From: Neodothiora populina
Taxonomy: Eukaryota
NCBI RefSeq assembly: GCF_041146345.1
Contig: NW_027191419.1
Span: forward strand, 186,001 to 250,000
Length of the DNA: 64,000 nucleotides
Reading direction: 5' to 3'
Shown here piece by piece: positions 1-64,000 of this stretch (position 1 is the first letter of the stretch; each line of letters begins with the position of its first letter). The notes under the pieces are model-generated. The model saw only the letters and a list, made by a program, of their open reading frames with translations, was not told where the DNA came from and did no database searches. The position numbers and the translations under genes are program-made.

Positions 1-3000
1 GGTCCGTGGGCACAATGGCTGGGTCGAGATATGCCTCCTCGCCTTTGCTGAGAAGCTGCAAGATGTCGAGACTCTCTCCCGGCGGTATGGCGGAGGGATG
101 GGATGGTGTAATGCAGTCCATATCCACTTCTTTGCGGAGAACGTGATCTACATCAACGGCAGAGAAGTAAGCACAAGACTGAGGCAAGTCGCTGATGCCC
201 ATCTGCTGGCTGAACATTGCTCTAGTCCAGACATTGGCGATCTGGAGCGCCATTACAGCACGGTATTTGTCTTCTTCCTTGACCAGATATCTGATTTCAT
301 CGTGCACCGTGATCGAGAGACGAGCGTTGATGTTGTATCGCCGGGCCAGATACTCCATGGACACGACAAGCAGGTGAAGATAGTCCACTCCGCTTGACTG
401 GATCGCCCAGTTGATGCGCGAAGTCATGAAGCCTCCTTTGCTGATGAAGCGGCGCATCAGTGCTTCGGTGATACCTGCACCAAGTACAGGGGTGCGCGGT
501 CGTTCCTGTTCAGCAAAGTCTTCGAGCTTGTTGAACACAAAACTCTCGGTGCCTCCACGCCAGAAAGAACGCTCGTGAAGCATTTTGCGCGTCGTCTTCT
601 GTCCTTTTGTGTTTTTGTACAGCTTGTCTGCGATCTCAGCCGCCTGGGCATCGTTCAGACTCGGGTTGAATTGTCGAAGCAATGTGGATGCAAACTTCAA
701 CCCAGCACCGTATATGCGACCGTAATTGAAGACTTTGGCATCATTGCGAGAAATACCCAGGATCTGCGCTGTACGAGAGTGCAAGTCGGTGCCTTCGGCC
801 TTTGTGCCTTCCAGAGTCATGAAGCCAATGGCGTTACCACCATGCAACTTGAATGATGCGTCACCGACCAGAGATGCGATCCAGAGCTCTTGCGAATCGA
901 CATCAGCCCCGACAAAGATGTAACCAGGAGGCGCCTTCACCATGGACTTGAGCTCAGAGCCGACGCGGTTTTTCTTGGCGTTGCTGGCAGTGAGCCAGGT
1001 GTTTTCCACGGCTCTCCTTGTGATTGTGCCCATCGGGATGATCTGTGGGAGGATATAGCCGTTCGTGGAAGAAGCATCTGCACCGGCCCCTTCACCTTCA
1101 TAAACCACCATCTGGGTCATAATGCGGTCTCGGGCGCTGATCCAGTAGGAGCAAGAGGCGTTCATCTGCAAAGCCTCCTTGGCATACTCGTACTCCGAGG
1201 ACAAAGTGCCATTCTCAAAATACTGGAGATACCCCTTGGCTAATGGGCTGGCGCATCTCGCGGCTGGTCCGTCCTTGTGTGGAAGCTTGAAATATACATT
1301 GCGGCGATCGGCTCGTAAGATCTCATTCTCTTCTTCAGACATGTCGCAGTCGTGTACACCCTTGTCGTGGTATTTCTTCGAGTCTTGCACAGGAACCCGG
1401 AAGGTCCAGCCGTGCTTGTCGGACCAGACAAGAGGATAGCCATCCCAAGCCAGACGCAGGAGTAAAGGAGCCACGCGGGTGCGCACAGTCAATGTTATCG
1501 GAGCATCGTTCTTTGCGAACAGATCCTTGTACCATTGGGGCATACCGGGCATCTTCTGTCGAGCAGCGGGTCGCGGAGGATCACCTTTTTTTTTACCTTT
1601 GACCATGCGGACCTCTTGGCCAGACCAATCGAGTTGGTTCAGCCATGGGTCATCTTCGAATTTCTCTGGCTGTGCCTTCAGCTGCAGAGCTTTCGCAGCA
1701 AGATCGGCAAGACGCTGCTCTACAGCATCGGAAAGCTTTCGATAGGTAGCCTCGGCATTGGCGATGTAGGCTTCCCATGAGCGGTTGACAGGCAGGATCT
1801 CTGCAGACAAGTGACGGAGTGCGGCGAAGCTCACGGGGTGCGGGCAGGTCTCGAGGAATAGAGGGAAGACCTTCCTGTAGACCTTGTGGGTGATGTCGAC
1901 GTCTGCAGCGCAGTAGTCCAGCAGTTCGTCCAGCCTCTCCCGTATCACATCGAGCTCGAGCTCACTAAAGTACTCCCGCTTCGCTTTGTCGATGGTGATG
2001 CCACAATGGAACTTTGCCACGTCACGCAGAGAATTGACAGAGCTGCGACCGACCCAGAGCTCTTCCTCTTCCTCCATATCTCCGACGCTTCTGGCCTGCA
2101 GCAAGACTGACAGATCAGCGGCGGCATCTGAGTTTGCGATTTTGTCTCTGCTTTCCCGAGCCTTCCTGTGCATGTTCCATGTAGGACGTTGTCTGGAGCA
2201 CATGCCATTGACAGCGACGTGAAGAGACATGGTGTCGAGGAAGTTGTTGCAGGACTGTGTGAGGTCGTACTCTTCGGCGATGCGAGCTCTGTCGTATCCG
2301 ATGTTGTGCCCGACTACTATTCTCGGTTTCATGGGATCGCCCAAGGGGATCAGATGTCGATCGGACGACGATTCGCCCAGGAGCCAGGGCGACAACCACG
2401 CATACCAGGCAGTGTCGCTCACGGCGCAAGCCATGACGGGGAAAGAAGAAACGCGCCACAAGACCTCGGTGTCGAAGGTCATGACAGGCTCTTCTGGTGC
2501 GTCAACAGGCTCCGAGGTACCGTCCAGATGGTATCTGGTCCAGCCGCTACGTCGTACCCATCTCCTGGGCTTGGGCGGTGGGTTCGCGAAGGCATACCTC
2601 TTGGCCATTGACAGGTATGGCTCCGCAGAGTCCATGCCGATCCTGTAGAAATGCTCATCCAGGGAAGCGCCCTGCAGTTGGGGCAGGTCGAAGGCAATGG
2701 GAGGTGTCTTGTCGGTGTTCTTGCCCAATAGATCATGGCGACGCAGATGGTCCTTGGACAGCTCCACGAGTTGTTCTGGAGCTTTGGTACCGCCGGCAGG
2801 AAACAGCTGTGGATGGACATGACTGCTGATTTGTTGCACGCCGATTTCGTTGTATCTTGATTGCGATTCGAGTCCTAGATTGGAGCGAGTCTCACTGTTG
2901 GTGGTGGTAAAAGGGTGATGGTGATGTGGTTGCCGTTGTAACTGCCATTGCCACTGCTCCTGCCATTCTCGAGGCGCGCAACACAGTCGCAAGAGAGAAG

Positions 3001-3055
3001 TCTGCTGTGTGCGCACAAATCGACAGCCCGTCACGGCTCTGCGGCTGGGTCGCAT
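1..3055 (-). CDS. MIP1: Mitochondrial DNA polymerase gamma (family A); 3' end runs off the window
   Basis: Manual minus-strand translation from ATG at 3055 (MRPSRRAVTG..., Arg-rich presequence-like). Contains RYNEIGVQ, Exo I TFDTEV (~2470), motif A VGADVDSQELWIA (~900), motif B SRNDAKVFNYGRIYGAG (~730) and motif C ITVHDEIRYLV (~300). Absent from the ORF track, presumably because no stop lies inside the window. Confidence 0.97.
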   Translation of the reverse strand, partial: MRPSRRAVTGCRFVRTQQTSLLRLCCAPREWQEQWQWQLQRQPHHHHPFTTTNSETRSNLGLESQSRYNEIGVQQISSHVHPQLFPAGGTKAPEQLVELSKDHLRRHDLLGKNTDKTPPIAFDLPQLQGASLDEHFYRIGMDSAEPYLSMAKRYAFANPPPKPRRWVRRSGWTRYHLDGTSEPVDAPEEPVMTFDTEVLWRVSSFPVMACAVSDTAWYAWLSPWLLGESSSDRHLIPLGDPMKPRIVVGHNIGYDRARIAEEYDLTQSCNNFLDTMSLHVAVNGMCSRQRPTWNMHRKARESRDKIANSDAAADLSVLLQARSVGDMEEEEELWVGRSSVNSLRDVAKFHCGITIDKAKREYFSELELDVIRERLDELLDYCAADVDITHKVYRKVFPLFLETCPHPVSFAALRHLSAEILPVNRSWEAYIANAEATYRKLSDAVEQRLADLAAKALQLKAQPEKFEDDPWLNQLDWSGQEVRMVKGKKKGDPPRPAARQKMPGMPQWYKDLFAKNDAPITLTVRTRVAPLLLRLAWDGYPLVWSDKHGWTFRVPVQDSKKYHDKGVHDCDMSEEENEILRADRRNVYFKLPHKDGPAARCASPLAKGYLQYFENGTLSSEYEYAKEALQMNASCSYWISARDRIMTQMVVYEGEGAGADASSTNGYILPQIIPMGTITRRAVENTWLTASNAKKNRVGSELKSMVKAPPGYIFVGADVDSQELWIASLVGDASFKLHGGNAIGFMTLEGTKAEGTDLHSRTAQILGISRNDAKVFNYGRIYGAGLKFASTLLRQFNPSLNDAQAAEIADKLYKNTKGQKTTRKMLHERSFWRGGTESFVFNKLEDFAEQERPRTPVLGAGITEALMRRFISKGGFMTSRINWAIQSSGVDYLHLLVVSMEYLARRYNINARLSITVHDEIRYLVKEEDKYRAVMALQIANVWTRAMFSQQMGISDLPQSCAYFSAVDVDHVLRKEVDMDCITPSHPSAIPPGESLDILQLLSKGEEAYLDPAIVPTD

Positions 3056-4021
3056 ACTCTTTATTGGCTGTCAAAAGGCGAGAGAGAGACTTCAATATCG
3101 CGCCATGTCGTCTCGAGCAATCAAGAAGGGGCGTCGGAGACGCATTTAGGAGTAAAGTACGGGTCTTTGGCTCTCTACTGGTATCTATGACCTGTAAACT
3201 TCACTAGCCCGGATCAGAATGATAGTATATCTGTTCTCTGTTCGGAAAAGCTCAAACTTTTGGTTTTATTGTATGTGCAGTCGCTCCGTGACTCTTCTTT
3301 TGCTACCTCATTCTTCTGCAGTAACTCAAGTTGCTGTTACTGCAGGATAGAACAAGTTGCAAGGTATCTCAAGGTGAAATGTGAAGGTAATCGTCATTTG
3401 GCCTTTTCTCATATCGCCATGGCCCGTGCTGCACGATCAGCAGTAAGGTGCTTGCAGGTCCAGCAGATACTCGTACAACTACAGTCAGTCGCAGGCAGAA
3501 CCGTTGATGACAAGGGACGAAATCGCATTCAAGGGTCTGAACAAGACGGCAACAGCTCGCACCACTGTCTAGAGGAACAACAAATGTTGTGCGGTGTGCA
3601 TCCTCTTCCAGATCTTCCAGAGCTGCGTGGAAAAAACGAATACATTTGGATCCGAGCATCTGGGTGCTGCTCAGGGTGCACTGCGGACTTAAGCCCTACG
3701 AATAGTGTTTTCGTTCTTTTCTCCCTGTCTCACGGTCTTACCTTACCTACCAGATGCAGTACAGGTACGTAGCTTACCGTGCATTACCTACCCTATACTG
3801 TAGTAACTTGTACCCTGAGGCCGGCCGTCTTCAATACTCGGTCTGCTCCTTGACTCGGCCTTGCGACATGCAGATGTCTGCCATGTTCTTTCTTGTCATT
3901 CTTGTGTGTGTAGACTGAGGTACGCCTATGAGCGCGACGAGTGGTCTCCCTGTGATCTCCATCTTTATAAGCACCTTCTCGGGACTGTACAGTGCTGCAG
4001 TCAGGCACCTTAGTCTGGGTC

Positions 4022-5238
4022 ATGTCCGAGAACGAAGGGCATTATGATGCCAACAACTCGTCTCTGAACTTTTCCCGGTTTCAAGCTGACACCTCTGGTA
4101 ATCGATGGGACACAAACGCCGAATGGTAGGTACCGCATACATACCACCTTCTTTGTTGCCACACCCAGCATTCTTACTCACGGCGCACAGGAATTGGCCC
4201 AGCGACCTTCACGCCGAATCAAGGGACGCACCTTCTTCGCCCCATCGATCACTTCCGCCACCCCAAGCAGCCGTGCAAGTCCAGACGCAGACGCAGGCGC
4301 AATCACAAGCGCGGCCACGGCTTCGACCAACAGCCGCACCATCAGTAGCAGCAGAAGCACCTCGTTCAACGCCACCCTCATTCAGTCCCCATTACTATAG
4401 ACAACTGCCTCCACTGAGTCACGCAAACCCCATCGCCTCACTCACAGCCGCCTTGAGAGGTGACACGTCCGGACTCGGAAACCCTCCAACCCAGGGTCTG
4501 ACATCTTCATCATCGTCTTCTGTCGCACAATCAGGCTCGCTCGCCGGTCGCAGCACAGATAACCTACGTCGCTTACCTACACCACCGCCGCCGCCGCCTC
4601 GTAACAACGAGCAACCTGTCCGGGGTGTGTTGCTAAGAGCCGAAGAGCCACGCTCCGCCACTGACTCACCCTCTCCTTCTCCCAGCATTTCTCTTTCCCC
4701 GACTTCCTCTCCCTTTACCATGCCCCGCACCTCGGCTACACTCACACGCAAGCGTTCGCGAGGTGCCGCCTCAGATGGAACACCCGACGCGAAAAGGAGA
4801 AGAAATAGCGGCATCCAAGAGGTTGATCTGTCAACCAACAAAGCCGACTCTTCGTCCGCTAAGGAAGCAATCCTCGAAAAGGAACGCGAGCAACTGGTCA
4901 AGAGGCAGAGGGAGGAAAGCGGCAAGGCTGTCAGGCTGAACGACTTGCAATGTATGATTTGCCTCGAACGGTTTACAAACATGAGTGTCACACATTGTGG
5001 TGAGTTTTCTCCCGTTATGCTTCACTAACAAACCCTCTGATCTGTCTCTTCAGGTCATCTGTTCTGTCACGAATGTCTGATACAGGCGCTGAATGCCAGC
5101 GAGAGGGCGAGCGAGAGGAACGTAGGGACATGTCCTGCATGTAGAAAGCCTATTAAGAGAGGCCCCTCGGCGAAGAATCAGATCATTCCTCTGGCAATGA
5201 TGAAGAAGCCGGTCAGGTCATCGGTTCACCTTACCTAA
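4022..5238 (+). CDS. C3HC4 RING finger protein with SIM-like motif (Slx8/Rfp/RNF4-type SUMO-targeted ubiquitin ligase candidate), 3 exons
   Basis: Exons ~4022-4125, 4190-4999 and ~5054-5238 (GTAGGT..CAG; GTGAGT..CAG). The spliced RING reads CMIC..THCGHLFCHEC..CPAC. IQEVDL precedes it within a disordered Ser/Pro-rich region. Confidence 0.8.
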
Positions 5239-5889
5239 AAGATGACTACAGACTACTGTGAGATGGATGGTACGAGCATTATACCCGGGGCAAAGGCGTT
5301 GTTCGATTGGTTAGGACTGCACACATGCATAAATACGGCACAACTTAGGGCGGTGCACAAGAGATATAGCCATAAACTTGCTTCTTGGTACCTGGATACC
5401 GATCACGCAATGCGCTACCTGTTCTCGGTGGTAACTTCCGTGAAATTTAAGGCTCGCAAATCTGGGTGATCGAGGCGATCATCACACGCCATCGATGGTC
5501 GATTCCCGTTGAGCACAGCGCAGTCTTTGTACTCTTACGGTTTCCTTTCTACTGGTACGAGTGGATTAGCTTCCACAAGAACAGGATTGGGGCATTTCTG
5601 TGACGCCTTCTCTACCACCAACACTGATCCAGGCCCTGACGACCCCGCATACGTCATGACCAGCATCATCATCATTATCACACAATTCACTGAGCTCCAC
5701 ACGGACACGGAGGGTCGAGATGGAACAGGAAAACATCACTTATCTTCTGGTAGATATCCCAATTGCTTCCTGCTCGATTTGCCATTTGCAACTTTGATAT
5801 CTGTTACTATCTGACCTTCACCAATACACACATCCCGTCAACCAATTCCAAGTTTCCTTCAAGACAATCTCTCCTGCAATACTTTGAAA

Positions 5890-7586
5890 ATGGAGACTAT
5901 CAGAAATGCAGCCAACGCGGCCGCCAGCTACGTTGGTTACGACACCAACGAGCGAGAAGTTGCTGGTGAACAGCTAGGCGAGCTGGTCTCTGACAGACAG
6001 AGAGACGGCACTGTCGGCACCGAGCCCATCTCTGGCCAGCTCGGATCCGGTAGTGCTGGTCAGCCTTACGATGCTGGAAATGTCGAAGGTACATATTATG
6101 CTATATATGGAAAATATATGACAGATGATTAACAAGACCCTCAGATCTCGGTGCTGCATCTTCATCCACTGGACATCAGCACGGACTTGGCAACACCGTT
6201 GGCTCAAGCACTGGAACCAACTCTGTCCCTGCAGGATACGAGAGCACCTCGGGATATGGCAACAACACTGGATCCCAACCCAGCACCAGCCGCGGCATTG
6301 GAGCCGACGCTACCCAGCAAGGCAACCACTACACCACAACCACCACTGCTGGCAAATTACCTGGATCCACTGGCATCGATGCCACTCGCGAAGTCGGAAA
6401 CTTGTCTGGCACCACTCACAGTGATCGCAATTCTACTTACAGCCAGGGCAGCACTTCCTCGGGAGGTAACCGCTCTCATCTCCACGGTCAAGCATTCGGC
6501 TCTGACCGCAACTTTGGACAATCGGGCGACAGATATCTCTTCGACGGCAACACTGCCCCCGGCTCTGGTGGCCGTCGTTCGCACAACGTCGACGACTTCA
6601 CTGACGACAACATTCACAATGAAGGCTCAGGGCACAAGATCATCAGTGAGCTAGGCTCGGATGCAGGCTCTGGCAAGGCCGGACCTGGTGCCGGTAACAC
6701 CGGTGTCAGCGGCGTTGCATCAGGCCTTGGTCAAGGCAAGGAGAGCGAGAGGAGCAGAAAGCCTGGCTTCGGACGTCAAGCTTCGGGCTTGGGATCGGGC
6801 TCGTATGGTCTGAACTCGGGTAAGCCGAGAGAGAGCCTCGGCCACCAGGCTGAGCGTAAAGTCGAAGAGTACGCCGCTCCTGCTGGACTTGCCGGTGCAG
6901 GTGCATATGGAGCCAGCCACTCTGGCAAGGAGCCGCTTTCCGGCGTCAGAGGCTCCGGCGTCGCAGGAGAGCCCTACGATCAGGGCAACGTCCATGATGG
7001 TGCCGCCGCAAGTCAGCTGAACCGTGGCACTGGCCTCGATGACGAGACATACAGCTCTAGCACTGGTAGACCACACGAAAGTCTAGGCCAGAAGACCGAG
7101 CGCAAGGTTGAGGAATACGCCGCACCCGCTGGCGTTGCTGGAGCCGGCGCGTACGGCGCCAACCAATCTAGAGCGAACGACAGCCAGGTCTCGCAAGCGA
7201 CATCTGGCATGGGCGGCCTGAGCTTGAACGAGAGACAACGTGGACACGACGGAGCTTACGACGTGACTAACGCCGGACCTTATGGCTCAGAGAGCAACAC
7301 CACCGGCGGCATCCCCTTCCCTGGCTCGTCCACTACCGGCCACAGTACCACCACCAGCGGCTTCCGTGGTCACGGCAGTTCGGGCTCGGGACTCGGCGCA
7401 GGCGGTCTCGAGGAGAGAATCGCCGGTGCCCCAGTCCCTGGACACGAGGGTGATGAGGAGTGTGTCGATGGCCACCATAACACGCACCCGTCAGGCGAGC
7501 GGGCTCATGAGGATAGAACCCACAAGCCCACCTTCTTGGACTACCAGCACGACAAGTTTGGCGTTCCTGTCGCCAGGGGCGATTAG
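5890..7586 (+). CDS. Gly/Ser-rich hydrophilin-like repeat protein, 2 exons
   Basis: ATG at 5890; intron ~6089-6144 (GTACAT..CAG) joins in frame to ORF 6402-7586. Has a duplicated EPxSGxxGSGxAGxPYDxGN motif and duplicated ESLGxxxERKVEEYAAPAGxAGAGAYGA. Codon usage is strongly biased. Confidence 0.8.
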
Positions 7587-8046
7587 ATATTCTTCTTTCC
7601 TTTCTATTTCTTTCCTGACGACGATGGACGGCTGAAAGTATTGATGGATGGACGGGGTATGATTGTCGAAATGAAGACGATGCTATGAGTTTTTTTCTTC
7701 CCCTTCAGGTTTAGCAGTTCTCATGACTTTAGGCAACGATATGAAAACGAATCTTCTTTTTAGTTCTACACACGTGTGTCTTATTGATTATGTTCTTTCC
7801 TACGCTGCTATGTGATGTAGAAGTAAATCTGGTGCATTCGATTTTTGCCATGTAATGCACTATACCCGTTATCATCCCACAATTGCTCACGAACTAGGAA
7901 CGATGTCTGTAAGCAGATGGTACATTTGGGAGACATGATCAATCCCTCCTGGTTACCCCTGTGTATATTCATCATCATCATCATCATCATCATCTCCATG
8001 CATAGCGAGAAACGAATGCCGCGACTAATGAACCCCAATTTCACCT

Positions 8047-9498
8047 CTACGCACCCCGAACGCTCTCCACAAACTCACCAACCGCACGACCCACGACGTC
8101 CGCAGCCTCCTCAGCAAGATAATGCCCAACACCGCCACCGACGCCCCTCGCCTGCACCTCGACGCCCTCCCCAACCCACTCCTTCCAGATCCGCCCGACA
8201 TCGCCATGCATCTTACCCAACTTTCCCAAACTCCACATGACGAGCAGCGGCACAGCGATCTTCTGGCCCCTGTCCTGCTCGTCCCTCTGCTCCTGCGGCT
8301 CAGGATGCACGGCAGCGGAGTAATCGGCCACGGCGCCCTCGATGTACTCTTTCTTCGCGTGCAGAGCCTCGTAGAGCTCCCACGCCGAGTCGGATTGACA
8401 TGCCGCGACGGCGGAGGCGTCCGGGCCAGACGTGTTGGATAGTAGGGAATGCGCGAATCTGTCGCCGCCGTAGGCGAGCAGCATGGGGATCGCGGGCGGG
8501 GAGGTCAGGAAGGCCCAGTGGTAGTATTTGGAACTGACTGTGGGCGAAGTGAAGGATTGCCATTGGGTTAGGGTGGGTACGATGTCTAGGAGTATGAGGC
8601 CTAGGAGGGAGAAGGTGTAGAGGTCGGAGGGAGGAGATGAAGCTGAAGACGAGGAAGGGCTTCCGGCGTGGGTCACGGCTATGCGGTGGCAGAGGCGCGC
8701 GCCGCGGTCGTGGCCACCTAGGATTATGGGTCGTGAGGGGAAGAGGGCGTGCGAGGTTTCCAGGAGAGCGGCGGCTACGGCGCTGCGGGATGGGTCTTTT
8801 GATGGCGTGCTTATGCCGTAGCCTGGGAGCTTTTTGTTGGGGTTTAGTTCTCGTGCTACTGCCGTGTGGTCTATGGAATGCTTGGGCTTCGGGTGTAGAG
8901 CGGAGAGTGAAGAAGTGGTGTCAGATGTGGTTATTGATGTGCAGAAATGAAAATGGAAACATTCGAGAATCGATGGATCTCGGAATCAAAGTCGGGGAAG
9001 CATTGCGAGCAAAGCGATATGCCACCGTCTGACTGATAGGCTAAGGTATCTTTGACCGAGTCCTTTTCACAAAGAGGTGGCAAGACAAGACGTATAACTC
9101 ATGTATGAAATCGAAGGCATCGAGGCAACATCAAGCAGCACAAGTGACGCGCTTTCACTTACCTCGGGAATAAAAAGAGAAATCTTGTCTTTCAGCATAG
9201 GCACGATCTACAAGAAACATGAGCGACGAGACAAACAACCAAAAGGCGTCTTGCAACGCACATGGCGAAAGCTACCGGCTCGGTCAGTTGCATGAATCTA
9301 ACGACGAGAAAACATGAACGTTTACATGTATGCAGATTGCGGGTAGCCATGGACGAGCCACAGAACGGGACCTTTGCCCAGGTCATGACTGTAGCTCACG
9401 ACATTGGAACCAGAAGTCGTCGAAGTGGTCTTGCGAATGAGGAAGGGGTGGATATTGGTGATGTCTACCGTGTCACAGATTGCTGGACTTGAAGTCAT
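8047..9498 (-). CDS. Alpha/beta-hydrolase, haloacetate/fluoroacetate dehalogenase-like, 4 exons (~336 aa)
   Basis: Exons 9498-9326, 9271-9262, 9207-9163 and 8829-8047 total 1011 nt in frame. Motifs HGYPQ, PELPGYG, GHDRGAR, LDIVPT, YYHWAFL, ADY and GHYLAEE. Confidence 0.88.
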
Positions 9499-10055
9499 CG
9501 TCAAGGATGGACGGGGAGATCAACGAGATGAGTATCGTGGGAGAGATTCTTGACTATGGTATATGGAAACGAAGCAGTTTTGTATACAGTAATTGAAGTC
9601 ACGATACTTCCTGACCTGATTGGCTACCTAGGAGGTAAAGTAATGGATATTCCCTTACTGAACTGTACGCTTTGTACAGCAGTAGGAAGGCTGTGTTATT
9701 ATGCTGACGTCGTGCCCCCGCATTTGCATGATTGATCTGTATCAGGTAGTCCATGACACAAACAGACAGACACATGGAGGAGAGAAAGAAAAGCCAAGCT
9801 TTGCCGACAAGCTTTTACCACGATTTCCGGATTAGCAGACAAAACGGGGGCGACACACGGGGCATGGGGTGTGCAGTAAGATATCAGTAGGATTCGAACA
9901 CCGGCGCCGCGTGGACGTTAGGTTCACTTAGGCTCAGTTCCGGCGGTCTTGTCAGTCTTGTCAGTCAGGGCGAAGGCGGGCCAGATGCTGGCAGATTGGC
10001 TTGGGACTCTGGCAGTTCTTATGCGGGTTTTGTGGCTTTGACTTTGTTTGACTTT

Positions 10056-10074
10056 GGGGGGGGGGGGGGGGGGG
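10056..10074. repeat. Poly-G homopolymer (G19)
   Basis: Directly visible, in the divergent intergenic region between the hydrolase and palH. Confidence 0.95.
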
Positions 10075-10501
10075 AGAGTCTCAGTCCGTTCCTTCCCAGA
10101 GCACAACCACGACTGCCTCAGACTGTGCTGCAATCTACAACCTGCAATCTGCAATCTGCAACTTCTCCTCACTCTGACAGCCGCAGCCCACAGCCCACCT
10201 CTCCGCATCTTCTAATCACAATCACAACCATCACCGCTACCCGTTATATCGTCACTGTCGCCAACACTCGCGTATCTCGACGACTCCGACGACGGCTCGA
10301 CTGGCAACATTCGCCATGGTCTCGCTGATGAAGAGACGACACACCCGACCCTCGTAGACGCATGTGTGTGCGCGCCGCCCGTCACCACCATCACTACTGC
10401 CCATCATATCGCCACTGTCGCCGACACTCGATCAAGGCACTTGCCATATTTGTCCATACCTTCCCGCGTCGGATTAGCCAGAATTACTGCGACGGTCGGG
10501 C

Positions 10502-12808
10502 ATGTCGCCTGCCGTCCTGGAGCCGCGTCAGTTGTGGGATCTCCCAACAACGGCAGCCAATGCAGCCACTCCTGTATGTCTTTCCTTGTTTTTAGTAGAG
10601 TCTTGCAAGAGGAGCAGACAACAGACATGGTTTCTGACAAACAACCCACAGAGCTGCACACCCTTTACCCTTCCTTCCGGCGGCGTCATCAGCTATGCCC
10701 ACGACCACATTGTCACTCTGACCGCCAACCTGGTCTTCCAACCGCAATGTACCAGTGGCTACCACTATCCTGGCCAGACCGATCCTTCCAGTGTCGCCGA
10801 CCTGCAGGAGCCCTTCTACTCGTCGACCATCCCACAGACCTACGTCGTTGCCACCACCACCGTCCTCGCCTGGGTGCTCGTTGTCATGTTGGTCATCAAT
10901 CCGCGCTCGTTCTACATGGGCGGTATAGGGACCAACTTTGCCAGCGGTCGCGGTCTGATAGGCGGCGCCACCGGAGCAGGCTCTGGGCCAGGCGTGGGTT
11001 CGCGACCGTGGTTGCAGAAGGTCGCTACCCTGGCTGTCGCCGTGTCCATGACCATCGCCACCGCCGACACCTTCAAAGTCGCCGAGGCCCAGTACTGGAG
11101 AGGATACATGGACGCCAATGCCATGCGCGCTCGCGTCGAGGGAAGCATGGAGATCCGTGTCGTTCGCGTCATCTCCGATATCTTTCTCTGGCTCGCCCAG
11201 GTCCAGACTTTGATCCGCCTGTTTCCACGCCACAAGGAAAAGGTATTGATCAAATGGATCGGATTCGCTCTGATCATTCTCGATACCACCTTCTCTTGTT
11301 TGAACAGCTTCATGGTCGACAACATCACTCGGCCGCGCAATTTCGTCGATGCCATTCCGGCCCTGAGCTATCTGTTTGAGCTCGCCGTTGGACTTTTGTA
11401 CGCTGCATGGGTCATTTTCTACGGCATCACCAAGAGACGCTATGCATACTATCATCGCCGCATGAGGAACATCTGTGTTGTAGCCCTCTTGTCACACGTC
11501 GCTATCCTCACCCCGGTCGTCTTCTTCGTCACCGACGTCTCGGAGCCCGACGTCGCCGCCTGGGGTGACTACTTTCGCTGGGTCGGTTCTGCCGCCGCCA
11601 GTGTCGTCGTGTGGGAGTGGGTCGAGAGGATCGAGGCTCTGGAGAGAGACGAGAAGAAAGACGGCATCTTGGGCCGGGAGATCTTTGATGGCGATGAGAT
11701 GCTGGATTTCACTCCTGCTGAGGAGATGACCTATACTCGCAAACCGCGGGACGACTATCGCCCCCTCAGTCGCGCCGGGGACGACAAGGCCAAGGTGCCC
11801 AAGCAACACATCCGCGGACTCTCGTTGCGCCGCCGATTCGACCAGGAGAGACCCCGGAGGACCCATTTCCCGCTGGGTAGAACGCACACAAACCCCATAG
11901 AACAGAGGTCCATAACCTTCGGAGACCTTCCTCGTCCACCCGCAGCGGCGGCAGTGTCGACCACTGCCTCTCCCTCAGCCGTCACCCAACCCACCCCACC
12001 GCCACCTCGAGTCATATCCCCACCCAGTCGAGCAGACACGACGAGCGCGGCCTCTACAGTATATGTTGTGAACTATGATGGCCAGCCCGACGTACCACAG
12101 CCGGTGCGGAGAATCAACCCGGAACCTCGTGATCAAGCGCCACCAGATGAGCGACGGACTTCGGAGGGGACTGAGATGCGCAAATCTTGCCAAGGTGGTC
12201 AGTCACGATGGCAGCACGTGCCCCATCCATTCAAGCGCAAACGCATGACGCCGCCAGCCGAAATTCGGGCAGCGACAGAGACAACAGCCTCGACAACTGC
12301 GCATACATTTCCCCGATGGCACGTTACCGCACGACTCGGTGCCTTTGCTGCCGAGCAAGGGGAACGCTTCCGCGAACGAAGAGCAGAAAGGAGGGAGACT
12401 GCAGAAAATGACGAAAGTTCTTGGACAGTCATTCCCGCTCAACCCCGAGGGGCTGCGGCCTGGAGTCCGAGTGTATTGGAGAAGGAACAGGCCAAAAGCA
12501 AGGACGCCAGCCAGCCCTCGACTCGTCTGAGCTCGGAAGGCACGACGGCAGCGCGTGACTTTGGCGCAACCGAGTCCGAACCGCGGGACTCGGAGGGGAG
12601 CAGGCAGCTGACGTGGAGCGACACGACAGCGGCATCGAGCGCAAGGCCGCAGACCGAGGGTGCTGCCGTCAGGCCGGCCACAGGCGCTGCCGAATCGAAC
12701 ACTGCTTCCGATGAAAGCAGTGGCGAGAGCAATAGCAGCAACAATCACAACAGACCTGGCTCTCCAGCACATACATCCAGAGCAGGCCCTCCCAGCATGG
12801 AGACGTGA
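10502..12808 (+). CDS. palH: Ambient pH-sensing 7-TM receptor PalH/Rim21
   Basis: 768-aa ORF containing a predicted 78-nt in-frame intron (10574-10651). Motifs CTPFTLPS, DLQEPFYSST, WLQKVA, LAQVQTLIRLFPRHKEK and VWEWVERIEALE, followed by a long disordered cytosolic tail. Confidence 0.95.
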   Translation: MSPAVLEPRQLWDLPTTAANAATPVCLSLFLVESCKRSRQQTWFLTNNPQSCTPFTLPSGGVISYAHDHIVTLTANLVFQPQCTSGYHYPGQTDPSSVADLQEPFYSSTIPQTYVVATTTVLAWVLVVMLVINPRSFYMGGIGTNFASGRGLIGGATGAGSGPGVGSRPWLQKVATLAVAVSMTIATADTFKVAEAQYWRGYMDANAMRARVEGSMEIRVVRVISDIFLWLAQVQTLIRLFPRHKEKVLIKWIGFALIILDTTFSCLNSFMVDNITRPRNFVDAIPALSYLFELAVGLLYAAWVIFYGITKRRYAYYHRRMRNICVVALLSHVAILTPVVFFVTDVSEPDVAAWGDYFRWVGSAAASVVVWEWVERIEALERDEKKDGILGREIFDGDEMLDFTPAEEMTYTRKPRDDYRPLSRAGDDKAKVPKQHIRGLSLRRRFDQERPRRTHFPLGRTHTNPIEQRSITFGDLPRPPAAAAVSTTASPSAVTQPTPPPPRVISPPSRADTTSAASTVYVVNYDGQPDVPQPVRRINPEPRDQAPPDERRTSEGTEMRKSCQGGQSRWQHVPHPFKRKRMTPPAEIRAATETTASTTAHTFPRWHVTARLGAFAAEQGERFRERRAERRETAENDESSWTVIPAQPRGAAAWSPSVLEKEQAKSKDASQPSTRLSSEGTTAARDFGATESEPRDSEGSRQLTWSDTTAASSARPQTEGAAVRPATGAAESNTASDESSGESNSSNNHNRPGSPAHTSRAGPPSMET

Positions 12809-13865
12809 CCTATGCTAGCCCCGCAACATGGCAGCACTACGGTGCCAGAGGATAGCGAGACGAGTCCTCCAAACCAACATCAATCGGATCTCAACAGCAT
12901 GATATTCGATCGAGGGTGTTCAGGAGTTGGCCGATGACTGACTAGTCATTTCATCACATTTTGTTTATTTTGGGATCATCTTGATATAGAGACGGTGTAC
13001 GGTAGGCGGACGACAAATGCATTAACGGAGAGATACCCATGGATGTTTCGAGGTCAAAAAAAAAGGCGTTTTGATTTAGGGATGTTTATCACCATTGTAT
13101 AGGGTTATGGTTATGTGATAGTCGGTATCCCCGGGTCGATCACCCCGGCGGCCATACTTTATTGATTCTCTGCCGTCGACTTGTGCCATCAACGAACTCG
13201 ACTGCCGTCTGTCGTGCTACGGTCCACGTACTTCCAATGGTGACGTTTGAAGGCGATAAAGCAGGCGGGGGAGTTTAGTGGAAGCCACGTGCACTGACAA
13301 ATGACAGATACAGATACAGTAGACCCACGGGCCCGCCAGACGGGCTTATCAGCGAACGCAAGATTGTGTGGAGGAGGTTCGGGCTCGCAAGAGCAACGAG
13401 CGAACCGTGCAATGCGAGAGAGTTCAGACTTGGAGTCAGTCGTCTTTGAGATGTACCTTTGTATGTGTGAAGTGAAGCAACCAAAAGTCTCCAAGGCAAG
13501 TCTGGCCGGCTATCGCTCAATCGGGAAACTACCTCAGACTCGCCTCGGCGGTGCATCACTCCAGTCTTAGCGGCCTTACTGTACTCCAACTTTACCATAC
13601 CTTGCTCTACTACTACTACTGCATCGCATCTTTTTGATATACAGCCCAGCAACAATCGTTGATCGAGATCTGCAGCAGGAGAGACAGACCCCTTGCTCTC
13701 TCGCATTACTCTGATCGCTGCTTGTTCCGATTCGAGACCGGAAGCTCTGGTTTCCACCTTGGCACCTGCCTGTCGCCTGCCACTCCAGCATCTCGAGCTT
13801 CACAGCTTCTTTCCTTCCTTTCCTCCCACACTACCACAGCCATTGCAGAGGCGTCTTAACCAGAC

Positions 13866-16343
13866 ATGTCTCTCTTCGGCACCTCTCCGCCCTCGGTCCA
13901 GCAGGCCTCCAAGTCGTCGCTCTTCGACGACGAGCCCGGCGCCAAATCGTCTGGCTCCGGTGGTCTCTTCGATGACGATGACGACACCGCTGCTGGCGGT
14001 TCGCCCTGGGATTTCCCCAACCCAAAGAAGAACAGTGCGCGCAGAAATGTCATCAAGACGCTTCTGCCAGCGACCGACGTGCCCGAAGCATACATTGATG
14101 CCTTCGATGTCCTGAGCGCAGAGACGGGAGGCGTCGAGCCCGAACAGATCAGGTCACTGCTCGTCGATGGCCGTCTGGGCGCCGCCGAACAGGCCAAGAT
14201 CATCGACATGATCGGAGGCAGCGCCGAGGTGTTGGGCAGACCAGAGCTCAATGTCCTGCTTGCTCTGATCGGTCTGGCGCAGGAGGGCGAGGACCTGAGT
14301 CTTGATGCTGTGGATGAGAGGAAATCGAGTACGTCAATTCCCACTTATACTGTACTTGCACACATACTACTGTGTATACATGGTAGCACTAAGCCCTACA
14401 CACATTGATTGATGAGCGGGGACCTTGACACACTGACCCGTCACACCGATACAGAGCTACCCATTCCATCACTGCCTTCATTCAAGCCACCGCCGCGACC
14501 TCAACCTCCACAGCAACCTCCACAGCAGCAGCATCAGCAACAGCATCAGCAACAGCAACAAGCACCGCCAGATCAGCAGCAGCCTCCGCTCGCAACCCCT
14601 GGCCGTCCGCCTCAGCCCTCCACTGGCCCCAATCAGACCGGGACCATGCGCAGCGCCGGATGGGACTCGGATCCCTGGGGAAGTCCGGATATGCACAAAG
14701 GCCACGACCACGCTGCTGCTGCTGCGCAGAACGGCACCTCGTCTTTCGCCAATGGAAGCAATGGCCCCAGTGTCAACCAGAGGACCACGAGCAACTTCAC
14801 CACCCATTCCGAACAGCCTGACACCTCGAGATCTGCCGTCTTCGAAGCCACTCGCCCGCCCACGAGCGAAAGTGGTTGGGGTACATTCTCTGCTCCAGCC
14901 GGTGTTGGCTTCGGTGGCCCTTCATCCGGCGATGATGATGGAGGAGTAGCTGGAGGCTTCGGTGACCCGGGTGGCAATGCGCCCGACGATCTGGCCCGCC
15001 AGCTACGCACGAACAAGGCCTTGGGTGGAGTGGAGGAGCTGGTCACGGTAAATGTGCTGGAGGAGAAGGAAGGCATGTTCATGTTCCAGCACAGGAACTA
15101 CGAGGTCGCCAGTGTGAGAAGAGGCAGCAAGGTCATCAGACGTTACAGCGACTTCGTATGGCTCCTGGACTGCCTACACAAGCGGTATCCATTCAGACAA
15201 TTGCCTCTTCTGCCACCAAAGCGTGTCGCTAGTATGCATCCACCCCAGCTCTGCCTCTCATTTCCGCCCTGCTGATGATTTCTAGTCAACGGCAAACACA
15301 TTGCGGCAGACACCACCTTCATCGAAAAGCGCAGGAGAGGCCTCGCACGCTTCGCGAATGCCCTCGTGCGCCATCCTGTCCTACGCGAGGAACAGCTGGT
15401 CATCATGTTCTTGACTGTGCCTACGGTAGATGTCTGCGCTCGGGTCTATAACTTCGGATGTACCTGCTGACTATTCTCTAGGAACTCGCCGTGTGGCGCA
15501 AGCAGGCGACCATCTCTGTGCAGGAGGAGTTCACTGGCAAGTCACTCCCTCCGGGCCTCGAAGATTCTCTACCGCCCACTCTTCCCGACCTCTTCGAACA
15601 AGTGCGATCCGGTGTTCGACGCTCCACTGAGATTTACATCAACCTCTGCAACATGATGGAGCGTCTTACCAAACACAACTACGGTCTTTCCGCAGAGTAC
15701 AGCCGCGTCACACTGTCACTACAGAGTCTCACCGAGTGCTCCGCCGACACATATGCCATTGACACCAACGAGATACCACTACTGAATGCCGGCTTGAGTG
15801 CCACTGCGAAACACCTGTCGACGAATCAGTCCCTGCTCGATGATGAAGCGCGCGCCTGGGACTTGGGTGTCTTGGAGGACCTCAAGAGGCAACGGGATGC
15901 CCTCGTGAGCATGCGTGACATGTTCGATCGTCGCGACAAGTATTCCAAGGACAACATACCGCAGCTCGAGAGGAGAATAGCCAGCAACGAGAACAAGCTT
16001 GCGGGCATCAGAGCCAAGCCCGAGCATCTCGTCAAGCCTGGCGAAGCCGAGAAGGTCGAGAGTGCTATAATCAAGGTGAGTTTCCGTCCTTCGAGTCTGC
16101 AGGAAAGTGCTTCATTTACTGACACATTGACAGGACAAGCAATCCATTGTGGACCAACACGCCCGCGGTGTCTTCATCAGAGAGTGCGTTCGGGACGAGA
16201 TCATGCACTTTCAAAACTCGCAGTACCACATCAGCCGTACACACCAGGAATGGAGCCAGGAGCGCGTCAAGTATGCCGAGCTTGGAGCTGAGAACTGGAG
16301 AGCTCTCGGTGAAGAGCTTGATGCTATGCCTCTGGGTGACTGA
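13866..16343 (+). CDS. MVP1: Sorting nexin Mvp1 (PX-BAR), 5 exons
   Basis: MSLFG..SSLFDDE N-terminus; PX domain EKEGMFMFQHRNY..VIRRYSDFVWL..YPFRQLPLLPPK; BAR C-terminus. Canonical introns at ~14329, ~15232, ~15426 and ~16076. Confidence 0.95.
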
Positions 16344-17264
16344 GTTTAGTGGGCGCGACCAGATAAGCAAGCGGTAGCATAACGCTGGAGATGAGCACTT
16401 TGCCGTACAATACCCCTAATTTTATGTATATCCTACAAAAGGCATGTTCGACGCGGAGAGAGGAGAGAAGAGATTGGATGCGCGGATCGTCATGTATGAC
16501 TTTATATTGTCAAAACTACCATCATCGCAACTATTCAGACTATGAATGTATACTATCACACCGTTCTAGAACGAGGTAATTTGTATCAAGTATACCTAGT
16601 GACGAAGACATCCTTCAGGTTACTTTGCAAATTTGCTCTGGAGTGTTTGCAGATAGCCAACGACAATGGAGTACTCATACACATTCCAAAGCGGAAGCTG
16701 CGACCAAGGTAACAAAGTCGCCGTCGGCAGATCCCACGATCGAGGTAACGTAAAGATGTACTCCATATCCTCCTAAGGTAAGTTTTCAAAGTGACATGCT
16801 ATTGCATTCTAGATTCCCATACTTTCGGCTCCTTGACGTGTCCGAAAGGGATAGCCATCATTAGAACGATAGACCCCGTACAACCCTTCCCTGAAGTGTT
16901 GCGTTTGTTTGTCGGATTGGCGACTTTGCCCAACCTCACCCACGCAGTGCCTATACTTTGGCGGAACGCGAAAAGTAAACAACAGACTTCACAGACATTA
17001 GAATCCGAACCCTCGACGGCCCGACCATCTCATGCTATCATACGCCTTGACGACTCTCGAACATTGTTCCGGCTCGACCTCCGTTGGCTTCCTGCCTCGT
17101 CCGGCATCTCATGAACCGAGACATCGGCCTTCATTGAAGGGACCAGGACCATTCGATAGCGCTCGCTATGCCCCCGTCTAAGAACAAGCGCAGTGCTGAC
17201 ATGGCCGCTATGGGAGACGCACAGTCACCGTCGCAACGGAGTCCGAAGAAACCAAAGATCGGTG

Positions 17265-17265
<1 letters not shown>

Positions 17266-17300
<35 letters not shown>
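17266..17300. repeat. (CT)n microsatellite
   Basis: About 17 CT units directly visible upstream of DCN1. Confidence 0.95.
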
Positions 17301-17303
<3 letters not shown>

Positions 17304-17779
17304 CCCCCTTCTAATATCTACATTCCGGATCTATCTTCACCGCGATGGAGGGCGCCCGCGGCATTGATTGGATATTCCCCGATGAACTTATCGATAAGAT
17401 GATGTTATCGAGCCTTCGGCTTGGCATGCGACATTGCCTTACCTTCTTATGCTTGGAGTTGTAGCCCTACCTGCCCTATCATGTCCTGTCGCAGCCCTGG
17501 TGTCTGTCTCGCTGGTGCTGCACCATAGTCGTTCATCATTATTCCCATCTGTTCCACTTCCACCTACAACCGAATTCCAGTCTTGTCTCTGTTCTGTCGC
17601 CGCGCTTCCTCACAACGTTGGCCTGCCGCGTGACCTGCCAATTACCTTCGCTACTCTCACTGCGCTGTCCCGCGTCACCAGTCTTCGAAACCCCCCGCCT
17701 TCCCCTCTACTACACCCCGCGCTTCTTCGATTGCGATATCAACGACATCTGAGCACTCAAGGCCTCGAACTAATCAAAC

Positions 17780-18842
17780 ATGCCGCCAGCTTACACGACC
17801 GCGCAGAAGGCGTCCATCCAGACCTTAGTTGGTATGACTGGCATGGACAGAACCACGGCAGCGAAGCTGTTGAAGCAGAATGGTTGGAATGACAATGCCG
17901 CTGCAAATGCGTAGGTTCTCTTTTATTTTCCCTCATTCGACGTTCCTTACATGTTCCTTTCTGGTATATCCGAGAGCGGATGCAGACTTCTACTGAGACT
18001 GCCGGTGCGGGATGTCAGAGCCTTGGTCACGGCACTATTCACATTACTGAAACAAATACAAAACCACTGGAACAGTTCACTGCTAAATCATGATTCTCAC
18101 AGCTTTTTCGGCGGTGGCGCAAACACAGCGAGTAGTCCTCACAAAGCAGCGGCCACCAAGTTATTTGATTCATATCGCGATGATCCCAAGGAGTACCCGG
18201 ACGAGATTCACATCGACGGCACAATGCAAATGCTTCAAGAGATGGACATCGATCTCGAGGGTGTTGGTCCTCTGATCTTCAGCGAGGCGGTGGGCGCGCC
18301 AGTCTTTGGGAAATTAGAGAGAACACCATTTGTGGATGGCTTGTGTGCCGCAGGGTATGTCTCGTCTTCTTCTGTGACAACCTTCTGCACTTACTGACAC
18401 ATACGGTAGAGTGAGCGATCTAAGTGGCATTCGCAAACTGGTCGAAGAGCGAACCAGCAGACTCGCGGAGCCATCGTTCAAGTCAGAGTTCAAGAACATC
18501 TACAAGCACTCTTTCGTGCTCGCCCGGCCAGAAGGACAGAAAGCAGTACCTCTTGACGTAGCCATCGTGTTCTGGCGCCTACTATTCAACGAGCCTTCAT
18601 TGCAATGGTCAACGACCCAATCACCATTTCTGGAATGGTGGATTGAGTTCCTGGAAAACCGGTGGAAGAGGAGTGTCAACAAGGACATGTGGGATCAGAC
18701 TCTGGCATTCGCCCACAAGACCCTGGAAGATGAGAGCCTGGGCTGGTGGAGTGAGGATTCGGCATGGCCTGGAGTGATTGATGAGTTTGTTGAGTATGTG
18801 CAAACGGAGCAAAGAGGCGGTAGCGATATGGACACGGCATAG
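17780..18842 (+). CDS. DCN1: Defective in cullin neddylation protein Dcn1 (UBA-like + PONY domain), 3 exons
   Basis: Exon 1 MPPAYTTAQKASIQ..LLKQNGWN..; introns ~17911-18102 and ~18355-18409. C-terminal SVNKDMW..WSEDSAWPGVIDEFVEY signature. Confidence 0.93.
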
Positions 18843-20397
18843 GAGCTCGATGATGTGAAATGTGCATGGGCATTGTTGTGTCTCCGTCGATCAACGCAGC
18901 AATGGCCAGGATTACCCTCATGATGCACGAGAGCCAGTGGGGAAAGTGGACGAACTTCCAAAAAGTGCCTCATGGCAGAGTTACATTGATCAACAGATGG
19001 AGGACATCATTAGCAGCCGTGCATTCACCCAGCATGTCGTACGTTCTTTGACTTTGCATTTTCAGGAGCGGGGCCCTTCATGTCCATTAGATACCAGAGT
19101 TCCAGCAGTGAACGAAGAGCAGAACAGCGCGCCCAAAACGTCTTTTATGAGAACCCGAGGCCACATAATATTGTTTCTCTGCTCAAGGCCCAGGTGTGAT
19201 CTTGGAATGGCACGTTTTCCACTGATCTGCGCAACGTACACTAAGGGCTATATGGACGGTAAGTCGGACTAGTAAAGTCGGTATGTCAGACGTTGTGTGT
19301 GGCCGGCCCCCGCGACCCCTTGGTGGGTAAGGTACCTTAACCTCGACGCAGTAGCCAACCCAACGAAGACGAGACACGACGTCAAAAGGACCCTTGCTTT
19401 GGGACAACGCAGGACGTGATTTGACGAGGAGCAAGACATGGAACGAGTTTGAAGAGCTCGCCGAGACGCCGAAAAGGCAAAAATATAACCTTGTTTTGCA
19501 TCTGTACTTGTACAGATAGACATCCGCAGGTACCTTTTATATCGCCTTCCGTGCCTATTCCGGGTCGAGGTTATGCAAGATTCGCCGTGCACTTATCGAT
19601 ACCTTGGGTCGAGATTGTGAACGTGGTCCAGGTACAGCGTCATAACGCTGGGTGGCGGGATCAATTGTGATTCACTGATTGGCATCTCGAGACCAAAGTG
19701 GCCTTTGCTTAAAAGGTAGTCGGCTTTGGAGGGTTAGGTCGGTCCCAACTGCCCGCCCTCGCCCGCTGGGGCCGCCGCTCTTTCCTTCTAGTAAAACCGA
19801 TCCCAAGCTATGCAGAACACTAGCTACACAAGCTACCCAAAACCCCACACTTCGCAGAACGCGCGCATAGTGTCAAGGGCAAACAGGTAGGATCAACCAC
19901 TGTTTAAAAATCCACCCATCCGTTTTTTTCGCCATCTGGGCGTTCCGGATCAGGGCGGAAGTTCCATAGCTAACGTAGGTCGAGTGATAAGGTGGCTCAA
20001 CATCCCTGGTGGTTCGCAATATTATTGTTTTCTTTTTCCCATCGCCGAAAAGACATTTGCGATTTGTACTCGAAATCCTTCCTGCTCTTATCATTACCAT
20101 CATACTCCCCCAGGTGCTTGACCGAGAAAGAGTACAGAGAGATTTAGCAAGACGAGACAGCTTTATTCCAAAACATCCTATACCCCACTTATCCATTCTA
20201 CAATTGGACCACATCCGAAGAGTACCTGAGCTGGGTTCGGTGGTGTGAGACGGTTTCGACTTTTGAAAACAATTGAAAGATAATATATTCCGTCTTCTCT
20301 TTCGCATATTGATCCTTTACTCTGATCTCTCTCCCTCGAGGAGACCTTTCGCTTTTCGCTATCCGAGGTTGTATATCAGCCGCCACAAATCTCAAAC

Positions 20398-23300
20398 ATG
20401 GCGCTCTCCATTGGCCATCGCCTTAAGGCCGGATGGGTCTCGCTAGGCATAGATATGAAAATGATATATCTCATGTTCAAGTAATCATCCCCACCAAAGT
20501 TCTCTAGTGGAACAAGAAAACTAACATGTTTGCTATCTCAGAGGTTCGGTCCCTGTGGCCATTTCATTGGCCTTCTATCAAGCTACTGCCGTGTCCCAAG
20601 TCTACACCTCCCTGGGTTTCCTCGTTTCCATCATCGCTGTTGTCACAGTCAACCTGTTACCACGTGCGAAGCTCATCCAGATGACGTTCACCATCTGCGC
20701 TTTCACGGCTATTGCCATTCCCATGACAATGCTGGCTACTTGGTCCGGACTTCAAGCTAGACGTCACACCGATCCGGAGGGACTGCATAGGTACAATTCC
20801 TCGCAAAGTGGTATGTTTTTGTCATGTGATATGTAAAAGAGTCGCAGAAGCTGACTTTTGAAAGCCGTCACTGGTGTCTGGCTCTTCTTCTATATCCTGC
20901 TCAGCAACAGTATGCAAGCAAGATATATCCATCTACTCATTCCGACCATCCTGTTCAACATCTTCGTTATTGTCCAGTTCACTTCATGCTCGAGATTCAC
21001 GACATGGAAGCAATGCTGGGAACTTATCTACCTGACAACAAAGTGTTACTATACCGGTGTCGCCATTTCCTTTGTCTCGGGACTGATCATCTATCCTGTA
21101 ACATGCCGATCAGAGATTATCGAAGTCCAAGAGAAATACCTCGAGGGTGTCCGCGGTGTGCTAGATGAGACGGCACAATATCTGGATGATCTCCTCAGCT
21201 CACCTACATTCCCTATAACGCCAGCCAGCAGCGACGATGAGGGTGAATCAAAGGAACAAAAACAAAAGTTCAAGGGTGCTAAGATGCAGCAAAGGATGGC
21301 CGGAGTCAAGGCGGTATACACAAAGATGCATAATGAGTTGGCAATGGCAAAACGGGAGATTGCTTGGGGAAAGTTGCGTGCGAGAGATCTGAATGCCATT
21401 ACTGATCTCTGTCGACGGATCTTGATGCCTCTGTAAGAATTGTCTTCCTTTCGACTGAAACCAGCAGCTACTAATTGTCTTACAGGGGTGGTATGGCTCA
21501 TGTGCCAGATATTCTTGAGCGCATTGAGGCTCTCGGAGGTTGGGTCCCTCAAGATGCTTCTGTGTCGTCAGCAACCCTCGACGAAAAGTCCAAAGTCTCG
21601 AGGGCCGACTACCAGGAGGAATACGAAATCGTATGGCAAGAAGCCGTGGGTGCTCTCGTCGAGCCTGCGACTGCCCTGATTGAAGCCATGAAAGACGGTC
21701 TCGAACACGCTGGTCTACAACTCGAAATCATCCCCAAGCCGGGAACGAAGAACTTTCTCGGTTTCATGCCCGGTGCGAAGAGAAACGCAAAGACCGATCG
21801 TGAAGCTCAGGGTGAGACGATCAAGCCCGGTAGCCCGCGATTCACCGAAATCCTCGAGGCCAGATTGAATGAGTTCTTGAACGGCAGGAGTGCAGCATTG
21901 TCTTCTTGGGCGGAGAGCAAAGGTCTTTCTCCTGCTCAGATGGAAAAGCTCCAATCTCTCGGTCAGTATGATATGGACGAGGACGACACGATTACCGGCC
22001 ACGTTCGAAGAGATCGCCAACAGCTTTATCTTATTCTGTATATGCAGCACATGGTAAGTGTGGTCCCTTTTGGTACTTCTTGAGAATATTGCTGACTTGT
22101 GGAAAAAGTTCTATACCACTTGCATTGCGATTCTTGAACTGGATAAATACGCCGACAAGACCGTGGCCGAGGGCGTCATGGAGAGAAACCGACTTATCGT
22201 TCCCTCACTCAAAAGACTCAAGAAATGGCTCATCAGCATCTTCGATACTGCAGAGTCATCCATTGCCGACGATGACAGACCCCACTCCAAGGTAGAAGCC
22301 AAGCTGCTTTTTGGAACTTCAGGCCGTGTCGCTCGCAATGTAGAGCACCTGCCCCCGAAGAATGCATACGAAAGGGCTGGCATCAAAGTCCGCAGACTAC
22401 AGGATTTCCTCAAGGGCCCGCAGTTCAGTTTCGGTTTCCGATCAGCATGGTGAGTGAGATGATGCTTTGTTCCTTTCCTCAACGCTGACAGCAGAAACAG
22501 TGCTACCATGTCTTGTGCTATTGTTGCATACCTCCACCAGACGCAAGAAATCTTCACGCATTATCGTCTGATTTGGTCTGTGATTATCGCGGCTATTGGA
22601 GCTAACATGTCAGCTGGACAATCTGGAGTTTCCTACGTCCTTCGTATCCTGGGTTCATTTGCTGCACTGATCATCTGTTACTTGGTGTGGTACATTCCTG
22701 ATGGACATGTCGCGTAAGTTTTGCTGTTCCTGTGACTCAATTGGAAAATACAGCTAACGTATGTGCAGTGGTGTCATTGTCATCATGTGGTTTGCTTCCT
22801 TCATCCAAATGTACTTCCTCATCAGATGGCCTCAGTACATCATTGGTTGGCTCGTTATCCTGATCACCGAGGTTTTGTCCATTGGTTACGAGCTCCAAGT
22901 CAAGAAGCTCACCATCCCTGTCGCAACGGCTCAGGGTACCTACTGGTTCGCACCATACTACGTAGCAGCCATGCGTGTTGCGTGTGTGCTTTGGGGAACC
23001 TGCGCATCTATTTTCTTCACGTATCTGCCTTACCCGATCACGGCAAGAGGGCTTTTGCGCAACGAAATGGCCACCAGCATGCAACTACTCGCCAACTACC
23101 ATGCCGTGGTTCACGCGTCCATCAAGACCAGAATGCGGGGCGAAGAGGGCGACGTGACGGAGAAGCACAGTGTTGCGCATCTGATGTCGCACACTCGAAA
23201 GGCCATGTTCAACAAGGTCATGCTGCTCACTTCATCCGTCAAGCACAACGTCTATCTGCAAAAGTACGAGCCCACGCTCGGCGGACGCTTCCCCACCGCA

Positions 23301-23792
23301 ATCTACAACGACATCCTGAACCAAATGACCGTCTTGCTCGACTACATGTCTCTCCTGTCATTCGCGACCCAGGTCTGGGCAGTCGGCGGCCTCTCCAAAG
23401 ACTACCTGCCCGAATCCTCGCGCAGTCGCCAATGGCTACGAGATTTAGCAGAGCTGATCGGACCCATCAACCCGAGCGAAGAGAGAATCACAATCATCCT
23501 CTCACAGCTCAGCGCAGCAATCGCGACTGGTCGCTCCCTGCCCGCTAAGATCGAGCCCGCGCAACCGTTCCAGCTTTCGAGACAACTACGAAAACTGGAC
23601 CCCGAGGCCCTGCATATCAAGCATATCCAAGAGTTCGGATACTCGACATACGCAGTCATGGAGATCATCTCGACCATGATCACGTATAAGCTCGAGGCGC
23701 TCGTGGCCAACATTGAGGATCTCGTGGGTATTGTGGACTTTGACTTTGTCAAGATGGCGCAGGAGGATCTGAAGGGTAATAAGAGGGAGTAA
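20398..23792 (+). CDS. Multi-pass membrane protein of the ArAE_2/DUF2421 (Bre4/FUSC-like) family, 7 exons
   Basis: ATG at 20398; six canonical introns join ORFs 20555, 20858, 21475, 22058, 22508 and 22761. Motifs LMFKGSVPVAISLAFYQA, YNSSQSAV, REIAWGKL, EHLPPKN, IGYELQV and YEPTLGGRFP. Confidence 0.85.
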
Positions 23793-24079
23793 GTAAGTAA
23801 TTTGACCAAGATTTAGAAGGAAAGATTCAGAAGGAAAGGAGGACAGCGGAAATGACCGACCAGATATCAACAAAGTCCAGTTTGAACGGATATGAAAGGA
23901 AGAGAAAGAGGTTTTTTGTTTTATTATACTTGCGCAGCACACATTTTTGCACTGGTGGGTGGGTGGGGGCTACGGCGCGAGAGAGAGATACTTTGATCAT
24001 CTATCTCTCCATCTAGCATGTTTTTGCATTTTAATGTTTTCTCATGGAAGGGGTTTTCATGAACAGGAATGTATATACC

Positions 24080-25145
24080 GTCAGTCAACCAGACAGTCAG
24101 TCAATCAGTCAGACAGTCAACTAGCCATTCAATCAATCAATCCAAAGCGCAAAATACAAACAAAACGCCGAGAATCCAGGAACAAAGACGTAGACTGTAC
24201 TGCAAAGTAATGAACAGCACTACTCCATCCAGAGGGTTTCCCACCCAGAAGGAAAAAGAGAGAGAAGAAGATTACGGATACAATGGCATTCCCCTCGACG
24301 TACGAGGTTCAACTTCACACATGTAAGATGTACTGTACCTTGACTTGTTTCTCCATTCCGTTCCGTTGGGCCATGTCTTTCGTCCTTGCTTTTATATACC
24401 GACTAAGCCATCTCTCGTGCTCGGGGCCTTGCTGTCCTGCTGTCCTGCCATCCCCATCCCCATGACTCTGACTCTGACTCTGATGTATCTCCCGTGCTGG
24501 GTTATACTCAACAGCCATCTCGTCCCTCATCTAGTCCATCTAGCCCATCTCCAACCTCCACAAGGACACTTCGCGAGTGTAAGCTTACGGCACAGCGAGG
24601 AGGCAGTCAGGAGGCAGTGAAAGGCGAAGACGAGACTCGAGACCTGCGCGCTCGATCGAGGCAGTTGACTCGCAGACCCGTGGGCTTAGATAAGGACCTG
24701 GTTGGCTCTGGCTCTGGCTCTGGCTGTGCTTCTGGCTCTGAATGTCGAGAAAGATGCAGTAGTAAGGCGCGCGGATATGCATGCGAGACGCAGGGACCAC
24801 TCGAGTATCTATTGCAGCGCGAGACGGAGACTTGAACAAGAAGAGCAAAGGTAATAATGGGGCGATGAGTGAAGAATGGCTTTTGATCTTCTTCGTAACA
24901 TGATTAGACTCGGGATCTTTTAGCAGTTCTTGGAACTAGTGGTCGGCGGCTCTGACTTGGAAAGACGGGGGAGGAAAGGAAAGAAAGGGTTGGGTTCAGA
25001 TTAAATCAGATTTCCGAGTACGAAGAAGAAGAATAAACACAAAACAGCCATGTATGTATGTGGTTCTCCGAATGCCGTTGTCGTTTGTTCGTTTGTCGTT
25101 TTCCTCTTCTTTTCTCTTTTCTTTTCTTTTCTTTTCTTTTCTTTC
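24080..25145. repeat. Cluster of simple repeats between convergent 3' ends: TCAG/TCAA, (ACTCTG)n, (GGCTCT)n, (CTTTT)n
   Basis: Visible at ~24080-24140, ~24464-24482, ~24703-24740 and ~25105-25145. Confidence 0.8.
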
Positions 25146-25378
25146 CGTTCGTTGCTCTCGCTTTTGCAAAGGCGGAAAGAAAATAATAAAGACACCTTAC
25201 TGCCCTTGCTTTGGAGAAAAGGAAAAACACGAACACGGCAGGTTGGGCTCAAGTCGTCGTCGTCTTTCTCTTTTCGTTCTTGCGTTCTTTTCTCTCTTTA
25301 TAGAAAGCACGCCCATCCACACTCTTTCTCTCTCACAACACTTGTACACCGATCAACCAACCAACCAACCACACAGAT

Positions 25379-26996
25379 CTATCCCTTTCTACGACTCCTG
25401 GGCTGGGTCTGTTCGTCCATGCCAGAAGCACTGACAGGCGAGCCGTTCAAGTGCACCTGCGGCGTCTCCTGTTTCTTCTCTGCCGCGTCTCCCACCACTT
25501 CGGTCTCATCTTCCTCCTCCTCTTCGTCTTCACTTCTCTCGTCGGCAGCGACATTGACAGTGAGATAACGGTACAGGATGCGCATGATCAAGAAGAACCA
25601 AAAGGCGTTGAGGGCTTGCAGCATCAGCAGCAGAGAAAAAGTGATGACCTGCGAGATCCAGCATTTGTATTGTTGCGTCTCCCAGTCCAGAGCAAAGGGC
25701 CCGACTGTCTTAAAGGTCGTCAGGGTCGCCCACAGGATGCATAGATTGATGTAGTGTCGCAGATAGGCCCACACGCCGATGAACCAGATGAAACAGGGTA
25801 TGACCATGGGAGAGTCGATGTAGTTGAGGATTTTGGAAGTCTGCGTCAACACTGTCAGTCACGGATGCAAAAAAAAAAAAAAAAAGAGAAGACAAAAGGC
25901 TTACGGCGAGCGCAAAGTCGGAAATGTCGTGGGTAATGTACACGGCAATCCCCATGTATGTAAAATGGAACCGGTAGCTCAGCCAGATCAACGACAGCGT
26001 GACAATGTGGTGCATGACGAACTCCTTGAAATCCTTCCTGGGCTTCTCCAACATCAGGCACAAGACGAGACCCTGCTGTGCCCAGTAACTAGCCTGCAAC
26101 AGATAATAGGCCTTGACGATGCCCTCGTGGGTCCTGTGTGGGAAACCTTCGAACATGCCCGTAGTGTTGAAGTACCAGACGGGCGTGCGGCTCATGACAT
26201 ACAGACCGAAAGGTCCGTAGAGGCCAAAGTAGATTGCCGAGTAGAACTGCTCCATGAACCTCGCTTGCTTCGCGCGCTTCTTGATCCCAAAGTATATGGC
26301 CAAAGGACGGATCAGGCGCTGCATGAGAAACTCGCGCGTGAAACTCAGGACGATGGCGTAGAATGCAACAAAGGCAAAGTCGGCTTTGCCCTTGCCATAG
26401 TGGATTGGCGCATCTGGAGTCACGGGATCTTGCGGGTATGAGAGGTAGATGCAGGCGTGGAATGGGTTCGAGGGCGAAGGGTCGACGGCGTACAGACCCA
26501 GTATGATCAGAACAATGATAAGAGGGTTGAGCCAGGTGTGTCGCAGGGACAGGCGCACGTAGCGTCGTAGCAGAGAGCGAGCCTTTCTTCGTTTCGATCG
26601 TCGAGGCAGTGCTTCTTCCGAAGCAGAAGGTGTGGATGATGACTGTGGCCTAACGTCAGTCTGACTCGATGCATTCTTTTTTTGCTAGCTACCAGCTACT
26701 CGTCTTTTCTTTGATCTGTTCATGCATCTCCGTCCGCACAGGAATCGAAGAACAGAGAGCAAAGAAAAAAAGGCACTTACACTCAGAGCTCCACCAGGCG
26801 CTCTACTAGGCGTCAGTGTAGCAAATGCAACACCACCAGTGTCTCCCCTGGGATCCTCGCCCAGGATGCTGCTCTTACGCCGCCGTCTGGAAGGGTCGTC
26901 TTCGGATTGAGAGAGCTGTGTCGATGCGCCGCTGCCGCCATTGATCGGAGGCATTGGTTCGACATTGGGAAAGGGCTCGAGCTTCTGGTCTGCCAT
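25379..26996 (-). CDS. LAG1: Ceramide synthase (Lag1/Lac1, TLC domain), 3 exons
   Basis: MADQKLEPF start at 26996; introns ~26780-26643 and ~25904-25841. Lag1p motif EKPRKDFKEFVMHHIVTLSLI..HDISDF and an acidic DERSEDEEEE tail. Confidence 0.95.
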
Positions 26997-28280
26997 GACT
27001 GTTGATTTGTTGGTGGTTTTGTTTCTTATTGTGTGATGGTGGGTGTTGCACCTTATGCTGCCGTCATGCGTGGATCTGCGGGTGCATATATATACATGTG
27101 CTTTTCGGAGTATCGTGTGTGTGTGCAGACCGTGTCCAGAGACGGTCGAGTGGAACCTCAATATAGCACAAGTTGGCACAAGGCAGGCTATAGTAACCTC
27201 CGAGTCGTCAAGCAGCTGCTAGCAGGAGCAAGAGGTAGGACAGTCGATAATACAAGAAAAGACTCAAGTCTGGCGGTGGATAAGGTAAGTCAAGTGGGTG
27301 GGTGGAGATGGTCCGAATGGAAATTAATGCCCGCGCTGTATGTCTGTGAAATGTTTTTATGCAACTTGCTCTTGTACTGCGACACAGAGAGAACAGATTG
27401 TTATGGTTTTTTATCCTAGAAGCCTTCAGTGTTTTCTGTAACAAATACACCTTACCTCATGGCTTCGCCGGAAATTAAAGGGCGCTTCTTTTTTGCTGCC
27501 GGGCGGAGGCTGCGGATGGCGTTTGGCGGCGCGCGGTCGGGATCAGTCGGCGCTATTTTGTATTTTGTTATACCTACCTTGAGGTATTCAGAGGAGCATC
27601 ATACTTGTACACGGCAGCCCTCTGCTCGACTCTCCTCGCACACCACTGGGTGCTACTTTATAAGCAACCTCTTTCACATGATCCTTGGCGTGTTGCAGAT
27701 CACTGAGACTGCGTCGATGAGAGAGCAAAGTGAGATGCTCAAGGTCCACTCGGACAACCGATCCGTGACCACAGTGTCCTGTCAGAAGGAAAGAAGGAAG
27801 AAAGACAACTGACATCTTGCTGCTCTCATAGGTGGTGTTGGTATAAGTCATGATAGCCAGTAGCGACCGAATTATGAGTGCATGTCAAACTTGCCCTTCT
27901 GCTTATTCTCCATGCTCTTCCTTTCTGAGAGAGATGCCAATACTCGAGAAACAGCAGAGGGAGCGCGGCATTGGTCGAAACATATGCAGAAAACAGTCAT
28001 GTTGACGAAACTTGCAAGCCTATGAAAAGAGAACCTCTGCTTTTCGAAATCTGCCCTTCCATACCTGTTCCTGGCTAGGTTCTTGGGGTCCTAGCCTACT
28101 CGAATGCAAGACCGAATGTCCCAGGCAGCCCTGACCTTTTTGCCTTCCCATGCCGACACCACACACCTCGCCTTATGCGCGGCCTTTTCTGCTCTGCTAT
28201 GCCCTGCTCCTTGAAAGAATCCCCGAGGAAAACACAAACGCCCTCTTCAACCCAAAACATCCCCTCTGCACACTGCTCCC

Positions 28281-30004
28281 CTAGTAGCGAGGCACTTCAT
28301 TGCTACTGAGTGCACTTCTCTTCATCGGGGGAGGTGGAGGCGGCTTCTTTGCCCTGCTAGGTGGAGGCGGGGGCGGGCCCTTCTTCCTGCCCATTCCTCC
28401 ATCGTCCCCGTAACCTCCTCCGTTGCTGTATTGCTGTGATTGCTGACCGCCCTGGACACTCCAGCTGGCGCTTCTGCTCTCGTTGTAGCTGTTGCCTCCA
28501 CCATTGTTGTTGTAATTGTTGTAGCTACCCGAAGGAGATATACTGCGATTGTCGCGGTAGTCGTCCATTTCCGGGTCACCAAAGACATCAGAGTCGGTGC
28601 CGCTTCGTGAGTTGACGGGCTTGAGTTGGCTTCTTCCCAGAGCGATTCCTCCGTTGCTGCTTCCGTCCGTTGCGACACGCGCGATGCGGTGCATTGGTGC
28701 GGGGCTGACATCTCTGCTGTTTTGGTAGCTGCTGCTGGCTGGTCCTTCGAAGGTGCCCGTTGTTGCGCTTCTCGACGTGATCTGTGGTCGAGTGGTCGTC
28801 GTTTGAACTGGCAAGTCGAATCCGGGCAGCTCACGGCGGGGAGAGTTTTGCGTGCTGTTTGTTCGCGATCGAGATGCGAATGTAGGTGGAGGGCGTAGAG
28901 CGGAGTCGTTGAAGGATGAAGAAACCATGGTGCTCGGGGACTGCGAGTAGACGTGCTCCTCTGGATCCTCGCTTATGCCACCATTGCTACTTCCGCCTCG
29001 GAAGGAGTTGTTGGTGTTGCTTCTGCTTCGAGGGGTGCGGCGGTTGCCAAAAGAGTGGCCGGTCTGGTTGTTTGGGTTTCTGTCGCTCTCCCTGTTAGTC
29101 ATGTCCCGGCCAGAACAAAAGAAATGGAAAAGACATACGCTGGCCAGTCTCGCTTCAGCTGCATGAGCACCTCTCTGGCTCTGTCGTAGTAGGCGAACTC
29201 GGCCTCAAGGAAGGCTGTCAAATCCGCAATACTGTCTACTTCTGCCTCCTTGATGTCCAGCATCCTCCTATGCACATCATCCTGAGACTCTTCGTATTTG
29301 GCTCTCTGGGCCCTCAGCTCCTCCTCCATGCGGAAGTCCTCCTTCTTCGATTTGTTCATCTTGGCTTGCGAGGTGTCGAATGCAAGGCGGCGTTGGTCGA
29401 GCTTCTTGCGGGCAGTCTGCATGCGGTGGTCAGTACAACAGCTGAGCAGCGTCTATCAGGGATTCGTCGAACCTGGTACTCCTTCATCTGGGCAAGAGAT
29501 CGTTCGACAGACTCCAGCCAGCTCGTGGTGGCATTCGCCACGTAGTTCTCCTGCATGCGGGCGATGCGCTCGTTGGCCCTTCCGAAGCCTGTCACTTGGT
29601 GTCAGTACTGCACGACTCCACTCACTCGAAATGCCGGGGCTGCACTCTCGTACCTGTCAGACACTGGCCGAATTCAGAGTCAGGCTCGAAGTCATCTGCG
29701 TGATGAACCATGGTGGCACCCATGAGTCCAATGGGCAGCGCCTTCTCCTTGTCTTCGGCTTCCTTGACTTTACTGAGTGATTTGATGTAGGTTGTCGTGC
29801 TCTTCTGCATCCGATCCATTCCTGTTGGGAACCAAGGTCAGCGGAAGGCGCAAGCATACACCTCACTAGAGACGCACCTTCGTGTCTGAGCTGCATCTCC
29901 ATTTCGAGAGCTTTGAACTCATCTGTCTGGCCAGTCTTGACCTCTCCGCCCATTCGTTCGCCCGCCCATTGCTTCATGCGGTCGAGCCGCTTGTTGATGT
30001 TCAT
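28281..30004 (-). CDS. N-BAR domain protein (endophilin-like) with proline-rich C-terminus, 5 exons
   Basis: MNINKRLDRMKQWAGERMG amphipathic start, then BAR helices (ARKKLDQRRLAFD, RAKYEES). Four GT-AG introns. Tail KKGPPPPPPSRAKKPPPPPP; no SH3 domain seen. Confidence 0.88.
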
Positions 30005-31591
30005 GATGGGTGGATTGCTGGTATTTATCCGAGGTTGCCGTATCTATTGGCTGTAGTGGTTACAGCGATGTTAAACAAGTGGGTTGAGTTAATCAGCAGA
30101 AAGACACCCCAGATCTCCAAAGTCGACAAGTATACGGGGCGACGACAGAAGAAGAACTGGAGGAAGAGGAAAGAGAAGGGTCAAAGGAGGGGCGGCTGTA
30201 CGAGAGAGGAGGAGATGACACGATGTGCACACACGGAACGATAGCGGGGAGATAATCGTGAGATATATCCCAATTAATCTCTCCAAGGGTTCGAAGCGAG
30301 TTTCACGATTCAACGACTGCCGTGAAAGAGTACGAGTTGCACATGGAAGAAACAGATCTCTTGTCTTGCTCTACAAGTACCTGATTCTTCTACTCTTGTG
30401 CGCCGAGAGAGCCCAGCCCGTACTTGTATACCTGTCTTACGAGTATAGTTACTTTCAACCCCCCAGCCATGCGATGCCGTTCATCCTAGAAAAGTCTCCC
30501 TGAAGTCTCTCTTAGATTGCTTTTTCTCGCACCACGCCTCGGCGTCTAAATCTTGACTCGCAAGGCAGGAGGCTGGATGGGTGATTATAATGACCATGGC
30601 AGGCCGATCACAAAACCAACCGGTGACGAGCACCAGAACCGACAACGACGTCTTGTGAAGGGCGATAATAAAAGATTGCGAGTCTCACAGTGATCGTCCT
30701 TGGATTCTGTAACATCCCCAGACTATTGACAACCTTCGGGAGTTCCACTTCTGCTCAGGGGAACGTCTAAACCGTTTGAGATCAGCCGCGCGTTCTGACC
30801 CACGCGAATTGCTGCTGCTGTGTTGGCCAAAACTCAAACCTTCTCGCTCCTCGCCCATGCCTTGCCTTGTTTTGCTCCTCGCCCACTCGGCCACCCACCC
30901 GCTTGGCGAATCGCGACAGAGTCAGAAGGGAATGCCTATTTTTAGTGATATATGTTTTTCCTTCTGGAAGAAATTCGTGTAGAGAGATACGTGAACAATC
31001 TAGATTGTCTAGCTACAATTGCGCAGTCCACATTCAACACGAGCGGCCGATGACAGACTTCGTTGTCGTGAAATCACTTCATCAATGTTCTTGGACACAT
31101 GATCAACCGCTCACGAAGTACTATAACCAGCTTTTTCATCACTGTAGTCTTCAATCCATTGTACGTGCATATGGTAGCGTTCACGTAATTACCAACACAA
31201 TGAGTTCTCACAAGGGCTATCCGGGAAAAAATAATAAACGTGATGTGACAATCGAGACTTACTTGCCCCGGCCCATTGCAAACATACATTGTGAACTGAT
31301 ACAGCGTGTATGATGTCGGCCCGCTCCCTTCTGTGTGCTGGCACCGTGATGATGTCCATGTCAACATGCTTGCTACACTCTATCCGTGCCATCACCTGCT
31401 GCTGCCGTCTCCCGCATCGTGGCAGTTCATGGGCAAAAACGTCATGGTCATGGATTCTTTTGGTGTATTCCTGCATGGTAGCTAACCCCAGAAAAGGTAC
31501 AGGAACAAAGCATGATGTGTGCCATCGCTCATTCGGCAAATAAAGTCCCAACTCCGATCCCTTAACCACCCACAATTCCATCGAACTACAT

Positions 31592-32654
31592 CTAGTCCTT
31601 GGTCTTCTGGGTACCGCGGAGCAGACCGGTTCTTCTGGCGGCGATGAGACCGGCCTTTTGACCTTGTGCGGCGTAGCGGGAGATGGTCGAAGCCTTACCG
31701 ATATGCTGGTGGTTACCACCACCGTGAGGCTGTGAGAATCATTAGCGTCCTGTCTCTGATGGTTTTGCCGTTGCTGCTGCCGCGGCGATTGGTTAGATCT
31801 GGAAAGGGGGATTCGTACATGGTCGACGGGGTTCATGGCAACACCACGAGTCTTGGGCCATGAGTTTCTCTTGACGGCGAACTTGTGCTTGGCGCGCGAA
31901 GCCTTGAGGAGAGGCTTGTCGGTACGGCCACCACCGGCGACAATACCAACCATACCACGGGCGGTGCTCTTGACGACCTTCTTGGCGCCGGAGGGGAGCT
32001 TGACACGGGTCTTGCCCTCGTCGGGGTTGTGGCCAATGACGGTGACGTAGTTGCCAGAAGTTCTTCCGAGCGCACCACGGTCTCCCTGCTTCTCCTCGAC
32101 GTTGGTGACGACGGTACCCTCAGGGCATGAGCCGAGGGGAAGGACGTTGCCGATGTTGAGGGAGGCGTTCTTGCCGGCGTAGATGAACTGGCCGGTGTAC
32201 ATGCCCTCGTTGGCGATGAAGGTCTCGGTGCGGATCTTGAACTGGTAAGGATCACGGAACTGGACCTTGGCGAGAGGAGCACCACGACCGGGATCGTGGA
32301 TGATCTCCTTTACGACACCGCGGACGTATCCATGTCTCTCGGCGAAGTCGAGGGTACGGAATTGAGCGGGGGCCTTGTTGAGTCCTTTGAAAATATCAAA
32401 TCAGTCATTCGTTCTCGTTTTGATTCATGCTTTCGAATCGTAGCATCGGGACAGGAGAGCGCATACTGGTGTGAGCCTGCGCAGAGATTGTCAGTAAGTG
32501 GTCTGTTCGGATTTTCGCATTGCTGTCATGCTGCTGGGAGAACGTACAGTGAAGATAGAGCCACGGCCCTTCCTCTGGTTACGAATGACACGACCCTGCG
32601 ATTGATTAGTATTTTGAGATGCGACATGTTCGATTGCAGAGTCCACGGTACCAT
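31592..32654 (-). CDS. RPL2: 60S ribosomal protein uL2 (L2/L8), 5 coding exons
   Basis: Spliced product [64 protein letters not shown]. Confidence 0.98.
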
Positions 32655-33943
32655 TTTGGCGGCTTGGGGGAAGAGTCGATTGTCGTTGGTCGCTGGATCA
32701 GAAAAGAGGCGTCTTGTAGACCTGCGAGAGAACTTCGAATGTGTGAAGCTGCGCACGGCCCTCAAATTTAGCGAGACCGCCCGGATTTGGTCATTTCGGT
32801 CCGCCGCGCCCTCCAGCTTTGCGAAGCTGCAACGTCCACCCTCACCTTTGGTCCAAAGGTCTCTGCCTCAGGCCATCTGTATTGGCCTACCCTTGTCTTG
32901 CATCAATAGAACATGACTGATGTGTCACTATGTCTGCAGTGTGATAATCGTACAGTACATGCTTTTGAGAAGCCACTTGGATGTGTCGATTGTGTCTCGA
33001 TCGGATCTACTGTTCACGCATGCTCCTAGCCTTGGCAAAGCTCACTTTCCCTCTCACTGCGTCGAAATGCTTTTTCGCAGTTCAATATGAACTTATCTAG
33101 GAATAATCGGCAAGTACTCACCATTCTGTATCTCATCAACAAGTTACATGAGCAATACGAGCATGGACAGACCTTGGTCTTCGGGCTTAGGTACTCGATC
33201 GAGAGCAGTCATTCGACACCCAATCGTTCAAGGCAAGATCGTTGTCTTCTCTTCTGCGGTACTTCACTATCGTGGAAGATATCCAGGAATCCTCTCCCTC
33301 TACTTTCGTGAATATGATCACGATCCAAGCCATTCTGAAGATTCCCACAATGCGAGAGTCCTGAGATCGCACATGTAGGCCCCCGCTAGTGACCACTTCA
33401 CTTTTGATAGAGCCAATATCAAAACGCACCGCTGCACCATTAGAGTGTCAAGGACCAACGCAGACCAGTCGTCTTGGCAGTACATGGATACGCACAAAGA
33501 TCAAGGAATAGCATTGACTACCTTACCTTATCAGGCGTTTGAAGGGACTTGAGTCGAGATGCTCCAACAGCTGCGAGTGACCAAGCAAAAGATGCAGGCA
33601 TCACAGAGTCTCAAAGTCAAGGTCCAGCATTGGCAACACATATTAGATGCCAGTCGCATGTGTACAGTACAGTGCGCTACCTCAGAATGTAACACGACGC
33701 CCCGCAGCATATGCGTTGTCTCCTCGGTCGCTCACCACAGAGCAGCAGAGTGGCAGAGTGGGCCGCTACTAGTGTACTTGTACTTGTAATTGGAAAGTCT
33801 GGGGAATATGCCGCGGTGGTCGCTGCACGTTGCGTAGTTGTCGCGCTCCTTTTAACACTTTACGCAACTCGTGCTTCAGTCGATTTGTACATGTCTGCAA
33901 GAATAATAAGTATACACACTCCACCTTTGACGAGCTACGTATC

Positions 33944-36200
33944 ATGTCCGATTCGGAGTCATCAGCGCTCTCCTCACCGCCGGCGAGTGACGATGAGAGA
34001 CTTGCACCAATATTCTTAAAAGCCCGGAGCAAGAAAACAAAGGCTGGCAGCAATAATAATGCCAAAAAGATCAAGAAGATCAATGTAGCGCCGCCCACTC
34101 CACCCTCTCCCCCGAGACCAAAGAGGTCGCCTTCTCCGCAGCATGAGGAAACACTCGCCGACAATCCAGACATTGCAGTGAGTTTGCGCTTCTTGGTTGA
34201 TGACCACACTCTACGCGTGGACACGCGACGGCACGATTTGACTGACGCGCATACCTCCTGCACAATAGTTCATCACCATGTTTCGATCGCGCTTCAGCGC
34301 AAGCTTCCCAGCCAAACTGCCCCACTATGGACCGCAAGACATAGAGAGAGGCGTCGTCGATTCCATACCGTCTCCCCAGGTCGAAGATCTCCTATGCGCA
34401 ATCCTGGCTCTTGCCCTGAATCGCAAAAAGCCCATCGAGTATGTGTCGCGAAGCTGCCGTGCCCTGCGCACTCTATTGTGTTTGAACATGGCTGACGTGC
34501 ATATCTTCCAGACGGGGACACCACGGTCGCGCACTCGAGGAAGCAATATCTTCGAACAAGCATCAATGGCCCAAATCATGGAACGGCACCAATCTTGTGC
34601 CTGGCAGCAAGACATTCAATGACTTGGGTCCTGTCGAGAGGGTGAGCATATCCCTATTCATACCCAATTGGGCAGTTCATGGATCACTAACTCCATGTTA
34701 TAGCTCAACCTCGTCAAGACACTCATCATCTGGTCCCTCACCTCGTCCGAAGAAATCAGCAGGACAATCAAGGACTCTTACAAGCAAACCCGACACGAAG
34801 ATGACCAGAACCAACCGCTCTCAGTACAGCCGTGGGGTTTTGACGATGACAAGAGAAAGTACTGGCTCATCGAGGGCCAAGATGACACCAGCTTCAGGGT
34901 GTACAGAGAAGGCAACAGACAATTGAAGAACATCCCCTGGAGGAGCGTGGCCGGAACAATCGACGAAGTCAAGGCTCTGGCCGAACACCTCGACTCCAAA
35001 CACCACACTCAGGCCGCCGGCCGACTGGCCGTGAGAATGCATGCAGCCATTCCCCGATTCGAGGCCACCGAGGAGGTAAGCAGAAAAGCAAGGCCATTGC
35101 CGCATCACGAACCATGTGATTTTAATCTACTGATGCAGAAACGTCGCCGCCGTGAATATCGCCAAATCCGCCGCGCCCAATTCGCTCGTCCTCAGCCTGG
35201 CTTCTCGTTGTACGAGGGTCGCACTCGAGGCAAACGCGCTCGCTACACCTTCGACGATAACGACGACGATGATGACTTCGAGTCGGATGCGCTCTCCGTC
35301 CGCAGATCTACGCGCAACCAATCTGATCGATCGACTCCCGTTGAACAAGGGCCGACAGTCACTGCTAGCGGCCGCACCGTCAAGCCAAGAGGTGGAGGTG
35401 CATACGGTGAAGCGCTGCTGAGTGGACGAATAGCAGGAGTGGATAGTGGAAGCTATGCTGCGTCTGAAATGTCGGACGGCAATGTCACTAATGGGAGAGC
35501 CACAAGAGCCGGTAGACCAGTGAACGGGGCCAGCAACCTGAACGGAAGCCGGAAGAGGAAGCACAGGGACACTTATAACTCTTACGATGGTATGAGCGAC
35601 GAGGAAACTGCACAGGACAGCGGCGATCAATGGGCGGGCGGCGACGATCTCGACGATGACAAGGATGACGCTGATGACAGTGCCGACAACGATATGTCTG
35701 CTGACGAGGAAGATGAGCTGCTCGGGATGCAGCCAAAAGAGCTGATAGTCAGACTCAAGGTGGGGAAAAAGGCAGAGAGTGATGTACCTGCGCCGGCCGC
35801 TCAGCCTCTACAAGAAGATGAGGCAAAGCAAGAGCCAGACGAAGGTCAAAAGCCACTGGTAGCAACACAACCAGAGGCTCAAGCTACTGTAGGCGCAGCA
35901 GCGCCAGCGCCTGTTCAGCTTATCGCGAAACCGGAACCCATGGAGATTGACTCTGCTCCTGCGCCGCCTGCGCATCCCATACCCTTGGAGCTTCCATCTG
36001 AAGAACTAAGCAATATTGCACCTCATCGTTCAGAACCGGCGGCCAATGGTACGATGCACAAAGTGGACTCGCTGGCACATCCAATCAGTGCTCCCGAAGC
36101 ACTCGACTTTGCGGGTGTGCCCGCCACGGGTCAATCTGCGCCGCAGTCTTCTGAACATGTACAGCTGGAGGCGCAGGTGCAAGCCAATGGGTGGAGCTAG
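33944..36200 (+). CDS. WHIM1/WSD-domain chromatin-associated protein (ISWI-accessory, Ioc3-like), 5 exons
   Basis: MSDSESSALSS start. Motifs LADNPDIA|FITMFRSRF, LALNRKKP, QPLSVQPWG..DKRKYWLIEGQDDTSFRVYRE, WRSVAG and GFSLYEGRTRGKR. Four canonical introns. Confidence 0.8.
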
Positions 36201-38103
36201 ATGCTGCTTGCAATCATTGTTATTATTTCTGGGTGTATTCGGCAGCGACTATACCTATACTATGGGAACGGGTGGAGAGGACGGCGTTATATAAGTGTCG
36301 ATCCGCAAGATGCTAATTAGGGTGGCATTGCATGACACGCTACGGCTGATCCGGAATGTACGATGAGCTTCCTCACAAGCATGTCGAGCAGCGACGTTGT
36401 GTGCAGGTGAAATGGCAAAGGATGGGGAAAATATGGTGCTCTGGAAAGTCATGCCAATTCATGGGAATGTAGTACTAGCATTGATGGCTTTGACCCTGCT
36501 GTATGTAGCATGACACTGGAAAAGAGATGATTCAGAACCAAGGCGTTAGCACGTTGGCTGGAGTCGTCTCATGCTAATAATCATAAGTGAAGGTTCGGTG
36601 GCTCTGGTGGGGCGACCCTGGTGCTGCAATATCATGTTACGATGCCAAATCTACGAACCCCCCGTCGGAATGTGTGGTTTGATGTAGCTGTTAGTATTGC
36701 AAAGGCTAGGGGAACATAATCAATACATGCTGCATCGTCTTGAGGACTCGAGTGGCAGGTATGATTGACGTTTCTTCAGCATATTCGTTCTCACTGTCCC
36801 ATCAGGCTGTACCGATGCTTTGGACAGTTCGAGTTATGTCTATCTAGTAAGATGTAGGTAGTGTATCATGACTGAAGCTACACCAAGTGGCGGGTCAAAT
36901 CAGAAGCTGCGTCGTGTCTTCTTTGCACATTGTCTCGGTGATCACACATAGCGACATGTTATATAGTTTCTATCAAACAGTATTAGACCGACCAAGGTAC
37001 AATTCATATCACAGCTGCTACCTGAGTGTAGGTACCGTACGGAGTACCTTAGGTACAGTACAAAGGAAGAGTGCCAAGGTATCGATCGAATCGGAAGTCG
37101 GCGAAATGGTGGCTCAACTTGAGAGTGGCACGAAAAAGGCTTGGCGTGACCGGCAAGTTCCTAATCACTCATTCACGCTCATGTTGGCCCTCGCCCTCGC
37201 CTCGCCCACTCGCTCGCTCCAGGTTCCTGACGCGGCGCATCAGCAGCAGAGCAGCAGAGCAGCAGCAGAAAGCCCATCACTCCCGACCGACCACAAGCCG
37301 AAAGCGAATCAACCCCGCCTAGACACTGACCTTTCCATCAACCAGAACGCGCCTGCGACACCCTGTCGACGCGCTGTGTTGCTGTTTGACTGTCCGTATT
37401 CTGTCCATCCAGTGGTTTGCATCCCCTCCTCCCCCATCACCCAGCAGTCGTTCCCCACTCACCCTTTGCCGACGGACGCTGGACTCCCTTGGCTCTGGCT
37501 CGCCCTTGCTCGCCTCTGGCAATCTGGCAAATCCCGTCAGGACTGACAGAAAGAGATCCGCGGCCACAGCTTCGGACTTTTGCCTGCACTTGCTTGCTTG
37601 TCTCCCTTTCGCTGAAGCTTTGCAGTCTGCAGTTGCCTTATCTAAAGCCTGCACTTTGACTTTGTCAACCTCAGGCATACACAACACACGTCCTCTCGTC
37701 GCGCGACGCTTCCACTGCGAGTCTCGCGAACGACCACACTGCTTCTACACATCGCATCTCCCTTGTCATTTGTGTCTCATCGCCGCATCGTCACGCGCGC
37801 GCGACTTCCGACTCTGCTCGCGACAGCACATCAAGGCATCGCGACCATCATCTGTGCTTGTGTACCATCCATAGACTATTGATCCCCCCCATCAATCCAC
37901 CAGCCAGACGCCGCCGTTCTTTTTCGCGACTGGGACGATCTGGATTAACCAAAAAATCCATCTCGATGCACGTCTTGATTGATTTGCATTGTTCAACAAC
38001 TGTCTAGTAACGCGACTTCCCGATCGTCATTCGACGTGACCTCGCGACCCATTTTTCTTCCATCCTTATCATCATCATTCACTGTCGCTCATCTGCGCCT
38101 ACC

Positions 38104-41100
38104 ATGAACTCCCTTCAACCCCAACATCAACAGCCCGGTGGCCTCATGCAACCGGGCGCTAGTCCTGGCGCTAATCCTGGCGTACCTCCGAGGACTGCCT
38201 GGACCAAGGAATATCTTCAAGGCATCTTTCAGGTACTTACATCATATCCAATCCTCCTTCCCCCCCCCCATCACCTCATCAACATTCACTAAACATGACC
38301 TACCTCACAGCAATATCAACAAGCCAAGCAGGCCGGCGTACCCGAGACCGACGCAGAGCAGCTACAACGGCGAAAGATCATTGCTTTTGCTCAACAACGA
38401 AATGAGGCAGTCAAGCGTCAATTGCAGCAGCGTCAGATGCAGCAGATGCAACAGCAACGCCAACAGCAACAGCAACAACAGCAACAGCAACAACAGCAAC
38501 AGCAACAACAACAACACCCACAACAGCAGCCGCAGCAGCCGCAGCAGCAGCAGCACCAGCAAACGATGATGCAGCACAATGGCCAAATCCCGCGGCCAGA
38601 TCAGTCAAATGGTGCTATCAATCCTGCTGCTGTTTCCGCCCCTGCTGTCACCCATGCTGCCCCAGCACCCACGCAAGACACCCAGAGCCTTCCTGTGCAG
38701 ACTACCCCCGCACCCATCAATGGTCTTGCAAAGCCTGCTCTGCCCGAAGCTGTCTTGAACAAGGACCAAGCAAAGGTGCTGCAGCGACAGCTTCAAGCCT
38801 TCCAGTTCTTGCAGAAGAACATGCCCGTACCCCAGCAGATCAAGGATCAGCTCTTTACCGCACAACAACCGAAGGTATCCGCGCCATTCGAGAAGCTCGA
38901 TGCTTCAACAGGTGCAATCGCAGGAGCTGGAGACAAGTCGGCTGTCGCTGCACTCCCGCAGGCGTCTAAACCTGGTAGCACAGCCGACAAGACGCCCAGA
39001 GGCCATCGTTACCTGACCGTCAAGGACCCTCACGACCACATCATGAACGCCATCCGATATCTCGATCACACTCGCCGCGATAGACGCAACATGATCCCAA
39101 GCATCATGCCGATCGGTCTCGATCCCGAGAAGATCCGTGAAGAGAGGGAGACCATGGTATACAATCGCATCATGGCGCGCAAGGCTCAGCTTGATCAGCT
39201 ACCTGCCAATCTCGGCTCGTGGGACACTGCCAAGTCTGATATTCCCCTAGACGATGGCAAGCTCAAGCTCAAGGCACTTCTAGAGCACAAGATGCTTTCG
39301 CTGCTGCCCAAGCAGCGTGCGCTGAGGGCCAGCATTGGTCGCGAGATGCTGCAGTCGGATACCCTCGCCATGACTGCCAACCGCGGGCAATATCGCCGTG
39401 TCAAGAAGCAGTCTCTCCGCGAGGCGCGCATCACCGAGAAGCTCGAAAAGCAACAGCGCGATGCTCACGAGAGCAAGGAGAAGAGAAAGCATCACGATTT
39501 CCTCAAATCCGTCATCAACCACGGCGAGGACATCAAGAACTCGGCTGCCGGCCAGAAGTCGAGAGTGCAGAAGCTGGGTCGCTTGATGATGCAAGCTCAT
39601 ACCAACATCGAAAAGGAGGAGCAGAAGCGTGTCGAGAGAACGGCGAAGCAACGTCTGCAGGCGCTCAAGGCCAACGACGAGGAGACCTACCTCAAGCTTT
39701 TGGGACAAGCCAAGGACAGCCGTATCTCGCATCTGCTCAAGCAAACCGACGGCTTCTTGAAACAGCTTGCTCGCTCTGTCAAGGCTCAGCAACGCGCCGC
39801 CGGCACCACCTATGGCGATCAGCTGGAAGAAGAGGACGACGATGAGGAGCTCGCAAACACAGACGATGAAGCAGAAGGCGCTAGCGATGGCAAGAAGAAG
39901 CCGGATTACTATGATGTCGCTCACAAAATCAAGGAAGATGTTGTTGGCCAGGCCTCAATATTGGTCGGTGGAACACTCAAGGATTACCAGATCAAGGGTC
40001 TCCAATGGATGCTTTCTCTTTACAACAATAATCTCAACGGTATCTTGGCCGACGAGATGGGTCTGGGAAAGACCATTCAGACCATTTCCCTCATCACCTA
40101 TCTCATCGAGAAGAAGCGACAGCCTGGTCCATATCTCGTCATCGTACCCCTAAGTACTCTCACCAATTGGAACAACGAGTTCGAGAAGTGGGCTCCTTCA
40201 GTCTCGAAGATTGTCTACAAGGGCCCACCGAATCAACGCAAGACGCAACAAAACCAAATTCGATATGGCAACTTCCAAGTGCTGCTGACAACCTACGAAT
40301 TTATCATCAAGGATCGCCCCATTCTCAGCAAGATCAAGTGGTTACACATGATTGTTGACGAAGGTCACCGCATGAAGAACGCTGGCTCGAAGTTGAGTCA
40401 GACCATCTCACAGTACTACCACACGAGATACAGGTTGATCTTGACTGGAACACCACTGCAAAACAGTCTTCCCGAACTGTGGGCTTTGCTGAATTTCGTC
40501 CTCCCCACCATCTTCAAGTCTGTCAAGTCTTTCGACGAGTGGTTCAACACGCCGTTCGCCAATACCGGAGGTCAAGACAAGATGGAGCTGTCCGAAGAAG
40601 AGCAGCTTCTCGTCATTCGTCGTCTGCACAAGGTTCTGAGACCGTTCTTGTTGCGTCGTCTCAAGAAGGACGTCGAGAAGGATCTGCCTGACAAGCTGGA
40701 ACGTGTCATCAAGTGTAACTTCTCAGCCTTGCAAGCTAAGCTTTACAAGCAGCTCGTGAGCCACAACCGGCTCATGGTCAGTGACGGAAAGGGTGGAAAG
40801 ACAGGACTTCGTGGTCTGAGCAACATGCTCATGCAATTGAGAAAGCTCTGCAATCATCCCTTTGTGTTCGAAGAGGTCGAAGATCAGATCAATCCCGGTA
40901 GGGGCAGCAATGACTTGCTCTGGCGTACTGCCGGAAAGTTTGAGCTTCTCGACAGGATCATGCCCAAATTCGCTGCGACGGGCCATCGCATTCTGATGTT
41001 CTTCCAGATGACTCAGATTATGAACATCATGGAGGATTTCTTGCGTCTCCGTGGTGTGCAATACTTGCGACTCGACGGATCTACCAAGGCTGACGATAGA

Positions 41101-42615
41101 TCTGAGCTGCTCAGACTCTTCAACGCCCCTGACTCTCCGTATCAAGTGTTCTTGCTGTCCACCCGTGCCGGTGGTCTTGGACTGAATCTGCAAACTGCCG
41201 ATACCGTCATTATTTACGATTCGGATTGGAACCCTCATCAAGATTTGCAAGCCCAAGATCGTGCCCATCGTATCGGTCAGAAGAACGAAGTCCGCATCTT
41301 GCGTCTCATCTCATCCAATTCCGTCGAAGAGAAGATTCTGGAACGTGCAAATTACAAGCTTGACATGGACGGCAAAGTCATCCAGGCCGGTAAATTCGAT
41401 AACAAATCGACCAACGAGGAGCGTGATGAGATGTTACGTGTCATGTTGGAGTCTGCCGAAGCCGCCGAAGCTCTGGAACAAGACGAGATGGATGATGATG
41501 ATCTCAATCTGATCATGATGCGTAGCGATGCCGAGCTTGAACTCTTCCGACAGATGGATAAGGATCGCAAGAAGAACTCAAAGTACGGACCTGGCTGCAA
41601 GCTGCCCCGTCTTCTCTGCGAGGAAGAGCTTCCGGATATCTACATGACTGACGACAATCCTGTGGTTGACGAGATCGAAGTTGCCTATGGTCGTGGCACC
41701 AGGGAGAGAGCCAAGGTCAAGTACGACGACGGTCTGACCGAAGAGCAGTGGCTCGAAGCTGTGGATAATAGCGACGACGATATCGATGCCGCTGTCGCGA
41801 GAAAACAGGCTCGTATCCAGAGGCGTGCAACGAACAAGGAGAAGCGAAGAGGTGGCGAAGGTGACGAGGACACTCCTCCCCCTCCCCCGGAGCGCTCTCC
41901 GTCCGAATCTCCTCAACCTAAGAAGCGCGGTCGTAAGCCGAAGGCAGAGAAGCGCAAGGCAGAAGAGGAGATTGAGACTCCTGCCCCTCGCAAGCGTGGT
42001 CGTCAAGCCAAGGCTGTAGAGACTCTCACGCCCCAAGAGCGCGAGATCTTGCAGAATGTCTTGGACAAGATACACGATGGGCTACAAGATCTCGAGGAAG
42101 TGTCCAACGATCCCAACCTCGCCAATCGTGGTATCATTGATCCGTTCCTTGAGTTGCCCCCCAAGAACGAATACCCCGACTACTATCAGCTCATCAAGAG
42201 TCCGGTGTCGATGGAGCAGATCGTCAAGAAGATCAACCAGAAACGTTATCAGAATCTCAGACAGTTCAGGGATGATGTATTGTTAATGGTGAAGAACTGT
42301 CAGACTTACAACGAGGATGGATCGGTCCTCTACAACGATGCCACACTCATAAAGGTAAGCGGACTGACTGAAGCCATTGGTTTGTAATAGTCGCTAATTA
42401 TCTTCTCATAGAACACCCTCCTGTCTCTGCTCCAGGAGCAGGTCGATCAGAATCCTGAAATCTCACATCTGCTCTCGGATGAGGCTGGAACCCGTGAAGG
42501 CTCTATCAGACCATCGACTGCTGCCGGCACACCTCAGCCGCGTGTCAGTCTCAAGCTTGGAAGAAGGAGCAGAGGCGGAACCGACAGTAGGGTTCTGAGT
42601 GATGACGATGAGTAG
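38104..42615 (+). CDS. snf21: SWI/SNF-family chromatin remodelling ATPase Snf21/Sth1 (QLQ, HSA, SNF2 helicase, SnAC, bromodomain), 3 exons
   Basis: Motifs GILADEMGLGKT, DEGH, TGTPLQN, STRAGGLGLN, QAQDRAHRIGQ and bromodomain PDYYQLIKSP..NCQTYN. Introns ~38233-38309 and ~42355-42411. Confidence 0.97.
38425..38560 (+). repeat. CAG/CAA polyglutamine tract within snf21
   Basis: Encodes QQRQMQQMQQQR(Q)n..PQQQPQQPQQQQHQQ. Confidence 0.95.
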
Positions 42616-43733
42616 TACCCTTTTCTGTTTGTCCTGCCGATCAGATCAAGCGTCTGTTGAGAGTCCTCCTCAGAACGAAGGTAGTTGACCATCCATCACG
42701 TGTGACGGGACCTGCTTGTTGGTAAAAGAAGCAACGGACAATGACGAATCACGGCATGATATTCCCTCGAGGTGTTGAAGGAAGATAGAAACCAGGGGAA
42801 TTGGAAAACGGCGAACCAAGCAAGCGACTGGCAGCATCTTGTCCTTTTTCTCTTCATTCAATGGCGTTTACATATGTACACTTTACTTCTCGTTTCTTTC
42901 GGCGGCGGACAAGTCCTCACGGGCGCAATATCCACTAGAAATTGGATTGCCCGTTCCAAAGTAGGCGTTTCTCTGTCGAAGAGTGGGGATTGACCACAGG
43001 CGGAAGGATTGTAACCGCGGCGGTTTGCGCTTTCTGCATAGTAAAGAAGGCCAAAACATTAACATCTTCTGCTGTTTCTATACATCTATATGGTAATGCG
43101 GTATGGCAATGATGTTTCGAAGTAAGACCATCATAGGTTCGAGTTCCCTTGCGCTCGCTGTGAAGACGAAGAGAAGTCAAAGTAGGCAAGAACGTCGGTC
43201 CGCTACCAATCAGAGCTTCTGTGATACCTTACAGTAGTTGCAAGGAGCTCAGACCAAGATCGGGACTCCCCGCCATCTTCAAATCACCTGCATAGCGCAA
43301 CAATGTGTTCGAGGATAGTACCTTTGTCCACCAGTGGATTTAGGCAGGTGCTTGTCTCGACTTCGCTAGTTTGTACGAAGAAAAGCAGATCATCGACCCA
43401 TGTCAAACACGGACCAAGAGCGCAAGTCTCAATCTCGAGGGGGTCCACTTCCCTTCGTATATTGCATCCGATGGGAGTCGACCAATCCAATCGAGGGCCT
43501 CAAGCACGAAGCACTCTATTCGGCTCATCTCGTCGCTGGGAAAAGGACCATGTGCGGTTCGTGGGTGGACTGATTAGCTAGCTACCTAGTCACCTAGTCA
43601 GGTGCAATACTGTGCGTCAACGGCACCACTGCAATCTGGAAAAGACGGTGGAGTATGCGATGCATGTATAAGAGGGAGCTTACTTGCTGTTCTAATGACA
43701 GGGAGTTGGGATGACTGCACACACACTTCCACA

Positions 43734-45041
43734 ATGGCTCCCTTAATCGTCACCTCCCTCGTTCTTCTAGCTTCCATCCATTCCTCAAATGCAGTCCCTA
43801 CAAGTCACAGGCGAGCGACCACCGCCAGTAGCATCCCCGACTACGCGCTCACCTATGCCCCTCATGTATACATCTCTGGCACCGAACAATGGTTTCCGTC
43901 AGACATAGCCACACACGTCGAACACGTGTCGATGGAATACGACTATGTCAATGTTTCCACATCCGTGACTCTCGAGACTCTGACTACGTACAACTCTTCG
44001 ATCTACATGACATCCGTGGACAACGTAGAAGATGATCCCGAGTGGTTGCTCGCGACTTATGGTAAACCTGACGCAGACACGGGGTATAGTGCCGCTCCTG
44101 GAACCATCATTGCTGTTCAGAAGACTGTTGATGGCGAGGAGGTTGTCGATGTGTTTTACTTTTTCTTTTACTCTTATAATCATGGCACCAAGTATGGAAT
44201 TTTCCCCCTTACACATTCGAGGTGATGGTCTTAATAGTCATATACTGACCGAGTGGCTCTTTCGCGTCACAGGGTGCTGGGAACGATGATTGATAATCAT
44301 GTTGGTGATTGGGAACATGCTATGGTATGTGTCTTCTGAGCGTCATTGTGTTTGTGTGAGACCATACTTGCTTCTGTGAATGACTGACAAGCAAGCAAAG
44401 ATACGCTTTTCCAATGGCGAACCTCAAAACGTCTACCTTTCTGCCCACACCAGTGGCGCGGCTTACGCTTACTCGGCCATGACTTTGGAGGGTGTTCGTC
44501 CAGTGACCTACTCTGCTGTGGGCACCCATGCCAGTACAGACTCCCTACCTCATCCGCCCTGAATATGCTTCGATACTAACAAATTATGGCGAGCAATAGA
44601 CTATGCAACTTCAGGATCCCACAGCATCTACTCGATCTTAGGTAACTTGGTCACAGACACCACGAGCGCAGGGTACTACTGGGACATCACGCAGAACTAC
44701 CGAGGATACTGGTTCGATGACTCGACTTCGACGTTCACATCAGTAGGGGGTGTCGGTATCGGAGCGTCAGAAGAAGTGGGAGAAGGGGTGGATTGGCTGA
44801 GTTGGCTGGGGTTCTGGGGCGATGAAGAGTATCCCCGGAGTGACTCGAGACAGGACTGTGTCCTTGATGTGAGTTTTCTCTCTCTCTTACTCCTGACATA
44901 CGACGACGGTCTAATACGTGCTTACAGCTGGACGAGCTGTGTCACTACGAGAGCGGCCCTACAGGTCCATTGGGCAAGAATCTGGGTAGGTCGACGCCGT
45001 GTGAAAGTAACGATGACTGCGACATCAAGACTTCTCTATGA
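43734..45041 (+). CDS. Secreted Vps62-like protein, 5 exons
   Basis: Signal peptide MAPLIVTSLVLLAS. Motifs IPDYALTYAP, VDVFYFFFYSYN, NHVGDWEHAM|IRF, YSAVGTHA|NYA, WLGFWGD and SGPTGPLGKNLGR. Confidence 0.88.
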
Positions 45042-45162
45042 GTTCGTAGGCTTTTGTGGCAGACTTGAAAAAAAGGGCGGAATGGCGACAAGTCTATGTT
45101 CTATCAATGCAGTGTAAACAATGTCATATAGCAAAACGACGTATCTATTGGAGGAAATGCTA

Positions 45163-45945
45163 TCAACAAGCATGCCTAGCGCCCTCAGCAGACTGAATGC
45201 CCTCATGATCCACGGTCCCCATATCCAGCTCCTCCCACTCCTTACCCCTGGGCATCCCCAAGTGAAACCTCCCCGTAACCGCCCACTCTATCTCCAATTC
45301 CTCATCTTCAGCAGCCTCAAAATCAACCACATGCCCTCCCTCGACCCTCCCCTTCCCATCCCCATCAGCATCAAGCGCGACGAAATGACAATGCACCCCA
45401 GCAACACTGATTCCCTGCGACCACTCGGGGCTCACGATGCCAAAGATCTCGCCCTTGGTCTTCTTCTCAATAGACCACTGCTTAGCATTCTTCGCCACCT
45501 CTCTGAGCCCCTGACCGGGGAAACGCTGCGGGGCCACAGTCCTAAGATCGAGTCTGTCAAAGGCTCCGCGCACCACAAACGGCACAAACGAGTTCCTACC
45601 ACCCGCCTTCCCATCCGCGCCGCCATCGAGCAAAACCTCTAACAACTGCTCCCTCGTGACCTTGCGGCCCTTGATCGTCTTGCGAAACTCGGCCTCGAAA
45701 TTCGTCACCTGCACAAACGGCAGTTCGACATCCGGGTCCGCGAGCTGAGTGCCCCCGTCGGCCTTGAATTGCCATGCGCGGCCGTGGAGGAACAGCAGCT
45801 CGCCGTCCATGGACGTGAAGGTGCCGATGCCGTGCGTGCCGTAGTTGGGCAGTTGGCGTGGCGTCGGGCCGTGGGTTGCTAGGCCTTGGATCAGCGCGTT
45901 CACGGTGCTGAATTGGAAGATGTCGTTGGGCACGTGGGCGACCAT
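45163..45945 (-). CDS. alsD: Alpha-acetolactate decarboxylase (intronless, ~260 aa)
   Basis: FQFST..AL..G, GTHGIGTF..MDGEL and PFVQVT motifs, plus the Zn-binding GVHCHF..GGHV of the AlsD/BudA family. ATG at 45945 is preferred over the upstream alternative start in the ORF track. Confidence 0.92.
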   Translation of the reverse strand: MVAHVPNDIFQFSTVNALIQGLATHGPTPRQLPNYGTHGIGTFTSMDGELLFLHGRAWQFKADGGTQLADPDVELPFVQVTNFEAEFRKTIKGRKVTREQLLEVLLDGGADGKAGGRNSFVPFVVRGAFDRLDLRTVAPQRFPGQGLREVAKNAKQWSIEKKTKGEIFGIVSPEWSQGISVAGVHCHFVALDADGDGKGRVEGGHVVDFEAAEDEELEIEWAVTGRFHLGMPRGKEWEELDMGTVDHEGIQSAEGARHAC

Positions 45946-46855
45946 TTTTGCGATCTGTTTTTCTTTTCGGTTTTGCTCTTTGTTTTCTTGATGGGGGTGG
46001 GCGTGGTGTGGTAGGGAAGAGAGGAGCGGGTTTGATATGAGATGGATGGGGTTGGGAAGAAGAAGTGCATACGCTCGCGGACGGCAATTAATATCTAAGC
46101 AGCTGCGCAGCAAGCAGTCTGGTGAGGATTCGGCCCCACCGGTCGTTCGGACGCTTCTCGTGAGATCATATTATTCACGCTTTTTATCTCACATTGTATA
46201 TCGATTTTGACTGGACACTCTTGGGTGGCTAGTGCTTGATTACTACTTCTAGATACATACATGAATCTATCACTTGATTTTTGAATACTGTGGCCTATAA
46301 TGATGCGGTATATGTGGTTGTCCATTTCACGGGCGGTACGAGCATGATGTCAGATGCTAAACAAGCCGCGGAACGGATCCGCGGTACCTTATCTCGAGTC
46401 GTTATCATGCAGCACTTAGGCTGGTCTTAACATCATTTTGTGGATGTACCTAATAACCATAAATTATAACTGAATTTCAACTCGTCATTCAGGGAAGTGT
46501 AATGATATTGATTCTAGGACAAGGCAAGCACGACAGCATATCTACTTCAAAGAAGATGGCACGGATTAGGATCTCAAAAGGCAAAGAGTTGGTAAAATGA
46601 ATATAAAATTTGGGGTATTTGTCGGCTCCTCCTAGTACAAATGATGTTCATGTTGGGTCGATGAGCAAGACCTCTTTCAACAACAAAACAAATTTCCAGC
46701 GAGCCGTCTTCCAGCGACAGTAAAAATGGACCCGCCATTCCAGTCAAGTCTTCTTCTAGTCCATTATGATTGTCTGTCTTCTTCAAAAGCAGCACCAATC
46801 ATAACGTGATGGTGGGATCAATAGTAGGACTGATAGTCACACCCCCTGTTCCGGT

Positions 46856-47341
46856 TTAGACTGTCCTTAGTATTAATATTTCTGCCCTACGAAAAAACAA
46901 TGCACGCTCCATTGCGGATATCGCAGTCAAGGCTTACCAAGGTTGAGACCGCTGATGGTGCCAGAGTTGCCAGTGTTTCTGCAGAATGTGTAAGTGGATT
47001 GTTATAGGAAGGAAAAGCGTGTCTCGAGAATACATACCCGTTGCCGGCCTCGTTACCGTTTCCTGCTGCGTCGCCATTGCCAGCAGCGTTGCCGTTTCTT
47101 TATGTCAAAAGTCAGCTTCCATTTCCCGCGTCGACCATGATCCACGAAATGCTTACCCGCTCTTGTTGCCAACGTCGTTACCAAGGTCACTCACGGTGCC
47201 CTCTAGGGAGGAAGTAGCGGAGGAAGCGGCACCACCGACTCCACTGAGGAGTCCGCTCACAGCGTCTTGAGGGACAGGGGCGGGCAGAGCAGCTGCGGAG
47301 AGCGCAAGGCAGAGAGTAGCGAGGACGGTCTTAGCGAGCAT
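46856..47341 (-). CDS. Small secreted Gly/Asn-repeat protein (~95 aa), 3-4 exons
   Basis: Signal peptide MLAKTVLATLCLALSAAA-LPAP. Introns GTAAGC..AAG (~47156-47098) and GTATGT..CAG (~47037-46979) keep the frame. It ends either at TGA 46927 or, via a third intron, at TAA 46856. A TATAAA box lies on the minus strand at ~47464-47469. Confidence 0.8.
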
Positions 47342-49317
47342 TTTAGCGGTGGTTTTGGATTGGAAGTGAATGTGTAAAGATCGACTTTGTTGAGAATAGT
47401 GATTGAGAAGATGAGAGATGAACGAGAATGATTTGAGATGATGACAGAGACGACGAGTCCGTCTTTATACACTTCTTCTCTACAGCCTTGTGCCCAAAGC
47501 AGTGACCAGAGATTGAGAGTGGTGACCTACGGTAAAGTGATGATTGACATGGTTATCCAACCACGAAAGTGTTTCTACCACATGAAGTCAGAGGTATGCC
47601 GATCACAACGTACAAGCTTCATTCATCCGTCGAGGATCTTGGGTACTGCTATCTCGATGTTGGTCAATGGCGTTGAACAACTGGAGCGAGCACTCCACAA
47701 CGCAGAGTCCACACATGCCATTGGACAAGTATGAGATCGAGCATCGCAGAAGTTCGGACTCACTTGTGGCGCTCGGCAATCGAGCTGACTCGGAGTGTAA
47801 TCCAGCGGCAGAGAAATGGCCATGCGATTGCCTTATTCAGTAAGAGACCACCAAGGACGGCTCATCGCTTGTTTGGCTTTGGAAAACCAAATGCTTAATG
47901 AGCTTCGCAAAAAGGCAAGATGTACAATTGACAGCCTTGTGATGAACTCAAGCGAATACAATTTCTGTCAATCCAACGTAGACCGCAAGCCCTTTGCACC
48001 CCATGGGCGACATCAAGGTTGCATTGTGCAGGTACTGTATATGCACGAGGAATTGTCCGATCGGGATAGGATCAAAGTTAAAGATTGGCGGATGCTGCGG
48101 TTTCAACTTGGAGTAGAGATCGACAGGCACTACGAACCTCAATCTCCCATAGTGCAATATGGCACAATTTGTAGCCCTGAATCAGGAGCGTCAGTAGAGG
48201 TACGGCCGCGCTGCATGCATCTGCTCATGCCGTGTGGTTATCTTAGTGACACTTCGAATGCTTATATCATCGTTAAATGCGAATTTCTTACGAACGAAGG
48301 CACCATGAATCAGTGGCTTGAGTGGCTTGCGGAGTGCGGCAATACGCCACACCCTAAGATGCCTCACTCCCGGCCCTACGTCAGGCACGTCTTCACTTGG
48401 TACCTAAGGTACCTATACATTCGAATTAAAGAATCCATGAGTGTAGATATAGCGATGAGCATGAGAGATACTGACCTTCTGTAATATGATTGCGATGGTA
48501 TGATGGTCATACAGCTCCTGTACTCCTGTACATCAAGAGATGCAGGCACTATACATGATATCAGTGCCGAGGTGCTTCATTCGACGATCCTAGATCTGCG
48601 GCAGGAGTCCCCACCGATCGTGCAAAGGAGAAGCGGTACCATACCCGGCATATCTCTAATTAAACCCACTTCTCAAATGGGAAAGCCTCGTTCGAAAGCA
48701 TATGCGTCGTATATTCAAGACGTACGCCTCCCATACACCGTCATCCGATGTGACGGTGACTAGGCTAACATGACGGTCGAGCAGGACAGGAGAAATCAAC
48801 CTGAGAAAGCCGCCTGATACAGTCTGCTAGGTAGTCCACTTCGGAGCTTATCCAAGCCACGACCTGCGAGAATGCTCTGTCATTTTTAAATCCACCAATC
48901 GTCCTTCGAGGCCAGTACTACATGACATGTCAAGGCATTGTGTGCGTTAAGGGGACCCAAGCGACTTTTGATTCCTTCGTAACCTTCTCCGAGTGACCTA
49001 CCTTTAGCAACAATGACCAAACACCCATGTATCATGAGAGCTTCATCGCTTTCAGTGTAGCAAGCACTGAAGCACTAGCTTGAAGCGTATCTTTATGGTC
49101 ACTGATATGCCAAAATGTATCAATCATGAGCAACGATGCCTAGTTGGCGGAACAGCAATGGTCAGTATGAATATATATACGTATATTCATGTGTTCTGTC
49201 GACCAAGGGGTAATTAGAGCAGGGAACGCCAACAAGATCAATAACGAGCAGGAAAGCAAAGCTGTGAACATCAATCGTAACCAGAAACGTCGAGTAAGCG
49301 CAAGTCGAAGGCTGAAT

Positions 49318-52216
49318 TCAACATCCACCGCCTGGGAGGTTGCGTTAGTGTATTGCAAAGCACAACATAGGCACAACGTGGGACGGATTGACTTACCTCC
49401 GCAGCCGCCGCCACCACCACCACCACCACCGCAACCACCACCTCCACCTCCACCTCCACATCCTCCGCCTGAGGACGATCCACCGACCCCGCCGTCACCC
49501 CCTCCGCATGCTGCAAAGTTAGCAGCAGCGCATGCAGAGCCGCCAGCTGCAATATTGCCTCCGCAAGTTCCTTTGCAGCAATTACCTGCGGCGCCTGCTC
49601 CCAGTGCGATGCATCCCGGGTTGGCAGGATACATGCATGAGTTGTAGTAACTCATACCATAAAAAGGCATCATGGCAGGGAGGTAGACTGGATAACCCCA
49701 TGCATCGCTGTAGTAAAAATCTTCGCGCCTAGGCCTCTCGCGTCTTTTCTTATCCGCTCTCCTGCAGGACTTTCTAAAGTGTTCATCGAGCTCGCGCTCC
49801 TTCGCCCTTGCGTAGTCCGTGGTTTTTTGACTCTGATCTGCTACCCTTACAGCATTGTGAGCCGAGATATGCACAGACTTGTTAGGATCTCTGCTTTCTC
49901 CACGGATAGAGTCCGAGATTGTGGCCGAAGAGGTTCGGAAGAGTCGAGATTTCACAGAGGTGTGCGATTCGCGGATGGCTTCGCAATACCAGCAAGTACA
50001 TTCGCTGTAGGGCTCGTTGTACATGTCCTGGTAAGTCCTGCTCGTCCAGGCGAAGGCATCAGAGAGTTTTGTTTCGGAGACCTTGTCATCATGGTCGATC
50101 AACTGACTTGTCCACCTGATAGTGTAGTTCATATAAGCCGATGGGTGGAGTTGATGAGTATGCCAGGCCAGGTCGACATCGAGGGTGGGAACAGCCATGT
50201 TCTTCTTGTCTCTCATGATGTACACGAAACGAGTATATTTAACAATCAGACGGCCCATCGTGGCCGGCAGGGCAGGAGAATGCAGCCAATCGATTTTGTG
50301 CATCTTCTCGACGAAAGCTCCTTGTCTGATTACTGCACCAACAAGATCGAGCGCGAAGGGGGACCAGTTATCCCAATACCTTGACATCATTCGACGGATT
50401 GCGATACGCTCTTCCTGTGACGGCCGACAGCGTATAATCGCTGTCTTTTTCCAGTCTCTATTGCCCTCATGCACAGCTTGTTCGACTTGTGCCCGTATGC
50501 TGTCCATGGTGAGATCCTGGCCTGCAGCGAATTTATCAAGAAGTTGCTGTCCCCATCCGGATCTTATGAGCCTGTCAGGATAGCTTGTTGCGGAGAGTTT
50601 TTTGTCAAGGTAATCCGTTAACTTGTTTGGTGTCTTCCCTATGGTAGTCGTTTCTGGGAGGCCCTCTTGATTCAGGAAAGTGCCACGCATGATGACGTCC
50701 TTATGGATGAGGAGTCGAACATCCTCCAGAAATTTACCCGCCGACAACACATCGTGATTGAAAGATTGCTTACAACCTTGACACACTGTAACGAACCCTT
50801 TGTCGCCATAACCGGTGCCTCTAGCAAAAAGCAGCGATGCGTCAGACGGAGCCCACACTGCATTTATAGATTCTGAGTCAGTACAAGTAGTCCAGGGGAT
50901 CCGGTTAGCGTGTTGACACCCTGGACACAGGACATGCGCATCCGCTGGGTCATCAATATTGTTCCAATTGATGCCAACGCGAGCCTCGAACGCCTTGGGT
51001 ATGCTGACTTCCGGCTGGTAGGCGAAATCCCCGTTCGTTATGGACTTCGCAACGGCATCCCAAGGCATGGGGGAGTGCCATAGTGGCAGTCGCCCCTGAC
51101 GGTTACAGTCTTCGTAGTATGCTCTTGGGTTGAGCATATAAGAGTGCCAGACCATCAGAATATCTGCCACGTCAGCTCGTGAGACAGCAAAAGCGCATCA
51201 GTAGCCTTACCGATTGGGGGCAGGTTGCCAGCATGAACGACAGGTGCCATCCCTTCACTCCATCCTTTCGCAAGTACATTGTCAATATGAGCCCAGCTCA
51301 TCTCAGCTCTGTGAAGGTACTCTCCGGGTGGATCCAAGGAATTTATCCAACGGTCGAACCGAGAGACAGCTCTGGAGACATATATCTGCCATCGCTTCTC
51401 TGAGATGACAGCTCGGATATTGGCTATCTCTGTTATACCATGCGGCTTTATCGTCGACGGGCGCTGCGCTGGTGCTGCGTACGCACCCTCCGGATCCGGT
51501 ATCCCGAAGAGGCCATTTGCGGATCCGATGGATTGTCTGAGACGATAGAAGCATTCGAGAAGCTTCAGGTGTGCTATACACTCATCAGGAAGAGGTGTTG
51601 TCTGGTTCCTATCGGGATTTGATTTTGGATTCACGAAGCCGGTAAGACGAGGTGTTACTTCGGGTTTATTATCGTTGAGATCTAAGTTTGCGAAACCAGC
51701 CGTCAGATTGGCTGGTTGGATAGCAGCAACAGCAGGAGCAGCAGCTTCTTCGTCGTCATCGACTTCTACACCCAGCACATGTTTGGTGTACGGAGGGGGA
51801 GGTGCTTCCTCCCCTGCGGAAGTAGAGCTTGGCTGAGATATTGCTTCCTGCGCGCGAAACCACAATTCTGTTAGTTCTCTCTCTGCTGAGTTAGACCACG
51901 ACTCAGAAGAGTCTTCCTCTATCGCTTCAGGCCTGGAATGCAGTGCTTCTTTCTCATTAGAAGTGGACATTGGTTGAAGTACCTCTTTCTCATTCGGGCT
52001 GGCTGCTGTTCGAAGTGCCTCCGCCTCAGTTGAGCTGGACGCTGCGTGAGGAGCCTCTTTCTCGGTTGAGCTGGATGTTGGTTGAAGTGCCCTTTCTTCA
52101 GTTGAGCTAGACGCTGACTGAGATGCCTCTTCGTTCGGTGGAGTAGATGTCGGCTGCGGAACTTGCATTGACTTAGGCCTGCCGGAGCGAGACCACAGTC
52201 TGGACAGCGAAGGCAT
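49318..52216 (-). CDS. Glycine-rich domain-containing protein (DUF1399/GRDP-like), 3 exons
   Basis: Motifs CIAHLKLL, EKRWQIYVSRAVSRF, LPPI|DILMVWHSYMLNP, VIRQGAFVEKM, VPTLDVDLAWHTHQL, DHDD and CTCWYCE. The Gly/Cys-rich tail ends GGGC* after intron 49396-49332. Confidence 0.9.
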
Positions 52217-53850
52217 TTTCGCGTCCGTGTCGTGGACTAGTTTGTTGAAGTCGAACAATAATTATCTGATCGCAAAATACACTGAGCACGTTTGATAATG
52301 GCTTATGATAGGCCCTGGGTGGAGACTTATTTATATACTATATGAGTCTCGATATGGTTGCCTTAATATATCCCATCTGCCTCGGTCATGGCCGCCTTGA
52401 TCTCCTATCGCTACCTTTAGCTTGATAAGATCGCTGTCGAATACTCCTTTGGAGGACATGGCGTACAGAACCAGTCAACGTCCGCCTGTTTTTGTGAAAG
52501 ATAGTGGAGCTGATAAGAGGCTGTATGAATGCCTGACACTAACCAATCAGGTCGGTGTGCGCCTTGTAGGATTCGTTTTGCTCTCCCCATACCTTTGACT
52601 TTTATGTCATGTGGGCATGTGACTTCCATAAGCGTGGAGATCCCTCCGCAGCGCAGCATCCACAGTGCTTCCATGATGCTTCTAGCGCGGTATTCAGCTG
52701 CCTTTATCCGGCCGTTGTGCGCATATTCGGTGCACGCCAAAGTCGAGTCATTGCCAAAACGGACAAAGCCTGTTGCGCTGGACTTGCATTTGGTCAGAAG
52801 ACAGTGTAGTGGCTTGGAGGGCTCAGTCCCAGGTGGATACTGTACTTGTACCTTTTCAGTGAGAACTCGTATTCCTAGCAGCTCCGCCAACTTGACACTG
52901 CTCGCGTATGCTACCGCTACCGTCGTCACTACCTCAGGTAAGGCAATGTATGCGAACCCACTGTTAAGGCCTGCTCCGACGGCTCGAGGCTTGTTCAAAA
53001 CGGGGACAGGCGGGAATGAGGAAGAGATCCGTGCGATCGAAAAACAAGGCGACAATCACCTCTCTCTCGAAACTCTCTTACATGATCATATATCACCCAT
53101 CCCCCCGAACACTAACCCAAAAACACAAAGTTGGTTTTTCTCTTTCGTCGCTCCGTCGTGCAAAAAAGCATGGCGGCACTCTGAGTTCGACCAGGCTGGA
53201 ACTCGGCTCGATCATCCGATTGCCTTGCGCAATACCGTAGTGTCTAATTTGACAAGTTCTGCGAAGTACCGAGAGCGGGTAAGTTTAGCTCTTAATATGC
53301 GACAGCATGAAACACGCCTCCACCGCTTGGTCAGTCTGGAGCGCAGGAACATCACACACATCGACGTTCGGCTATCTGTTTTGATCCGTTCAACTCGAGT
53401 GATTCGAGTCGGTTTTCAGAGTGTTGTTTGAGCAATCGACCGGAGGGGAGCGCGATGTGAGCCGGTCAACTGTCTCTTCATGGGAAAGTCGCTTGATTCC
53501 AGCTTACGCGTGCCATGGGAAGAGCACGGTCTGGACGTGATGTGATACCTGGAGTCGAAATTGAAGAAACGCCCGACATCGTATACCTCCTGACTGGGGT
53601 TTATAAAGTGCTTTCATATAGTGGGACGAAGCGGGAGCTCGCGCTTCGGCTTCAGATATAGAATGACTGTTTTAAGAGCTTCATCGCTCCAGATCCATAT
53701 ATAAGAAGGCCGAGTACTCTTTCAATCTGTATTCTTTCCAAAAGTATCCACTTCAGAAGACTGGTTTCTTCGTCCATTCTTTCTTTGTTTATCGGGTTTT
53801 TTACACCACATTCTTTTTTATATTCGTAAAATCTTGCATCCCCTATCACA

Positions 53851-56004
53851 ATGCGATACTCGTCGCTTCTTCTGTCGTTGGGCACCTCGATGGTTGCTGC
53901 AGCTGGTCTCAGTGAATCATCGTTGGAATCTCACGCCAACGCTCTTGCGCTGGACTTCAGCTTCGATCCTATCAAGGAAGCCTACTGGACTGGCCTGCCT
54001 CACCACCGCAGAACGCCTTTCGCTGTTTCCCCCGATGGCAGCAGCGCTTACTTGGCATACCTTGATGCTAGCGGTACCGATGTCCACGTCCAAAAGCTTG
54101 ACCCCAAGACTTTCAAGGCTAGCGGAACCGCTGTGACCGTCACTGGGGGAAAGGAAGCCGGTGGTCTTGTTGCCCACAACGATGGTTTCGCTCTTCTGAC
54201 CAACGTCGGTCTCCCCAGCGGAACCGCCAGTGCACCCCCGGATGGCACTCCCGTGCCTGTCATTTACAAGTACACCAACGGTCAACAAGACTGGAAGACC
54301 TTCGTCGGTGGTCCCGGAGTCCACGCCAGTGCCGGTCTTGCCGCCTCCCCTGATTTGAACGGTGACCTTGTCTACTCCGAGAAGTCCGGTCTCTACGGTG
54401 CTTACTTCGTCGTCACTGACTACGAAGGTGATGCCGCTGGTCACTTTGGTGACTCGGTCGAATACGTCAACGACAAGGGTGAACTCCAGGACATTCCCGA
54501 GGCCAGCGCTTGGGGCTGCTCTCACAACACCGGTATCGCTTTCGAGGCTGCTGACGCTGTTCCTTTCGCCAGTATCTGTGCCGAGGACCAAGGTGCAATC
54601 TGGTTGAACACCAAGACCCGCGGTATGGACGCCTCCGGTGTCAAAATCTCCAATGAGAACACCACCAACGGAGCCAGCGGTGAGCCTATGGGAGGCATGA
54701 GTGGTTCCTACAGTGGTCTCGCTCGTTTCCAGAACTCCGACTCGTACATCTTCGCCTGGGTCTCCCGCGGTGCCGTCGATGTGTCCGAGAACTCGTGGAT
54801 GGGTGCCGGCTACACTCACGTCAACAACCGAACGAACGGCCGTAACGTCGCCATCGCCACCTTCTCTGACAAGAACACTCTCGATGGCGAGCAGGCCACC
54901 TCCAAGGTCGGTTCCGCTGACGGCGACTCTCAGATCAACTGGGTCACCAAGACCACCGGCGATGCCTCTAATGCCCACGTTGCCACTTTCGACGGCACCA
55001 ACGCTCTCGTCACCTGGGAGGAGATTGACAACCCTCAGTGTGACTTCATCGCCATGGGCTGCGCCGGTGGGTTCTCTGGATCTTACTACCAGCTCGTCAG
55101 CAACGGAAAGGTCGTCGGTGAGCCCGTCAAATCAATGGACACATACGTCGCTGGTGACATGGTCACCATGGGTGATGGCAGAATTTGCTGGCCTTACGTC
55201 AACATGACCTGGAGCCTCAGCGGACCTGCCAACTCTTACGGTGGCTCTTCTGGCAGCAGCACCACCAAGGAGATGAGCTTCGCTTGCATGAGCAATGGTG
55301 GCGCCGCCGCCCCCGCCAGCAGCGCCGCCCCTGCCTCTTCCTCTGTTGCCGCCAGCTCCGCTGTCGCCGCCGCCTCATCCACCTTTGGCCCCGTCGCCAA
55401 GCAGGCAACTATCTCTCCCTCTCCCTCTGTTGTCTCCAGCTCTTCGGTCGCCGCTCCTGTCTACTCCAGCGTCGCACCCACCACCTTCGCCACCCAGATC
55501 AAGCCTGCTTCGGTTGTCGGTAACGCCGCTCCTTCCGGAGGGTTCGCTGCTGCTTCTGGAGGATTTGCTGCTCCTTCTGGAGGCTACGCTGCTCCTTCTG
55601 GCTTCGCTTTCCCCTCTGGCTTCGCCGCTCCCTCCGGTGTTGCTGCCCCCTCCGGATTCGCTCTCCCCAGCGGATTCGGCAGCTGGCCTGCAGGAGAATA
55701 CCGCCCCCACCACCCCCACGGAGCCGACAACATGAAGCCCTGGGGCGGCAAGGCAGCCTTTGCCTCGCCCAGCGGTGGATACACCATGCCCGCGGGATTC
55801 GCCTTCCCCTCCGAGGGCGGTAATAACTTCTCCGCCGCCGCTCCCCAGCCCACCGCTGGCGCTGACGCCGCGTCGTCCGAGCACCACGGTAACACTGCCG
55901 GCCACGCCCCTCACCACGGCAACACCGGCCACGCTCCCCACCACGGACACACTGGCCACAAGGCCACCGGTGTCTCTGGCGTTGCCGCCCCTACCGCCGC
56001 TTAG
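53851..56004 (+). CDS. Secreted uncharacterised protein (717 aa): globular N-terminal domain, Ser/Ala linker, FAxPSG and His-rich repeats
   Basis: Intronless ORF with a signal peptide and strong C-ending codon bias. A TATATAA box lies at ~53697. Confidence 0.9.
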   Translation: MRYSSLLLSLGTSMVAAAGLSESSLESHANALALDFSFDPIKEAYWTGLPHHRRTPFAVSPDGSSAYLAYLDASGTDVHVQKLDPKTFKASGTAVTVTGGKEAGGLVAHNDGFALLTNVGLPSGTASAPPDGTPVPVIYKYTNGQQDWKTFVGGPGVHASAGLAASPDLNGDLVYSEKSGLYGAYFVVTDYEGDAAGHFGDSVEYVNDKGELQDIPEASAWGCSHNTGIAFEAADAVPFASICAEDQGAIWLNTKTRGMDASGVKISNENTTNGASGEPMGGMSGSYSGLARFQNSDSYIFAWVSRGAVDVSENSWMGAGYTHVNNRTNGRNVAIATFSDKNTLDGEQATSKVGSADGDSQINWVTKTTGDASNAHVATFDGTNALVTWEEIDNPQCDFIAMGCAGGFSGSYYQLVSNGKVVGEPVKSMDTYVAGDMVTMGDGRICWPYVNMTWSLSGPANSYGGSSGSSTTKEMSFACMSNGGAAAPASSAAPASSSVAASSAVAAASSTFGPVAKQATISPSPSVVSSSSVAAPVYSSVAPTTFATQIKPASVVGNAAPSGGFAAASGGFAAPSGGYAAPSGFAFPSGFAAPSGVAAPSGFALPSGFGSWPAGEYRPHHPHGADNMKPWGGKAAFASPSGGYTMPAGFAFPSEGGNNFSAAAPQPTAGADAASSEHHGNTAGHAPHHGNTGHAPHHGHTGHKATGVSGVAAPTAA

Positions 56005-56687
56005 AGTGTAGGTTGAGGTGTCTATATACCGGTCTCTTGTCTGCTTCTAGTGAGCAACTTGTACATTCTGCTCTGAAGTGATGGATCTCTTTTGTGGAAA
56101 ACACAGGATGCAGCGAGAGACGATCAGAAAAGGTGTGTATCCCATTCTCCTCAATTGTATTTCCTGGCTTAGATTTAGTCAAATTTTCAGAAAGAAAAGC
56201 GATCAAGCCTCAAATACATCTTATTCTCTTTCTTGTTATTCAATTTCTTTTCCCATGTGTCTTTTTCGCCTACAGTCCGTTGTTTATTATTGGTTGAAAG
56301 AGAGAAAAAAGCACTCATTGTCCGGAAACGTAATGTACGAAAGCACATGACAGTACATAGAACAGGAAACAATGTAAATTCACATGAGATTCCGATGGAA
56401 ATGTTTTTGCTTAAGAAGGAGATTGCGTGAAGTGTTTTCGCATGATGTTTGAGGAGAAGGAGTATAGTATAAAGGAAAACCCTCGTCTGAAGTACACCTA
56501 CACACCTACGCAGAGAGAGATAAGATTTACATCTATACTTCCACGTATCTCTTTTGAAGTTTACCCTGTATTCATCGACAACCACCTGCGTTTTCTGGTA
56601 TATATATCTTAACAGTTATCCATACTTCTTACAATTGATAGGGGCCGGTCATGCGTGGGAGAGGTGAGACGGAATTGGGAAAGGCGC

Positions 56688-57354
56688 TTATGAGGCACCA
56701 AGGCCGCTGTTGGGTTCCTCGGCGGCGCTCTTTTCCGATTCGTTCACGGTACGCTGAGGTCTGCTAAGAGCCTCGAAAGAGCCTGCGTGCAGAGAAGTGG
56801 TGTTAGAGGTGAGCCAAGTAATGGCGCATCCGATGGGCAGTGAGAGCGGAGTGCTGCTTACGTTGTACGAGGTTCAATCGGGTCTGCTGCTGGCCATCTT
56901 GTCCTTGGAACGTGTCCATGCGAGCCTCTGCCTCGACATGGAGGAGCGTGCTATAAAGGAAGAATTAACTGGTCAGGTGATCTGATCCGTGCTGCTGCAT
57001 CCCCTCCATATATCTCCATTCGGGAAGCAGAACTCACCCTTTCGGCAGTCCCAGAAGAAGATCTCTACTCGGTCCCTCATTGAAGCTGGCAATTCTGAAC
57101 CAAGAAGTCTGTCTGTTTCCATTCTCGTCTCTCGCACCGGTGCTGACGCCCACCGAGTATCTGATCATCTGACGGCCGGTAGAAGTCTCATTGAGCTCGG
57201 GAGAGTCTGCGAGACGACCGATGAGTTGCATGCGAGCAAGGAGAGACGGTCTGGTGGTGCTAAATGCGCGGGCGGTTGCGTTGAGTGAGCTGGCGGTGCG
57301 AAGACCGAGTCTGGAAGGTGCGAACATTGCGACAGTGGCAGAGGATGGACGCAT
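56688..57354 (-). CDS. RIM1: Mitochondrial single-stranded DNA-binding protein Rim1, 3 exons
   Basis: Presequence ..ARAFSTTRPSLLA, then OB-fold ARMQLIGRLADSPE..TSWFRIASF..LPKG|TLLHVEAEARMD..LNLVQ|RSFEAL. Canonical introns. Confidence 0.92.
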
Positions 57355-57803
57355 CTGGATTCTCTGCGGTGAGACAAGATCGACGGATTGGCCTCTGATG
57401 GTATATCGATGGATGTGGTGATTGCTGGACAGATAGATTGGTTGGTGTGGAGAGTTAATCGTCAGCTACAAGTACAACTATCGGGAGCTCCTGACACGCA
57501 AACGCGACGGGTTGACGCGATGAATTCCGGTGTTTAGCCGTAAATGACGTTCTTCCCCAATCAAGCTGAGGTTATCTAAGGTAGCGAGGGTAGGTGCGCA
57601 GAGTAGAGCAACATTGCGGTATACGAAGCAAGTACGCTGTTGCATGAGGTGGAGGAGTTGCCCAGAACATCAAGAAGATCTCCCATGAAGTAACACTTCC
57701 ATATTGGGAGTGCACTGGCAGATGAGTGAGATCTGAGTACCAAGTCGATAGCGAAAAAGGGAAGACATGCAGTTCAGGTTGAATCTCTAGACATAATCAC
57801 AAC

Positions 57804-60800
57804 ATGGCTCTAGAACCATCCAACAGCTATGTCGCCCCGAGCAATCTGCAGGATGGATATGACACATCTCTGCCTATATTTGACGTGCAAAGAGTCCAGT
57901 TGCGCTTTGACATATCATCTGATTTTGTTGCCGCAGCGGTAGCGAACAATGTGCTCATCCTTGCTCTGTCTACTGGTCGCATACTGCGCTTTGATCTAGA
58001 CAATGCCGAAGACATAGATGGTGAGAAACCCGGGTGAAAGACTTTTTATTGATGCTATATACTAAGTATCATTCGCTAGACATTGATCTTCCCAAGAAGC
58101 CTTCGGAGATAGGTGTCATCCGTAGATTGTTCCTCGATCCATCCGCCTCGCATTTGATCATCGCTACTACCTCCGGCGAGAACTATTACTTGCACACCCA
58201 ATCACGCCAGCCAAAGGCACTTGCGCGTTTGAAGGGTGTGCAGATTGAGTCCGTCGCATGGAACCCTTCTCAGCCCACGGCCTCCACGCGCGAGATACTA
58301 ATCGGTGCGACGGACGGCAACATTCACGAAGCTTACATCGAGCCCAGCACCGAGTTCTATCGTCGCGAGGAGAAATATGTCAAGAATGTCTACAATGTCT
58401 CCGATGGCGCCGTCGTGGGTCTTTGGGTCGATACCGTCGCCGGTCGAGCAGACATGAGAAGAATCGTGGTAGCAACGCCGAACAGAATACTACACTTCCT
58501 CGGCAAAAGCGGCAGGACCGGCCACGAAGGAAGTGGCTCGATTTATGCGCGTTTCTTTGAACATGAAGGGCCCAGTATCCACGAAGATCCTAAGGCTCCT
58601 TACTCTGGTCACTCCAGCCTGGTCATCTCCCCGGAGGCAATTGATCTGGCGCCGTCTGATCCCGAGCAACCCAGGACCTTTGCGTGGTTGTGTGCCCAAG
58701 GTGTCTATCATGGATCGCTGTCTTCCCAGAATGGTGAAGGATCACCTTTCACAGAAGCAAAAGTCCTCCCTAGAGATGCTATTCCATCTCCACAAGCTGC
58801 CGGCGGTCGTAGGAGAACCACTCAGGACCCCATCACTTCGATAGCTCTAACTCAGTTCCACATTTTGAAGCTGGTAGATGGTCGTGTCCTTGCTTTCAAT
58901 CAGCTTGACGGTAATCTTGTTTACGACCAGGCTGTGCTCGAGCCCGGCCTGACGACTATTGGCCTCTATGCCGACGCCAAAAAGAATACATACTGGTTAT
59001 TCACTCAGCGAGAGATATTCGAGGTTGTCGTGACAGATGAGAGCCGTGATGTATGGAAGATCATGCTCAAGAACCAGCAGTTCGAAGCTGCCTCACGATA
59101 TGCCAAGACGGCCGCCCAAAAGGATGCCGTGGCTACAGCTTCGGGTGATCACTCGGTATCTCGTGGTCGCTTCTCCGAAGCTGCTGCAGTCTATGGTCGC
59201 AGCACCAAGGCCTTCGAGGAGGTTGCTCTCACTTTCATCGACAGATCGGAACATGATGCCCTGCGGAAATACCTACTTACCAAATTGTCAACGCTCAAGA
59301 AGTCGGCGACGATGCAGAGGATCATGGTGGCCAGTTGGCTTGTAGAACTTTACATGGCCAAGCTCAATATCCTCGATGACACAATCTCTGCCAAAGCAGA
59401 ACTATCCGAGAGCGCGCCGATAGCCTCCGTCAAGGAAGATCTTCCCACGATACGACGAGAGTTCCAAGAGTTCATCAACAAACACAAGTCAGATCTCGAT
59501 CGGAGAATCACTTACGATCTCATTAGCAGCCATGGTCGCGAGGAGGAGCTGCTGTACTATGCTAACACAGTCAACGATTACAACTACGTTCTGTCATACT
59601 GGGTACAAAGGGAGCGATGGCAAGAGGCAATGACTGTGCTGAAGAAACAGACCAATTCGGAGATCTTCTATCAGTACAGCAGCGTCCTCATGGTCCACGT
59701 ACCGGTAGACTTGGTGGACATAATGATGCGACAGAGCACGCTCGAGGCGCAGAAGCTGATACCCGCTTTATTGAACTACAACAGAACTGCCGATGTCCCA
59801 TTGAGCCAGGTGTGTAAATCTCCATCTCTTTCCCTGTATGTCCAGTACACTAATCGTAAAACCAGAACCAAGCCGTCCGATACCTCCAATACTGCATCAA
59901 CCACCGCCACTCGACATCCCCCGCCGTCCACAACACCCTGATCTCAATCTACGCCTCGGCTCCGTCTGCAGACGAGACACCCCTGTATAGCTACTTAACC
60001 ACGCAATCCGCCTCGCACGACCAATTCTACGACGCAGACTTCGCGCTGCGTCTCTGCATCCAGCACCAAAGAGTGCAATCATGCGTGCACATCTACGTCG
60101 CCATGTCACAGTACGCCTCAGCGGTAGAAATGGCGCTAAAGCACGACAAGATCGACCTCGCGGCGTCGGTAGCAGACAGCGCGACGAACGACCCAACGCT
60201 ACGCAAGAAACTCTGGCTCAAAGTCGCCAAAAGCGTGATCCAGCAAAACCAATCGTCGATAAAATCCGCCATGGACTTCCTCAAGCGCTGCGAGCTACTG
60301 CGCATCGAAGACCTGATCCCCTTCTTCCCGGACTTCGTCGTCATCGACGACTTCAAAGAAGAAATCTGCACCGCGCTCGAGGAATACTCGCGGCAGATCG
60401 ACGACCTCAAGCGCGAAATGGATGACTCGGCCTCCACGGCCACGCACATCAAAAAGGACATTCGCATGCTGAACTCGCGCTACGTCATCGTCGAACCCGG
60501 CGAGAAATGCTGGAAGTGCAGACTGCCGCTGCTGTCGCGGCAGTTTTTTGTTTTTCCGAGCTGTCAGCATGGCTTTCACGTCGATTGTCTCGGCGAGGTC
60601 GTGCTGCGCTCTGTGGGCGTGGGCAAAGGGAAGAGGATCAGAGAATTGCGGAATGAGATCGGCAGGGCAGTGGTTGGAGGCGCTAAGAAGGATGCATTGG
60701 GCAGGGAGTTTGATGGGTTGGTCGCGGGTGCTTGTGTGCTTTGCTCCGAGATGGCGGTCAAGAGGATCGATGAGCCGTTTGTCACTGCTGCTGATAACAA

Positions 60801-60819
60801 GGATGAGTGGGCACTTTGA
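57804..60819 (+). CDS. VPS18: Vacuolar protein sorting Vps18/Pep3 (DigA), CORVET/HOPS subunit, 3 exons
   Basis: Motifs RRLFLDPSASHL, IESVAWN, TQFH, FEEVALTF and LRIEDLIPFFPDFVVIDDFKEEIC, with a C-terminal RING CWKC..CQHGFHVDC..CVLC. Introns ~58021-58079 and ~59810-59865. Confidence 0.97.
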
Positions 60820-61618
60820 TATACACTTACCTGTACAACACTCTCACATACTCGCATGTCTACCACGGGGACAAGTAGCAATAGCAGGAGAAATAATTCA
60901 GATGAGGCACGCAGAAGAGCGTTTGACGCAACTTGAGATAGTTTTCGATGTATTCGCGTTGAAGCAGCCCCTATCACGATGATGCCAAATTCCGATCAGA
61001 GCGGAAGTGCATGTGCGAGAAGCAATAAATAATAGTACTTCGAAAAATGCAGAAACGAAAGACATGAATAGACGGGACCATGTGTTCTTCAAGAACAAAG
61101 ACGAGAACGCTCTCTCGCAATCCATAATCGATCAATGATCCGGCCTCTTCAAGTACACCGACTTGGACCTCGATCCCAGATGCGCCAATGAGTCTGCGCA
61201 GAAGTCCCCATGACCAAAGCGATGCTGTGCCGCGCCATGCCGTCATGCCTGGACCGGAGAATGAACAAGATGTCGTCGGATCATTGTGCTGTCGTATAAG
61301 TCTAATCAAACACCTGGGATGAGGCAACTTATCCCCCATTTCTCGATTGTTGATAATAAGATGTCCGGAGAACAAGAAGGATAAGGGTTCGAAACAATAA
61401 CACAGGTAACAAATGGGTTGAATGCAAATGCCTATTACTGTCGTTGTCATCGTTGTCGTCTCTCGTAACCAAAAGAAATTCATTTCCGATTTTGTGTTTC
61501 TTTCCCCAGAAGCCTTGAAATAGAGAGAGTGGTGTGCGAGCATCCACACTTCACGTAGGCCTCGAAGTATACACCTGCAAAGTATGCGCAAGAACAAGAA
61601 ACAGCTATGGCATGAGAT

Positions 61619-63894
61619 TTACCCATTCAATTGATCGGATTGGCCACTATCGTCCGGATAGAAGTGCCAGGGCCAGTTCATCCGCATCTCGGGCAAGAAT
61701 GAAAAATTGGGGATCGATGAAAGAGATTGCATCATCGCCTCAGGTACTAACTTACCCTGGAGAGGGTCGTTCGGACTCCCCATGGGCATAGATATTGAAT
61801 GTTGATATGTATGGCGTTGTTCGACCGTGTGTTGTCGGCGCATATACTCATCCAGTTCACGGACTTTCTCCCGTAGTCCTTGTGCCGCACCCGCTGCTCG
61901 ATGCAACGAGGACTCTAAACCCTGCAACAGATCTGCCATAAGGTTCAATGATATCCGAACGCGTTGATAGACCGATTGTGATATAGGATCTTCTAGCACA
62001 GAGCCCAGAATTTGCCCTATGCTTCCAAGCTGATAGACCAGCGGCGTGCTTATTGCTCTAAGGTATGGTAATGGAATGGTGTGGAAGACTTGCAAAACTT
62101 CGTTTGCGACATCACATTTGCGCTCCACGCCTGGTCCATCCTCCAGCGAAAAGAGAATCATGCGCAGTAGCTGCAATGTTGCCTGGATGTTCGCAGCTTG
62201 AAAGCCGAAGATATCCTTGCCGAGATCTCCAGTCATAGGCAGCGTCTCCTTGAATTGATGTGGCAATTGGTAATACAGATTCAGCACAGTCTGCATCACA
62301 TCATGATCGGAGAAGGTATCTGCAAAGACCAAGCTGTCGACACTGCGGCGGTCGTCGTGGCTGAATTTCTTGGCGCGTGCTTTGTTTACAACGTGCTCAA
62401 GGACTCTGTACAGGTCGAGGGAAAAGTTCCATCCGACGATCCAGCTGACAGGTTGTCCTGTAGCTTTGGGAGAGTTATGGGTCGACAAGTTATCGTTATG
62501 AACGTGAGCAGGGTAGCGGACATAGGCATGAATCTCCTGAGAACGGAGAAAACAGTTCCAGACAACCGCGGAATACACGTCCAACATATATGTGGACCAA
62601 TACACGCGCCTGTATATCTCTTTTGTGGCATCGTCCAGATCCTGTGGCCATGATCTTTCGTCGTAGAAGCGATGCATCGCAGCAAGGGTGAAGGCGTTGC
62701 CCAGGTATTGCTGAACATCTGCGCTCCTCCCATACTGGATGCAGGTCAAAGACAGCAATGTACACGTCCGGATGTATTCGACAGCACTCGTCTGGGAAAT
62801 TCTACTGTAGTCCTTGGACATCGAGTCCTTGGCTGCGGTGAAGAAGATTTCCGAGGACGCCTCGGGTTTTCGTAGCGCGTCCGAAACCGGGCTTGGGTAT
62901 GCACCATCACGTACACGGGCTGAGGTGAGCGCGCAGACTGCCATAACAGCAGAGAAGAACCCTGCAGTGAGGTGTTAGCGACATGTTGCTCTACATAGAG
63001 AGACACCAGGTACCCTCACTCAACTTGCATACATCCATGCGCTGTCTGCGACCCTGGAAAACGCAATGTGGAAAGAGGGTCCAAATTGTACGCGTCATCA
63101 ACATTACTGACCTCTATCTGTAAGATGCTCTCTTCTTTCGAGTCTCGCTCTCTCTGGGGCCCTGTCCATCAAGGGATAACTATGGGACATTAGCACACCG
63201 CCGTCTTTGTAGAGACTGGACAAGGAGTCTCACAGAGGGTAGATGATCCGCACGAATATGTCAAAAAGCTCGAGTATAACATCTTCAGAAGCCAAAGCAA
63301 AGGCTTTCCACGGCACTTCAAGATGCTCAGGACTCCCGGCTCGCATAATCACGAGGGCAGCATGGTCTGGTCCTTTTCCACGTCGGTTTATATTGACCAG
63401 GTCGATCGGAGCACGCGATGCACTCCCTGTTGGGGGGATTTCAACATAGTCAGGAATGCCAGTTTGTGTGCCCGTTTGTGATCGAGGCATTGAAGATCCG
63501 CTAGAGATACTACCGTGCACCGGTGGCATTGGTTGCGTAGGTGGAACACCATCTGATACAATCGAGTCCCTTGGAGCTGTTGGTGCTTGCGGGTGCTTCT
63601 TGCGCTTCGAAGGACGGTCATAAGTGCAAGCTACATCGAAGTCGAAGCAATTCTGGCAGCGTTCCGGGTCTTCATTGCTGGATCTACACCGTATGGATCG
63701 CCTGTGGCAGAGATCACCTAAAAGTATAATGAGTATCGCTAGTGAACAGTCCACAGAAGACTCGTCTTGCTGTACTCACATGCTTGTGAGATGCGCTGCA
63801 ATTTGCGCGGACGGTCATTCTGCATCGGTAGAGAAGTCGTCTGTTTTGAGGACGAAGTCGACATATTGTGAGCTCTCAAGGCATCTAGACTCAT
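61619..63894 (-). CDS. Zn(II)2Cys6 transcription factor with fungal-specific TF domain, 4 exons
   Basis: RISQAC|DLCHRRSIRC..CQNCFDFDVACTY binuclear cluster split by an intron; IYPL|YP; RRVYWSTYMLD; FQAANIQATLQLLRM. Start at 63894 or 63864. Confidence 0.92.
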
Positions 63895-64000
63895 AAGAGG
63901 CTAATCGGTGAAACGCAGTCAACGCGACTCGGCGGAAACACTGTAGACGCTAGAGGTGAGGCATGTGCGGGAGGTTCATGTAAAGATCGAGACCTTAGTA

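Follow-up and report, generated by a model that had tools for sequence, protein, structure and literature searches.

A four-exon gene of Neodothiora populina encodes a putative member of the fluoroacetate dehalogenase family with a threonine at the gate position

Gene structure at the locus

The window, i.e. the whole 64,000-nucleotide stretch of Neodothiora populina DNA analysed here, carries on its minus strand a four-exon hydrolase gene (9498-8047), the exons of which join into 1011 nt that encode 336 amino acids and end in one terminal stop. It lies head-to-head with a divergently oriented neighbour, the gene for PalH/RIM21. The features are as follows.

10478..12808, plus strand: PalH/RIM21, the divergent neighbour
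9326..9498, minus strand: exon 1, 173 nt, with the start codon and the first strands
9351-9337, minus strand: HGYPQ oxyanion loop, in exon 1
9272..9325, minus strand: intron 1, 54 nt, GT..AG, with a branch-like site at about 9288
9262..9271, minus strand: exon 2, a micro-exon of 10 nt, reading through as I-F-R-H
9208..9261, minus strand: intron 2, 54 nt, GT..AG
9163..9207, minus strand: exon 3, 45 nt, with an internal Met at 9198
8830..9162, minus strand: intron 3, 333 nt, GT..AG, with an AAG acceptor
8047..8829, minus strand: exon 4, 783 nt including the stop, carrying the nucleophile through the base

A spliced gene of about this size had been proposed from the DNA letters alone (here called the original prediction), and this proposal is borne out by an intact reading frame, by GT..AG borders at all three introns and by the recurrence of intron positions in related loci. 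A GT or GC donor occurs at the position of intron 1 in 18 of the 25 metagenome loci examined, eight of the 25 also have the 10-nt exon 2 between AG and GT, and the corresponding region reads IFRH or IWRH in spliced homologues. Intron 3 sits at the identical codon boundary in 8/28 loci, four of these eight sharing the unusual AAG acceptor. The segment encoded by exon 1 is present in full-length homologues and is 72% identical to residues 5-58 of the closest of them, P0002 (tblastn). Two in-frame acceptors within intron 3, at 8887 and 8881, were rejected, since they would add 17-19 residues that are missing from the deposited protein P0001 as well as from homologues.

P0001, an entry from Neodothiora populina labelled hypothetical protein, is the best database match (100% identical over a 260-aa query). 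As deposited it has 272 aa, shares intron 3, begins at the internal Met at 9198 and misses exons 1 and 2; it therefore is without the HGYPQ loop. Judged by sequence, the four-exon model of 336 aa is better than this 272-aa model, and recognizing the deposited one as truncated is a practical correction. Many short homologues in the databases (230-290 aa) may carry the same 5' truncation. The gene is single-copy: apart from both main exons, a search of the genome returned a single weak and unrelated match, to a second alpha/beta-hydrolase (G000:C7:10773-11054, L003; E 2e-4, 32% across some 90 residues).

Catalytic residues and fold

The positions discussed below all lie in exon 4.

8709, minus strand: D117, nucleophile
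8706 and 8697, minus strand: R118 and R121, carboxylate clamp
8586, minus strand: D158, acid
8565, minus strand: Q165, at the site of Y141
8520 and 8517, minus strand: H180 and W181
8433, minus strand: T209, gate position
8322, minus strand: Y246
8124, minus strand: H312, base

The original prediction had matched the protein by eye to the fluoroacetate dehalogenase (FAcD) RPA1163. All seven motifs that it named lie in frame, and alignment reproduces its residue mapping at each of the eight catalytic and halide-pocket positions: D110, R111, R114, D134, H155, W156, Y219 and H280 of RPA1163 correspond to the identical residues D117, R118, R121, D158, H180, W181, Y246 and H312 (counted along the printed alignment with a chain offset of 2). 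Thus, the Asp-His-Asp triad (D110, H280 and D134 of RPA1163) is present as D117, H312 and D158, the carboxylate clamp R111/R114 as R118 and R121 and the halide pocket H155/W156/Y219, by sequence, as H180, W181 and Y246. An identical mapping was obtained against DehH1 from plasmid pUO1, with a numbering that agrees with the available text of PMC12955510, and the roles of the eight residues are taken from the corresponding portions of PMC11022551 and PMC13403318.

These residues are strongly conserved. All eight are identical in 116/116 full-span homologues out of 119 close ones, W181 is invariant in all 119, and in the wider clade the eight are kept in 38-40 of 40 rows, with the first clamp Arg in 40/40 and the second in 38/40 of the aligned rows. 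Elbows that seemed to lack the arginines in some relatives were mostly pattern artefacts of an N-terminal motif; the alignment keeps the arginines. The final open frame alone matches RPA1163 at E 4e-19 and the family profile reaches E 1e-45, so that chance falls far short of explaining the motif match. With this profile, built from 61 homologues, 22 sequences of the FAcD group score at E 1e-45 to 8e-26, whereas the first Cif or epoxide hydrolase appears only at 2e-16. Among the NCBIfam families, scanned with six proteins, none scored above its cut-off, the best being the haloalkane dehalogenase equivalog, at 54 bits where 241 are required.

An important question is whether such a residue set separates an FAcD from an epoxide hydrolase, as had been claimed for DRxxR together with HW..Y. 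The window protein has the HGYP motif, H180 and Y246. H180 and Y246 presumably coincide in position with the His and Tyr of Cif, in which the two arginines are not known to occur. The DRxxR clamp, which is missing from 5/6 outgroup hydrolases, and the Trp after His do discriminate, but the His and Tyr alone do not, because Cif-like epoxide hydrolases employ just such a pair (PMC8244358). One could therefore picture an epoxy-acid hydrolase, in which the triad would open an epoxide beside a carboxylate (glycidate- or epoxysuccinate-like) without useful halide release, with H180 and Y246 opening the ring in the manner of Cif while the two arginines hold the carboxylate. We regard this as rather unlikely. 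The invariant Trp, which available parts of PMC11022551 tie to defluorination in FA1, and the rarity of DRxxR among the outgroup hydrolases speak against it. Epoxide hydrolase is, however, the automatic name of certain fungal clade-II homologues, Cif-like enzymes follow next in structural similarity (see below), and the retention of the clade across Ascomycota in housekeeping neighbourhoods would suit a common metabolite better than a rare plant toxin.

Structural comparison places the protein in the same family. The predicted model of P0002 (pLDDT 93.7) fits FAcD structures at Z 36.5-39.2 with an rmsd of 1.6-1.9 A, including DAR3835 at Z 39.2 (1.6 A over 287 residues) and RPA1163, against which modelling had been suggested as a check, at Z 38.9 (1.8 A over 293 residues, a global fit). 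For the window's own product, the model was that of the 272-aa rather than the 336-aa form. Among 48,161 representatives it fits Alr0039 best (Z 27.6, 1.7 A, 235 residues), followed by Cfl1 (Z 23.9) and Cif (23.4), Cif-like entries as a whole reaching Z 21.9-23.9. An alpha/beta-hydrolase core with an FAcD-type cap is thus seen in the predicted models by global fit, and by structure as well as by sequence the FAcD group ranks above the Cif-like enzymes. The fold places the family; it does not fix the activity, because PA2086, annotated as a probable epoxide hydrolase, and 4NVR, a putative acyltransferase, reach Z 37.7-38.1 with the P0002 model, roughly the values of the FAcDs.

Gate position, Y141 site and divergence of the window protein

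Of the FAcD features tested, the only one that the window protein does not share is the gate Trp, typical of fast members (Trp185 in RPA1163, W180 in DehH1), which is replaced by T209. This loss escaped the original prediction and is more telling than the change that it did point out, i.e. Gln at the site of Y141. This Gln is indeed there, but it is not diagnostic: 118/119 close homologues also have Gln there, DehH1, FA1 and Alr0039 have Met, and DAR3835 has Thr. Because active FAcDs vary at this position, the Gln marks the clade and does not signify a loss, and as a mark of altered function it is ruled out.

The gate Trp is found in 14/14 deep members of the clade, among them Saitoella, Ascobolus, Cadophora and Atractiella, and in 0/26 members of the inner subclade that holds the window gene. 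Of the 119 closest homologues, 87 carry Ile at the gate site, 22 Leu and one Trp, and 110 have an Arg one residue earlier, where the window protein has Asn. What such a loss entails is enzyme-dependent. According to the available text of PMC12955510, selections on fluoropropionate almost exclusively retained Trp180 of DehH1, as did 6/6 colonies on fluoroacetate. For RPA1163, the accessible part of PMC13328661 describes W185T and W185N as more active on "conventional substrates" and as having lost 2-fluorophenylpropionate turnover, whereas W185G gained on a bulkier acid. The same source reports two natural FAcDs with an Arg gate, and Arg-gate bacterial FAcDs that still turn over fluoro-acids. 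DeHa4, which we equated with structure 9C9F by matching residue numbers and which in this structure has Arg at the gate position, defluorinates fluoroacetate with a kcat of 0.77 per hour as compared with 6.7 per minute for RPA1163 (available text of PMC11223199). Since Arg-gate members are still classed as FAcDs in the text seen of PMC13328661, a missing Trp lowers the expected rate and leaves membership untouched; slow turnover of fluoroacetate combined with a roomier pocket would be the likeliest outcome. Every testable sequence and fold feature of FAcDs is found here except this Trp, which is itself not universal, and on sequence grounds the gene is a new member of the known FAcD family with a putative activity.

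The window protein has also diverged within its own clade. It departs from the clade at 10 of 89 near-invariant columns (79/89 matched, with a median of 98%), only 4/73 homologues match these columns as poorly, and its end branch is 0.27 long as compared with 0.12 for its sister. Together with the loss of the Arg beside the gate and the deposited 272-aa model, this could indicate a copy under relaxed selection, or one made only in the 272-aa form without the oxyanion loop, which would be weak or inactive. However, the open frame, the canonical donors and the conserved intron positions, the retention of all eight core residues and an exon 1 that is still so similar to that of the closest homologue make this very improbable.

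Distribution and descent

The first search returned 1827 proteins at E 0.001 or better out of 5128 candidates, and the named entries among the best 120 of these 1827 were all fungal. That similar fungal homologues probably exist had been anticipated, and they turn out to be common across Ascomycota: named members come from Dothideomycetes, Chaetothyriales, Sordariomycetes (Neurospora, Gaeumannomyces and Diaporthe), Leotiomycetes, Pezizomycetes and Saitoella; the basidiomycete Atractiella branches as sister. Because the clade spans Ascomycota, the gene is not special to Neodothiora populina; it is one ordinary member among many fungal genes, some of which are already auto-annotated as dehalogenases. 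A Cadophora member has been named putative fluoroacetate dehalogenase, and an Atlas cluster, 94% eukaryotic, haloacetate dehalogenase family. Some homologues are longer (P0282 with 608 aa, P0173 with 544 aa); in P0282, from the basidiomycete yeast Pseudohyphozyma, the profile matches two stretches, which may point to a tandem or fusion protein.

Identity to the best bacterial matches reaches 35% at most. A 133-row tree, in which 27 of 79 bacterial loci and 77 of 143 new representatives were retained by length and motif and unnamed rows were taken as bacterial without verification, places the window gene in a clade of 40 rows (SH-aLRT 97), the deep branching of which tracks fungal classification. 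This fungal clade is nested in a 123-row group with DehH1 (SH-aLRT 99), apart from clade II, and its membership in the clade of characterised FAcDs is found again in a 45-row tree (99.8). As the deep branching follows fungal classification, the data would fit old vertical inheritance within fungi. A phylogeny with bacterial FAcDs had been proposed for detecting ancient horizontal transfer; it was built, and an AU test on the 45 rows rejected no topology (p 0.63, 0.40, 0.49 and 0.21, with 5000 replicates, fewer than recommended), including those with the clade forced outside all bacterial FAcDs (p 0.49) or with both fungal clades joined (p 0.40). Recent horizontal transfer into Neodothiora populina was discarded, as it runs against the conserved introns, the synteny with PalH and the nesting among Dothideomycetes.

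Genomic neighbourhood

PalH stands head-to-head with the hydrolase gene in three of 28 related loci (L086, L089 and L097). Further neighbours in the window are Mvp1, which adjoins the hydrolase in 1/28 related loci, and a Bre4-like transporter; in other loci the hydrolase is found beside Sof1, kinesin, thiolase and similar genes. A Sof1-like WD40 gene upstream of the hydrolase, with a Sof1 domain in L099, L101, L103 and L119 and a similar WD40 frame in L112, represents a second conserved neighbourhood besides that with PalH. The neighbours are housekeeping genes. No catabolic cluster was seen in the window (12 frames scanned), and no catabolic partner recurred in 18 related loci, of whose 127 long frames 52 were scanned. 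Only one of 73 homologues has a PTS1-like end, so peroxisomal targeting is not supported; the protein is probably cytosolic.

Some other features of the surrounding DNA may be recorded. On the plus strand, 6129-7586 is a 485-codon open frame that runs towards the hydrolase gene, is rich in Gly, Ser and Thr, contains internal repeats and matches no Pfam family over the cut-off. A run of CAT trinucleotides lies just beyond the hydrolase stop codon (7970-7998), and a poly-G run lies in the spacer between the hydrolase and PalH (10055-10076).

In L097, which has PalH on the other side, a FEX-type fluoride exporter with two CRCB domains lies directly downstream of the hydrolase (5437-7356, minus strand). 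This adjacency, noticed after the fact, is seen in 1/18 loci, and in the Neodothiora populina genome FEX is on another contig. On pUO1, crcB lies 1.2 kb from dehH1, and the two arrangements count as no more than a hint.

Such a hint raises the question of whether the protein could be an efficient dedicated FAcD, serving detoxification or assimilation, in the family behind the fungal activity on record. The accessible part of a review (PMC5485738) describes isolates of Fusarium, Aspergillus and Penicillium that degrade fluoroacetate and, citing Walker and Lien 1981, a haloacetate halidohydrolase of F. solani of 62 kDa native mass, with a pH range of 7-8 and its gene not determined. The full catalytic set would agree with this, as would the native mass, which would fit a dimer of subunits of about 33-36 kDa. 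We nevertheless consider a dedicated FAcD quite improbable: the gate Trp is lost, the FEX adjacency is single and post hoc, a second fungal clade would qualify equally well, and no Fusarium, Aspergillus or Penicillium entry stands among the named matches listed in the homologue searches (three lists, best 120 each, from which absence of the family in Fusarium does not follow).

The original prediction had further held that the characterised defluorinases known to it are bacterial. This stands in so far as the literature searched, i.e. main texts with few subscription journals among them, yielded no fungal FAcD that had been cloned or characterised, but it needs qualifying by the F. solani activity, recorded without a sequence. 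Eukaryotic FAcDs are not mentioned in the available portions of PMC11777429, PMC11139923 and bioRxiv 2025.07.23.666183, and neither 'fung' nor 'eukary' occurs in a word search of the available text of bioRxiv 2026.10.11.758284. As far as their accessible text goes, mining studies were restricted to bacteria (PMC13403318; bioRxiv 2025.07.23.666183; bioRxiv 2026.10.11.758284); the supplementary sequence tables of PMC13328661, PMC12955510 and PMC11708051 could include fungal members.

Proposed function

Overall, with the gene model, the presence and conservation of the residues and the fold as its observed basis, we lean, with modest confidence, towards a hydrolase of the FAcD family that would be capable of acting on 2-halo acids, would be slow on fluoroacetate and would have another acid as its native substrate. 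In the reaction that we infer, R118 and R121 would hold the substrate carboxylate, D117 would attack the alpha-carbon to form an ester, H180, W181 and Y246 would stabilise the leaving group, and H312 with D158 would activate a water molecule, so that a 2-hydroxy acid is released. Given Thr in place of the gate Trp (Ile or Leu in relatives), a more open pocket is probable. The predicted behaviour in vitro would thus be halide release from 2-halo acids together with slow defluorination of fluoroacetate. In the cell, a larger carboxylate with a substituent at the alpha position, e.g. a natural chlorinated acid, is the more likely substrate, although this is a guess. Against the reading as a whole stands the low identity to DehH1, only 67/285 columns.

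A bolder reading, by analogy, would make the ascomycete clade the gene family behind fungal C-F hydrolysis and the Trp-less subclade a wide-pocket defluorinase for bulkier alpha-fluoro or alpha-chloro acids, a natural counterpart of the engineered RPA1163 variants W185T and W185G. We think this unlikely; if it were true, no earlier eukaryotic hydrolytic defluorinase with a defined sequence would precede it in the literature searched. More generally, if active, the clade would supply a gene for the fungal defluorinating activity reported in 1981 as well as a large eukaryotic reservoir of FAcD scaffolds in which the gate is open by nature. The value of the find is that an old open question becomes testable, and the Neurospora crassa orthologue makes the real substrate of the family accessible to genetics.

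Comparison with known systems

With the bacterial FAcDs (EC 3.8.1.3: RPA1163, 3R3U; DAR3835, 8SDC; NOS0089/Alr0039, 3QYJ; FAc-DEX FA1, 1Y37; DehH1 of pUO1) the window protein shares the fold, the Asp-His-Asp triad, the DRxxR clamp and the His/Trp/Tyr halide pocket, while being only about 24-28% identical to the characterised enzymes. In contrast to these, its gene is eukaryotic, spliced and without catabolic gene context, and the protein has a Thr gate, Gln at the Y141 site and a Ser-rich insertion after the nucleophile helix. The Cif-like enzymes (Cif, 3KD2; Cfl1, 7JQX; Cfl2, 7JQZ; aCif, 4MEA) have the Asp-nucleophile fold and the His-Tyr pair in common with it, yet they fit less well both in structure (Z 21.9-23.9 versus 27.6) and in the profile search (E about 1e-16 versus 1e-45).

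The F. solani halidohydrolase, as described in the available text of PMC5485738, is likewise fungal and has a native mass compatible with a dimer of the FAcD family. It comes without gene or sequence, and with no Fusarium homologue among the named matches listed, no link is drawn.

The second fungal FAcD-like clade (P0249, P0325-P0443), with members from Leotiomycetes, Botryosphaeriales and lichen fungi, among them Rutstroemia, Botryotinia and Lasiodiplodia, has the same core residues, and many of its entries are auto-named haloacetate dehalogenase. It is, however, separate and well supported, with Met at the Y141 site in 112/113 members and the pocket His replaced by Trp in 15/113. Two entries from the liverwort Calypogeia fissa also fall into this clade.

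The Arg-gate FAcDs (DeHa4 of Delftia acidovorans D4B, AUM69528 and WP_011546367) resemble the window protein in combining the full catalytic set with the absence of a gate Trp. These enzymes are bacterial and carry Arg at the gate itself, whereas in the fungal subclade this site is Ile, Leu or Thr and the residue before it is usually Arg; and while the activity of DeHa4 has been measured and is slow, that of the fungal enzymes is putative.
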